This document shows positions 1 to 41,659 of a stretch of 41,659 nucleotides of DNA, piece after piece. The stretch's first letter is position 1; every line of letters begins with the position of its first letter. The stretch is taken from the UHGV virus genome UHGV-0225219. One strand, written 5' to 3'. The notes under the pieces were generated by a model. That model was not told the origin of the DNA. It was given only the letters and a program-made list of their open reading frames with translations, and searched no databases. This stretch comes from a virus. Both the position numbers and the translations under genes were made by a program.

Positions 1-95
1 CGCATGACCGTCCCCTTACCCATCCTGGACCCGAAGCCGGATGAATTTGAGACCATCTGGAAACGGATTCAGGAAGGGAAGGAGAAAGAGAAGTA
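1..95 (+). CDS. 3' end of a flanking gene (partial, probably host)
   Basis: Open frame running from the window edge to a TAA at 93-95 (…RMTVPLPILDPKPDEFETIWKRIQEGKEKEK*). Composition about 55% GC, unlike the adjacent AT-rich att-proximal DNA. Confidence 0.3.
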
Positions 96-136
96 AGTGA
101 AAGACGGGTACCGGAATGGCCGGGCCCGCCTCATTT

Positions 137-164
137 GGTAGGCAGTGACTACGATTTGCCTACC
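137..164. promoter_or_regulatory. Hairpin GGTAGGCA-N12-TGCCTACC, first copy of the TGCCTACC inverted-repeat element
   Basis: 8-bp perfect inverted repeat read directly from the sequence. It is followed by TTTTTCT at 175-181 and may terminate the upstream flanking gene. Confidence 0.4.
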
Positions 165-380
165 TTGCACAAGTTTTTCTATAACACGCTTGGTTACGCT
201 ATAGTACTTCTGGTTTTTCTATTTCTTGAAAATCTCTTATTTTAAAAGATAATAAGTTGCGCTATAATATTGTGTAGCACACATGGTTTTTTGACATCGA
301 CTTACGGTGCATGTTGAAACCGTCGTGGAACTATCACGTAAAATCAAGGATTGACAGGCTTCTTTGTTCTTGTATTGGTT

Positions 381-427
381 GCCTTGCCTACCATTTGCCT
401 ACGCTTTTTTTGGGTGGTAGGCAAGGC
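381..427. promoter_or_regulatory. 12-bp stem inverted repeat GCCTTGCCTACC-N23-GGTAGGCAAGGC directly 3' of the int stop codon
   Basis: Read directly from the sequence. It shares the TGCCTACC core with the 137-164 hairpin, and a third TGCCTAC lies in its loop. No clean U-run follows on the minus strand, so this is more likely an att-proximal recombination or binding element than a terminator. Confidence 0.4.
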
Positions 428-429
428 TG

Positions 430-1635
430 CTATGATATAGCGTCTGCCAGGATTACAATGGCATCGCTCTGCATTTTATCCGTGTTAAACACATAACGGT
501 CCATGGTGGTCTTGATGTCCTTGTGGCCCAGACGCTCCATGACGGTCTTGGGCTGGGCGCCATTCTCCGCCAACAACGTGCCATGAGTATGACGTAGGCA
601 ATGGCTGTGGAATAATGGGTTTCCCAATTCCTCATGGATAACCTTGGCGCAGTACTTGAATGAGTAAGGGGTAAGCAGCTCGCCGTTTTCTTTGGTGCTT
701 ATTGGCATTATTTCCTTACCAACAATTTTGACGTTGGCGGGAGCCTGAAAGATTAAGCCATCGTCCATTTGAAACGTCTTTGTAAAATACTGGCCGTACC
801 GGAGCATGTTCTTTTTGCGGTTACGGATTTCTGCTTTCAGTATTTTCTCGTACTCTGGTAGGATTTTTATAGTTCTGACAGAATCATATTTTGGTGACCG
901 GTAATACCACTTTCCACCCTCGTTGGCAAGCTGGTGCCGGATGGTTATGGTGTGGTGCTCGAAATCTACGTCATGCAGCAAGTCAATACCATAAGTCTCC
1001 CCCAGGCGGGTACCACAGTGGTATCCAGTCATGAGTGGCACATAGAAATTGCTATCCGGGCCAAAGCGCTCAATGATGGCTGCAAAGTCCTCTTTGACGC
1101 AGATATATTCTGTGTGTGCCTTGGCCTTCTCAGACATAACTATCTTCGGTATCCTGGCATAATCACAGGGATTATACTTGATGTATTTACAGGGATATAC
1201 CGCATACCCCAGGGCGCCGGACAGGCAGGATAATGTATTTTTAACCATGCTCCTGGAATAGCCTTGACGCTTCATTCCATCAATCCATTTTTGGATAACA
1301 TCTGTCTCCAATGATGCCAGCCGGTATTTTCCGAATGCCGGTTTGAGGTGGACACGGATTAAACGCTCATAGCCCACCTGGGTGTTATGCGCAAGGTTGG
1401 CCTTGACATAATTATCATACCAGTAATCCAGATAATCAGACATGCTGATGTCCGAGGGGGTAAACCTGCGGCCAGCAGAGTCATATTCAGCCTTGGCCTG
1501 GGTGCCGGCGGTAATGGCATCAGCTTTGGTGCGGTATCCTCCCTGACTGATTGGGTTGCGCTTACCATTGATTTTGGCTCCCTCAAAGGACCATTCCCAT
1601 GTAGAGCCACGTTTTCTTGTTCTTAACTGTCCCAT
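430..1635 (-). CDS. int: Tyrosine-type site-specific integrase
   Basis: 401-aa ORF. The C-terminal catalytic region carries R...HxLRH...Y (…FHSHCLRHTHGTLLAENG…GHKDIKTTMDRYVFN…). An N-terminal SAM-like/arm-binding region is present. AGGAGG RBS at 1645-1650. Confidence 0.9.
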   Translation of the reverse strand: MGQLRTRKRGSTWEWSFEGAKINGKRNPISQGGYRTKADAITAGTQAKAEYDSAGRRFTPSDISMSDYLDYWYDNYVKANLAHNTQVGYERLIRVHLKPAFGKYRLASLETDVIQKWIDGMKRQGYSRSMVKNTLSCLSGALGYAVYPCKYIKYNPCDYARIPKIVMSEKAKAHTEYICVKEDFAAIIERFGPDSNFYVPLMTGYHCGTRLGETYGIDLLHDVDFEHHTITIRHQLANEGGKWYYRSPKYDSVRTIKILPEYEKILKAEIRNRKKNMLRYGQYFTKTFQMDDGLIFQAPANVKIVGKEIMPISTKENGELLTPYSFKYCAKVIHEELGNPLFHSHCLRHTHGTLLAENGAQPKTVMERLGHKDIKTTMDRYVFNTDKMQSDAIVILADAIS

Positions 1636-1655
1636 ATATCATTCCTCCTGTGTTG

Positions 1656-1669
1656 TTGCGATATCGCAA
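1656..1669. repeat. Palindrome copy 1 (TTGCGATATCGCAA, 14 bp perfect; 15/16 match to GTTGCGATATCGCAAC)
   Basis: Read directly. It sits 20 bp upstream of the int start, just beyond its RBS. Confidence 0.8.
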
Positions 1670-1792
1670 TAGATTTTGGGTAAAATTAATACGCCCCTTG
1701 CCAGGACGCTCCAGGAATGATATAATTTACTTGCTTAGGGTAATTATATCTTCCAGGCGTACCTGGTAAGAGAAAATCTATGTGAAAAGCTT

Positions 1793-1822
1793 CTGTGTTC
1801 CCGCACAGGGGCTTTTTGCTTT
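1793..1822. terminator. Possible weak intrinsic terminator between gene X and int
   Basis: CTGTG-ttcccg-CACAG stem followed by GGGGCTTTTTGCTTT. Confidence 0.3.
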
Positions 1823-2725
1823 CTAAATTTCATAATTAAATATATTCTGATAATTATTGTTAATCAATTTATCCACACGGCGGACAATTAAACTTATTCC
1901 GACTAAGCGCAGTTGAATGGTACTATATCCAATAGTTATATCAGCCTTTCCTATGTTTCCATCACTCATAAAAAATATAGATCCATATGAGGAACGATTT
2001 AAAAATATTGGCTCTCCTTCAACTTCAGAAAAATGTAAAACCATAGGATATTTGTTTTTCTTACGTGTCGCCGTATAAGGCGTACATTCTACATAGGTAG
2101 CTGGAAGTGAATCCAATAAAATTGGTTTTATATAGTCAAAATATATATTTTCAGTGCATATATAAAAATCATTTCCATCTGGCAGGTAAGAATCGGCCTG
2201 TTGAAAAATATCATTAATGTAGTTAATTGCTGAAAGAGCAATATATTGATTGTTTTTATTAAGCGAAAACCATGCAATTCCATTTGTATGTTGTAAATTT
2301 AATATCCAACGTAACTCAAACGGTAAGTTTGGAAACTTTGCCATATCATCAACAGTAATATTATTGTTTATTTCAACCATTGTTTTTTGTCTTAATTCTT
2401 TTTTTTGACGGTTTTCTTTATAATGTCTTTCGCGCTCAATTTCATCTTCACCCTGCGTACCATATCCAGCTAATGTGATTTCATTTGATTTTCTTATGCA
2501 TGTACCAGCAAGTTCGTAATCCCCATTTGATTTATATATATGAATAGCGTTTTTTCTTAAGATATAGTCAATTCCATAATTTTTGCCAAATACATTTGCA
2601 GTTACGGACAAACACGGAATCTTTTCAACGTCCTCTTTTTTCATGATATCATATTCGACTCCGGCTATTTTAAAAGAAACGCTTTTGTATTTAAAAATAT
2701 CATCAAACGTAAGGTCTTTATCCAT
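1823..2725 (-). CDS. Hypothetical 300-aa protein, AT-rich, last gene of the repressor operon
   Basis: Long ORF at about 33% GC against about 50% for the phage. Its start lies 8 nt after the ImmA stop. No recognisable catalytic motif. Predicted two-domain layout with a charged linker (EIERERHYKENRQKKELRQK). Confidence 0.65.
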   Translation of the reverse strand: MDKDLTFDDIFKYKSVSFKIAGVEYDIMKKEDVEKIPCLSVTANVFGKNYGIDYILRKNAIHIYKSNGDYELAGTCIRKSNEITLAGYGTQGEDEIERERHYKENRQKKELRQKTMVEINNNITVDDMAKFPNLPFELRWILNLQHTNGIAWFSLNKNNQYIALSAINYINDIFQQADSYLPDGNDFYICTENIYFDYIKPILLDSLPATYVECTPYTATRKKNKYPMVLHFSEVEGEPIFLNRSSYGSIFFMSDGNIGKADITIGYSTIQLRLVGISLIVRRVDKLINNNYQNIFNYEI

Positions 2726-2732
2726 AAGCCAC

Positions 2733-3164
2733 CTATCTTAATCGTGATTCAACGGTATAATAGTCGCAACCGTATAATTCAGCTATATCATTACTGCTAT
2801 AGTTTGAATGCTCTGTAATAAAATCATTAGTTATAACCATGAATGCCGAAAAGAGGTTTGCTTCCCTTTCAACGCGTGAATTGAGATATGTATAATTTCT
2901 CAAAAAGTAACAATTCTGTTTACGGTGCATAATTGCGTGTCCTAACTCATGGGCCATAACAAAGAGTAACTCTGGACCCTCTATACAATTATTGATAAAA
3001 ATACATCGGTGGTTTTTTGCAAATAAATAGCACCCCGCATATTCCCCCAACGGGCCAAACTGAACTTCTATCTTTAATTGTCGAGCAATTTTAAAAGGGT
3101 CAGCTGTACCACAAAGCCTTATATAATAAGCAACAAGGCGCTTAATGCGTTCTTTATCCCCCAT
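2733..3164 (-). CDS. immA: ImmA/IrrE-family zinc metallopeptidase (anti-repressor protease)
   Basis: 143 aa with HExxH in …VMAHELGHAIMH…. It lies immediately downstream of the XRE repressor, as in ICEBs1 and phi105 ImmR/ImmA modules. Confidence 0.8.
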   Translation of the reverse strand: MGDKERIKRLVAYYIRLCGTADPFKIARQLKIEVQFGPLGEYAGCYLFAKNHRCIFINNCIEGPELLFVMAHELGHAIMHRKQNCYFLRNYTYLNSRVEREANLFSAFMVITNDFITEHSNYSSNDIAELYGCDYYTVESRLR

Positions 3165-3172
3165 ATGCTCAC

Positions 3173-3598
3173 CTACTTTTTGTTCTTGTAAGGGTTGTAT
3201 TTTTCTTTATTGATTTTCTTCAGATGGTGTAACATGATGTCCAACTGCTGGGCAAATAGCTCTTGTGTTTCTTCTGGTATTTCATCCCCCTCAAAACTTG
3301 CAGGCCCGGCCTCACCTTTTCTTAGCTTCTCCATAATATTACTTAAATCCTTTGCAATATCTCGTTCATCCTTTGGGGTGAGTGTAATCTCTTTCTTTTC
3401 CGGCTCTTCTTTTCCCGTCATCAGATAATCAACAGTTACACCAAAATAGTCGGCAATTTTTTGTAGTTTGTCTTGTTTCGGAGTACTTCTTCCGGTTTTC
3501 CAGTCTGTAAAAGTAGACCCCGCTATTCCTGTTGCTTTAGATACTTTATAAGCGGTTACTCCATATTTTTCTAATAATTTCACAAATATTTCGTACAT
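3173..3598 (-). CDS. XRE-family HTH repressor (CI-like/ImmR-like)
   Basis: 141 aa. N-terminal HTH (…GVTAYKVSKATGIAGSTFTDWKTGRSTPKQDKLQKIADYFGV…) and a C-terminal charged region. Divergent from the cro-like gene. Confidence 0.85.
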   Translation of the reverse strand: MYEIFVKLLEKYGVTAYKVSKATGIAGSTFTDWKTGRSTPKQDKLQKIADYFGVTVDYLMTGKEEPEKKEITLTPKDERDIAKDLSNIMEKLRKGEAGPASFEGDEIPEETQELFAQQLDIMLHHLKKINKEKYNPYKNKK

Positions 3599-3617
3599 AA
3601 AATACCTCCTAAAAATA

Positions 3618-3810
3618 TTTATGAAATCATAAATAAAACGCTTGACTAGTTATGAATCCCATGATATAGTATAGTCATGGTTATGAAATCATAGATAAAA
3701 GCGAACTATAAAATGATTTTCATAATTGTTTCGGAAATGCTAATGTTTAATGTGGTAATTAAACTATATCACATTTCCGAACTAAATTCAATATTTATTT
3801 ATGAAAATAT
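3618..3810. promoter_or_regulatory. Divergent early promoter/operator region with repeated TTATGA-N2/3-TCATAA operator palindromes
   Basis: Operator-like inverted repeats at 3618-3633 (TTTATGAAATCATAAA), 3681-3694 (TTATGAAATCATAG), 3713-3725 (ATGATTTTCATAA) and a half-site at 3798-3810. A TTGACT-17-TATAGT promoter-like element lies at 3642-3670. Confidence 0.6.
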
Positions 3811-3833
3811 TATGTTTATAGGAGGTGAAAAAA

Positions 3834-4037
3834 GTGTATAAAAAATTTGCTGAACTACTTTTTCAGCGTGGGTTAACGGCCTATAGGGTATCAAAAGATA
3901 CCGGGATACCCGCCAATACTTTTACTGACTGGAAAAATGGCCGTAGTAAACCAAAGTTTGACAAGTTGTTAATCCTGGCAAAGTATTTCGGCGTTCCGGT
4001 GGAGTACTTTGCAGATGAAAAGGAGGAGGACGCATGA
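3834..4037 (+). CDS. Cro-like XRE HTH protein
   Basis: GGAGGTG RBS at 3821-3827, then GTG at 3834. The track ORF start at 3825 overlaps the RBS. The HTH is a close paralogue of the repressor HTH (…GLTAYRVSKDTGIPANTFTDWKNGRSKPKFDKLLILAKYFGV…). Confidence 0.8.
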   Translation: MYKKFAELLFQRGLTAYRVSKDTGIPANTFTDWKNGRSKPKFDKLLILAKYFGVPVEYFADEKEEDA

Positions 4038-4858
4038 ACGATTTAAAAATTTTTAACAATGCCGAGTTCGGGCAGATACGGACTGTAGAGATTGAAGGAA
4101 AGATTTATTTTGTAGCAAGTGATGTGGCAAAATCCCTGGGGTATGAAAAACCTGCCAATGCTGTAGCGATGCATTGCCGGTATACCCTAAAACAGGGTAT
4201 ACCTCACCCACAGAACCCAGAGAAGCAGATAGAAGTCAATGTCATCCCCGAGGGAGACATGTACCGCCTAATCACCCATAGTAAACTGGAATCAGCAGAA
4301 CGCTTTGAATCATGGGTGTTTGATGAAGTCCTGCCATCCCTTCGCAAGACCGGTTCTTATGAGATGCCAAAGAAGGAGAAGCAGGACAAGACCAAACGCC
4401 TGCCGCTTTCCTCCGTCAATATGATGGTGAAGAATGTCATGAGCACTTTGGAGAAGGCAAAGGTAGAACCGGTATATGTGGCAGCGGAGGTAAAACGGCT
4501 GTACACAGATTTAGGGTATGAAGTCAAAGCACCGCTCCTTACAGATAAAGAGGACATGCCAAAGCTCTATGACTGTACAGAGATAGCCAAGGAACTTGGT
4601 ATCTACTCTGCCAGCGGGAAGCCCCACAATCAGGCCGTAAGTGCCATCATTAAAAAGCTGCATATTCCGAGCAGTGAGATTGTTACCACAGCGTTCAGCC
4701 GGAATGGGCATGAAGATGTGACAGTACAGTATAAGCCAACCGTATTGGAAGATGTGAGACTGTGGCTGATAGAAAATTTTTATCCCGCCAGAATCCCTTA
4801 CGTGGATTCTAAGGGCAATCAGAAAACATGTACTGTAGTATATCGCGAGGCAGTGTAA
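4034..4858 (+). CDS. ant: Phage antirepressor (Bro-N/AntA N-terminal domain plus KilAC C-terminal domain)
   Basis: 274 aa. The N-terminus (…KIFNNAEFGQIRTVEIEGKIYFVASDVAKSLGY…) is typical of Bro-N. The start overlaps the cro-like stop (ATGA). Confidence 0.8.
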   Translation: MNDLKIFNNAEFGQIRTVEIEGKIYFVASDVAKSLGYEKPANAVAMHCRYTLKQGIPHPQNPEKQIEVNVIPEGDMYRLITHSKLESAERFESWVFDEVLPSLRKTGSYEMPKKEKQDKTKRLPLSSVNMMVKNVMSTLEKAKVEPVYVAAEVKRLYTDLGYEVKAPLLTDKEDMPKLYDCTEIAKELGIYSASGKPHNQAVSAIIKKLHIPSSEIVTTAFSRNGHEDVTVQYKPTVLEDVRLWLIENFYPARIPYVDSKGNQKTCTVVYREAV

Positions 4859-4891
4859 ACAATATGTCAACTGGGAAAGGAGGTGAGAGAA

Positions 4892-5098
4892 ATGGCTGTT
4901 AGTAAGATTACAGAAATAGAAGAAATCCTCTACGAACAGGTGATACTACTTGCAGAGGACTCCAAACGTAATGACATTGATTCTGAAACTCTTAGAAAGA
5001 ATACTGACACGATATTAACTGTGAGGAATTCGATTATTCAGAATCCGGCATGGCCAGTGCCCGGAGCGGACACGGTGGTATCCGTGCAAGGACTATGA
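4892..5098 (+). CDS. Hypothetical small protein
   Basis: AAGGAGGTGA RBS then ATG at 4892. 68 aa. Confidence 0.45.
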   Translation: MAVSKITEIEEILYEQVILLAEDSKRNDIDSETLRKNTDTILTVRNSIIQNPAWPVPGADTVVSVQGL

Positions 5099-5355
5099 GA
5101 GGAAGGAAACAAGTACAACCGGTACCGCATACAATCTACCAGGGAGGGGTGGTGATAGTGCAGAAATTGAAAGTATTCAAATACATAGAAATTGATGGCC
5201 AGGATGTTCCAATGGAATCACTGACTGATGAAGAAAAACGGCGCATTGCCTATGCGCTGCAGGACAATCTAATGCTTCCACTGGGGTTTCGGAGGAAGAG
5301 AAAGACCGCCTAAGGGCGGCCATGGAGGACAAGCGTAGAAAGGAGGGACAAGCCA

Positions 5356-5619
5356 ATGACAAAAGTAACTGAGTTAGCCATCCGCGCCAAAGTAGCGGTC
5401 CTGTATCCTGGCTGGCGTGTGGATTTTGTAGGACCGGCTACCATAGCACTGACCCATGTCATGGGTAGGGAGCGGGTGATTGAGGTGCGGCACCGCAGGA
5501 GACGCCGGGACGGCCCAATCATGAGGGCAGCTAAGTGGATTGTACCGGCGGTCATCTGGCTGCTGGGGATGTGGATGGTAGCTATCGTGGTCATGGCGCT
5601 GGCCATGGGTGTAATTTGA
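5356..5619 (+). CDS. Hypothetical small protein with C-terminal TM helix
   Basis: 87-aa ORF with a GGAGGG RBS. C-terminal hydrophobic stretch AVIWLLGMWMVAIVVMALAMGVI. Confidence 0.45.
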   Translation: MTKVTELAIRAKVAVLYPGWRVDFVGPATIALTHVMGRERVIEVRHRRRRRDGPIMRAAKWIVPAVIWLLGMWMVAIVVMALAMGVI

Positions 5620-5634
5620 GGGGAGGTGAAATGA

Positions 5635-5868
5635 TTGAGAAAAAAGATGGTCAAGAAGCTGACAGCGTTGGATTGCATAAAGGAATCTGGGTGCCAAGAC
5701 TTTGAAACGGCATTCCCAAGAGTCACCGGCTATATAAGCGAGTGCGCTAAACATAATCCGGATGCATTATATACAGCAACGGAAGTGGCGGAGCTGATGG
5801 AATATCTATTTGAGCTCCGAAGGAGAAAAAAGGACCCCAGCGGCGGCAACCGCGAAGAGGTCCAATAA
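5635..5868 (+). CDS. Hypothetical small protein
   Basis: GGGGAGGTGA RBS at 5620-5629, then a TTG start (ATG at 5647 is the alternative). Confidence 0.4.
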   Translation: MRKKMVKKLTALDCIKESGCQDFETAFPRVTGYISECAKHNPDALYTATEVAELMEYLFELRRRKKDPSGGNREEVQ

Positions 5869-5918
5869 CTAAAAAACAACACACCCTTATTATAAGGGAG
5901 ATATCGGAGGATTACAAG

Positions 5919-6104
5919 GTGGCAATATCTAAAACTTATTATCCTGGCAGCCATGTAAAGATTACAGCACCATTTTTTACAATGGTATGCAGTTGTGGCC
6001 TGCGGCACTGGTCCCTGCTGGGCGAGATTACACCATGTCCAAACTGCGGGAAGTTAATGAGATTGGAAGGTGAACAAGATGTCAGTAAGCAAGCGCATAT
6101 TTAA
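5919..6104 (+). CDS. Small zinc-ribbon-like protein (C-x-C…C-x-x-C)
   Basis: 61 aa with a CSCG…CPNCG motif. Confidence 0.4.
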   Translation: MAISKTYYPGSHVKITAPFFTMVCSCGLRHWSLLGEITPCPNCGKLMRLEGEQDVSKQAHI

Positions 6105-6732
6105 AAGCCGGGAGGAATGGCTGGAAGGACGTAAGGGACATATCGGGGGCTCTGATGCCAGTGCTTGCGTGGGGATGAACCCTTACAAAGACAATGTGCA
6201 GCTTTGGGAAGAAAAACGTGGCTTGGTTATTCCGGAGGATATATCGGACCGGGAATACGTCAGGTATGGTACCGAGGCGGAAAAGTATCTGAGAGCTTTA
6301 TTCGCCATGGATTATCCACAATACCGAGTGACCTATGACGAGGATAACATGTTTACAAATACGGCCTATCCGTGGATGCATGCCTCCCTGGATGGCGAGC
6401 TTGTGGATAAGAATGGTCGCCGCGGAATCCTGGAAATAAAGACCACCAATATCCTGCAAAGCATGCAGCGTGAGAAGTGGCGTGACCGGATACCGGATAA
6501 TTATTTCTGTCAGGTGCTGCATTACCTGGCCGTGACGGAATATGATTTTGCAGTCCTTAAAGCCCAGCTCAAAAGCGAATGGGGCGGGGAGTTGCGGATT
6601 ACAACCAAACATTATTTTATAGAGCGAAAGGACGTTGAGGAGGACATCAAGTATCTGGTTGAGGCCGAAAGGCGGTTCTGGGACTGTGTGGTCACGGGAC
6701 GCAGGCCGGATCTGATTCTCCCGGCGATATAG
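6079..6732 (+). CDS. YqaJ-like viral recombination exonuclease (PD-(D/E)xK, lambda Exo-like)
   Basis: About 217 aa. Motifs …GHIGGSDASACVG… and …ASLDGELVD…LEIKT… are typical of the YqaJ family. Positioned upstream of DUF1351 and RecT. Confidence 0.7.
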   Translation: MSVSKRIFKSREEWLEGRKGHIGGSDASACVGMNPYKDNVQLWEEKRGLVIPEDISDREYVRYGTEAEKYLRALFAMDYPQYRVTYDEDNMFTNTAYPWMHASLDGELVDKNGRRGILEIKTTNILQSMQREKWRDRIPDNYFCQVLHYLAVTEYDFAVLKAQLKSEWGGELRITTKHYFIERKDVEEDIKYLVEAERRFWDCVVTGRRPDLILPAI

Positions 6733-6739
6733 GTGAGGG

Positions 6740-7648
6740 ATGGAACTGAAAATTTACAACCCGCAGGAAGATGGGTTTGTCCAGAAAATCGAATGGAACT
6801 ATGAGGAACTTAAGGCAGAGGTTTCAATTGCTGCGGATGAGTATGCTGCGTCTGTGTACACGGATGAAACCATCAAGCAGGCTAAGGCAGATAAGGCCAA
6901 GCTTAATAAATTTATAGAAGCCTTGACTGGAACCCGGACGAAAGTCAGGAAGAAGCTCCTGGCGCCAGATGAACAGTTCGGGAGAGAAGTAAAGGACATT
7001 GAGGGTATTGTTCGGAAAGCCATTGATAATATAGATGGCCAGATTAAAGATTATGAGCGTCGCCAGCGCGAGGAAAAGACAGCCAAGGTCCGGGACTTTT
7101 ATGACGCAAATATCCATGATATCGAAAAATATCTACCCTTTGAACGTGTAATGAAACCAGAATATGCCCTGACCTCCACCACCATGAAGTCCATCAAAGA
7201 GGAAATAACCGCTCTTATCCAGCGGGTGGACGAGGGACTTGCCATCCTGAATGAGGTGGACAGCCCATACGCTGGGGACATGAAGGAGGTTTTCCTTCGG
7301 AATTATGATATTGGCGCCGCAATGGCAGAGCGGAACCGTCTGGAAGCGGCAGAACAGAAACGAAAGGAATATGAAGCGGAACAGGCCAGAAAGAAAGCAG
7401 AGCGCGATGCCAGGATAAAGGCAGAGGCCCAGGAAGTAATCAATGCAGGAAAGCGCGAGGCTGAAAAACCGATACCAGACACAAAACTTGATATCAAGTC
7501 CGGTGTCCAGCAGCCCAGGATGGAGACCGTGGAGAATCCAGTGAATATCATTGATTTCCGGGTGTATGTGACAACAGGACAGGCGGCAGCACTTAAGCAC
7601 TTTTTAAAAACCAACGGTATCCGGTTTGAGCCGGTACCGAAGCAGTAA
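6740..7648 (+). CDS. DUF1351-family phage protein (RecT-associated)
   Basis: 302 aa with a charged coiled-coil central region. The family typically sits between yqaJ and recT in Firmicutes phages. Confidence 0.5.
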   Translation: MELKIYNPQEDGFVQKIEWNYEELKAEVSIAADEYAASVYTDETIKQAKADKAKLNKFIEALTGTRTKVRKKLLAPDEQFGREVKDIEGIVRKAIDNIDGQIKDYERRQREEKTAKVRDFYDANIHDIEKYLPFERVMKPEYALTSTTMKSIKEEITALIQRVDEGLAILNEVDSPYAGDMKEVFLRNYDIGAAMAERNRLEAAEQKRKEYEAEQARKKAERDARIKAEAQEVINAGKREAEKPIPDTKLDIKSGVQQPRMETVENPVNIIDFRVYVTTGQAAALKHFLKTNGIRFEPVPKQ

Positions 7649-7663
7649 GAGGAGGATAAGACA

Positions 7664-8560
7664 ATGGCAGTAGGAAACAGTTTAACAAGCAGGATCCAGA
7701 AACAGGGATTGACTGCATACCTTGCGCAGGATGCAGTTAAGAATCAGATTAACAGTATAATCGGTGGAAAAAATGGAGCAAGGTTTATTTCCAGTATTGT
7801 ATCTGCGGTTCAGGCCACCCCCGCACTGCAGGAGTGCACAAACCCCAGTATATTGAGTGCAGCACTATTAGGCGAATCCCTTAATCTTTCACCCAGTCCA
7901 CAGTTAGGACAGTTTTACATGGTTCCATATGACAACAGAAGCAAGGGAGCCAAGGAAGCACAGTTCCAGCTTGGCTATAAAGGGTATATCCAGCTGGCTA
8001 TCCGGAGTGGACAGTATAAAAAACTTAATGTTCTTGCAATCAAGGAGGGGGAACTGGTTCGATTTGACCCACTGAATGAGGAAATAGAGGTCAGATTGAT
8101 TGAGGATGAAGTACTTCGTGAACAGGCCACTACGATTGGATACTATGCCATGTTTGAGTATGTAAACGGGTTCCGCAAGGCTATGTATTGGAGCAGGAGC
8201 AAAATGGTAGCCCATGCCAAGAAATATAGCCCAGGATACAAGAAAGACCTGGAAAAAGGGACACAGTGGACATTCTGGGCAAAGGATTTTGATGGTATGG
8301 CATACAAGACGATGCTCCGGCAGCTCATTAGTAAATGGGGCATTATGAGCATTGACCTGGTACAGGCCATAGATGCGGATATGGCTGTCATCCACGATGA
8401 TGGAACCAAGGATTATGTGGAGACAGATATGGACAATATAGCTGCGGAGCAGCCGGCAGTGAGTCCGGAACCGGAGGTTGGATCACAGGGACAGGAAGCC
8501 ATGGAGCAGACTGTTCAGCCTGAGCAGAGCAATGATGTTGCAGACAATTTCTTTTCATAA
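7664..8560 (+). CDS. recT: RecT-family single-strand annealing recombinase
   Basis: 298 aa. …FQLGYKGYIQLAIRSGQYK… and …GYYAMFEYVNGF… are characteristic of RecT. Confidence 0.8.
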   Translation: MAVGNSLTSRIQKQGLTAYLAQDAVKNQINSIIGGKNGARFISSIVSAVQATPALQECTNPSILSAALLGESLNLSPSPQLGQFYMVPYDNRSKGAKEAQFQLGYKGYIQLAIRSGQYKKLNVLAIKEGELVRFDPLNEEIEVRLIEDEVLREQATTIGYYAMFEYVNGFRKAMYWSRSKMVAHAKKYSPGYKKDLEKGTQWTFWAKDFDGMAYKTMLRQLISKWGIMSIDLVQAIDADMAVIHDDGTKDYVETDMDNIAAEQPAVSPEPEVGSQGQEAMEQTVQPEQSNDVADNFFS

Positions 8561-8589
8561 TGAAACAATCTGAGGAAGGAGGTGATTAA

Positions 8590-9021
8590 GTGGCAGTCAC
8601 ATTTGACAATATTGGAAATGGAGAGCTTGCGGAGCAGTTCAAGTTTGCGTTGAAAGCGGTAGGTCAGAATATAATGGACCCAAACATGGACCCGGAAGCA
8701 TCCAGGGGTATAGATATCAGTCTTACCTTTAAGCCTAAAAAGTCTGGGGCAATCAGTGTGGATTATAAGGTCAAGCCCAAACTGGCCGGATTCCAGAAGT
8801 CTGAAACAGTGTTCTTAATTGGACAAGATGCCAGGACTGGCAGAATTGAGATGTCCGAGTATGGAAGCGACCGTCCCCAGGTAACATCTGTTGCAGCGGC
8901 GCCAGCTGCGGCCTATACAGAAGTACGGAAGCCGGCGCAGACATTTGACCCGGAAACGGGAGAAATTTACGAGGAACCCCGCAAAGGCCCGATTGATTTA
9001 AGGGCAGCGGCTAACCAATAA
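8590..9021 (+). CDS. Hypothetical protein (possibly ssDNA-binding accessory)
   Basis: 143-aa ORF with an AGGAAGGAGG RBS. Confidence 0.4.
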   Translation: MAVTFDNIGNGELAEQFKFALKAVGQNIMDPNMDPEASRGIDISLTFKPKKSGAISVDYKVKPKLAGFQKSETVFLIGQDARTGRIEMSEYGSDRPQVTSVAAAPAAAYTEVRKPAQTFDPETGEIYEEPRKGPIDLRAAANQ

Positions 9022-9042
9022 AAAGAAAAGGAGATAGGAAAG

Positions 9043-9795
9043 ATGATGGAAGGATTAAAAGCAGCATTGGAGCATGTGGAGGAGCTGGCACGGGAGAACG
9101 AAAAAACTGAGGTCATTGAGATATGTGGCAAGACTTATGCCAACAAGAGCCTGAAACGGTATGATGCACAGGAAATGGCAGATTCCATCACTGCCACAAC
9201 CCTGTCGTCACTTGTAGACTACATCGGCAGCTGTAGCCGGGAATTCCCGGATGGCGATATGATTATACATATCGTGAGCCCCACGAAGGTTAAGCTGATA
9301 TCTGAATTGGATACGGAGCGTAGGAGGGAGTGCCTGTTTGAGACTGAGGCTGAGACATCCGAGTATCGGTTTGACAAATGGTACGACCAGGAGAATTTCA
9401 TGATATCCCTGCAGGCAAACTTCCAGTACAGTACGGACCTGGAGGCAGTTATGAAACTGGCTGGGAATATTGAAAAGAAGAATGACCAGAGCTTTTCGGA
9501 TGACGGTCGGACACAGGTTGCTACTATGACTGTGGGAGTGGCAACAAAGGCGGCAGCCATCGTACCAAACCCGGTGGAGCTGATTCCTTATAGGACTTTC
9601 CAGGAGGTTGGTCAGCCAGCCAGTAAGTTTGTTTTCAGAATTGGTGAGAATAATGACATACCGATTTTTAAACTGATTGAGGCAGAAGGCGGAATCTGGA
9701 AGAACGAGGCAGTTTCGAATATCAAGAGATATTTGACAGATGCCTTGATGGATATGCCTAAGGCAATCAGCAGCCGAATTACAATCATCGGATAA
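9043..9795 (+). CDS. Hypothetical protein
   Basis: 250-aa ORF with a GGAGATAGG RBS. Confidence 0.4.
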   Translation: MMEGLKAALEHVEELARENEKTEVIEICGKTYANKSLKRYDAQEMADSITATTLSSLVDYIGSCSREFPDGDMIIHIVSPTKVKLISELDTERRRECLFETEAETSEYRFDKWYDQENFMISLQANFQYSTDLEAVMKLAGNIEKKNDQSFSDDGRTQVATMTVGVATKAAAIVPNPVELIPYRTFQEVGQPASKFVFRIGENNDIPIFKLIEAEGGIWKNEAVSNIKRYLTDALMDMPKAISSRITIIG

Positions 9796-9912
9796 TTCAG
9801 TGCTTTATCCTCCGGACAAATATAATATGTCACGGCATTAAATGCCGGAGGTATTTAAGGGGCGGCAAACCATTGCTTCCTGACCGCCGCCCCGTCCTTC
9901 AAAGGAGCGGTT

Positions 9913-10254
9913 ATGGGAAAATCACAGAGGGAAAAAGGCAAACGCGGTGAGCGGGAGCTGGCCGGGATATTAAAAGGGTATGGATATGCCTGCCGTAGAG
10001 GGCAGCAGTTCTGTGGGGCAGACGGCTCCGCGGATGTGGTGGGGCTTCCAGGGATGCATATTGAATGTAAACGGGTGGAACGGCTCAATATCCTGGATGC
10101 CGTGGAGCAGTCAGTAAGGGATGCGCGGGAAGGTGAGCTTCCAGTAGTGTTCCACCGTAGGGACCGCTCGGAGTGGCTGGCAACCATGCGACTGGAGGAC
10201 TGGATACAGATTTTCCGGGAATGGGAAGCCGGCCGGGAGGTCGAAAGGAAGTAG
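9913..10254 (+). CDS. Small PD-(D/E)xK nuclease, Holliday-junction-resolvase-like (Hjc/VRR-NUC type)
   Basis: 113 aa. …GKRGERELAGIL…ADVVG…HIECK… gives an E…D…ExK arrangement. Confidence 0.45.
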   Translation: MGKSQREKGKRGERELAGILKGYGYACRRGQQFCGADGSADVVGLPGMHIECKRVERLNILDAVEQSVRDAREGELPVVFHRRDRSEWLATMRLEDWIQIFREWEAGREVERK

Positions 10255-10265
10255 GTGATTGGCAG

Positions 10266-11129
10266 ATGCCGAGGCCCCAGAAAGCGGGTATTGACTACTT
10301 TCCTTTAGATGTTAATTTTTTTGCGGATAAGAAGGTTAAGATATTAAAGGCCCGGTATGGGGCGGATGGAATAGCAATATACTTATACCTTCTTTGTGAG
10401 ATTTACCGGGCAGGCTATTATATCAAGTTTGATGATGATGCGTTGTTTATCACGTCAGATGATTTAGGCATGAGCCCGGACAAGGTGAAGCAGGTCTTGA
10501 AATTCTTATTGGAACGGTCACTGTTTAATGACACACTTTTTCAGTCGGACACTATCTTGACCTCTGCCGGGATACAGAAAAGGTTCCAATTGGCCGTAAA
10601 GGAACGGGCCAAAAAGAACCCCATTGAAATAAAGGGTTTCTGGCTTTTGGATGAAGCGGAGACGGAATCCTTTATTAAAGTGAACCCATCTTTAAATTTT
10701 TCCAGGAAAAACGATAGTAATTCCAGGAAAAACCCGGATAAATCTCAGGAAGAATCCCTAAAGGAAAGTAAAGTAAAGAAAAGTAAAGTAAAGAAAAGTA
10801 AAGTAAATATATCATGCACACAGCCGGATAAACCGTCTGATGCGCTACAGGTTATTTCTTTTACACTAAATGATAAGACTGAATACCCTGTTTATGACAA
10901 GGACTATGCGGAATGGGTGGAACTGTATCCAGCAGTGGACATCATGCAGGAGCTGAGGAAGATGAAGGGATGGCTTGACAGCAATCCGACGAGACGCAAG
11001 ACTGTCAAGGGGATACGCCGATTCATCAACAACTGGCTGTCAAAGGCCCAGGATAGTCCCCATGTCCAGAAAAGCCAGACATCCCAGGAGAGAATACAAA
11101 ACAGGGTAAGTGATGTAGATAACTGGTAG
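10266..11129 (+). CDS. Phage replisome organizer / DnaD-like replication initiation protein
   Basis: The N-terminus (…GIDYFPLDVNFFADKKVKILKARYGADGIAIYLYLLCEIY…) matches the phage replisome-organizer N-terminal domain. The gene contains internal iteron-like repeats. The start is taken at ATG 10266 because the track ORF overlaps the upstream gene. Confidence 0.65.
   Translation: MPRPQKAGIDYFPLDVNFFADKKVKILKARYGADGIAIYLYLLCEIYRAGYYIKFDDDALFITSDDLGMSPDKVKQVLKFLLERSLFNDTLFQSDTILTSAGIQKRFQLAVKERAKKNPIEIKGFWLLDEAETESFIKVNPSLNFSRKNDSNSRKNPDKSQEESLKESKVKKSKVKKSKVNISCTQPDKPSDALQVISFTLNDKTEYPVYDKDYAEWVELYPAVDIMQELRKMKGWLDSNPTRRKTVKGIRRFINNWLSKAQDSPHVQKSQTSQERIQNRVSDVDNW
10699..10808. repeat. Iteron-like direct repeats inside the replication gene (candidate ori)
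   Basis: TTCCAGGAAAAAC occurs twice (10699-10711 and 10721-10733). A 15-bp unit AAAAGTAAAGTAAAG is repeated three times in tandem at 10764-10808, coding KSKVK repeats. Confidence 0.5.
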
Positions 11130-11138
11130 GAGAAGAGG

Positions 11139-11720
11139 ATGGAACGAGAAGAATTTAAAACGATAGTGAAAGGATTAAAGGCGGTATATGCACAACCTGC
11201 CTTCATACCAGATGCGGATGCGTTTGATGTCTGGTATGGGATGCTCCGGGATTTGCCATACCGGCAGGCCAGCCTGGCAGTACAACAGCATATGGCAAGC
11301 AGTCCGTATCCCCCAACCATATCAGACATCCGCAGGTTGTGTGCAGGGGAGACAGAGGTACTGAGCATGGACGATGCCTGGGGAATGGTGCTAAGGGCCA
11401 TACGAACTTATGGGTACATGCGTGAGTCGCAGGCACTGAATAGCCTTCCGGAGCCATGCAGGAGCGTGGTGAGGAATATGGGGTGGCAGAATCTGTGCCA
11501 GAGTGAGAATATCATGGCGGAACGGGCATTTTTCCGGGATTCGTACAAGCCAAAATTGGAGAAGATACGGCAGGGAGAAGTGATACCTGCAGGAATAAAG
11601 GAAAGCGGCGGACGGTTAGAGCAACGCATAGGTGAGGTTGCCAGTGGTCTTACGTTAGGCGGTGATAAGGATGGAGATACAGGAGCAGGAGGCTGCGATA
11701 CTGGCAAGATACAGGGTTAA
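11139..11720 (+). CDS. Replication-module protein, putative helicase loader/inhibitor-like (G39P-like)
   Basis: 193 aa. …DAFDVWYGMLRDLPYRQASLAVQQHM…PPTISDIRRL… lies directly after the replisome organizer. Confidence 0.4.
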   Translation: MEREEFKTIVKGLKAVYAQPAFIPDADAFDVWYGMLRDLPYRQASLAVQQHMASSPYPPTISDIRRLCAGETEVLSMDDAWGMVLRAIRTYGYMRESQALNSLPEPCRSVVRNMGWQNLCQSENIMAERAFFRDSYKPKLEKIRQGEVIPAGIKESGGRLEQRIGEVASGLTLGGDKDGDTGAGGCDTGKIQG

Positions 11721-11955
11721 TACTGGGAAAGATGGATACCACGCCATCCCTATGAACAGGGACGAAGTCCTTGCCCGGAGGGCGTATATGAGGGCAATAC
11801 TCCGTGTAAGCTTCCTCTGGTGCAAGATGAACAATGAGCAGCTTGATAACATGCGCCTGTATAAGATGGGGGATGATTATATCGTGGAGGATACTGAAAT
11901 GCGGGACTACATTCTGATAATAGACAAGAAACCAGGGCCGCATGTAACTGGTTAG
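11671..11955 (+). CDS. Hypothetical protein
   Basis: ORF after a weak RBS. Its start is uncertain because of overlap with the upstream gene. Confidence 0.35.
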   Translation: MEIQEQEAAILARYRVNTGKDGYHAIPMNRDEVLARRAYMRAILRVSFLWCKMNNEQLDNMRLYKMGDDYIVEDTEMRDYILIIDKKPGPHVTG

Positions 11956-11986
11956 AAATATATGAAACCAAAGGGAAGGAGGAGCC

Positions 11987-13108
11987 ATGGAAGAATTAAC
12001 AACCAGCACGCAGGAGACAGAACCGACACAATCAACATCAGCACGGAAATGGTATGAGGGAGTCAGCCTGGAAGATGCAGAAATTTACATACGTGCTAAT
12101 CTTAAGTCAGCGGCCAGGAGTGTTATTGCAATAGGCTATTACCTCAAATGCGTTTATACAAAAGAGCTATATCAAGAGGCCGGATTTAAAGATGTATATG
12201 AATATGCAAAGGACCGGTTCGGATTCAGCACTTCCACAACATCCCGGTATATGTCACGCAATGACAAGTTTTCCGTGGATGGGAATAGCCCAATCCTGGA
12301 CGAAAAATACAAGGATTTTAACAAGTCTCAGCTCCAGGAAATGTTAAGCCTGGATGCGGAGCAGCTTGAACAGGTCACCCCTGATATGACTGTGGTACAA
12401 ATCAGGGAAATGAGAAAGCCCAAAGAGATACCGTATATTGAGATGCCTGGCCAGATTGAACTGACGGATTTCCCCGGCGTGGATCCGAAAGATGTGGCCG
12501 CATCGGTTCAGGCCAGGGCAGAGATGCAATCCAGTCAGCCAGAGAAGCAAACCTATACGATATCTGCGGAGGACCTCTTGCCAGAGCCAGCACAACCGGA
12601 GCGGGAACAACCCGTTGCGATATCGCAACAAGAAAAACCGATACCAGAATCACAGTCAGAAGTATCACAGGAAACGGAAAGGGCTGAGGAGGGCAGCGGT
12701 TTACCGAAAGAACCAGAGAAGTCCGGGAAGTGTATTCACAGGCCAGAATTTAAATGTACCCTGGAGGAGGTATATAAACTTACCCCTGGTACAGGTGAGG
12801 ATTGCGGCTGTAAATGTTGTTGGGAGTGTGTCAAGCATGGGAATTGTGAGTGGGAGTGCAACAGCTCGTTACATAGGCCGGAGGAACCTAAAGAGGCCAA
12901 GGACTATGGAACCCTGGAGACTTACGATAAAGCTATGTTGCAAAGCATGATAAAAGCTGAACAGGAGCAGCTGGACCGGATGGGGCCGGCCTGGATAGAA
13001 AAACAGCCGTATTATTACACCAAACATATGATGGCGCTGGAAGCATATAAGATGCTATATGCAGCGCACGAAGGGGGAGATATTGGAATTGAACAGAGTG
13101 GAGATTGA
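11987..13108 (+). CDS. HTH DNA-binding protein with acidic linker and Cys/His-rich C-terminal domain
   Basis: 373 aa. N-terminal HTH-like region (…YEYAKDRFGFSTSTTSRYMSRN…), an E/P/Q-rich linker, and C-terminal CxHx…CGCKCCWECVKHGNCEWEC. Palindrome copy 2 lies inside the linker-coding region. Confidence 0.55.
   Translation: MEELTTSTQETEPTQSTSARKWYEGVSLEDAEIYIRANLKSAARSVIAIGYYLKCVYTKELYQEAGFKDVYEYAKDRFGFSTSTTSRYMSRNDKFSVDGNSPILDEKYKDFNKSQLQEMLSLDAEQLEQVTPDMTVVQIREMRKPKEIPYIEMPGQIELTDFPGVDPKDVAASVQARAEMQSSQPEKQTYTISAEDLLPEPAQPEREQPVAISQQEKPIPESQSEVSQETERAEEGSGLPKEPEKSGKCIHRPEFKCTLEEVYKLTPGTGEDCGCKCCWECVKHGNCEWECNSSLHRPEEPKEAKDYGTLETYDKAMLQSMIKAEQEQLDRMGPAWIEKQPYYYTKHMMALEAYKMLYAAHEGGDIGIEQSGD
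12614..12629. repeat. Palindrome copy 2, GTTGCGATATCGCAAC (perfect 16 bp)
   Basis: Read directly. It lies within CDS 11987-13108 and codes PVAISQQ. Confidence 0.9.
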
Positions 13109-13661
13109 TGTAGACAAGCTTATTTTGATGATACAGGCTAAAGGTATGACCATGGAGAAGTTTGGTTACTCCATAGGACGTTCCAGAAATTATATATGCA
13201 GTCTGCGGAAAAACAATATGGTACCGGAGCCGGTCCGGGACCTGATATGTGAAAAACTAGAGATAGAGCCAGAAAGAATCGAAAAGACCCAGATTACATC
13301 CGGAGGGGAAGTGAAGATACTTGAAAACATCTTTAAGGAGCTTCAATCCATCAAGACTCAAATATCAGAATTGGCAGATTCGCAGCAGGCCATATACAAT
13401 AAGCTCCAGGCCAATACAGTGCAGACAGCCAGGATTAAGGATGTAGTGGACGGACTTGGCCAGACAGAATATGACCGGGCAGAATCGTTCCTACGTGAAG
13501 TCCTGAAAGGTGGCCAGGTAAGTGCGGTTGAGCTTATGCAGCGGGCGGATGATGATGGGATTAAACGGTCTGAGCTCATGAAAGCCAAGGCTAAGATGGA
13601 TGTAAAAATATATGCAACTGGATACGGAAAGAACCAGAAAATATGGTGGAGTTTAAAGTGA
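13083..13661 (+). CDS. XRE-like HTH protein
   Basis: AAGGGGGAG RBS then TTG at 13083. N-terminal …LILMIQAKGMTMEKFGYSIGRSRNYICSL… forms an HTH. The C-terminal half is coiled-coil. Confidence 0.45.
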   Translation: MELNRVEIDVDKLILMIQAKGMTMEKFGYSIGRSRNYICSLRKNNMVPEPVRDLICEKLEIEPERIEKTQITSGGEVKILENIFKELQSIKTQISELADSQQAIYNKLQANTVQTARIKDVVDGLGQTEYDRAESFLREVLKGGQVSAVELMQRADDDGIKRSELMKAKAKMDVKIYATGYGKNQKIWWSLK

Positions 13662-13671
13662 GGATGAGCTT

Positions 13672-14145
13672 ATGGAAAGATTAACACATGAGGCTGACGT
13701 TGGTGTCGAAGATTGGGAGCAGATATTATATAGAGTTCCAGCAGATCCGGAGGGAGCCTACAATATTTTTGATATCGCTGAGAGGTGGGTGCACTATGAT
13801 GATGCAGACTGCGGATGTATCTTACAAGATATAACCAGAAAATTAAGGGATTATGAAAATATTGCTCCCAAAGTAGACGAGCTTTATCTCAAAAAATGCC
13901 AGGAAGTATCAGAACTAACGAAACGTATGAGATGGATTCCGGTCAAAGAGCGGCTTCCAAAGAAACCGGAAGAGAATCCAATATATGATAACAAGCCACT
14001 GGAGATATATTTAGTGTCTGTCAAAAATACAGACTGTGTGATTAGGGCATTTTGGAACGGAGTAACATTTACTGATGGGTGGGAGAAACTGGACGTGCTG
14101 GCCTGGATGCCATTGCCAGAGCCATATAAGGAGGCAGAAGTATGA
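13672..14145 (+). CDS. DUF551-domain phage protein
   Basis: C-terminal …VIRAFWNGVTFTDGWEKLDVLAWMPLPEPY… is typical of DUF551. Confidence 0.6.
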   Translation: MERLTHEADVGVEDWEQILYRVPADPEGAYNIFDIAERWVHYDDADCGCILQDITRKLRDYENIAPKVDELYLKKCQEVSELTKRMRWIPVKERLPKKPEENPIYDNKPLEIYLVSVKNTDCVIRAFWNGVTFTDGWEKLDVLAWMPLPEPYKEAEV

Positions 14146-14408
14146 TTGACAGACAGGGAGCAATAGCGATACTGCAAGAACGCATTAATACATACCGCTA
14201 CCAAACTACAGATAAGGGATGGGCGCAAATGGTACGAATGGGAATTGTCGGAAACACGATACCTGACAAGATAGACTTTATAGCAGAGGCAGAAAGACAG
14301 ATACAGGCTTACGAGATGGCTATTAAAGCGCTGGAGAGCGGTAAAACGGAGGAGTTGATGGACCGGTGTCACCTGGGAAGCCCTTGCCCATATCAGATGC
14401 CCGTGTAA
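14142..14408 (+). CDS. Hypothetical protein
   Basis: 88-aa ORF that overlaps the upstream gene by 4 nt. Confidence 0.4.
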   Translation: MIDRQGAIAILQERINTYRYQTTDKGWAQMVRMGIVGNTIPDKIDFIAEAERQIQAYEMAIKALESGKTEELMDRCHLGSPCPYQMPV

Positions 14409-14653
14409 TGCTTATAACGCAGCAGCGCATACCGGTACCTGATTCGCAGGACCGTGACTGCGTAAAGATAGCTGGCATGGCTCTGGTGTATGCACAACCA
14501 GTAAGACCAGCAGCGGATGTGCCTATGGAGAGATAATGGAGGGCCATACGGCCAGGGGTTCCGGTCTGGCGCACATCCACTATATCGTTATTTAAGTGAT
14601 TAAGGAGGGAGGCCGGGCTATCCGGATGAAAGCTGCAGCGGCCCCTTGAACGC

Positions 14654-15388
14654 ATGGAATTATTTTTAGGAGATTGCCTGGACATTCTTCCGGGCATACA
14701 AGATAAATCCATAGATATGATTTTTACAGATTTACCCTATGGGACAACCCGCAATGGCTGGGATTGCATGATTGACCTAAAACGCTTATGGGAACATTAC
14801 GGCCGGATTATTAAAGACAACGGGTGTATAGCTCTTTGGGCACAGTCCCCATTTGATAAGGTGCTGGCCTGCAGTAACCTGAAAATGTACAGGTATGAAT
14901 GGATTATTGAAAAAACAAAGGGTACTGGACATCTGAATGCTGCTAAAATGCCGATGAAGTGCCATGAAAATGTACTGATATTTTATAAGCACCTACCCAC
15001 TTATAATCCGCAGATAACAACCGGACATAGTCCAGTACACAGCTATACCAAGCATGTAAGCGATGGCAGCAATTATGGTAAGACACGAACTGGCATATCA
15101 GGAGGAGGGAGCACGGAGCGTTATCCTCGCGATGTTTTGCGGTTTAAATGGGATACACAGCGTGAGAGGCTGCATCCGACCCAAAAACCATTAGAGGCAT
15201 GTAAGTATTTTATCCGCACATACACCAATTCTGGGGATACGGTTTTAGATAGCTGCATGGGGAGCAATACAACAGGTGTGGCCTGCCAGGAGCTGGGCCG
15301 GGAGTACATAGGGATAGAAAAAGATACTGTAAACTATCGCATTGCCCTTGATAGGGTAGATTTCAAATTTGACGGAGGTGCGTCATGA
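14654..15388 (+). CDS. Orphan DNA N6-adenine/N4-cytosine methyltransferase (beta-class, DPPY-type)
   Basis: …IDMIFTDLPYGTT… is motif IV (D/S-PPY-like). …HPTQKPLEACKYFIRTYTNSGDTVLDSCMGSNTTGVACQELGREYIGIE… is the AdoMet-binding motif I region. No restriction-endonuclease partner is adjacent. Confidence 0.8.
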   Translation: MELFLGDCLDILPGIQDKSIDMIFTDLPYGTTRNGWDCMIDLKRLWEHYGRIIKDNGCIALWAQSPFDKVLACSNLKMYRYEWIIEKTKGTGHLNAAKMPMKCHENVLIFYKHLPTYNPQITTGHSPVHSYTKHVSDGSNYGKTRTGISGGGSTERYPRDVLRFKWDTQRERLHPTQKPLEACKYFIRTYTNSGDTVLDSCMGSNTTGVACQELGREYIGIEKDTVNYRIALDRVDFKFDGGAS

Positions 15389-15570
15389 AAAATGCAGGAA
15401 TCAGATGCGGCAATTTTGTATGCCAAGAACTTAATAAGAACGGAGAGTGCACAATAGAAGGACCGCAAGGGAAACCTTGTGTTATGGACTGTTCATATCA
15501 TTCAGATTGCACAGTGTGCAAGGCAAATTGCGAAGAAATCGTAACAGAAGATGGATTTATCATGAAATGA
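15385..15570 (+). CDS. Small Cys-rich protein
   Basis: 61 aa with nine Cys (CGNFVC…CTIEG…CVMDC…CTVCKANC). Confidence 0.4.
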   Translation: MKNAGIRCGNFVCQELNKNGECTIEGPQGKPCVMDCSYHSDCTVCKANCEEIVTEDGFIMK

Positions 15571-15605
15571 TTTAAATTAACATTTGATAGAGAAGGAGGT
15601 ACAAG

Positions 15606-16070
15606 ATGGCATATGCTGAAAAAACTACGGTATCCGTGGCACGGACGAAGGCAAATATAGAAGAGCTTGTTCAAACACACGGAGCAGAACAGTTTGTGAG
15701 CGGATACAAAGCTAATATGGCGGTTATCGGATTTACAATGTCCGGGCGGCAGATTCGATTTCTGCTTCCTCTCCCAGACAAGTCGGCGAAAGAATTTTGG
15801 TATACTCCGGGCCGAGGGCAACGCCGGGCGGATGATGCGGCGCATACTGCATGGGAGCAAGCCTGCCGAAGCCGTTGGAGGGCACTGTATTTAATTGTCA
15901 AGGCTAAGCTGGAGGCGGTGGAGGCTGGTATCAGCACGGTGGAGCGGGAGTTTTTGTACGATATTGTATTGCCAGATGGACGGACGGCTGGAGAATGGAT
16001 TGCACCGCAGATTGAGATGGCATACCAGACGGGGCAGATGCCAGCAATGCTGCCGATGTTGGAAAATTAA
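15606..16070 (+). CDS. Hypothetical protein
   Basis: 154-aa ORF with a GAAGGAGG RBS. Confidence 0.45.
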   Translation: MAYAEKTTVSVARTKANIEELVQTHGAEQFVSGYKANMAVIGFTMSGRQIRFLLPLPDKSAKEFWYTPGRGQRRADDAAHTAWEQACRSRWRALYLIVKAKLEAVEAGISTVEREFLYDIVLPDGRTAGEWIAPQIEMAYQTGQMPAMLPMLEN

Positions 16071-16088
16071 GGTTTTAAGGAGAAAGGA

Positions 16089-16253
16089 ATGGCAAAGTGC
16101 AGTAAACAAACAGAGGATATGTGTCTATGTAGAGATTGTGCAGTTATAAACTGCGAACGGTATAACTGCCGTGAGTGCGAGACGATCACGCACGAAAGAA
16201 TCCATGAAGTATTTTTCTGCAACAGTTTCCGCGAGCAGGATAGTAGCAGATAA
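16089..16253 (+). CDS. Small Cys-rich protein (below the ORF-track size cut-off)
   Basis: AGGAGAAAGG RBS then ATG. 54 aa: MAKCSKQTEDMCLCRDCAVINCERYNCRECETITHERIHEVFFCNSF…. Confidence 0.35.
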   Translation: MAKCSKQTEDMCLCRDCAVINCERYNCRECETITHERIHEVFFCNSFREQDSSR

Positions 16254-16459
16254 AATTAATATTTACTAAACGGAGGAACTGGCAGTGGATAAGATATTAA
16301 AAACATGCTGGTGGTACATAGTGCTTGCTTTAGTATGGCAAGGTTTGGAGCTATTAATATACCACCAGATACAGCCGAGGGTAGTTGACGACATTATGGG
16401 ACTTTTGTATTTGCCCTTTATCTACAGGGCAGTAGATTAGGATTTGTGAGGTGAAACAG

Positions 16460-16627
16460 ATGTGTACAAAAATATGTGACTGCAATAATTGTTTTAAAAA
16501 TAAGACTTGTACGTCTTGCGTTTTACAGTCGGAGGTTATATCAAAGAAAGAAATCGACTGCCAAAGAGACGGGATACAGGGATGTCCGTATAAGGTAAAA
16601 TTTCCACACAAAAATAAGGAAAACTGA
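16460..16627 (+). CDS. Small Cys-rich protein (below cut-off)
   Basis: 55 aa: MCTKICDCNNCFKNKTCTSCVLQ…CQRDGIQGCPYK…. Confidence 0.3.
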   Translation: MCTKICDCNNCFKNKTCTSCVLQSEVISKKEIDCQRDGIQGCPYKVKFPHKNKEN

Positions 16628-16657
16628 CATTTGTGTGATTTTGAAAGGACAAGAAGG

Positions 16658-16807
16658 ATGGCTAAAATAAAGCTTGAAATGGAACATGGCATTATGTATG
16701 AGTGTCCTAACTGTGCCGGCAAGGTTGAGATGGGGCAAGACTATTGTCAAGATTGTGGAGAACCACTGGAATGGGTGGAGGATGTTTATGATAAAGAAAG
16801 GCAGTAA
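16658..16807 (+). CDS. Zinc-ribbon mini-protein (below cut-off)
   Basis: AAGGACAAGAAGG RBS then ATG. 49 aa with CPNC…CQDC. Confidence 0.35.
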   Translation: MAKIKLEMEHGIMYECPNCAGKVEMGQDYCQDCGEPLEWVEDVYDKERQ

Positions 16808-17006
16808 GCAGTCCAAGGTCAGCCGCATCGACCGCAGCAAGGCCCTGGCCGCTCAGGCCGACGAGGCCATCAAGGAGCGCATCCGGACGGCGCCGGCCTA
16901 CATGTACACCAGCCTGTGCCCGGTTCCGGAGCTGCGGGAGCCGCCGAAGGGAGTGATATGGTACTATGAGACAATGTTACATAGACAACGGGCGTCACGG
17001 GTGTGA
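16788..17006 (+). CDS. Small protein encoded by a GC-rich patch with near-100% GC3
   Basis: 72 aa (MIKKGSKQSKVSRIDRSKALAAQADEAIKERIRTAPAYMYTSLCPVPELREPPKG…). Its codon usage is sharply different from the rest of the phage. Confidence 0.35.
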   Translation: MIKKGSKQSKVSRIDRSKALAAQADEAIKERIRTAPAYMYTSLCPVPELREPPKGVIWYYETMLHRQRASRV

Positions 17007-17080
17007 TGGTCAGCGCAACAACAAGGGCAGGATACGGTACGGGTGCTGGGCGTGTCCGCATCTGGATGCAGGAGGAGGTG

Positions 17081-17587
17081 ATGCCGGTGAAACAGACAGA
17101 AGCACTGGAAGAAGTGGCAAGGCTGGCCGCAAAGGAAGCGGTCAAAGAACATGAGAAACAGACACAGAGAAATAAGCGCACAAAGATTTTCCAGAATACT
17201 AAGAAGTTGATGGAGAATTATAACAGAATTTGTCAGAGTGTGGAAGAGGGCGTGGCGGAGCTTTCTGATATGGACAATAGGGAAGAACTGGAGGAGTTCA
17301 CGGAGGAGGATATTTTTATCAACAGCATTCTTAAGAGCAAGCTCCGGAGCGTTGTCATGATAGGTCACATAGACAAGTGCCTGAAGCTCCTGGAGGATGA
17401 GGAGTGTCGGAAAAATACGCATGAGAAGTATCTGGCCTTTAAGTATTTCTATCTGGATGGGATGACATACGAGAATATTGCAGAGATTTACGGATATGGA
17501 GAGCGGACGGCCAGACGGTGGATAACGGAGCTTACAGGGATACTTAGTGTATACCTCTTTGGTTCAGACGCCCTTATGCTGGATTAG
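17081..17587 (+). CDS. ArpU-family (sigma-70 region-4-like) late transcriptional regulator
   Basis: GGAGGAGGTG RBS then ATG 17081. C-terminal HTH (…YENIAEIYGYGERTARRWITELTGIL…). Located just upstream of the packaging module, as is usual for ArpU-like late activators. Confidence 0.65.
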   Translation: MPVKQTEALEEVARLAAKEAVKEHEKQTQRNKRTKIFQNTKKLMENYNRICQSVEEGVAELSDMDNREELEEFTEEDIFINSILKSKLRSVVMIGHIDKCLKLLEDEECRKNTHEKYLAFKYFYLDGMTYENIAEIYGYGERTARRWITELTGILSVYLFGSDALMLD

Positions 17588-17927
17588 GGCCTTGACAGGA
17601 GCATGTCAAAATCGTGTCCTTGCCATGTCCGTTTGGACGATTTATAATTGTAATATGCAAAATTGGATGAAGCGGAAAGCTGATTGGTTTTGCACCCTCC
17701 CCATTTAAGCAACGGCCGCCAGGTATCACAGCCTGGCGGCTGGCTAACCGGTATTGTGTAATCCCTCATAAGACAGACCTGTACTTTAACGGGACAATGC
17801 CGCAGGGTACACAACCGGTGAGGTATCTGGTTTTATCCCCCATGATGTTTTCCAGATACGATTAGGGCATCCTAGAGATAGGGTGTCCTTTTATTATGAG
17901 TAGCTTATACTCATTAAATATTCTAAT

Positions 17928-17956
17928 TTGACAGAATCGAACATTTGTTCTATACT
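17928..17956 (+). promoter_or_regulatory. Near-consensus sigma-70-type promoter (TTGACA-17 bp-TATACT) for the membrane-protein moron
   Basis: Read directly. There is an AT-rich UP-like tract upstream and the gene start lies about 60 nt downstream. Confidence 0.6.
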
Positions 17957-18015
17957 GTGGTTACGAAGAGAAGATGTGGATGTGTTTTTGTAAGATTTGT
18001 GGAATTGGGAGGGGG

Positions 18016-18654
18016 ATGATTATGGATAATTTAAATCTTGATAATATTGAACAATTACTTCAATCTGAACCTTCTGAAAAGTTACTTTTTAAAGCAATCA
18101 AAGCTCTTAAAGTTGAAAAGAAGAATAGGAAATCACGATGGATATTAGTAGTTATATGTTGTATCCTCGGTTCCATAGTCGGAATTCATAAAGAAACAGT
18201 CACTATTTTCAGAGAAAGTATAGATGCTATTTTAAATGTTTCACTAGCACTTTTCGGAGTGATTTTCACTGGATATTCCTTGCTACAAGCCTTTATGAAT
18301 AAACAGATGTTACTTCAACTTCTAAAAGACACAAAAGTATGTGACGGAGGAGAAAAGAGTAGATTACAAGATATCAATGAGAATTTTGTATATTTAATGC
18401 TATTGTATGTTATTGCGATAATTGTAACATTGATTATGAAAATAGTGATGTTTTGTTTGCCTGACAGTTTTACATTATTTTTAAACATGATAGTAAATAA
18501 TGTGATTGCAGTAAGTTTAATTGCGGTTTATTTTATTTTTATTGGAATAATACTGTGGAGGACAGTTAGTTTCGTTTCTACAATTTTTCAACTGTTCAAT
18601 ATATATGCTGTGACAAGAGTTCTTGAAATGATAGATGAGGAAGAAAAGCCATAA
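18016..18654 (+). CDS. AT-rich four-TM membrane protein (moron; candidate superinfection-exclusion/abortive-infection protein)
   Basis: About 30% GC. GGGAGGGGGA RBS, then ATG at 18016 (or 18022). Four hydrophobic helices: ILVVICCILGSIVGI, VSLALFGVIFTGYSLL, VYLMLLYVIAIIVTLIM and VIAVSLIAVYFIFIGIILW. Confidence 0.65.
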   Translation: MIMDNLNLDNIEQLLQSEPSEKLLFKAIKALKVEKKNRKSRWILVVICCILGSIVGIHKETVTIFRESIDAILNVSLALFGVIFTGYSLLQAFMNKQMLLQLLKDTKVCDGGEKSRLQDINENFVYLMLLYVIAIIVTLIMKIVMFCLPDSFTLFLNMIVNNVIAVSLIAVYFIFIGIILWRTVSFVSTIFQLFNIYAVTRVLEMIDEEEKP

Positions 18655-18680
18655 TTTATCATATAAAAGGCGATGATTAG

Positions 18681-18709
18681 GGGCCACCTCCGGGCGGCTC
18701 TTTTTCTTT
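18681..18709 (+). terminator. Intrinsic terminator after the moron
   Basis: GC-rich imperfect stem GGGCCACC-tccg-GGCGGCTC followed by TTTTTCTTT. Confidence 0.5.
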
Positions 18710-18734
18710 ACCAAAACGATTGGAGGTGAGCCAG

Positions 18735-19277
18735 ATGGCATTAACGCCAAAACAGAAGATATTTGCAGATGAATACCTAATTGACCTTAATGCCACCAGG
18801 GCTTACAAGGTCGCGTATTCGAAGGTCAAGAAGGATGAAGCAGCTAGGGCTAACGGTAGTAGATTGCTAACAAATGCTAACGTTGCAGATTATATTGAGA
18901 AACGTATGAAAGAACGCGAGAAGCGCACAAAGATAACCCAGGATATGGTACTACAGGAACTGGCAAAATTGGGCTTCTTCGACATCCGGAAGCTGTTTGA
19001 TGACAGTGGAAAGCCATTGGATATTGCAAGTCTGGACAATGAAACGGCGGCATGCATTGCCGGCCTGGAAGTCATGGATGTTTATGAGGGGGCTAGAGAG
19101 GATAAGGAGTTTGTTGGATATATCAAAAAATACAAACTGTCCGATAAGCTTAAGGCATTGGAGCTCCTGGGGCGTCATCTGGGGATGTTCAAAGACAAGG
19201 TGGAGCTGTCAGGTGGCCTGGATACCGAAAAGACCAAACTGGATGACCTTCTTGAGCAGATGCGTGGTGGTGGGTAA
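18735..19277 (+). CDS. terS: Terminase small subunit (P27/Terminase_2 family)
   Basis: GGAGGTGA RBS then ATG 18735. …LTPKQKIFADEYLIDLNATRAYKVAYS… is the classic Terminase_2 N-terminus. Confidence 0.85.
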   Translation: MALTPKQKIFADEYLIDLNATRAYKVAYSKVKKDEAARANGSRLLTNANVADYIEKRMKEREKRTKITQDMVLQELAKLGFFDIRKLFDDSGKPLDIASLDNETAACIAGLEVMDVYEGAREDKEFVGYIKKYKLSDKLKALELLGRHLGMFKDKVELSGGLDTEKTKLDDLLEQMRGGG

Positions 19278-20626
19278 TGAGTGCGGAGAGATTGCTGCTG
19301 TCGGATAAGTACAAGGCGTTCCTGCGTTGTGATGCGCCGGTGGAGTTCCTGGAGGGTACCACGGCAGCCGGAAAGACTACGGTAGGCCTGTTCAAGTTCA
19401 TGCTTAAGGTAGCCGAAAGCCCAAAGAAGCTGCACATCCTGGCTGCGGATGATACAGGCGCCGCCGAGAAGAACATCATCCAGAAGGACCTGGGTATCCT
19501 GGATGACTTCGGCGTACTGGTGGAGTACAAAGGTAACGGCGGAGGTGGTTATAACATGCCCCACATCCTCTTCCACACATCCGGCGGTGATAAGATAATC
19601 TTTGTTGTCGGCTATGGCAACAAGCGCAAGTGGAAGGATGCACTGGGCGGCCAGTACGGATGCCTGTACATTGATGAGATTAACACGGCCGACATAGAGT
19701 TTGTGCGTGAGGCCGCCATGCGGAGTGATTACCTGATGGCCACGCTCAATCCGGATGACCCTGGCCTAGATGTCTACAAGGAGTATATCAACTGCTCCCG
19801 GCCATTGCCCGAATGGGAATCAGAGACACCAAAGGAAATTAAAGACGAATTGCAAGAGGAGCCAAAACCCGGCTGGGTACATTGGTTCTTTTCTTTTGCC
19901 CATAACCTGGGCCTGAGCAAGGAAAAACTGGAACAGATAATGACCAATACCCCGAAGGGAACGAAAATCTGGAAGAATAAGATTCAAGGCCTGCGTGGTA
20001 AGGCAACCGGATTGATATTCTCCAACTTTGAGCGGTCTAAGCATGTCATCACAGTCCAGCAGGCCAAGGCACTGAAATTTAAAAAGTTCACTGCGGCCCT
20101 GGACACATCCTACTCTTCCAAGTCCCCGGATACCATAGCCATGATATTCCAGGGAATCACGGAGGATAGGAAACTTATCACCCTGTCCGAAAAAGTCTAT
20201 AACAATTCCAAGCTTGACATCCCGCTGGCGCCCAGTGACACAGCAGTCAAGTTTGTGGGCTTCCTGGAGCAGTGCCGGAAGGATTGGGGATTTGCCAAGG
20301 ATGTGTACATAGACAATGCGGACCAGGCGACCATCACGGAGCTGCGCAAATACAAGCGGCTTAAGGGCTGCCTGTATAATTTTTACGATTCCTACAAGCG
20401 ACCGGAGATTTTGGACCGTATCAACCTGCAGCTGGGCTGGATACAGCAGGGCTGTTACCTGGTAGTTGATACCTGCATGGAGCATCTGTCCGAGTTGGAC
20501 CGGTACAGCTGGGATGATGAGAAGGACAAGCCAGAGGACAGGAACGACCATACCATTAATGCCAATCAGTATGCATGGATACCATACCGGAACCTGATTG
20601 GATTTGAGGAGGCTGAGAAGAAATGA
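19277..20626 (+). CDS. terL: Terminase large subunit
   Basis: 449 aa. Walker A motif …LEGTTAAGKTTVG…. C-terminal nuclease region with conserved acidic residues. Start overlaps the terS stop. Confidence 0.9.
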   Translation: MSAERLLLSDKYKAFLRCDAPVEFLEGTTAAGKTTVGLFKFMLKVAESPKKLHILAADDTGAAEKNIIQKDLGILDDFGVLVEYKGNGGGGYNMPHILFHTSGGDKIIFVVGYGNKRKWKDALGGQYGCLYIDEINTADIEFVREAAMRSDYLMATLNPDDPGLDVYKEYINCSRPLPEWESETPKEIKDELQEEPKPGWVHWFFSFAHNLGLSKEKLEQIMTNTPKGTKIWKNKIQGLRGKATGLIFSNFERSKHVITVQQAKALKFKKFTAALDTSYSSKSPDTIAMIFQGITEDRKLITLSEKVYNNSKLDIPLAPSDTAVKFVGFLEQCRKDWGFAKDVYIDNADQATITELRKYKRLKGCLYNFYDSYKRPEILDRINLQLGWIQQGCYLVVDTCMEHLSELDRYSWDDEKDKPEDRNDHTINANQYAWIPYRNLIGFEEAEKK

Positions 20627-22245
20627 GGTGGCTGAACAACATGAATGAGACAATTAAGCGTGGCATTCGTACCTGGCTGAATGTGGTGCCGGCCAGCGGG
20701 AACTGCATCCAGATTAACGAGGTCCTGGACTTCGAGGCTAATGCCATCCGGAACCGCATCTGGTACCGCGGGGATGGCAATGAGCTGGAACAGATGTACC
20801 AGCAGGCTCCCGAGTACGCTGACAAATACAAATTCTGGGCCAGCAGGTGCACTCCGGGTATGGAGATGCGCAAGATACATACCGGTCTGCCTGGGCTGAT
20901 TATCCGCATCCTCTCAGGCATTGTCCTGGATGATATGAATGACTTTGACTTTGCGGATAATGACCGGCAGCGGCAACTGTGGGAGGACATTGCAAAAGAT
21001 AATAAGTTCACTCGTAAAATGGAGAAGGCTTTAAAGGAGGTCCTATACATCGGGGATGGAGCCTTTAAGGTCACGATTGATACGACCGTCAGCGAGTTCC
21101 CCATCCTGGAATGGTATCCAGGGGAACGCGTTGAGATTGTCCGGAACCGGGACCGGGTGAAGGAGGTCGTGTTCAAGACGCCGTATAAGGCTGGCCATCA
21201 GCAGTATGTCCTATATGAGCATTATGGATATGGTTACATATACAACGAGTTGTACAAGGGTGACACTTCGGTGCCCCTCAATGCTATCGACGCCACCAAG
21301 GGCATCAAGGACACGAAGTTTGATGATAATGTCATCCTGGCAGTACCCTTGCAGGTGTATGAGTCCACCAAATATGAAGGACGCGGCGGCAGCATCTTTG
21401 ATGGTAAGCTGGACAGCTTTGACGCCTTTGACGAGGCTTGGTCCCAGTGGATGGATGCCCTACGCGCTGGACGAGCCAGGACATATATTCCTGAGTGCCT
21501 GATACCGCACGACCCAGCGACCGGGCAGATTATTCGCCCCAATTCTTTTGATAATCAGTATTTTGCCTCTGATAACGACATGTCAGAAAGTGCGGATAAC
21601 AAGGTCAACGTGGTGCAGCCAACTATCCCCCACGATAGTTATCTGGCGTCCTATTGTACAGCTTTGGACCTGTGCCTGCAGGGCGTTATCAGCCCATCCA
21701 CTCTGGGGATTGATGTCAAGAAGCTGGACAACGCCGAAGCGCAGCGCGAAAAGGAAAAAGCTACCCTGTACACCCGGAATGCTATTGTGGAGGCTCTGCA
21801 GGAGACTCTTCCGGAGCTGGTCAGCGCGGCAATCAACGCTTGCAATATCCTTCATGGTAAGGGGGTGGAGGAGGTCAAAGTGGATATCCCCTTCGGTGAG
21901 TATGCAAACCCATCCTTTGAGAGCCAGGTGGAGACCCTGGCCAAGGCCCGTCCCGGCGTTCCAATGATGAGCATCGAGGCTCAGGTGGAGGAATTGTATG
22001 GTGATAGCAAGGACGATGCATGGAAACAAGAGGAGATAGCGCGATTGAAGGCAGAGCAGGGCATTGCGAAAGTGGAAGAACCCGGAATCAATACGGCTGC
22101 TGGCAGTTTTCAACTTAACATGAAGGGAGGAAAGCCAGATGAAGGTCAAGGTAATGAACCGTCTGTATCAGATGAGCCAGAAGGAGTACCAGGGACTGCT
22201 GCAGGTGGCAAAGGAACAGGTACCACTGGGTATCTACGCAATTGA
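20623..22245 (+). CDS. Portal protein (SPP1 gp6-like)
   Basis: 540 aa, located directly after terL. The C-terminal tail is disordered and acidic. Confidence 0.8.
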   Translation: MRWLNNMNETIKRGIRTWLNVVPASGNCIQINEVLDFEANAIRNRIWYRGDGNELEQMYQQAPEYADKYKFWASRCTPGMEMRKIHTGLPGLIIRILSGIVLDDMNDFDFADNDRQRQLWEDIAKDNKFTRKMEKALKEVLYIGDGAFKVTIDTTVSEFPILEWYPGERVEIVRNRDRVKEVVFKTPYKAGHQQYVLYEHYGYGYIYNELYKGDTSVPLNAIDATKGIKDTKFDDNVILAVPLQVYESTKYEGRGGSIFDGKLDSFDAFDEAWSQWMDALRAGRARTYIPECLIPHDPATGQIIRPNSFDNQYFASDNDMSESADNKVNVVQPTIPHDSYLASYCTALDLCLQGVISPSTLGIDVKKLDNAEAQREKEKATLYTRNAIVEALQETLPELVSAAINACNILHGKGVEEVKVDIPFGEYANPSFESQVETLAKARPGVPMMSIEAQVEELYGDSKDDAWKQEEIARLKAEQGIAKVEEPGINTAAGSFQLNMKGGKPDEGQGNEPSVSDEPEGVPGTAAGGKGTGTTGYLRN

Positions 22246-22417
22246 GAAGCAGGGGTACGCGGAACTGCGTTGCGATAAATGCAGCAGCGTGACCCAGCTC
22301 AAGGCGTTGACACGGCAATTCAAGGCGCAGGGATTCAATGTGTATGCAAATAAGGGAGTGTATTTGTCAGAAGGAGGCACGCCTGGAGCGGAAGGGGCGC
22401 TGATGAGTGCAACATAA
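22139..22417 (+). CDS. Hypothetical 92-aa protein overlapping the portal 3' end
   Basis: AAGGGAGGAAAG RBS then ATG. It overlaps the portal by about 107 nt in another frame, so whether it is a real gene is uncertain. Confidence 0.3.
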   Translation: MKVKVMNRLYQMSQKEYQGLLQVAKEQVPLGIYAIEKQGYAELRCDKCSSVTQLKALTRQFKAQGFNVYANKGVYLSEGGTPGAEGALMSAT

Positions 22418-24047
22418 TGAGTACGATATCGGCGCCGCCTTCAAAGCCATAGAGGATGAACTTATCAAGTCTATGATACGCAATATGGACCGACATCGGG
22501 CCGAGGAAACCAAAGAGGGTATTGAGTGGTCCATGTGGCAGGCAGAGCAGCTTAAGGCCCTGGAAAAGTATAAGAGGGATAACCGAAAACGGTATGGAAA
22601 GCAGTTTCAGAATCTCAACAAGGAAATAGGTGAGCTGATACGGATATCCAGGCAAAAAGGTAACATGCAGCAGGAAATCCAGATACTGAACGCCATTCGC
22701 AAAGGATTTCCAGCCAGGAAAATCAGCAAAGGTGCCACCGCCGAGTTTTTTAAACTGAATGAACGGAAGCTGGAAGCATTGATCGAGGCCACTACCCACG
22801 ACATGGAAGCGGCGGAGACGGCTGTCCTGCGTAAAGCTAATGATGATTATCGTAAGGCAATCTTCAATGCCCAGGTTTATGCCAATACCGGTGCAGGAAC
22901 CTACGAGAAGGCAGTGGACATGGCTACCAGGGACATGCTCTCACGGGGCCTTAACTGTGTAGAGTATGCCAATGGTGCCCGTCATACCCTGGCAGATTAT
23001 GCCGACATGGCCATCCGGACGGCATCCAAGCGGGCGTATCTGCAAGGAGAAGGAGAGAAGCGTCAAGAATGGGGGATTACTACCGTGATTGTCAGCAAGC
23101 GCGGGAACCCGTGTCCGAAGTGCCTGCCATTTGTCGGTAAGGTCCTGATTGACGACGTCTGGTCCGGCGGAAAGAAATCCGATGGTCCGTATCCCCTCAT
23201 GAGCAAGGCCGTTGCGGCCGGCCTGTATCATCCCAGATGCAAGGACAGCCACACAACGTACTTCCCCGGCATTTCCACGGCGGACGATATCTGGAGTGAA
23301 AAGGAACTGGAAGACATCGGCCAGGCCAATCAGCAGGAGGCTGAACGGAAGTATGCTTCAAGGCAGGTAGAGAAATATGGGCGGCTGGCGGAATATTCTT
23401 TGTCACCAGAAAATCAGAAGCAGTATAAACAGAAATCCGAGAAATGGGAGGGGGAGGCAGGGGAGAGATACACGGTTTCAGATGAGATAAAGGTGTATCG
23501 GGATGATACACCTGAGAAAATGATAGATTTAGTCGATAAATACACGGAGGATGAATTTGTTGTGCTTAAGGAGACGGCTGAACATGCGTATGCGTATGAC
23601 CCGGATACAGACACAATTGTAGTTAACCCAGCCCATCCGTTGTATGAATATTATGACTATAGAGAGGTCATGATACATGAATTGGCGCACCGGATTGACC
23701 ACAACGAGTTTGGAAGCCCAATGAATGTACAGTTTACGGATGCTATTTTAGAATCAGAGAAAAGGTTGCTGAAAGATGCGGATAGATATAATAAATTATT
23801 TGCTCCTGGAGGAGAACTGGAGTATAATAACCTCATCAGCGATATACTGGGGTGCCTGACAGATAATGTGATAGTGGGCGATGCCTATCATGAATCACAA
23901 TATATTGGTATCCCAGGGTATTCAGAGTTGGAAGTGTTTGCAAACGTGTTCACTGCCCTTTACCAAGGGGATGATGTAACGGTTAAATTCCTCAAAGAGG
24001 AGTTGGGTGAATTATATCTTGCATTTTTGAAAGTTGTAGGTGAATAA
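22407..24047 (+). CDS. Head morphogenesis protein (MuF / SPP1 gp7 family) with C-terminal HExxH extension domain
   Basis: The N-terminal two-thirds has MuF-like motifs (…NCVEYANGARHTLADYADMAIRTASKRAYLQGE…). The last roughly 200 aa are AT-richer and contain …EVMIHELAHRIDHNEFGSP…. GTG start. Confidence 0.75.
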   Translation: MQHNEYDIGAAFKAIEDELIKSMIRNMDRHRAEETKEGIEWSMWQAEQLKALEKYKRDNRKRYGKQFQNLNKEIGELIRISRQKGNMQQEIQILNAIRKGFPARKISKGATAEFFKLNERKLEALIEATTHDMEAAETAVLRKANDDYRKAIFNAQVYANTGAGTYEKAVDMATRDMLSRGLNCVEYANGARHTLADYADMAIRTASKRAYLQGEGEKRQEWGITTVIVSKRGNPCPKCLPFVGKVLIDDVWSGGKKSDGPYPLMSKAVAAGLYHPRCKDSHTTYFPGISTADDIWSEKELEDIGQANQQEAERKYASRQVEKYGRLAEYSLSPENQKQYKQKSEKWEGEAGERYTVSDEIKVYRDDTPEKMIDLVDKYTEDEFVVLKETAEHAYAYDPDTDTIVVNPAHPLYEYYDYREVMIHELAHRIDHNEFGSPMNVQFTDAILESEKRLLKDADRYNKLFAPGGELEYNNLISDILGCLTDNVIVGDAYHESQYIGIPGYSELEVFANVFTALYQGDDVTVKFLKEELGELYLAFLKVVGE

Positions 24048-24237
24048 AGCAATGATGAAGGAAGAATTCAAGAACCGGATGCGGAACGATGAGGAACTTC
24101 AGGCATTAAGACGGAAGGTATACGCAATTACCGGACAGCTTAAGGATATTTCTTTCTGCCTTGGTGGAAAATACACCCTGGAGGAATGGAAAGAGCAGTT
24201 AAGGAAAATTGTCGAGGAGCATGAAAAATCCCAGTAA
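24040..24237 (+). CDS. Small protein immediately 3' of MuF (candidate immunity/accessory)
   Basis: 65 aa. It overlaps the MuF stop by 8 nt and is AT-richer than the surrounding genes. Confidence 0.4.
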   Translation: MNKAMMKEEFKNRMRNDEELQALRRKVYAITGQLKDISFCLGGKYTLEEWKEQLRKIVEEHEKSQ

Positions 24238-24255
24238 CCATAAAGGAGGGTATGT

Positions 24256-24579
24256 ATGGATGATTTCCGGTTGATTTATAAGATACTCCGCATCCTTCAG
24301 AAATCAATGGACTGCGAGGAAATAGATAGGGAAATCCTATCTGCTGAAAGACTCGAACTGTCTGTACCGAAATGGAGCCGTATAATGGCCATGCTGTTGA
24401 ATGAAGGGTATATTACAGGTGGGCAGACATGGAATGCCTTTGACTGCGGATACCCCAGGGTGGCGTTGACAAGGCCTGAGATTACGTTGAAGGGCCTTGA
24501 ATATCTGGAAGAAAATACTTTGATGAAGAAAGCAGCAAACCTCGCAAAAGGAATAAAGGATACAATACCGGGATTATAA
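24256..24579 (+). CDS. YjcQ-like winged-helix phage protein
   Basis: 107 aa. …FRLIYKILRILQKSMDCEEID… is typical of the YjcQ family. Confidence 0.45.
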   Translation: MDDFRLIYKILRILQKSMDCEEIDREILSAERLELSVPKWSRIMAMLLNEGYITGGQTWNAFDCGYPRVALTRPEITLKGLEYLEENTLMKKAANLAKGIKDTIPGL

Positions 24580-24613
24580 CCACCAGTCATTAATGGCCGG
24601 TGGTATTTTATTT
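24579..24613 (+). terminator. Intrinsic terminator (AACCACCAG-loop-CCGGTGGT then ATTTTATTTG)
   Basis: Read directly. It overlaps the yjcQ-like stop codon. Confidence 0.5.
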
Positions 24614-24629
24614 GTTGCGATATCGCAAC
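24614..24629. repeat. Palindrome copy 3, GTTGCGATATCGCAAC (perfect 16 bp)
   Basis: Read directly. It lies between the terminator and the RBS of the DUF2829 gene. Confidence 0.9.
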
Positions 24630-24647
24630 GGAAAGAGAGGGAAACAT

Positions 24648-25142
24648 ATGAATTTTTTGGACGCACTGAATCAGATGAAAAAAGGTATCCCAATGAAACT
24701 CCCGTCCTGGGGAGGGTATTGGTGCTGGGACCCGAAGAAGGAAACCGTCGTCATGTACACAAAGGATAATCAGCGGCTTGATATTCGCGAAACACAAAGA
24801 GTGGAATATACATTGCAGAATGTGCTGTCGGATGAATGGGATGTCGCCAATGGGGAAAACACACCCATCTTGGGTGGAACTGCCACCTTTGGTTTCGGCG
24901 ATGCCGTTAAATACATGAAACGCGGATTAAAAGTTAAAAGACAGGGATGGAATGGGAAAAACCAGTATATCGAACTGGCAACCAGTATCAGCTATAAAAA
25001 TGCAGATGGCGAGATTGTAAACTGCACGCATGATGCCATCGGAAATAAAGCCATAGCGTTTGTTGGCACGAGCGGCGTACAGATGGGATGGCTGGCAAGT
25101 CAGGCAGATATGCTGGCGGAGGACTGGATGTTTGTTGACTGA
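24648..25142 (+). CDS. Tandem DUF2829-domain protein (Tad2-like candidate anti-defence signal sponge)
   Basis: 164 aa. The C-terminal half (…FGFGDAVKYMKRGLKVKRQGWNGKNQYIEL…GWLASQADMLAEDWMFV) matches the DUF2829 signature. The N-terminal half (MNFLDALNQMKKG…SDEWDV) appears to be a second, degenerate copy. Confidence 0.55.
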   Translation: MNFLDALNQMKKGIPMKLPSWGGYWCWDPKKETVVMYTKDNQRLDIRETQRVEYTLQNVLSDEWDVANGENTPILGGTATFGFGDAVKYMKRGLKVKRQGWNGKNQYIELATSISYKNADGEIVNCTHDAIGNKAIAFVGTSGVQMGWLASQADMLAEDWMFVD

Positions 25143-25296
25143 TAAGATTGAGGAGTAAGCACGCAGGATTATCCTGGGTGCTATTTTTACGCCCAAACAC
25201 GAGCATGGCTTTAAACTGCTGCGTGGCCAGTGACACTGATGACAATGGATGAAACGAAAATCACAGGGTGACACCCTTAAAATGGAGGTATTGACG

Positions 25297-25923
25297 ATGA
25301 GAGACATGTTACCAATGAACTTACAGTTATTTGCAGAGCCCGCAGGCGGGGCAGGCGGCGAGGGAGTGGGAGGGGCACAGACCCAGCAGCAGGGAGCCCA
25401 GGCCAGCCAGCAGGCGGCATCCCCAATAATTGATTATGCCAAAATCCAGCAGATGCTGGAGGGAACCCTCGCAGCTAAGGAGGACACGGCCCTGAAAGCC
25501 TACTTCAAGCAGCAGGGACTCAGCCAGGAAGAAGTAGAGCAGGCGATTGCTGCATTCAAGCAGCAGAAGGCGGCATCGCAACCAGATGTGGCTGCGTTAC
25601 AGCAGCAGGCCACCCAAGCCCAGGCCCTCGCCCAACAGGCACAGATGCAGGCCGCGGCAACCATGGCCGCAGTATCCCTGGGAATTGACGCCAAGACAAT
25701 CCCTTATGTCCTCAAGATGGCTGATTTAGGTCAGGTCATGGGACAGGATGGGAAAATCAATGATGAGGCACTTAAGGCAGCCCTGAACAAGGTGCTGGAG
25801 GACGTGCCGGCACTGAAACCCCAGACACCAGGATCCAGCGGATTCATCCAGGTGGGCGCAGCCAGCGGGCAGCAACAGACCCAGACAACGGATGACGCCC
25901 TTAAAAAGGCGTTCGGACTTTAA
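25297..25923 (+). CDS. Scaffolding protein
   Basis: Q/A-rich alpha-helical protein. The N-terminal MNLQLFAEP motif (from 25315) is common in Firmicutes phage scaffold proteins. Positioned just before the capsid gene. Confidence 0.7.
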   Translation: MRDMLPMNLQLFAEPAGGAGGEGVGGAQTQQQGAQASQQAASPIIDYAKIQQMLEGTLAAKEDTALKAYFKQQGLSQEEVEQAIAAFKQQKAASQPDVAALQQQATQAQALAQQAQMQAAATMAAVSLGIDAKTIPYVLKMADLGQVMGQDGKINDEALKAALNKVLEDVPALKPQTPGSSGFIQVGAASGQQQTQTTDDALKKAFGL

Positions 25924-25942
25924 TGAAAGAGAGGATTAAGAA

Positions 25943-26836
25943 ATGGCAGTATATGATTATGCAACAACCTTTACACAGCTGCTCCAGCAGAAATATGCAA
26001 AGGAGTTGTGCTCTGATGCACTGACACAGAGCAATCAGCAGGTGAAATTCATTAACGCCCAGACCATCAAGCTTCCGAGGATGGCAGTGACCGGATACAA
26101 AGACCATACCCGGACACCAGGCTTTAACTCAGGAACGCTCAGTAATGACTGGGAGGCAAAGAAACTGGAACACGACAGGGATGTTGAGTTCTGGATTGAC
26201 CCCATGGACATTGACGAAACAAACCTGACCTTATCCGTAGCAAACATACAGAACACCTTTGAGACCGAACAGGCTATCCCGGAAAAAGATTCCTATCGTT
26301 ATTCCAAACTTCATGCAGAACTGACCGCTTATTCTGGCCGTATCAGTACTGATGTCATCACGGCAGCCAACTTCCTGGAAGCTTTTGATGAGGAGATGGC
26401 GAGAATGGATGAGGCTGGTGTCCCGGAAGAAGGGAGAATGCTGTATGTCACCCCAACCATGAATAAGATTGTGAAGGAGGCGGAAGGACTTCAGAGGGTC
26501 ATGACCGTAACGTCCCCGTCCACAATCAATCGTAAGGTACATAGCCTGGATGATGTGACCATTAAGATGGTGCCTGCGGCCAGGATGAAGACTAAGTATG
26601 ACTTCACTACAGGATGTGTGGCTGCTTCTGATGCGAAGCAGATTAACTGGATTCTGATTCATACCTCTTGCGTGGTATGCCGGGATAAATACAGCTATAT
26701 CAAGCTGTTTACCCCAGGAACAGATTCAAGGACGGCAGATGGGTATTTGTATCAGAACCGTTGCTACGGAGACCTGTTCCTTCTTGAAAAGAAGGTTGAT
26801 GGGTGTGCCATGAATGTGGAAGCGGCCGGAGCGTAA
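25943..26836 (+). CDS. Major capsid protein
   Basis: 297 aa. GAGAGGATTAAG RBS. Positioned after the scaffold gene, in SPP1 gp13-like order. Confidence 0.75.
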   Translation: MAVYDYATTFTQLLQQKYAKELCSDALTQSNQQVKFINAQTIKLPRMAVTGYKDHTRTPGFNSGTLSNDWEAKKLEHDRDVEFWIDPMDIDETNLTLSVANIQNTFETEQAIPEKDSYRYSKLHAELTAYSGRISTDVITAANFLEAFDEEMARMDEAGVPEEGRMLYVTPTMNKIVKEAEGLQRVMTVTSPSTINRKVHSLDDVTIKMVPAARMKTKYDFTTGCVAASDAKQINWILIHTSCVVCRDKYSYIKLFTPGTDSRTADGYLYQNRCYGDLFLLEKKVDGCAMNVEAAGA

Positions 26837-26845
26837 GGAGGTAGT

Positions 26846-27139
26846 ATGAGAGCAGTTAAGGGAAATAAAGAGTACACCATTGATGAAAGCCAGCAGAAGT
26901 CCTATCAGGACGCTGGCTTTGATATTGTGGGCGATGATGGCCAGGTGACCGCATATGGACGCGGAAAGACAATACCTTATGATGAACACATGAAGGCAGT
27001 GAAAGAGATTGAGCGCCTTCAGGACCTGGCGGCTGAAAGGGATGCCGAAAATGTAGCGTTGAGGGAGGAACTTGCTTCACTCCGGGCCGCAAAGCAGGAA
27101 CCGGCAAAGAAAGCGGAGAGTAAAAAGGCAGGTGAGTAA
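26846..27139 (+). CDS. Hypothetical head-associated protein
   Basis: 97-aa ORF with an AAGGAGG RBS. Confidence 0.45.
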   Translation: MRAVKGNKEYTIDESQQKSYQDAGFDIVGDDGQVTAYGRGKTIPYDEHMKAVKEIERLQDLAAERDAENVALREELASLRAAKQEPAKKAESKKAGE

Positions 27140-27140
27140 T

Positions 27141-27527
27141 ATGCCCTATGAACCCTATGTCACATATGAATATTACTGTGATGTATACAAGGGGACCGTA
27201 ATCCCCATGGATGAGCTGGACAGGGCCCTTAAGCAGGCCAGCCGCCACGTTGATTCCCTGACCTACAACCGGATTGTAGGCCGGGGATTTTCTAATCTGA
27301 CGGCCTTCCAGCAGGAAACCATACAGGAAGTGGTCTGCCAGCAGGCGGACTTTGAGTATGAGAACGCGGACGAGATTAATACCATCCTGCATGGCTACAG
27401 CATCAACGGTGTATCCGCACAGTTCGGTAGCAGCTGGAACGTATTTACAGACAAGGGTGTAGCCATGAAGCGCGATGTGTACGCTCTGCTGTCCCAGACG
27501 GGTCTGTGCTGCCGGTTAGCGAGGTGA
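27141..27527 (+). CDS. Head-tail connector/adaptor (gp15-like)
   Basis: ATG 27141. N-terminal …YVTYEYYCDVYKG… motif. Positioned after the capsid gene. Confidence 0.55.
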   Translation: MPYEPYVTYEYYCDVYKGTVIPMDELDRALKQASRHVDSLTYNRIVGRGFSNLTAFQQETIQEVVCQQADFEYENADEINTILHGYSINGVSAQFGSSWNVFTDKGVAMKRDVYALLSQTGLCCRLAR

Positions 27528-27531
27528 GGCT

Positions 27532-27870
27532 ATGAAATACCCATGTTTAGTGCCAAAACGGCTATGCAGGACGGATATACACGTCCATCTGGAATCAGAG
27601 GATACAGACAACCGCGGCCATCCAGAGAAGGTAGTGGACTTGGACCTAAAATGTAACTTCCAGGACCGGGCCAAGACCATTCTGACCACAGAAAAGAAGC
27701 TGGTGCAGATAACCGGCACAGCCATGTTCCCTGGGGACATTGCCCCGGACTTTCCGACTCTCAGCGGCGGTACCGTTATCATATTCGGGGAAGAGCGGAG
27801 GATTGAGCAGGGGATGAAAGCCAGGAACCCGGATGGGACAGTGAACTATTGCCAACTGGAGGTGGTCTGA
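27532..27870 (+). CDS. Head closure / head-tail joining protein (gp16-like)
   Basis: 112 aa in the conserved gene order. Confidence 0.5.
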   Translation: MKYPCLVPKRLCRTDIHVHLESEDTDNRGHPEKVVDLDLKCNFQDRAKTILTTEKKLVQITGTAMFPGDIAPDFPTLSGGTVIIFGEERRIEQGMKARNPDGTVNYCQLEVV

Positions 27871-28253
27871 TGAAGGTTACATCAACTGTGAAAATGAACT
27901 TCCCGCGGATTAAACAACTTACACAGGCGGCGGTGATAGCTTTGGAGCAGACAGCTGAGAATTTACATACAGAGATAGTACAATCTCAAGTAGTACCGCG
28001 GGATACAGGGGCGCTACAAGGAGAAAAAGGATTTTTTGTAGATTATTCTGAAACTCAGAATGGAAAAGTATCTCTTGTACATGAAGGGCCATATGCCCGC
28101 CGACTTTATTATCATCCAGAGTACAATTTCCGAATGGACGAAAACCCAAACGCCAAGGGACACTGGTTTGAGGACTGGGAGGCCGGAGGCCGTAAAGCTG
28201 AATTCGCTCCAAAAGTGTTTAAACAAATTTATAAGAAAGTAGGTGGTGTATGA
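27869..28253 (+). CDS. HK97 gp10-like tail-component protein
   Basis: ATG 27869. About 128 aa. Confidence 0.5.
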
Positions 28254-28657
28254 TGCTGACACTGGACGACATCCGGGGATATATAGGAAGCCTTGGGATT
28301 GTAGATGATAGGAATGCCTATATCGGGAAGCTGAACAGCAAGAAGGACCATTCCATTGGTGTATATCACCGGCAGGGCAGCGGTCCTCCTGTGATGGCCC
28401 TGGGCGGCCATGACTACAGCAGCTACGATGTCCGGCGCATATCACTGCTGGTCCATTGGGACAAGGATGTGCAGGCATCAGAGCGGGCTGCCTATGCACT
28501 ATATGAGAAACTTAAAAACGTATCCAGCTTATCCATAGGGGATACACCCATCAATTGCATCATCCTCCAGGTCCCGGAACCGGTGGACGTGGGGACGGAT
28601 GATAAGGGTGTCTACGAATATGTGATATGGCTGGAATTTGTATATCAGAGAAAGTGA
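28250..28657 (+). CDS. Tail completion protein (gp17-like)
   Basis: 135 aa in the conserved gene order. Confidence 0.5.
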   Translation: MMLTLDDIRGYIGSLGIVDDRNAYIGKLNSKKDHSIGVYHRQGSGPPVMALGGHDYSSYDVRRISLLVHWDKDVQASERAAYALYEKLKNVSSLSIGDTPINCIILQVPEPVDVGTDDKGVYEYVIWLEFVYQRK

Positions 28658-28667
28658 GGTATAAGAG

Positions 28668-29132
28668 ATGGCAGATGCAGCAAAGGGAAAAGTGTATCCC
28701 GTGCATAACAATGCGTTTAAGTTTGGCACTGCGGGCCTTGAGAGTACAACTGAACAGATGGTGATGCCAGCCGATCTGGAGAACTTTGCACCATCCATAG
28801 ACGGTACCGTTGAGGAGTGGTATTCCATGGATGCTGCCGGATGGGCCAAGGCTGCCATGACCGGTAAGAAACTTGGGTTCAGCTTCAAGGGAAAACGGTC
28901 GGTTGGGGACCCGGGGAATGATTATATTGCCGGCCTGGCGTGGAAGTTTGGACAGGACGTGATGACCAAGTTTGAGTGGACCATGGTCAGCGGAGCAAAG
29001 CTGGCCTGTGACGTAGTCGTTAATGTGACGACGCCCGGAGGTGGTGACACGACAAATATTGACGGTCTGGAGTTTGAGGTGACGGGTTATGGTAAGCCAA
29101 CTTTCACTCCAGCGCAATCATCAACAGTATAA
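28668..29132 (+). CDS. Major tail protein
   Basis: 154 aa. It precedes the G/GT chaperone pair and the tape measure. Confidence 0.65.
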   Translation: MADAAKGKVYPVHNNAFKFGTAGLESTTEQMVMPADLENFAPSIDGTVEEWYSMDAAGWAKAAMTGKKLGFSFKGKRSVGDPGNDYIAGLAWKFGQDVMTKFEWTMVSGAKLACDVVVNVTTPGGGDTTNIDGLEFEVTGYGKPTFTPAQSSTV

Positions 29133-29146
29133 GGAGGGTTGGACAA

Positions 29147-29448
29147 TGGCGAGAAAAGTAGATATCACGGATAAGCTGAGTTTTGAAGGGAATCCATCCC
29201 TGGTCATCAAGGGAAAGGCCATAGAAGTGAATGCGGATGCTCCGACCATGCTTAAGGTCATGGGGCTGATGTCGGCGAATGACCCTGGTGCACAGGAAAT
29301 CCTGGAGGCCTACGACATGATGTTCCCAGAAAAATCCAAGAAAGAGATAGAGAGGATGAAACTGGGATTCAATGACCTGATTATTGTAGTCCAGGAAGCC
29401 GTCCAGCTCATTTCCGGTACGGAGGAACCTGCCGGGGGAGAGCAGTGA
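29147..29448 (+). CDS. Tail assembly chaperone (G)
   Basis: 100 aa. Acidic C-terminus. Confidence 0.6.
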
Positions 29449-29776
29449 CCCGTACTACGATATGTTTGAGGACTGGGACCTGATAGTCTCCAGCTTTTTG
29501 TCGCAGTACGGGTTAAGAATCAGGACGAAAGAATTTGAAACAGTCTCCTGGGACGAGTTCAGGGCATTGATTGCCGGCCTGTCCCCGGAGACTGCCTTGG
29601 GACGGGTGGTGGCTATCCGGTCAGAGACGGATAAGGACATTATCAAGCATTATACAAAGGACCAGCGCCGGATATATGATGACTGGCGTAACCGGGAAAT
29701 GAAAGAAATGGATGAGAAAACCTTCGAGAAGGAAATGGCCAACCTGGAGAAGATGTTCGCGGCCATGTGTGGATAG
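29400..29776 (+). CDS. Tail assembly chaperone extension (GT, via probable -1 programmed frameshift near 29430-29445)
   Basis: The overlapping frame is open upstream of the G stop. The G-run GCCGGGGGAG offers a candidate slippery site. Confidence 0.5.
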
Positions 29777-29787
29777 GAGGTGGTACC

Positions 29788-32700
29788 GTGGCTGACAGCG
29801 TAGGCCAGATTGGCCTTGACCTTGTGGTCAACCAGAATCAATTCAAGCAGCAGATGGCGGGCATCCAGGGGCTGGCCAAAAAGGCAGGTGCCGCCCTGGC
29901 GGCGGCATTTGCGGTAAAAAAAATCATAGACTTCGGTGCAAAATGCATTGAATTGGGTTCCGACCTTTCGGAAGTCCAGAATGTGGTGGATGTCACATTC
30001 CCACGGATGTCCAAACAGGTGGATGACTTCGCTAAGAATGCCATAACCTCTTTCGGTTTGTCAGAGACCATGGCCAAGAAGTTTACCGGAACGTTCGGGG
30101 CAATGGCCAAGGCTTTTGGCTTTGGTGAACAGGCAGCCTATGAGATGTCCACGGCCTTGACTGGCCTGGCCGGTGATGTGGCATCCTTCTACAACATTAG
30201 CCAGGACGAGGCCTATACCAAGCTGAAATCAGTCTTTACTGGTGAGACGGAATCCCTGAAGGACTTGGGTATTGTTATGACCCAGAGTGCCCTGGACAGC
30301 TATGCTCTCGCCAATGGCTTTGGAAAAACCACGGCTAAAATGTCAGAGATGGAAAAGGTGGCCCTGCGGTACAAGTTTGTGCAGGACCAGCTGTCCCTTG
30401 CATCCGGGGACTTCATACGGACGGCTGACGGCTGGGCAAACCAGGTTAGGGTCCTGAAGTTACAGTTTGACAGTCTTAAAGCCACAATCGGTCAGGGTCT
30501 TATAAATGTGCTGACACCGGTCATACAGGTAATCAATCGTATCATCAGCAAGCTGATGAGCCTGGCCAATGCATTCAAGGCATTCACGGAGATGGTGACC
30601 GGTAAGAAGGGCGGGGGAGGAGCATCTACCGCCGCCGCAGGAATGGAGGCAGTGGCACAGGCCGCTGACAAGGCCGGAGCAGCTGCCGGAGGGGCAGGAG
30701 GTGCCGCTAAAAAGGCCGCCAAGGACATGAAAAGTGTCAGCACAGGCATTGATGAACTCAATATCATCAACCCGGAGACAGACTCCGGTAGCGGTGGTTC
30801 CGGAGGCGGTGCGGATGGTGGGTACTCTGCGGATGAGTTCGACATGGGCGAACTTGATACATCGGCCGCGGATGAGATGGACAGCAAGTATGCAGGGCTA
30901 ATTGAAAAGGCAAAGGAACTTGCTGGGTTGTTCAAAGAAGGCTTCTGGGATGGTTTTGGAGATACATCCGTATTTGACAGCATTCAAGCCTCCATAGACA
31001 GCATCAAGGGAAGCCTGGGGGATATATTCACATCGCCGGAGGTGTTGGCTTCGGCTAATTCATTTGCTGACCAGATGGCCTATAGCCTGGGGCAGGTTGC
31101 AGGTTCCATGGCGAGCGTAGGGGCGTCCATAGCGGATAACCTGCTGGGCGGTATCAGCCTGTTCCTGCAGCAAAATAAAGACCGAATCAAGGAATATCTC
31201 GTGTCCATGTTCGACATAGGCTCACGGATGGCAGAAATAAGCGGGAATTTTTCCAAAGCACTTGCAACGGTATTTTCATCCCTCAGGAGTAACAGCGCGA
31301 AGCAGATTACAGCAGATATTATCGGAATATTTTCCGAGGCCTTCATGGGGGCCACGGAATTGGCTGGGACATTTGCGGCAGATGTGCTGGACACCATTAC
31401 AGCCCCATTCGTAGAAAATGCGGATTATATCAGGACAACCCTGGAGGATACATTCAGCGCGGTTGAACCTATCTTTTCTACAATCAAAGATTTGGTTGCG
31501 GAGACTTTTGAAAAGATTGGCACAACATATGATGAACATGTGGCGCCAATGCTGGCAACCTTCAAACAAGGGTTCACGGAAATCGGAACACTGTTGCTTG
31601 ATGTCTATAACACATATTTCCTTCCAGTATTGCAGAACCTATCCACACGATTTGTGGAATTCAAAGACCAGTACCTCAGTCCATTAATTGATAAATTTAT
31701 GGAATTTGGCGGAAAAGTGGCTGATGCAGTCACCAAATTGTGGACGGGGGCCATACAGCCATTCATCGAATGGTTTATTACAAATGTAGCGCCAGTTATA
31801 GCTTCATGTTTGCAGAGCGCCATTGACACATTCTTCGGATTCTGGGAATCCGTTTCCGGCATCATAGAGGGATTGCTCACGGCGCTAGGTGGTGTGATTG
31901 ACTTCATTGTCGGCGTATTCACTGGTGACTGGAGTCTTGCTTGGGAAGGAATCAAGGAGATATTCTCCGGTATCTGGGAGGCATTGAAGGAGCTTGTATC
32001 TGGTGCCGTAACATTCATCCAAAACGTTGTTAACATGGCTTGGACTGCCATATCCGGGGCAACCAGTACCATCTGGAACGGAATTAAGGCACTCTTGAAT
32101 ACTCTTTGGAATTGGCTTAAGTCTCTGGCCAATACATTGTTCAATGCTATCAAGACATCCATCAGCACAGCCTGGGAGAATGTCAAGAGTAAGACATCAG
32201 AAATATGGGAATCCATTAAGGAATTTGTTTCAGGCCTGTGGGATACAATCAAGACGGCAGTGGATGAGAAGTTCACGGCTATGAAAGACGCGATTACCGG
32301 CGCATGGGACACGGTGAAGGAAAAGACAAAAGAAACCTGGGACGGTATCTGGGCAGATATAAAGGGCATTATCAACATGATTATTGATGGTGTGGAGAAC
32401 ATGGCCAACAGGGTTATTGATGCGATTAATGCCATGATAGACGCCGTAAATGAGGTGGCGGATAAGATACCGGGCATCGGCGCCGATTTTATCCCGAATA
32501 TACCGAACATCCATCTTCCACGGTTGGCCCAAGGCGGTTTCGTCCGGGCCAACACCCCGCAGCTGGCCATGATTGGTGATAACCGGCACTATGGTGAGAT
32601 TGTGGCGCCTGAAGATAAGATGCAGGAAATGGTGGACCGGGCAGTGGCTTTAGCGTCCCAAACAAGCAGTAATGGCATGAGCGACTACTATTTGGAAATC

Positions 32701-32835
32701 ATGGTGCAACTGCTCAGGAACATCATAGACCTGATTGAACGGATGGACTTGACGGTCAATATCGACATCCGGGAAATAAAGAAGAAATTGGTGGAGCTGG
32801 ATAAGCGCAGCGGGTATACCCTGCGGCCAACGTAA
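29788..32835 (+). CDS. Tape measure protein
   Basis: About 1015 aa with a long helical, repetitive, Gly/Ala-rich central region. AGGAGGTGG RBS then GTG start. Confidence 0.85.
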   Translation: MADSVGQIGLDLVVNQNQFKQQMAGIQGLAKKAGAALAAAFAVKKIIDFGAKCIELGSDLSEVQNVVDVTFPRMSKQVDDFAKNAITSFGLSETMAKKFTGTFGAMAKAFGFGEQAAYEMSTALTGLAGDVASFYNISQDEAYTKLKSVFTGETESLKDLGIVMTQSALDSYALANGFGKTTAKMSEMEKVALRYKFVQDQLSLASGDFIRTADGWANQVRVLKLQFDSLKATIGQGLINVLTPVIQVINRIISKLMSLANAFKAFTEMVTGKKGGGGASTAAAGMEAVAQAADKAGAAAGGAGGAAKKAAKDMKSVSTGIDELNIINPETDSGSGGSGGGADGGYSADEFDMGELDTSAADEMDSKYAGLIEKAKELAGLFKEGFWDGFGDTSVFDSIQASIDSIKGSLGDIFTSPEVLASANSFADQMAYSLGQVAGSMASVGASIADNLLGGISLFLQQNKDRIKEYLVSMFDIGSRMAEISGNFSKALATVFSSLRSNSAKQITADIIGIFSEAFMGATELAGTFAADVLDTITAPFVENADYIRTTLEDTFSAVEPIFSTIKDLVAETFEKIGTTYDEHVAPMLATFKQGFTEIGTLLLDVYNTYFLPVLQNLSTRFVEFKDQYLSPLIDKFMEFGGKVADAVTKLWTGAIQPFIEWFITNVAPVIASCLQSAIDTFFGFWESVSGIIEGLLTALGGVIDFIVGVFTGDWSLAWEGIKEIFSGIWEALKELVSGAVTFIQNVVNMAWTAISGATSTIWNGIKALLNTLWNWLKSLANTLFNAIKTSISTAWENVKSKTSEIWESIKEFVSGLWDTIKTAVDEKFTAMKDAITGAWDTVKEKTKETWDGIWADIKGIINMIIDGVENMANRVIDAINAMIDAVNEVADKIPGIGADFIPNIPNIHLPRLAQGGFVRANTPQLAMIGDNRHYGEIVAPEDKMQEMVDRAVALASQTSSNGMSDYYLEIMVQLLRNIIDLIERMDLTVNIDIREIKKKLVELDKRSGYTLRPT

Positions 32836-32849
32836 GGAGGTGGAGTGGA

Positions 32850-33224
32850 TTGCCAATCTATATCAACGGACATGAATACCCAAACTATGACCGGGGGCCG
32901 GGCCTTACCATTGCTACGAACGTGAACCAGGGCAAGAATGCCCTGGGGGAATTCGTAGGGCAGCGCGTGGGCCGTGACCAGGATAAGATTGACGGCCTGC
33001 AGTGGTCCTATCTGGATGCGGCGACCTGGAGTAGCATCCTTAAAGAGTTTGAGGAGTTTGTGGTGACGGTCAAGTTTCCCGACATGAAAAACAACTGCTG
33101 GAAGACGGAGCGGATGTATCCGGGGAACCGGACGGCCAAGATAGACGAGATAGGTCCGGATGGGCTGCCCACCATGTATAAAGACTGTAAGGTGAACCTG
33201 ATAGACTGCGGGGTGATGGAGTAG
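32850..33224 (+). CDS. Tail protein (distal-tail-like, small)
   Basis: AAGGAGGTGGAG RBS then TTG. 124 aa. Confidence 0.4.
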   Translation: MPIYINGHEYPNYDRGPGLTIATNVNQGKNALGEFVGQRVGRDQDKIDGLQWSYLDAATWSSILKEFEEFVVTVKFPDMKNNCWKTERMYPGNRTAKIDEIGPDGLPTMYKDCKVNLIDCGVME

Positions 33225-35989
33225 TGCAGGCGGCAAGTAATGAATATAAGGACATGATGCGCAGGAAGTGGAGGAACCCACTGTCTCATCTGCGTGTCAC
33301 CATCGGCCTGATTAACCAACAGGCCCAGGCATCCGCCTACATACCTGAGCCGGATATGTATACTTATTATTCCGACCTAGTGAAGCCCATGGATAACTAC
33401 AAGGTACAGGAGCTGTATGCAACCTGTGACCAGGATTATACCACGGTGGATGGCAGTATGTACTTCCTTCCCAGGGATGCAGCAGACGTGGTGCTCAACC
33501 AGGGAATCGTGACGGATGGCCTTCAGGGGGCAATTGAAATCCAGTTTCCCGTTCAATACGACATTAAAGGGCTGACCGTGGAATTTGGCAAGGCGTATCC
33601 GGTGGATTTCAGTATCATATCAGATGGCAATACCGTAGAAATAACCGGGAATGCCAGCGGGCATTATGTAACGGAGGAGATATTTCCGGCTGCAACCTTC
33701 CTCCGTTTTGTGCCGTCTGTCATGGCCAATGGACAGAGCAGACTGCGCATTAACCAAATAACGATGGGCATAGGCATCTATTTTGACAGCAAAAAAATAC
33801 TGTCCGCAACCAAAAAAGAACATATCAGTCCTATATCGGAGGAGTTGACAACCATAGATTTTTCCGTAACGGTGGATAATAAGGACCGGGCCTATGATGT
33901 GGAGAATGAAGAAAGTACAGTGAACTTCTTGGAAATTGGTCAGAGTATCAAGGCGCTTTACGGCCAGGCCATGGATGATGGAACGATTGAGTGGATACCG
34001 GGAACGTCACTTGCACTGAAATCATGGTCAGCTGATGATACGGAGATGGACTTCCAGGCATCAGACTGTTTTGAGGGGATGGACGGCACATATTACCGTG
34101 GCCGGTATCATCCGGACGGTATGAGCCTGTATGACATGGCTGTGGATGTCCTTGCGGATGCCCAGGTGGATTACCGGGACTACTGGATAGATCCATATCT
34201 TAAGGACGTTCTGGTGGTTAATCCGATGCCGGTGGTAGCGCATAAGGAAGCCCTGCAGCTGATTGCTAATGCCGGCAGATGTATCCTGTACCAGGACCGG
34301 ACCGGCAGGATAATCCTTAAGTCCAGTTTTGTACCGGATATGGAGGCGGCGTCTGATAACGAGACATACTTTTCCCATGCGTCAGCCATACTTGACCACG
34401 CGGAAAAGGAAGCGTATGCCCTGCCTGGTCAGGATTACACAGGCACATCCGGCGCACAGTATTTCCTTCCCAGGCAGACGACCAATGGAGCCACATATCT
34501 CAATACGGGCTATGTGTCTGAGGCCGTCGCCGAGGAAGATGGGCTGTTTACGGACAATCCCACAGTGGAAATAACTACGGAGGCGGCATACAAGTGTTTT
34601 GGACTAACCCTGGAATTTGGTCGCAACTGGCCGGATACAGTTATCTTCCATGCCTACTACAATAACGCGGCTATGGAAGATTATACAGTCCCTGGATTGA
34701 CACAGACTTACGTGGTCAGCCATGAGTTCCCAGAGTTTGACCGGTTGGTGCTGGAATTTTCCAAGGGATGTCCCAATAACCGTGTAGTGCTGGACAATAT
34801 AATCTTCGGCGACAGCACTGATTATGTCCTGGAATATGGTGTAGAGTTGACCAAGACCCCAAAGGGCACGCAACTGACCAAGGTTAGGGAACTGCAGGTC
34901 GTACGCACCATATACAATCTCAGTACAGAGGATGCAAAGGAGCTGGCAAGGGAGACCATAAGTGTAACCGCTTTAGACAACCGATATACGTTTTATTTTT
35001 CTAATCCATCCTATGATTTAAAGACATACGTCCCGGTTTATGTGGAGGCAACCAATATGGTTCAGAACGGGTCTTTTGATACCGGCGTGACCGGATGGAT
35101 CAACGCACAGTATGACGCAGCCAGAAAATGCACATACGTTGTCTCGGAAGATGGAAACGCAGTCCACATAGTACAAACTGTACAGATGATATCCGGACAT
35201 AAATATTACTTGCGGGGGAATTTCATGCGGGAGGAATCGCCCGGTGAGTATTCGGGAAATGATGAATGCGATTTGGTCAGGGCGATTGCCAATAGAGAAT
35301 CATTTAATATTAATCTACGTCCAGAGACTATTACGCCAGATGGAGTGTGGCATACCAAATCAGCCATTGACACGGTTGAGGCAACAGGAGAGTGGGACCT
35401 AAGGATTTATACCTATGGAAACAAAAGGCTTTATATAGATTCAATTCTTTTGGTAGATTTGACAGCAGCTTGGGGAATCGGGAATGAACCGGATATAGAG
35501 TGGTGTGATAAGTTCATCGGCTATTTCACTGGTATTGCAAGTATCCCGAAATATGGGTGTGAGATTGTGGATAGTAGTGCCTATTACGCAACGGTGGAGC
35601 TTACAGGAATCACAGGGCCGACAGAGGTGGTCGTTACAGGCAGGGAATATGTTACTACCCAGCCCAAGGTAAGCAGACAGCTAAATCCTACCGGCAGCCT
35701 GGAGGCGTGGAATAATCCGCTTGTGTCCGACACGGTCCATGCCGCGAACCTGGCGGATTGGATTGGGGACTACATGAAATCAGACCGGGAATATGACCTG
35801 TCATACCGGGGAGAGCCACGGATTGATGCCAACGACATAGCATTCCTGGAAAATAAGTATGTGCCTGACCTACTGATACGGGTAACGGACCATACCCTGA
35901 AATTTAATGGTGGGCTTAGCGGTACCATCAAGGCAAGGAGGGACATGAGTTATGTGGCAACAGCCAAAAACAGACTGGCAGGCCAGTGA
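33224..35989 (+). CDS. Tail/baseplate protein with C-terminal carbohydrate-binding (CBM4_9-like) domain (receptor-binding candidate)
   Basis: 921 aa. The C-terminal …NGSFDTGVTGWINAQ… has a CBM-like start. Confidence 0.6.
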   Translation: MQAASNEYKDMMRRKWRNPLSHLRVTIGLINQQAQASAYIPEPDMYTYYSDLVKPMDNYKVQELYATCDQDYTTVDGSMYFLPRDAADVVLNQGIVTDGLQGAIEIQFPVQYDIKGLTVEFGKAYPVDFSIISDGNTVEITGNASGHYVTEEIFPAATFLRFVPSVMANGQSRLRINQITMGIGIYFDSKKILSATKKEHISPISEELTTIDFSVTVDNKDRAYDVENEESTVNFLEIGQSIKALYGQAMDDGTIEWIPGTSLALKSWSADDTEMDFQASDCFEGMDGTYYRGRYHPDGMSLYDMAVDVLADAQVDYRDYWIDPYLKDVLVVNPMPVVAHKEALQLIANAGRCILYQDRTGRIILKSSFVPDMEAASDNETYFSHASAILDHAEKEAYALPGQDYTGTSGAQYFLPRQTTNGATYLNTGYVSEAVAEEDGLFTDNPTVEITTEAAYKCFGLTLEFGRNWPDTVIFHAYYNNAAMEDYTVPGLTQTYVVSHEFPEFDRLVLEFSKGCPNNRVVLDNIIFGDSTDYVLEYGVELTKTPKGTQLTKVRELQVVRTIYNLSTEDAKELARETISVTALDNRYTFYFSNPSYDLKTYVPVYVEATNMVQNGSFDTGVTGWINAQYDAARKCTYVVSEDGNAVHIVQTVQMISGHKYYLRGNFMREESPGEYSGNDECDLVRAIANRESFNINLRPETITPDGVWHTKSAIDTVEATGEWDLRIYTYGNKRLYIDSILLVDLTAAWGIGNEPDIEWCDKFIGYFTGIASIPKYGCEIVDSSAYYATVELTGITGPTEVVVTGREYVTTQPKVSRQLNPTGSLEAWNNPLVSDTVHAANLADWIGDYMKSDREYDLSYRGEPRIDANDIAFLENKYVPDLLIRVTDHTLKFNGGLSGTIKARRDMSYVATAKNRLAGQ

Positions 35990-36353
35990 TTATTTTAATA
36001 TCGGTGACTACAACCGCATCAAGGGCAACATCAATGAGATACGGACCCAGGCGCTTACTCTGTGGCCGGACTTTAAGTTTGAGGAGATGGGAGAGGATAA
36101 GACCTATCAGGATTATGGGTTTTATGCCGATGAAATTAACCGCTTTGAGGCCAATATAGACCACGTCTGCGTAGGGACATTCCCCTTCAATGTAGGAGAG
36201 AGGCAGTTTTATCATGACAACGGCCCATTCATTGACTGGCAAGAGCTGAACCGTATTGAATCCGCCTGCCTGAAGATATACAGGAACATATTAGGAAGGG
36301 CCGAAGGAATCAGACGCCTGGCTTTCACACTTAATGGAGGTGCATTTGAGTAA
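35952..36353 (+). CDS. Tail-associated protein
   Basis: 133-aa ORF. Confidence 0.4.
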   Translation: MWQQPKTDWQASDYFNIGDYNRIKGNINEIRTQALTLWPDFKFEEMGEDKTYQDYGFYADEINRFEANIDHVCVGTFPFNVGERQFYHDNGPFIDWQELNRIESACLKIYRNILGRAEGIRRLAFTLNGGAFE

Positions 36354-36796
36354 TGAGTTTAAAAACAGATTATAGGGACGATATATATGAGGGTTCCAGA
36401 CGATGGAGGTTGACCCAGAACGAGGATGGCACCTATGGTATATCAGATGCCACTACCTATACACAAAAGGGCGACAGTTTTGGACAGAATGACATTAACG
36501 CTACGAATAGGGCAGTGAATGCCCTGAACCATGTTGTACCCGTCACACTTCAAGCATCCGGGTGGAGCACTGCGGCCCCATATACCCAGACTGTGCCGAT
36601 AGAGGGGCTGACAACGGAGGACAACCCCATACTGGTAAAGGTGATTGCAGACGGGGCGACGCCGGAACAGGTGAAAGCGTATAACAAGGCATTTGGGATG
36701 ATTGACGATGGGGACACGGCAGATGGCCAGGCAACATTTAAATGTTACAATAAGAAACCCACGATTGACCTAACCGTGGGCTTGAAAGGAGTGTAA
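36353..36796 (+). CDS. Tail-fibre-associated protein
   Basis: 147-aa ORF. Confidence 0.4.
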   Translation: MSLKTDYRDDIYEGSRRWRLTQNEDGTYGISDATTYTQKGDSFGQNDINATNRAVNALNHVVPVTLQASGWSTAAPYTQTVPIEGLTTEDNPILVKVIADGATPEQVKAYNKAFGMIDDGDTADGQATFKCYNKKPTIDLTVGLKGV

Positions 36797-36802
36797 AGAC
36801 AG

Positions 36803-38026
36803 ATGGGAGAAATATTGATGACAGGCGGGAGCGGAGGCGGAACTGGAAGTGATGAGTGCACAGCCAAACTCGACCATGTGCTGGCTGGGGAGACTGCGGT
36901 CACATCGGATAGTAATGACGAGCCTGGCACAGGGCGAATGACGGTTAACAGTGTACTGTCTTTTAGTGTTGCGCCGTATTCTGGGCGGCGCGTATTAGTA
37001 AAATGGCAAGTCCCTAACCCCATTCCAGGAAAACCGTTTAGTGGGGTTATTATAAAAGTTAGCGCGGGAGGTTATCCAGCTTGGAATGCACCTACTTATG
37101 ATGCAAGTTATGCAGGAGTAGGTAGTAGTACTGCTCCCGGTAATTGGTCACAAGCTTTTATAGATTTACCTAATTTAAATACAACATATTATTTTACTTG
37201 TTTCGAGTATGTGAGAACTAGTTTCGGAGATATATATAGTCCAGTATATGACCCGTCGTCAGTTAAGCATGCTGTGTATACGACCGTAGGACCTTCGTTA
37301 GTTACTATAACTGGAACCCAAAGCTTCACAATTCCATATGGATTTACAACTGCGGATATATTTTGTGTAGGTGGGGGTGGTAGTGGGGGCAACGGATACC
37401 GTTTTACAGGAAACGCTTATCAGCAAGGCGGTGGAGGCGGCGGCGGTGGATATACTACCACGGCTTTAAATATCAGTGTAGCAATGGGGCAAGTATTAAA
37501 TTGTGTAGTAGGTGCTGGTGGTTCTCCCAATGGTTCGCTTTCGGGTGCTGGCGGTACAGGAGGCTCGACTTCGGTGTCAAGAAGCGGTGCTGTCTTATGT
37601 ACGGCTAATGGTGGATACGGAGGTTTCAACGCTAATTCAGGCAACGGTGCGTCCGGCGGTTCTGCTGGCGGTTCAGGTGGGTATAACGATTTAACTTCAC
37701 AGCCAATTATAAGAGCAGGTGAAGGCGGTAAATCAGATGGAGGTGGATGGAGTAATCATCCAGGACAAGGACGTACAACAAGGGCTTTTGGTGAAGCTGG
37801 CAATACTCTATACTCTGGCGGCGGCGGTGGTGGTGGAGTTACTAATGGTAATCCTGGTAATGGCGGCGCTGGCGGTGGAGCTGGTGGTGGTGGCCTTTAT
37901 AACGCTGGTAATTCAGGTGCCGCTAATACTGGTGGAGCTGGTGGTGGAGGTGGCGGAGCTTCTTATGGAAATACTTTATGGGGTGGTTCTGGCGGCTCAG
38001 GGGTTATTTTAATCAGATTAAAATAG
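36803..38026 (+). CDS. Glycine-rich tail fibre protein
   Basis: 407 aa. The N-terminal roughly 75 aa have phage-like GC content. The rest is AT-richer with GGxGG, GGSGG and GGAGG runs. Confidence 0.55.
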   Translation: MGEILMTGGSGGGTGSDECTAKLDHVLAGETAVTSDSNDEPGTGRMTVNSVLSFSVAPYSGRRVLVKWQVPNPIPGKPFSGVIIKVSAGGYPAWNAPTYDASYAGVGSSTAPGNWSQAFIDLPNLNTTYYFTCFEYVRTSFGDIYSPVYDPSSVKHAVYTTVGPSLVTITGTQSFTIPYGFTTADIFCVGGGGSGGNGYRFTGNAYQQGGGGGGGGYTTTALNISVAMGQVLNCVVGAGGSPNGSLSGAGGTGGSTSVSRSGAVLCTANGGYGGFNANSGNGASGGSAGGSGGYNDLTSQPIIRAGEGGKSDGGGWSNHPGQGRTTRAFGEAGNTLYSGGGGGGGVTNGNPGNGGAGGGAGGGGLYNAGNSGAANTGGAGGGGGGASYGNTLWGGSGGSGVILIRLK

Positions 38027-38036
38027 GAGGATTAAT

Positions 38037-38339
38037 ATGGTAGCACACGAAGTATTCGCAATGATATCTAGCGAAACGGTACAGAATGTGGTGGTAGGAC
38101 AATATGAAGAAACCAACCGGGTGACACGGTGTGTCTATGGTGACGATGCTTTTACAGTGGATTGCATGCAATATCCCTGCGAGATAGGAGACAAGTACAT
38201 AAACGGCGTGTTTTACAAGGCCGATGGGATAACACCAATCGACAGATTACCAACTGATAAGGAAGAGATTCAGCAGTTGAAGGCAGACAATGCGGAGCTT
38301 ACAGTGGCTATGGCAGATATCATTGGAGGTGGAATGTAA
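38037..38339 (+). CDS. Hypothetical tail/lysis-region protein
   Basis: 100-aa ORF. Confidence 0.4.
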   Translation: MVAHEVFAMISSETVQNVVVGQYEETNRVTRCVYGDDAFTVDCMQYPCEIGDKYINGVFYKADGITPIDRLPTDKEEIQQLKADNAELTVAMADIIGGGM

Positions 38340-38485
38340 TGTTATCCAATATACAGCGCAACATCATTATCCGGGCCCTGCAGATTCGGAAAAATCAGGG
38401 AGAGGAACCGGCAGACATCCTGGAGGGTTACAAGAACTTGACAGAAGAGGAAAAGGCAGAGCTGTTGGAAGCCTTAGAAGAATAG
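38339..38485 (+). CDS. XkdX-like small protein (below cut-off)
   Basis: 48 aa: MLSNIQRNIIIRALQIRKNQGEEPADILEGYKNLTEEEKAELLEALEE. Confidence 0.3.
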   Translation: MLSNIQRNIIIRALQIRKNQGEEPADILEGYKNLTEEEKAELLEALEE

Positions 38486-38499
38486 GAAAGGTGAGGTTA

Positions 38500-38997
38500 A
38501 TGAAAATGAAAAGAGAATATGTAATTACAGTACAGGGGGCGCTGGCAGCAGCTGGTGCCTTTTTAAGTGCGAAGCTGGGTATTCTGTATCCAGTGCTATG
38601 TATCCTCATGGGGACGATGGTGCTGGACTACATAACTGGGATGTTGGCCAGTAAAAATGAGGCCATAGACCATCCGGGCGATGCCGGCTATGGATGGAGC
38701 TCCAGAAAGGGGGCTAAAGGCATTATTAAGAAGGTGGGATACCTGTGCGTAATTGCCGCGGCTATGGTGGTTGATTATGTGATTGTTTTTGTGTCGGCAG
38801 AGCTTGGGATGCAGATATCCGTCAAGGCCTTTTTCGGGCTCCTGGTGGCGGTCTGGTACTTACTCAATGAGTTGCTGTCCATCACCGAGAATGCCGGCCG
38901 TATGGGTGCCAATGTGCCGGAATGGCTACGTAGATATATCGCGGTTTTGAAGGATAAGATTGACAATACAGATTATCAGGGAGGCAGCAGGACATAA
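38500..38997 (+). CDS. Holin (TcdE/phage_holin_4-like)
   Basis: 165 aa with three TM segments and a charged C-terminus. Confidence 0.7.
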   Translation: MKMKREYVITVQGALAAAGAFLSAKLGILYPVLCILMGTMVLDYITGMLASKNEAIDHPGDAGYGWSSRKGAKGIIKKVGYLCVIAAAMVVDYVIVFVSAELGMQISVKAFFGLLVAVWYLLNELLSITENAGRMGANVPEWLRRYIAVLKDKIDNTDYQGGSRT

Positions 38998-39081
38998 AAG
39001 GAGGTGGTCCGTATATCTCCCGGCCGCCAGGGTAATGGCGGTAAACTTATCAACCCAAAAAAGGAAAGAGAGGTACATATT

Positions 39082-39285
39082 ATGGCAGAATCAACAGGAA
39101 AACATGCAGCGCATATTCCGGGAAATGGGGGATACCTGGCAGAGGGGCCAGACCTGCAGGAAAAACATCCCACCCCATACCTGTATGATGCACCAACAGA
39201 CACGCCGCATCCGGGTAAGCACCAGAGCGGTGTAGGCGGCCCAAGTGACCGTAACAATAATGGCGTAGACGACGAAAAGGAGTAG
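39082..39285 (+). CDS. Small hydrophilic protein between holin and endolysin
   Basis: AAAAAGGAAAGAGAGG RBS then ATG 39082. Gly/Pro/His-rich. Confidence 0.35.
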   Translation: MAESTGKHAAHIPGNGGYLAEGPDLQEKHPTPYLYDAPTDTPHPGKHQSGVGGPSDRNNNGVDDEKE

Positions 39286-39300
39286 TTGCGATATCGCAAC
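39285..39300. repeat. Palindrome copy 4, GTTGCGATATCGCAAC (perfect 16 bp)
   Basis: Read directly. It abuts the stop codon of the small ORF. Confidence 0.9.
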
Positions 39301-39314
39301 TTGTGACGTCACAA
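39301..39314. promoter_or_regulatory. Second palindrome TTGTGACGTCACAA (14 bp perfect)
   Basis: Read directly. It occurs once in the window. Confidence 0.6.
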
Positions 39315-39323
39315 CTTTTCATG

Positions 39324-39354
39324 GCCTGGGAGTGGTCCCGGGCCTTATTTTTTA
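39324..39354 (+). terminator. Strong intrinsic terminator 14 nt upstream of the endolysin start
   Basis: GGCCTGGGA-gtgg-TCCCGGGCC (8/9 pairs) followed by TTATTTTTT. Confidence 0.65.
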
Positions 39355-39367
39355 ATTGGAGGAAAAC

Positions 39368-40144
39368 ATGAAATCAATAGATAAGGTTTTAACAATTGCT
39401 CACCAGGAGATTGGATATCTGGAGAAACGTAGTAACAGCCAGCTTGACAGCAAGACCGCGAATGCTGGCAGCAGCAATTATACCAAGTATGCCAGGGACC
39501 TGTACCCATCTCTCCAGGGGCAGCCGTGGTGTGACATGTTTGTGGACTGGTGTTTTGTGCAGGCTTTTGGCCGGGTAGCGGCGCAGCAGCTTCTGGGTGG
39601 TGGATTCTCCGCCTACACTCCCACATCCGCACAATACTATAAGACCAAGGGCCAGTATCACAAGGACAGCCCACAGCCGGGGGACCAGATATTTTTTAAA
39701 AACTCCCAGCGCATCTGTCATACAGGCATCGTCTATGAGGTCACCATGACCAAGGTTAGGACCATTGAGGGCAACACCAGTGACGGCAGTGAGGTGGTTA
39801 CCAATGGCGGAGCAGTATGCTGTAAGGAGTACAGCTTAGATAACAGCAGGATTGACGGATATGGACGTCCTGACTGGTCGCTGGTAGAGCAGCCGGAGTA
39901 TGAGGTGGGCTGGCACCATGATAGTAATGGCTGGTGGTATGCATACAGCACCACAGAGTATTACAAGGAGTGCTGGCAGATTATAAACCATCACAAATAT
40001 TATTTTAACTCAGATGGATATGCTCTGACCAACTGGCATGCAATTGGCGGTAAGGATTATTACTTTGAGCCACGGGCCGGGCATCCGCTGGAATGCGCCA
40101 TGTATGTGGCGCCGGAGGGCGAACAGTACATAGGGGAGTTTTAA
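39368..40144 (+). CDS. Endolysin: N-terminal CHAP peptidase/amidase plus C-terminal clostridial-type cell-wall-binding repeats
   Basis: The catalytic Cys sits in …GQPWCDMFVDW… and the His in …RICHTGIVYEV…. The C-terminus (…NGWWYAYSTTEYYKECWQII…KYYFNSDGYALTNWHAIGGKDYYFE…) resembles Cw_binding_1 repeats. Confidence 0.8.
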   Translation: MKSIDKVLTIAHQEIGYLEKRSNSQLDSKTANAGSSNYTKYARDLYPSLQGQPWCDMFVDWCFVQAFGRVAAQQLLGGGFSAYTPTSAQYYKTKGQYHKDSPQPGDQIFFKNSQRICHTGIVYEVTMTKVRTIEGNTSDGSEVVTNGGAVCCKEYSLDNSRIDGYGRPDWSLVEQPEYEVGWHHDSNGWWYAYSTTEYYKECWQIINHHKYYFNSDGYALTNWHAIGGKDYYFEPRAGHPLECAMYVAPEGEQYIGEF

Positions 40145-40272
40145 GCTGAGAACACTTATACCGGACCATAAGGGAGCTACTAAATGAAATCTTCAACTTC
40201 GAGCTAAAATGGAAACCACGCAACGGCACATCCATAGATGTACTTTCTCACTATGTTGTAAAACACTATTAC

Positions 40273-40312
40273 GAAAAAATGCCGAAGGGGACACTATTAC
40301 AGCGTCCCCTTC
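40273..40312 (-). terminator. Intrinsic terminator for the leftward GNAT-like operon (possibly bidirectional)
   Basis: GAAGGGGAC-N11-GTCCCCTTC 9-bp stem. On the minus strand it is followed by GGCATTTTTT. Confidence 0.6.
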
Positions 40313-40315
40313 TTC

Positions 40316-40957
40316 TTATAACATGCAAAACAATTGGACTAAACATTTTCCTTTAATATTTGTTTCATCTCCATCCAGTTTCCTTCTACCAAAGACCTTA
40401 AATTTGTTTTTCTCATAAAATCGTATTAATTTTTCTTCTTCTTCGCATTCCAGATAAACAAACTTTCCACCGACTTCGTTTTGGATTAAATATGCTTTTT
40501 CGATTGCCATTTGTAATAAATCTGTACCGGAAATAAGACAATCATTTCCATTGGCAAAATTTTTCCCCAATTGTCCTATTAATGGCGCAGAAACCATGTA
40601 CTGGTTGGTTTTCTCGTTAAAAATCCCATGTTCACGGAGTTTTCTCGCCTCTCTGCTGCTAACGGATCCGCGGTCAATACAGATAACTTTTGATGCAATG
40701 GCATAGTATCCAACTAACTCCATCGCCTTTTTATCATCGGTTTCCCAAAACACCAAATTCGTTTTTGCAAAATTGCGTGCAGAGAACACAATAGCTTTAT
40801 TTCGCAAAAAGTCTTCCACATCCTTATTAAGAGGACACACGAAAGAGGAGAGGATTGATTTTACTTTTTCCTCTCCTATGGCCTCTATTAGTTCATTTAA
40901 TTTAATCTGTATAAAATGTGTTTTCGTTGCAAATTGTGGCATGTTATTTTCTATCAA
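40316..40957 (-). CDS. GNAT-like acetyltransferase-fold protein (candidate toxin/cargo)
   Basis: 213 aa at about 35% GC. C-terminal …KFVYLECEEEEKLIRFYEKNKFKVFG… is a GNAT motif-B-like strand-helix. …LIGQLGKNFANG… is a plausible acetyl-CoA loop. Confidence 0.4.
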   Translation of the reverse strand: MIENNMPQFATKTHFIQIKLNELIEAIGEEKVKSILSSFVCPLNKDVEDFLRNKAIVFSARNFAKTNLVFWETDDKKAMELVGYYAIASKVICIDRGSVSSREARKLREHGIFNEKTNQYMVSAPLIGQLGKNFANGNDCLISGTDLLQMAIEKAYLIQNEVGGKFVYLECEEEEKLIRFYEKNKFKVFGRRKLDGDETNIKGKCLVQLFCML

Positions 40958-41117
40958 AGAATTCTTTGATTTTATCTCCTGTAAGTTCTGTACACGTCCG
41001 CGTTAACTGTACCTGCTTATACTTGGAAATTTCTGCTTGGCCTAATGCTTCCACAAATGTATGGGCAAGTTGCTTATCCTGTATTTTGATATCTTTCAAG
41101 AAGCTCTTTGTTGCCAT
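40944..41117 (-). CDS. Small protein, possible ribbon-helix-helix antitoxin-like partner
   Basis: AGGAGGTGA RBS then ATG 41117. 57 aa with a β-α-α pattern. It overlaps the downstream gene by 14 nt. Confidence 0.4.
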   Translation of the reverse strand: MATKSFLKDIKIQDKQLAHTFVEALGQAEISKYKQVQLTRTCTELTGDKIKEFFDRK

Positions 41118-41336
41118 ACGTATCACCTCCTAAATATCGCTGGCACTTTATCTTATGTAAGACAGCACTGACCTGTGCGTATCTTTACTTAATAATACGC
41201 AACTATATGTAACTTTATTATAACCCATTTTTTCTGAAAATCAATAAGAAAGTGAAAAATAATTCACCATTTGTGAAATTGCGAAAAACTACATTTTATA
41301 ACATATTTGTTCAAATATTGACAGATGTCTTGTTAA

Positions 41337-41492
41337 TATCAATTTATAGAATACCCCGCCGGCGAGGGCTTCGTACTTTGCCCAGTCAAGGGCAGCGACG
41401 AGGGCAAGTGCATGATTACGGATGCCAGGGGTGTGCTCCGGATTGCAGAAGAATATGACATGATAAATCGTCGGTACGTGTTTACGTGGTAA
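41337..41492 (+). pseudogene. Start-less C-terminal gene fragment (…EGFVLCPVKGSDEGKCMITDARGVLRIAEEYDMINRRYVFTW*)
   Basis: The open frame begins abruptly after a stop at 41334-41336 with no upstream start codon. GC content rises to about 52%. This is consistent with a host gene truncated at attR. Confidence 0.3.
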
Positions 41493-41659
41493 GACCTATA
41501 TAATGCCATAATTTACCAGGGCAACCCCTGCATTGAAAGGAGTACAATGGCCTTGGAAGGAGGCGCATAAAGATGGATGGAAAGCGAAACGATGAACCGT
41601 CAGAATCGGAGGAAAAGTACTCGGATGAAGAACTGCTAAAAGAATTTTAAGCAGTCAAA

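What the first reader, a model, noticed from the sequence alone, without database searches (positions are those of the whole stretch)
1823..3598. AT-rich unknown 300-aa gene embedded in the lysogeny operon (repressor - ImmA - X), next to int
The XRE repressor, ImmA protease and gene X are separated by only 8 nt each on the minus strand. X should therefore be expressed in the lysogen. It is about 33% GC against about 50% for the phage. It has no recognisable domain. It occupies the int/cI-proximal accessory hotspot where prophages usually carry superinfection-exclusion, abortive-infection or other defence genes. A weak terminator separates it from int. This is the best candidate in the window for an undescribed lysogen-expressed defence or exclusion function.
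Basis: partly seen in the sequence, partly recalled or inferred. Interest (0 to 1): 0.75.

Follow-up and report, generated by a model that had tools for sequence, protein, structure and literature searches.

The report
Unknown AT-rich cargo gene in prophage immunity operon
A real, conserved 300-residue protein of unknown fold rides as foreign, AT-rich cargo in the repressor operon of a gut Clostridia prophage, in the slot where related phages carry genes that block other phages; it is a good but unproven candidate for such a function.

Summary
On the minus strand, xre (3173-3598), immA (2733-3164) and X (1823-2725) are 8 and 7 nt apart. Each downstream start has an AGGTG ribosome-binding site over the upstream stop. 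X is the most AT-rich stretch of the window (30.6% GC against 47%). A weak hairpin-U4 and a second hairpin lie between X and int.

X is a real gene (dN/dS 0.11). It has two constrained domains joined by a relaxed charged helix. Neither domain matches Pfam, PHROGs, PADLOC, PDB sequences or PDB folds.

An exhaustive profile search finds about 270 uncharacterised cluster representatives. In 44 non-redundant loci the gene sits after the prophage repressor (26/36) and before an integrase (25/34, tyrosine or serine type). It is on average 10 GC points below its surroundings.

X moves as a cassette, and its C-domain alone is swapped in a sister prophage. Its domains recombine with TM hairpins, Mrr nuclease, FtsK-gamma, SAP and TerB_N modules. 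Neighbours in the slot include the exclusion lipoprotein Ltp.

The position equals that of ltp in phage TP-J34 and is analogous to that of bstA. A lysogen-expressed exclusion or defence role is the best reading (about 0.5) but is not shown. The mechanism is unknown.

The parts
3763..3791 (-). Promoter-like site (TTGAAT-17-TATAGT with TG extension) that would drive the xre-immA-X transcript
   Evidence: Consensus scan. It faces a plus-strand TTGACT-17-TATAGT site at 3642-3670 for cro. Consensus match only, not shown to be active.
3619..3700 (.). Likely operator repeats (20-nt TTATGAAATCATAnATAAAA, two copies, plus related half-sites) in the xre/cro intergenic region
   Evidence: the repeat finder
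3173..3598 (-). XRE/CI-type repressor, first gene of the operon
   Evidence: HTH_19, HTH_3 and Phage_CI_repr in Pfam; phrog_8 and phrog_4 repressor families
2733..3164 (-). ImmA/IrrE-type M78 metallopeptidase, 8 nt after xre
   Evidence: PF06114 E 1.3e-16; phrog_87; capP-like in PADLOC
2450..2725 (-). X N-terminal domain (aa 1-92): two beta-hairpins plus a TPR-like helical hairpin. It is an exchangeable module also found in front of Mrr_cat+FtsK_gamma, SAP-containing and other C-termini
2363..2449 (-). X charged linker helix (aa 93-121)
   Evidence: AF2 helix 93-121; dN/dS 0.80 and highest variability among close homologs
1826..2362 (-). X C-terminal domain (aa 122-300): a helical sub-domain plus a 7-strand antiparallel beta-meander with family motifs C-x-PYT-x-TGK-x-SKYP and DG-x-IGKA. 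It is the core of a family of about 270 cluster representatives
1784..1813 (-). Weak intrinsic-terminator-like hairpin (AGC-CC-CUGUG / CACAG-AA-GCU) followed by UUUU, 10 nt after the X stop codon
   Evidence: RNA fold; sequence read
1691..1709 (-). Second GC-rich hairpin with an A/T-rich tail; the end of the mobile X cassette (shared breakpoint at about 1681-1688) lies just beyond it
   Evidence: Terminator scan; breakpoints with L001 (1681) and L014 (1688)
430..1635 (-). Tyrosine integrase downstream of X
   Evidence: Phage_integrase and Phage_int_SAM_3; 91% DNA identity to the L008 integrase
3825..4858 (+). Divergent early genes: cro-like HTH (3825-4037) and Bro-N anti-repressor-like protein (4034-4858)
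   Evidence: Pfam

Best explanation
X is a horizontally mobile, AT-rich accessory ('moron') gene. It is inserted at the 3' end of the prophage immunity operon, so it should be made together with the repressor and ImmA whenever the prophage is quiescent.

X encodes a soluble, acidic, two-domain protein from a large uncharacterised family. That family is almost confined to the repressor-to-integrase slot of prophages of gut Clostridia.

The most likely role is protection of the lysogen against other phages, by superinfection exclusion or defence. The likely mode of action is protein binding rather than catalysis. In this reading the C-terminal beta-meander domain is the functional core and the target-binding part. 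In many relatives that domain is tethered to the cytoplasmic face of the membrane by a TM hairpin. The N-terminal domain would be an interchangeable adaptor for localisation or oligomerisation, which other cargo genes use to carry an Mrr nuclease plus an FtsK-gamma DNA-binding domain.

Shown here: operon anatomy, foreign composition, purifying selection, domain structure, cassette mobility, slot conservation and domain-shuffling partners. Inferred: co-transcription in the lysogen, the anti-phage role, action by binding, and action at or near incoming DNA at the membrane.
For: Anatomy: 8-nt and 7-nt gaps with SD sequences over the upstream stop codons, and no internal terminator.

Foreign composition: 30.6% GC against 47%. 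The same holds in 40 of 44 loci, with a mean of -10 GC points.

Real gene: dN/dS 0.11, with both domains constrained and the linker relaxed. There are 270 cluster representatives at E<=1e-3.

Mobility: L001 shares only X plus about 140 nt (window 2725-1681). L014 shares cro-xre-immA-X (1688-4049, 98.9%) but has a serine recombinase. L008 keeps xre, immA, the N-domain and int but has a different C-terminus.

Slot conservation: a repressor lies within 3 genes upstream on the same strand in 26/36 loci. An integrase lies within 4 genes downstream in 25/34 (11 Tyr, 14 Ser). The isolated Blautia phage Montmirail shows the same arrangement.

The slot holds exclusion and defence cargo: Ltp lipoprotein (E 1.5e-74) and a T5orf172/MUG113 protein sit next to X-family genes.

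Domain partners: about 30 of 170 members have N-terminal TM helices. Specific architectures are 2TM+C+FtsK_gamma (P0037), N+Mrr_cat+FtsK_gamma (P0119), 2TM+N+Mrr_cat+FtsK_gamma (P0136), TerB_N+C (P0127) and N+SAP (P0020). All of them lie in lysogeny operons.

[quoted passage not shown] BstA lies downstream of the repressor, presumably shares its promoter, and has its own terminator (PMC8585504).

Binding rather than catalysis: the positions conserved across the family are mostly Pro, Gly, Thr and hydrophobic residues, and the C-domain has pI 5.1.
Against: No defence or exclusion HMM matches X or its C-domain family. The only PADLOC hit, SngA, comes from a fused TerB_N domain in one relative. 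No fold neighbour points to a mechanism. X itself has no TM segment, signal peptide or DNA-binding domain, unlike most described exclusion proteins. Expression in the lysogen is inferred, not measured. Position in a hotspot is only a prior, because such slots also carry genes unrelated to phage defence. The fusion partners may reflect what fits in the slot rather than a shared pathway.
Confidence: 0.5

Rival explanations
1. X is part of the lysis-lysogeny switch itself, for example a sensor or modulator that controls ImmA cleavage of the repressor or otherwise tunes induction.
For: Tight translational-coupling-type junction with immA. The cro-xre-immA-X block moves as one 2.36-kb unit at 98.9% identity between two otherwise different prophages. 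M78 is the immediate or next upstream gene in 19/36 loci.
Against: X-family genes also follow LexA-like HTH+S24 repressors with no ImmA (L016, L026). L001 combines an 83%-identical X with xre and immA genes that share no DNA similarity with the window's. L008 keeps a related xre and immA (window 4028-2462 shared at 76.5% DNA identity; immA dN 0.04) but replaces the whole C-domain. Other cargo occupies the same position. ImmA/ImmR and CapP/CapH modules are described as two-protein systems (10.1101/2022.04.27.489752, PMC13228613; abstracts seen).
Confidence: 0.1
2. X is a lysogenic-conversion factor that changes host physiology (envelope, stress tolerance, sporulation or gut fitness) and has nothing to do with other phages.
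For: The hallmarks are the same as for any moron: AT-rich, lysogeny-operon expression and mobility. There is no defence homology. The family is concentrated in gut-metagenome Clostridia. Some family members are membrane-anchored.
Against: Fusion partners are DNA-directed (Mrr_cat, FtsK_gamma, SAP) or defence-associated (TerB_N) rather than metabolic or envelope enzymes. Co-resident cargo includes Ltp and T5orf172. The family was found almost only in prophage lysogeny modules.
Confidence: 0.2
3. X is a toxic effector held in check by the XRE/ImmA pair. It would be either an addiction module that stabilises the prophage or a CapH/CapP-style effector induced by damage or infection, so that its level rises when ImmA cleaves the repressor.
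For: immA matches capP (E 3e-13) and xre matches capH (E 4e-5) in PADLOC. CapP+CapH regulate many immune operons in response to DNA damage (PMC13228613, abstract). Some N-domain relatives carry an Mrr nuclease, a potentially toxic effector.
Against: X is co-directional with and downstream of xre, not under a divergent repressed promoter, so it should be expressed with the repressor rather than only after its cleavage. No catalytic or pore-forming feature is evident in X. No small antitoxin-like partner is conserved.
Confidence: 0.1
4. X is an accessory factor for integration or excision (a directionality or host-factor-like protein) working with the adjacent integrase.
For: It lies immediately upstream of int on the same strand in most loci.
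Against: The same family pairs with both tyrosine and serine recombinases (11 and 14 loci). An identical X sits next to a Tyr integrase in the window and a Ser recombinase in L014. The protein is acidic with no DNA-binding domain. Terminator-like hairpins separate X from int.
Confidence: 0.03

Closest known systems
Ltp superinfection-exclusion lipoprotein of S. thermophilus phage TP-J34 (Pfam PF07553)
   Same: [quoted passage not shown] Ltp homologues sit right next to X-family genes in L027 and L029.
   Different: Ltp is a secreted, lipid-anchored protein that blocks DNA injection from outside the membrane. X has no signal peptide, lipobox or TM segment and no Ltp repeat. There is no sequence or fold similarity.
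BstA prophage defence protein (Salmonella BTP1 and other Gram-negative prophages)
   Same: A single protein of similar size (about 300 aa, from my recollection) encoded downstream of the prophage repressor. It presumably shares the repressor's promoter, has its own terminator, and is highly expressed in lysogeny (PMC8585504).
   Different: BstA acts at phage DNA replication sites by abortive infection and has an aba self-immunity element (PMC8585504). From my recollection, BstA carries a KilA-N domain. X has no KilA-N or any other known domain, comes from Gram-positive gut Clostridia, and has no known self-immunity element.
ICEBs1-type ImmR/ImmA module and CapH/CapP regulators
   Same: The two genes upstream of X are this module: an XRE repressor plus an M78 peptidase. 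In ICEBs1 the operon is immR-immA-int (established knowledge; noted for Clostridium prophages in PMC11318856). X is an insertion between immA and int.
   Different: These are regulators, and X is not homologous to either. X-family genes also occur after LexA-like repressors without ImmA.
Lactococcal Sie2009-type and Sfi21 orf203-type exclusion proteins (recalled from the literature, not checked here)
   Same: Small prophage genes between repressor and integrase that block heterologous phages in the lysogen.
   Different: As I recall, they are membrane-associated proteins of about 160-200 aa. X is soluble with two domains. No homology was detected through PHROGs.
Shango SngA (TerB_N domain protein)
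   Same: One relative (P0127) fuses a TerB_N domain that matches SngA (E 9.7e-12) to the X-type beta-core.
   Different: X has no TerB_N domain. P0127 lies in a lysogeny operon (HTH-M78-Big_2-P0127) and no Shango partner genes were annotated in the 6.4-kb contig, so it is not a Shango system.

Membership tests
Moron (phage accessory cassette in the Hendrix/Juhala sense) | Nucleotide composition distinct from the flanking phage genome | tested here: met
   30.6% against 47.0% GC, the lowest stretch in the window; 40/44 family loci are at least 5 points lower
Moron (phage accessory cassette in the Hendrix/Juhala sense) | Present, absent or replaced between otherwise related phages, with discrete breakpoints | tested here: met
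   L008 has a C-domain swap with breakpoints at about 2462 and 1832. L001 and L014 share a cassette end at 1681-1688
Moron (phage accessory cassette in the Hendrix/Juhala sense) | Own promoter and own terminator (autonomous transcription unit) | tested here: inconclusive
   Terminator-like hairpins lie after X. No promoter-like site lies directly upstream, and X appears to use the repressor promoter, as BstA and Ltp do
Ltp-type exclusion lipoprotein (PF07553) | Signal peptide with lipobox, and Ltp repeat domains | tested here: not met
   No Pfam hit at E<=1; no hydrophobic N-terminal segment
Ltp-type exclusion lipoprotein (PF07553) | Location between integrase and metalloprotease/repressor in the lysogeny module | tested here: met
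BstA | BstA homology, including the N-terminal KilA-N domain (as I recall it) | tested here: not met
   No Pfam or PADLOC match
BstA | Encoded directly downstream of the prophage repressor on the same transcript, with its own terminator | tested here: met
   By sequence anatomy only. Transcription was not measured
Any catalogued anti-phage defence system (PADLOC-DB v2.0.0) | HMM match to a component protein | tested here: not met
   X gives 0 families. Of 91 family members, only one matches (SngA, through a fused TerB_N domain)
Abortive-infection or toxin-type effector | Toxicity or growth arrest on expression or on infection | not testable with these tools
   No catalytic motif or TM segment in X. 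This needs an expression experiment

The most novel reading that the evidence does not exclude
The X family, together with the cargo genes that share its N-terminal domain, would form a previously unrecognised combinatorial family of prophage-encoded exclusion or defence proteins of gut Clostridia. The family would be built from two domains with no detected structural relative in the PDB or BFVD libraries. One is an adaptor domain that also delivers Mrr nuclease/FtsK-gamma or SAP modules. The other is a beta-meander core that is often tethered to the inner face of the membrane. These proteins would act on incoming phage DNA or its entry machinery from the cytoplasmic side. That differs from the classical outside-the-membrane exclusion proteins such as Ltp.
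Probability: 0.3. Interest if true: 0.65.

Novelty: new member of a known kind. Interest (0 to 1): 0.45.

Why it matters
Prophage-borne exclusion and defence genes shape which phages can spread in a community. Almost nothing is known about them in the dominant gut Clostridia (Lachnospiraceae and Oscillospiraceae).

This work turns a single unknown ORF into a defined family of about 270 clusters at 50% identity. The family has a fixed genomic address, two modelled domains without detected relatives among solved or viral predicted structures, clear cassette boundaries, and informative fusion partners.

It also points to tractable material. H. hathewayi DSM 13479 carries an identical X, and the isolated Blautia phage Montmirail carries a distant homolog.

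If the anti-phage role is confirmed, it would add a new protein family to the defence catalogue. It would also give a marker, a gene following repressor/ImmA with a GC drop of about 10 points, for mining further cargo. If the role is not confirmed, X remains an ordinary moron of unknown function.

Tried and rejected
1. Direct homology gave nothing for X: Pfam, PHROGs and PADLOC, PDB sequence profiles for the whole protein and for each domain, and megablast or tblastn against phage and plasmid records. The only hit there was one hypothetical protein in Blautia phage Montmirail.

3. 'X is a virion-protein decoy' is rejected. The lead was phrog_4611 'minor head protein' hits among family members. 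Those hits lie in an extra C-terminal extension of a 445-492-aa subfamily and in the unrelated C-terminus of P0018, not in X's domains. BLASTP of X and of P0018 against the window's own minor head protein found nothing.

5. 'P0127 shows that the C-domain belongs to Shango' is rejected: P0127 sits in a lysogeny operon and no Shango partner genes were annotated in the 6.4-kb contig.

6. 'The window is the H. hathewayi DSM 13479 prophage' is rejected: only 1688-4049 is shared.

7. The att-site search found no direct repeat of at least 12 nt between the first 450 nt and the last 5.6 kb of the window.

9. The 2025 Listeria terminase-targeting defence preprint was checked for a lysogeny-module location. 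The terms 'repressor' and 'lysogeny module' do not occur in it.
Full report
1. WHAT IS THERE

The left end of the window is a classical Gram-positive lysogeny module. On the minus strand lie an XRE/CI-type repressor (3173-3598, 141 aa), an ImmA/IrrE M78 metallopeptidase (2733-3164, 143 aa), gene X (1823-2725, 300 aa) and a tyrosine integrase (430-1635). On the plus strand, divergent from these, lie a cro-like HTH gene (3825-4037) and a Bro-N protein (4034-4858).

The rest of the window is a complete-looking siphovirus: terminase, portal, gp7-like minor head protein, major head protein, tape measure protein, tail proteins and endolysin.

The gaps are 8 nt (xre-immA) and 7 nt (immA-X). Both junctions have the form TAG-GTG...ATG, so an AGGTG Shine-Dalgarno sequence overlaps the preceding stop codon. 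No terminator-like site on the minus strand interrupts 1823-3598. A promoter-like site with a TG extension (3791-3763) precedes xre. It faces a similar plus-strand site for cro, and 20-nt operator-like repeats lie between them.

Ten nucleotides after the X stop codon there is a weak hairpin followed by UUUU (about 1813-1784). A second GC-rich hairpin lies at 1709-1691. The 187-nt spacer before int folds better than its shuffles (z -3.65).

X has 30.6% GC and 23.6% GC3, against 47.0% for the window, and is the lowest 903-nt stretch of the 41.6 kb. immA (36.8%) and xre (37.6%) are intermediate.

2. X IS A REAL, CONSTRAINED, TWO-DOMAIN PROTEIN WITH NO KNOWN RELATIVES

Purifying selection is clear. 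Against the 83%-identical copy in L001, dN/dS is 0.11 overall, 0.07 for residues 1-95, 0.80 for the charged linker (96-120) and 0.10 for residues 121-300.

AlphaFold2 with an 18-sequence alignment gives mean pLDDT 82.6.
- The N-domain has two beta-hairpins and a helical hairpin (residues 7-88). Modelled alone, it reaches pLDDT 85.6.
- A long helix spans residues 93-121.
- The C-domain has a helix (157-179) packed on a seven-strand antiparallel beta-meander (211-297, pLDDT above 90).

Nothing known matches.
- Pfam, PHROGs and PADLOC give no hit for X.
- PDB sequence profiles for the whole protein and for each domain give nothing.
- BFVD gives three uncharacterised gut Siphoviridae proteins.

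Residues conserved across 91 diverse C-domains are mostly Pro, Gly, Thr and hydrophobic (P216, T218, P227, G248, G256), plus K225, N159 and D127. The motifs are C-x-PYT-x-TGK-x-SKYP and DG-x-IGKA. The domain is acidic, with pI 5.1. This pattern fits a binding scaffold better than an enzyme or a DNA-binding domain.

3. THE FAMILY AND ITS ADDRESS

A word-indexed search found only 24 relatives, all unnamed. An exhaustive HMM search found 270 representatives of 50%-identity clusters at E<=1e-3. Most are stand-alone C-domains of about 190-240 aa.

I gathered loci in several ways: exact look-up, pattern scans of genomes, viral contigs and metagenomes, and one deposited phage. I then called ORFs and tagged the neighbours.

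Among 44 non-redundant loci:
- An XRE-type repressor lies on the same strand within three genes upstream in 26 of 36 evaluable cases.
- An M78 peptidase lies within two genes upstream in 19 of 36.
- An integrase lies within four genes downstream in 25 of 34 (11 tyrosine, 14 serine).
- The X-family gene is on average 10 GC points below its locus, and at least 5 points below in 40 of 44.

In L016 and L026 the repressor is a LexA-like HTH+S24 protein and there is no ImmA. The isolated Blautia phage Montmirail has a distant homolog in the same place, immediately upstream of the integrase and a few genes downstream of the repressor on the same strand.

4. MOBILITY AT GENE LEVEL AND AT DOMAIN LEVEL

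- L001 lies on a 285-kb contig beside cotJA and cotJB. It shares with the window only X plus about 140 nt downstream (2725-1681, 83%), inside otherwise unrelated immunity and recombinase genes.
- L014, a prophage of Hungatella hathewayi DSM 13479, shares cro-xre-immA-X (1688-4049) at 98.9%, with X identical. It has a serine recombinase and different early genes. The window is therefore a different prophage.
- L008 shares xre, immA and the first 88 codons of X (4028-2462), and then the stop codon through int (1832-304, 91%). The linker and C-domain are replaced by an unrelated 320-residue C-terminus, P0018.
- L011 carries a third cargo, N-domain plus a SAP-containing region (P0020).

All of these cargo genes are 31-36% GC in loci of 44-49% GC.

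5. DOMAIN PARTNERS AND NEIGHBOURS

About 30 of the 170 retrieved proteins have one or two N-terminal TM helices in front of the C-domain or the N-domain. In some C-domain-only loci a separate 76-80-aa protein precedes the gene; in L005 it carries a TM2 domain.

Specific architectures:
- P0037: 2TM + C-domain + FtsK_gamma
- P0119: N-domain + Mrr_cat + FtsK_gamma
- P0136: 2TM + N-domain + Mrr_cat + FtsK_gamma
- P0127: TerB_N + the beta-core of the C-domain
- P0020 to P0023: N-domain + SAP

The FtsK_gamma and Mrr fusions imply that the anchored forms face the cytoplasm. Where enough flanking sequence is available these variants sit in lysogeny operons. P0119 directly follows an HTH gene on a 1.8-kb contig, and the 2-kb P0136 contig is too short to judge.

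Genes next to X-family genes include an Ltp lipoprotein with three repeats (E 1.5e-74), a TM/coiled-coil/T5orf172-MUG113 protein, a bPH_3+SHOCT protein, and small zinc-ribbon/TM proteins.

6. INTERPRETATION

The anatomy makes it very likely (about 0.85) that X is accessory cargo expressed with the repressor, rather than a core part of the switch. Three findings support this:
- X is exchanged independently of xre and immA (L001).
- Its C-domain is swapped while xre, immA and int stay (L008).
- The family also follows repressors that lack ImmA.

[quoted passage not shown] It is analogous to that of bstA, which lies downstream of cI, presumably shares its promoter, has its own terminator and is highly expressed in lysogeny (PMC8585504).

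I take these precedents together with the Ltp and T5orf172 neighbours and the nuclease, DNA-binding, TerB_N and membrane-anchor fusion partners. On that basis a lysogen-protecting anti-phage role is the best explanation, at about 0.5.

The mechanism I consider most likely, with low confidence (about 0.2), is stoichiometric binding by the beta-meander domain to a component of the incoming phage or of its entry or early machinery on the cytoplasmic side. The N-domain would serve as an exchangeable localisation or oligomerisation adaptor. Nothing here shows this directly.

7. RIVALS

- A role in the switch (0.1) is disfavoured by the independence from ImmA described above.
- A host-physiology conversion factor (0.2) cannot be excluded, because position is only a prior.
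- A toxin, or a CapH/CapP-style induced effector (0.1), is suggested by the capP- and capH-like scores of immA and xre (PMC13228613). It fits poorly with the co-directional operon and with the absence of catalytic or pore-forming features.
- An integration accessory factor (0.03) is contradicted by the pairing with both recombinase families and by an identical X next to different integrases.
- 'Not a gene' is excluded by dN/dS and by the size of the family.

8. NOVELTY AND SCORE

An unknown AT-rich gene in this slot is what a phage biologist expects, so the surprise is modest, and the kind of element (lysogeny-module cargo) is known. What is new is the protein family itself:
- It has no detected structural relatives for either domain.
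- It is sizeable and associated with the gut.
- It has a fixed genomic address and clear cassette boundaries.
- It belongs to a domain-shuffling network.
- It can be tested in a type strain and an isolated phage.

I rate it 'new member of a known kind', with interest 0.45. The most novel reading not excluded is a new combinatorial family of cytoplasm-side exclusion or defence proteins. I give it probability about 0.3, and it would deserve interest of about 0.65 if true.

Noticed in passing
window 17974-18654 (+), with about 390 nt of non-coding sequence upstream (17588-17973): A second AT-rich island (about 32% GC) holds a 226-aa ORF with several hydrophobic, TM-like segments. It lies between a late-regulator-like gene (17003-17587, phrog_1558) and the terminase region. 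It has no PHROG match and looks like a second moron encoding a membrane protein.
   Followed up: partly
window 3599-3824: The immunity switch region has face-to-face promoter-like sites. The minus-strand site is at 3791-3763 and the plus-strand site at 3642-3670, so the transcripts would overlap by about 80 nt. There are also 20-nt direct repeats (3619, 3681) and related half-sites that are probably operators.
   Followed up: partly
window 1688-4049 against L014 (H. hathewayi DSM 13479, NZ_CP102274.1, about 2.09-2.11 Mb): The whole cro-xre-immA-X block is 98.9% identical between two otherwise different prophages, one with a tyrosine integrase and one with a serine recombinase. This implies recent exchange of an 'immunity plus cargo' cassette, and probably shared immunity specificity.
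   Followed up: yes
L008 7001-8230 (P0018) and L011 7001-8290 (P0020): Alternative cargo genes keep X's N-terminal domain (79% and 66% identity) but carry other C-termini. P0018 has a second N-domain copy plus an unknown region with a weak phrog_4611 / PF06152 'minor capsid' match. P0020 has a SAP domain plus a phrog_10777 region.
   Followed up: partly
L027 1604-2350, L029 9243-9977, L037 9948-11546: In sister loci the gene between the X-family gene and the recombinase is an Ltp-type exclusion lipoprotein with three repeats (Pfam E 1.5e-74), or a TM/coiled-coil/T5orf172-MUG113 protein. This shows stacking of cargo in the slot.
   Followed up: yes
L028, L049, L055, L059 (X-family hits of 81-111 aa): Several loci contain only short C-domain fragments, next to 101-148-aa ORFs on the same strand. 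This suggests frameshifted or decaying copies of the 334-aa variant in some prophages.
   Followed up: no
P0085, P0099, P0115, P0138 (445-492 aa) and P0018: A subfamily with the C-domain in mid-protein has a 40-60-residue C-terminal stretch matching positions about 293-350 of phrog_4611 ('minor head protein'). P0018's C-terminus matches 229-346. The window's own minor head protein (22407-24047) matches positions 50-308 of the same PHROG, yet shows no pairwise similarity to P0018. The meaning is unexplained.
   Followed up: partly
L020 5968-6144 and L030 5953-6165: Small (58-70 aa) double zinc-ribbon proteins with a central hydrophobic, Gly/Cys-rich segment follow the X-family gene in two unrelated loci.
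   Followed up: no

What the first reader, a model, noticed from the sequence alone, without database searches (positions are those of the whole stretch)
24648..25142. Tandem DUF2829 (Tad2-like) protein: candidate immune-signal sponge
The C-terminal half carries the DUF2829 hallmark (…KRGLKVKRQGWNGKNQYIEL…SQADMLAEDWMFV). The N-terminal half (MNFLDALNQMKKG…SDEWDV) looks like a second diverged copy. DUF2829 is the fold of Tad2, which sequesters Thoeris gcADPR signals and, in some homologues, other cyclic-nucleotide signals. A duplicated DUF2829 in a temperate Clostridia-type phage could bind two ligands. The gene sits in the head module directly downstream of a terminator plus the 16-bp palindrome, so it appears to be separately regulated.
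Basis: partly seen in the sequence, partly recalled or inferred. Interest (0 to 1): 0.7.

Follow-up and report, generated by a model that had tools for sequence, protein, structure and literature searches.

The report
Two-domain Tad2-like phage sponge gene
A prophage of the gut bacterium Enterocloster bolteae carries a small gene whose protein joins two copies of the Tad2 fold, which phages use to soak up bacterial alarm molecules; the family is known, but this widespread fused form, with one altered yet strongly conserved copy, was not found described in the papers searched.

Summary
Window 24648-25142 (+) encodes a 164-aa protein. Residues 81-164 are a canonical Tad2/DUF2829 domain: Pfam PF11195 scores 70.5 bits, and the domain aligns end to end with SPO1 Tad2. 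All four gcADPR-contact residues are kept (W101, N102, W148, D154).

Residues 1-66 alone miss the Pfam cut-off (13.6 vs 25 bits). Three other tests show they are a real, diverged Tad2 fold. Profile-profile comparison with the C domain gives 95% probability. The domain modelled alone (pLDDT 96) hits only Tad2 structures. A 51%-identical stand-alone relative passes the Pfam cut-off.

The N domain is not decaying. Its signature W21-G23-Y24-W25-R47-T55-N58-W64 is intact in 89 of 93 family members. In distant members it is more conserved than the C domain.

The exact protein is already public as [quoted passage not shown] of Enterocloster bolteae. The fused family is common in prophages of gut Clostridia. 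It sits at two late-operon hotspots: the head module and the lysis module.

The gene lies between terminator-like hairpins, and the 16-bp palindrome sits just upstream. Sponge function, a second ligand and separate regulation are inferences, not shown. Verdict: new architectural variant of a known family, moderate interest.

The parts
24648..25142 (+). Complete ORF (164 aa plus stop): two-domain Tad2-like protein
   Evidence: phrog_1048 covers the whole length (E=3.5e-52). The exact sequence is public as a DUF2829 / Thoeris anti-defense 2-like domain-containing protein of Enterocloster bolteae.
24648..24845 (+). N-terminal domain (aa 1-66): short, diverged Tad2 fold of the 'LPSWGGYW ... DIRET ... 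YTxxN ... DEW' type. It lacks the beta2-beta3 insertion.
   Evidence: hhalign against the C-domain profile: 95% probability. AF2 pLDDT 96.3, and the top 14 Foldseek PDB hits are all Tad2. Pfam on this half alone is sub-threshold at 13.6 bits. The octet W21-G23-Y24-W25-R47-T55-N58-W64 is kept in 89 of 93 family members.
24846..24887 (+). Conserved, confidently modelled linker (aa 67-80, A67, N71, L75, G76, G77 nearly invariant)
   Evidence: Alignments. pLDDT is about 94-96 across residues 61-80 in the whole-protein model.
24888..25139 (+). C-terminal domain (aa 81-164): canonical SPO1-type Tad2/DUF2829 domain with W101, N102, W148, D154
   Evidence: PF11195 70.5 bits. Aligns end to end with SPO1 Tad2, E=7e-11. 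All 24 significant Foldseek PDB hits are Tad2 structures, TMt up to 0.82. Contact residues of SPO1 Tad2 (W25, N26, W73, D79) are taken. The quartet is intact in 79 of 93 family members.
24579..24604 (+). Upstream intrinsic-terminator-like hairpin followed by the tail UAUUUUAUUU
   Evidence: RNAfold -13.7 kcal/mol, z=-3.9. A homologous hairpin precedes the gene in many unrelated loci.
24614..24629 (.). 16-bp perfect palindrome GTTGCGATATCGCAAC, ending 18 nt before the start codon
   Evidence: Four copies in the window against 0.17 expected. Related palindromes of the form TGCG-N4-CGCA flank homologues in 15 loci against about 0.6 expected. More than 117 IMG/VR contigs carry the exact 16-mer.
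24635..24641 (+). Ribosome-binding site GAGAGGG, 6 nt before the ATG
   Evidence: Read directly from the sequence.
25158..25182 (+). Downstream terminator-like hairpin followed by AUUUUUA

Best explanation
The gene encodes a covalently fused pair of Tad2-fold domains. It most likely acts as a phage sponge for TIR-derived ADP-ribose-type immune signals (Thoeris 3'cADPR / gcADPR or a relative).

The C-terminal domain is a standard SPO1-type Tad2 with an intact ligand-contact set. The N-terminal domain is a specialised, strongly constrained paralogue. It keeps the two aromatic pocket positions (W21, Y54) but has G22 and N58 where Tad2 has Asn and Asp.

In Tad2 homotetramers each pocket is built by two protomers. 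The fused protein therefore probably dimerises into a four-domain pseudo-tetramer, in which N-type and C-type domains jointly build the assembly and its pockets.

The gene is a mobile accessory cassette of the form hairpin, optional palindrome, RBS, ORF, hairpin. It is inserted at late-operon junctions, so it is probably made together with head proteins.

Shown here: domain identities, predicted folds, residue conservation, distribution and cassette anatomy.
Inferred: ligand binding, oligomeric state, pocket composition and timing of expression.
For: Family and fold:
- PF11195 hit E=2e-21 with two stretches.
- End-to-end alignment to SPO1 Tad2 and other solved Tad2 proteins.
- AF2 model with pLDDT 90.8 and pTM 0.77, whose significant PDB hits are exclusively Tad2.
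- The N domain alone is also Tad2-like by fold and by profile-profile comparison.

Ligand site:
- The SPO1 Tad2 contacts W25/N26/W73/D79 correspond to W101/N102/W148/D154 here. They are kept in 79 of 93 family members.
- The N-domain invariants map onto the same pocket-forming elements in the hhalign register.

Family function was tested by others:
- 4 of 5 diverse Tad2 homologues inhibited Thoeris.
- Tad2 homologues between them inhibit Thoeris types I, II and IV, CBASS and Pycsar.

N-type and C-type working as partners:
- Bacillus phage Waukesha92 encodes a WGGYW-type and a GWNGK-type Tad2 gene as an overlapping pair.
- The pTM of 0.77 for a 66 + 84 residue protein suggests a defined interdomain packing (inference).

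Accessory-cassette character:
- Homologues sit either between the minor capsid and scaffold genes or next to holin/endolysin.
- The gene is flanked by hairpins.
- Staphylococcal and streptococcal Thoeris are triggered by the major capsid protein (PMC12578639). This makes co-expression with head genes sensible (inference).
Against: - No binding, oligomerisation or anti-defence data exist for this protein or for any WGGYW-type domain.
- Two of the four contact positions are changed in the N domain.
- No multimer model or coordinates could be obtained, so the composition of the pocket is a guess.
- Stand-alone N-type genes exist without a C-type partner (CP51 gp006, RG-TP1 gp24). The N domain may therefore act independently rather than as a partner.
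- Whether Enterocloster bolteae carries Thoeris or other TIR systems was not tested.
- Late-operon placement is unusual if a sponge must act early.
Confidence: 0.55

Rival explanations
1. Two independent sponges in one chain. The N-type domain is a separate Tad2 subfamily with its own homotypic pocket and a different ligand. The fusion simply combines two specificities, which is the first reader's 'two ligands' idea.
For: - N-type domains occur as stand-alone genes in the same genomic slot (CP51 gp006 and RG-TP1 gp24), and BFVD holds an 84-aa stand-alone match.
- The N-type pocket positions are invariant but chemically different: W/G/Y/N instead of W/N/W/D.
- Tad2 homologues are known to differ in ligand.
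Against: - No ligand is known for any WGGYW-type protein.
- In a dimer of the fused protein, homotypic N-N and C-C pockets would each exist only once.
- The conserved, confidently modelled linker and the high pTM suggest an obligate N-C unit.
Confidence: 0.2
2. Only the C domain binds ligand. The N domain is a ligand-blind scaffold that replaces two protomers of the tetramer, for stability or stoichiometry control.
For: - The N domain lacks the Asn and Asp contacts and the beta2-beta3 insertion.
- It evolves more slowly than the C domain in distant members, 55% against 40% identity. This fits a constant structural role while the C domain diversifies.
Against: The invariant N-domain residues (W21, G23, Y24, W25, R47, T55, N58) map to the pocket-forming loops rather than to a hydrophobic core pattern. 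That looks like a functional site.
Confidence: 0.15
3. Not an immune-signal sponge. The protein has another role, for example a head-assembly accessory, a nucleic-acid-binding protein or an anti-CRISPR, as AcrIIA7 was first described.
For: - The gene lies inside the head module, on the same strand as the late genes.
- One PDB relative is named AcrIIA7.
- No experiment exists on this subfamily.
Against: - The gene moves between the head and lysis modules and is flanked by hairpins. It is therefore an accessory gene, not a core structural one.
- The anti-CRISPR activity of AcrIIA7 could not be reproduced, whereas its sponge activity was shown.
- The full gcADPR contact set is under purifying selection.
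Confidence: 0.07

Closest known systems
SPO1 Tad2 (gp34.65; PDB 8SME/8SMF/8SMG), the founding anti-Thoeris sponge
   Same: The C domain (aa 81-164) has the same length class and aligns end to end (E=7e-11, about 30% identity). It has the same predicted fold (TMt up to 0.8), the same four ligand-contact residues and the same short insertion (47 against 48 residues between the two Trp).
   Different: SPO1 Tad2 is an 89-aa single-domain protein that forms a homotetramer. The protein here is a 164-aa fusion carrying an extra diverged N-terminal Tad2 fold. It cannot form the same homotetramer of identical units.
HgmTad2 / AcrIIA7 and SptTad2 (PDB 8KBI-8KBM, 8WJD), which bind gcADPR and cyclic dinucleotides in separate pockets
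   Same: Same family and fold. They share the GWNGK and SQxDxLAxDW motifs. They are the precedent for one Tad2 protein handling two ligands.
   Different: Their second pocket is built by a 35-41-residue insertion that the C domain here lacks. Any second specificity here would have to come from the N-type domain, by a different route.
Split Tad2 pairs in Bacillus phages (Waukesha92 gp04 + gp03; BceA1/SpaA1 P60 + P61)
   Same: A WGGYW-type Tad2 gene is followed by a GWNGK-type Tad2 gene in the same order as the two domains here, with overlapping stop and start codons.
   Different: They are two separate polypeptides, and both pass Pfam clearly. The first gene keeps the canonical C-terminal QADMLAEDW motif, including the Asp. 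Their function is also untested.
Stand-alone WGGYW-type proteins (C. perfringens phage CP51 gp006, R. gnavus phage RG-TP1 gp24) and PHROG 1048
   Same: They are 51-55% identical to the N domain. They occupy the same slot between the minor head protein and the scaffold gene. PHROG 1048 already groups the full-length family.
   Different: They have no fused C-type domain. All are annotated as hypothetical, DUF2829 or unknown function.

Membership tests
Tad2 / DUF2829 (Pfam PF11195) | Pfam PF11195 match above the gathering score (25 bits) | tested here: met
   Whole protein 76.7 bits, C half 70.5 bits. The N half alone scores 13.6 bits and does not pass. Its 51%-identical stand-alone relative CP51 gp006 scores 27.8 bits and passes.
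Tad2 / DUF2829 (Pfam PF11195) | Tad2 fold: N-terminal helix packed on an antiparallel beta-sheet with a short C-terminal helix | tested here: met
   Predicted structures only. Whole protein pLDDT 90.8, N domain pLDDT 96.3. All significant Foldseek PDB hits for both are Tad2 chains.
Tad2 / DUF2829 (Pfam PF11195) | gcADPR-contact residues W25, N26, W73, D79 (SPO1 numbering) | tested here: met
   C domain: W101, N102, W148, D154, kept in 79 of 93 family members. N domain: W21, G22, Y54, N58. The aromatic positions are kept, but the Asn and Asp are replaced.
Tad2 / DUF2829 (Pfam PF11195) | Homotetramer whose pockets form between non-dimeric protomers | not testable with these tools
   No multimer prediction and no model coordinates were available. 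The fused architecture implies a different assembly, at most a pseudo-tetramer made of two chains.
Tad2 / DUF2829 (Pfam PF11195) | Binds and sequesters Thoeris signal, and rescues phage from Thoeris | not testable with these tools
   This requires biochemistry and infection assays. It has been shown only for other family members.
HgmTad2-type dual-ligand Tad2 | Long (35-41 residue) insertion between beta2 and beta5 that forms the cyclic-dinucleotide pocket | tested here: not met
   W-to-W spacing is 47 residues here, against 48 in SPO1 Tad2 and 66 in HgmTad2.
Phage moron (autonomous accessory cassette) | Accessory gene at variable positions, with its own promoter and terminator | tested here: inconclusive
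   Variable position between head and lysis modules and a downstream terminator-like hairpin are met. No sigma-70-like promoter was detected between the upstream hairpin and the start codon.

The most novel reading that the evidence does not exclude
The WGGYW-type N domain is a previously unrecognised Tad2 subfamily. Fused to, or paired with, a canonical Tad2 domain, it would build an asymmetric heterotypic pocket, or a second pocket. This would give a covalently linked hetero-oligomeric sponge whose ligand range differs from all characterised Tad2 homotetramers. Candidate ligands include a TIR-derived signal used by gut Clostridia that has not yet been identified.
Probability: 0.3. Interest if true: 0.6.

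Novelty: new variant of a known kind. Interest (0 to 1): 0.4.

Why it matters
Tad2 is one of the main phage sponge families, and its ligand range is being actively mapped. All solved and tested members known to me from the papers read here are single-domain homotetramers.

A fused two-domain form is carried by a very common Enterocloster bolteae prophage: the exact protein is in 2310 blocks of the assembly index and was seen on at least 1000 contigs (the counter's cap). The form also occurs in prophages of at least 80 Clostridia species. It would be a natural system for two questions. One is how sponge pockets can be made asymmetric. The other is which immune signals matter in human gut Firmicutes, where Thoeris-like signalling is barely studied.

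It is a directly testable candidate, because the protein is small, soluble-looking and confidently modelled. If the N domain proves to be only a scaffold, the result is an ordinary Tad2 with an appendage.

Tried and rejected
- Foldseek against AFDB50 was unavailable. BFVD held no full-length two-domain match (best TMq 0.45).
- NCBIfam gave no relevant model.
- Megablast of the late region against annotated phages found only a short stretch (query 19939-21342, 81-83% identity) in Enterocloster phages, so no annotated close relative exists there.
- Supplementary tables of the 2025 sponge-diversity preprint were not held. I could not check whether any tested Tad2 homologue carries the N-type domain.
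- Literature searches for tandem, duplicated or Lachnospiraceae Tad2 found nothing relevant.
- An HgmTad2-like cyclic-dinucleotide pocket was considered and rejected, because the insertion is too short.
- YjcQ as the binder of the palindrome was considered and rejected. Other loci that have the palindrome upstream show no YjcQ gene nearby; the one other locus with a YjcQ hit (L069) lacks the palindrome.
- The alternative GTG start at 24600 was rejected by homology.
- The sigma-70 promoter scan found nothing between the hairpin and the start codon.

Full report
**Observation**

The ORF is as described: ATG at 24648, TGA at 25140-25142, 164 aa. A GAGAGGG ribosome-binding site lies 6 nt upstream. 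A longer GTG-initiated frame from 24600 exists, but every full-length homologue starts M[KN]F at the ATG.

Pfam PF11195 (Tad2-like, formerly DUF2829) matches the whole protein at E=2e-21 with two stretches. The C half alone scores 70.5 bits. The N half alone scores only 13.6 bits, below the 25-bit cut-off. PHROG 1048, of unknown function, covers the entire length at E=3.5e-52, so the two-domain form is an existing phage family.

**The C-terminal domain**

Residues 81-163 align without major gaps to residues 6-89 of SPO1 Tad2 (8sme, E=7e-11). They also align to ModTad2, SptTad2 and HgmTad2/AcrIIA7.

Yirmiya et al. report that SPO1 Tad2 holds 1''-3' gcADPR through W25, N26, W73 and D79 of two protomers. 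In the phmmer register these are W101, N102, W148 and D154, all present.

The spacing between the two Trp residues is 47. It is 48 in SPO1 Tad2 and 66 in HgmTad2, whose 35-41-residue insertion builds the cyclic-dinucleotide pocket. The C domain is therefore of the short, SPO1 type. The known second pocket is not expected.

**The N-terminal domain**

I extracted 54 N-type and 100 C-type domains from the 50%-identity representatives. I then compared the two profiles.
- hhalign gives 94.5-95.4% probability, E=1.6e-8. The register is W21=W101, G22=N102, Y54=W148, N58=D154.
- An HMM of the N domain, searched against all PDB sequences, returns Tad2 chains as 6 of its 7 best hits. The E-values are marginal (0.016-0.3), but the register is the same.
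- AlphaFold2 models are confident. The whole protein has pLDDT 90.8 and pTM 0.77. The N domain alone has pLDDT 96.3.
- Foldseek against the PDB returns only Tad2 structures as significant hits for the whole model (24 hits, TMt up to 0.82).
- For the N domain alone, the top 14 hits are all Tad2 (probability 1.00, TMq 0.70-0.77). The next hit has E=1.1.
- A 51%-identical stand-alone protein, C. perfringens phage CP51 gp006 (68 aa), passes Pfam's own cut-off at 27.8 bits.

The N half is thus a genuine Tad2 fold. It is shortened by loss of the beta2-beta3 insertion.

**Is the N domain decaying?**

No. I compared 93 unique full-length family members, drawn from 80 species genomes plus representatives.
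- The octet W21-G23-Y24-W25-R47-T55-N58-W64 is intact in 89 of them.
- The C-domain quartet W-N-W-D is intact in 79.
- Among the 35 most distant members, the N domain keeps 55% identity to the window protein and the C domain only 40%.
- The invariant N-domain residues fall on the elements that line the pocket in Tad2: the beta1-beta2 loop, the strand before helix alpha3, and helix alpha3.
- The linker (A67, N71, L75, G76, G77) is also conserved and confidently modelled.

I read this as a specialised paralogue with a functional site. It has Gly and Asn where canonical Tad2 has Asn and Asp.

**Relatives and architecture**

Several arrangements of these domains exist.
- In Bacillus phages Waukesha92, BceA1, SpaA1 and phi4J1, the two halves match two adjacent Tad2 genes. 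In Waukesha92 the stop and start overlap. The first gene carries the WGGYW motif and the second carries GWNGK. Both pass Pfam strongly.
- Stand-alone N-type genes occur in CP51 and in R. gnavus phage RG-TP1. Both sit directly between the minor head protein and the scaffold gene.
- Other combinations exist: P0188 is a tandem of two canonical Tad2 domains, and P0134 and P0158 carry extra copies.

Duplication, splitting and fusion of Tad2 units are therefore recurrent. This fits an oligomer built from several Tad2 folds.

**Distribution and context**

The exact protein lies in 2310 blocks of the assembly index, always in the same prophage head module. It is publicly named "DUF2829 domain-containing protein" and "Thoeris anti-defense 2-like domain-containing protein" of Enterocloster bolteae. 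The Tad2 assignment is therefore not new; the tandem reading is.

A genome scan found the family in at least 80 species of Clostridia, including Blautia, Mediterraneibacter, Coprococcus, Dorea, Eubacterium, Clostridium and Paraclostridium.

Where I could classify the neighbours, about 19 loci place the gene between the minor capsid protein and the scaffold/major capsid genes. About 12 place it next to holin or endolysin. It is always on the late-gene strand. It is an accessory gene that lands at two module junctions.

**Cassette anatomy and regulation**

Upstream lies a hairpin at 24579-24604 (-13.7 kcal/mol, z=-3.9) with a U-rich tail. The 16-bp palindrome at 24614-24629 follows, and it can itself fold at -10.4 kcal/mol. 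Downstream of the stop is a second hairpin at 25158-25182 with AUUUUUA.

A clearly homologous upstream hairpin travels with the gene in many otherwise different loci. No sigma-70-like promoter was found between the hairpin and the start codon. "Separately regulated" therefore remains a hypothesis.

The palindrome is not specific to this gene.
- It occurs 4 times in the window: before the integrase, inside a replication-module ORF, before this gene, and between holin and endolysin.
- Its flanks are not conserved.
- Variants with GACGTC or GCCGGC cores lie just upstream or just downstream of homologues in 15 loci, against about 0.6 expected.
- The exact 16-mer is in more than 117 IMG/VR contigs. 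There it usually lies 13-20 nt before the start of small accessory ORFs, about 16 nt before integrases, or 50-80 nt before endolysins.

**Mechanism**

The best-supported reading is a sponge for TIR-derived ADPR-type signals. The family has been tested by others. Four of five diverse homologues blocked Thoeris. Tested homologues collectively block Thoeris I, II and IV, CBASS and Pycsar.

Tad2 pockets are formed by two protomers of a homotetramer. A chain with two Tad2 folds would then most simply dimerise into a four-domain pseudo-tetramer. Whether its pockets are N-C, or N-N plus C-C, could not be tested.

Capsid proteins trigger Thoeris in staphylococci and streptococci (PMC12578639). Production alongside head proteins would therefore be well timed. 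That step is inference.

**Novelty and verdict**

I found no paper that describes a fused or heteromeric Tad2, or the WGGYW-type domain. The gene is a member of a known family with a new, widespread architecture. Function is untested. Interest is moderate.

Noticed in passing
window 1655-1670, 12614-12629, 24614-24629, 39285-39300: The 16-bp perfect palindrome GTTGCGATATCGCAAC occurs 4 times (one copy has 1 mismatch) against 0.17 expected. Its flanks are not conserved. The copies lie about 20 nt before the integrase start, inside a replication-module ORF, 18 nt before the Tad2-like gene, and between holin and endolysin. More than 117 IMG/VR contigs carry the exact 16-mer, mostly just upstream of small accessory ORFs, integrases and endolysins. 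Core variants (GACGTC, GCCGGC) keep the symmetry. It may be an operator or an RNA hairpin, and its binder is unknown.
   Followed up: partly
window 24579-24604 and 25158-25182: Terminator-like hairpins lie on both sides of the Tad2-like gene. The putative scaffold and major capsid genes (25249-26836) therefore sit downstream of two apparent terminators in the late operon. This implies antitermination, leaky termination or an internal promoter.
   Followed up: no
window 24256-24579 (+): A YjcQ-family winged-helix protein (PF09639, 93 bits; phrog_3675) is encoded in the head module immediately upstream. It looks like another accessory gene. It is not linked to the palindrome in other loci.
   Followed up: partly
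window 22407-24047 (+): The minor capsid protein (PF06152) carries a C-terminal extension with an HELAH motif and a weak hit to the zincin-like MPTase-PolyVal metallopeptidase (E=0.005). It may be a head-associated protease or a polyvalent-protein-type domain.
   Followed up: no
window 40316-40957 (-): An acetyltransferase-like gene (phrog_1758, E=1e-42) lies on the opposite strand just after the lysis genes. It may be a lysogenic-conversion gene or the start of host DNA.
   Followed up: no
L008 2707-3171 (C. perfringens phage CP51 gp007): The stand-alone N-type Tad2-like gene of CP51 is followed, with overlapping stop and start, by a protein with a Phage_gp49_66 domain (PF13876) instead of a canonical Tad2. 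This may be a different partner for the N-type domain.
   Followed up: no
proteins P0188, P0134, P0158: Other multi-Tad2 architectures exist. P0188 is a tandem of two canonical GWNGK/SQxDxLAEDW domains. P0134 has three domains. P0158 has two N-type domains. Duplication and fusion have happened repeatedly in this family.
   Followed up: partly
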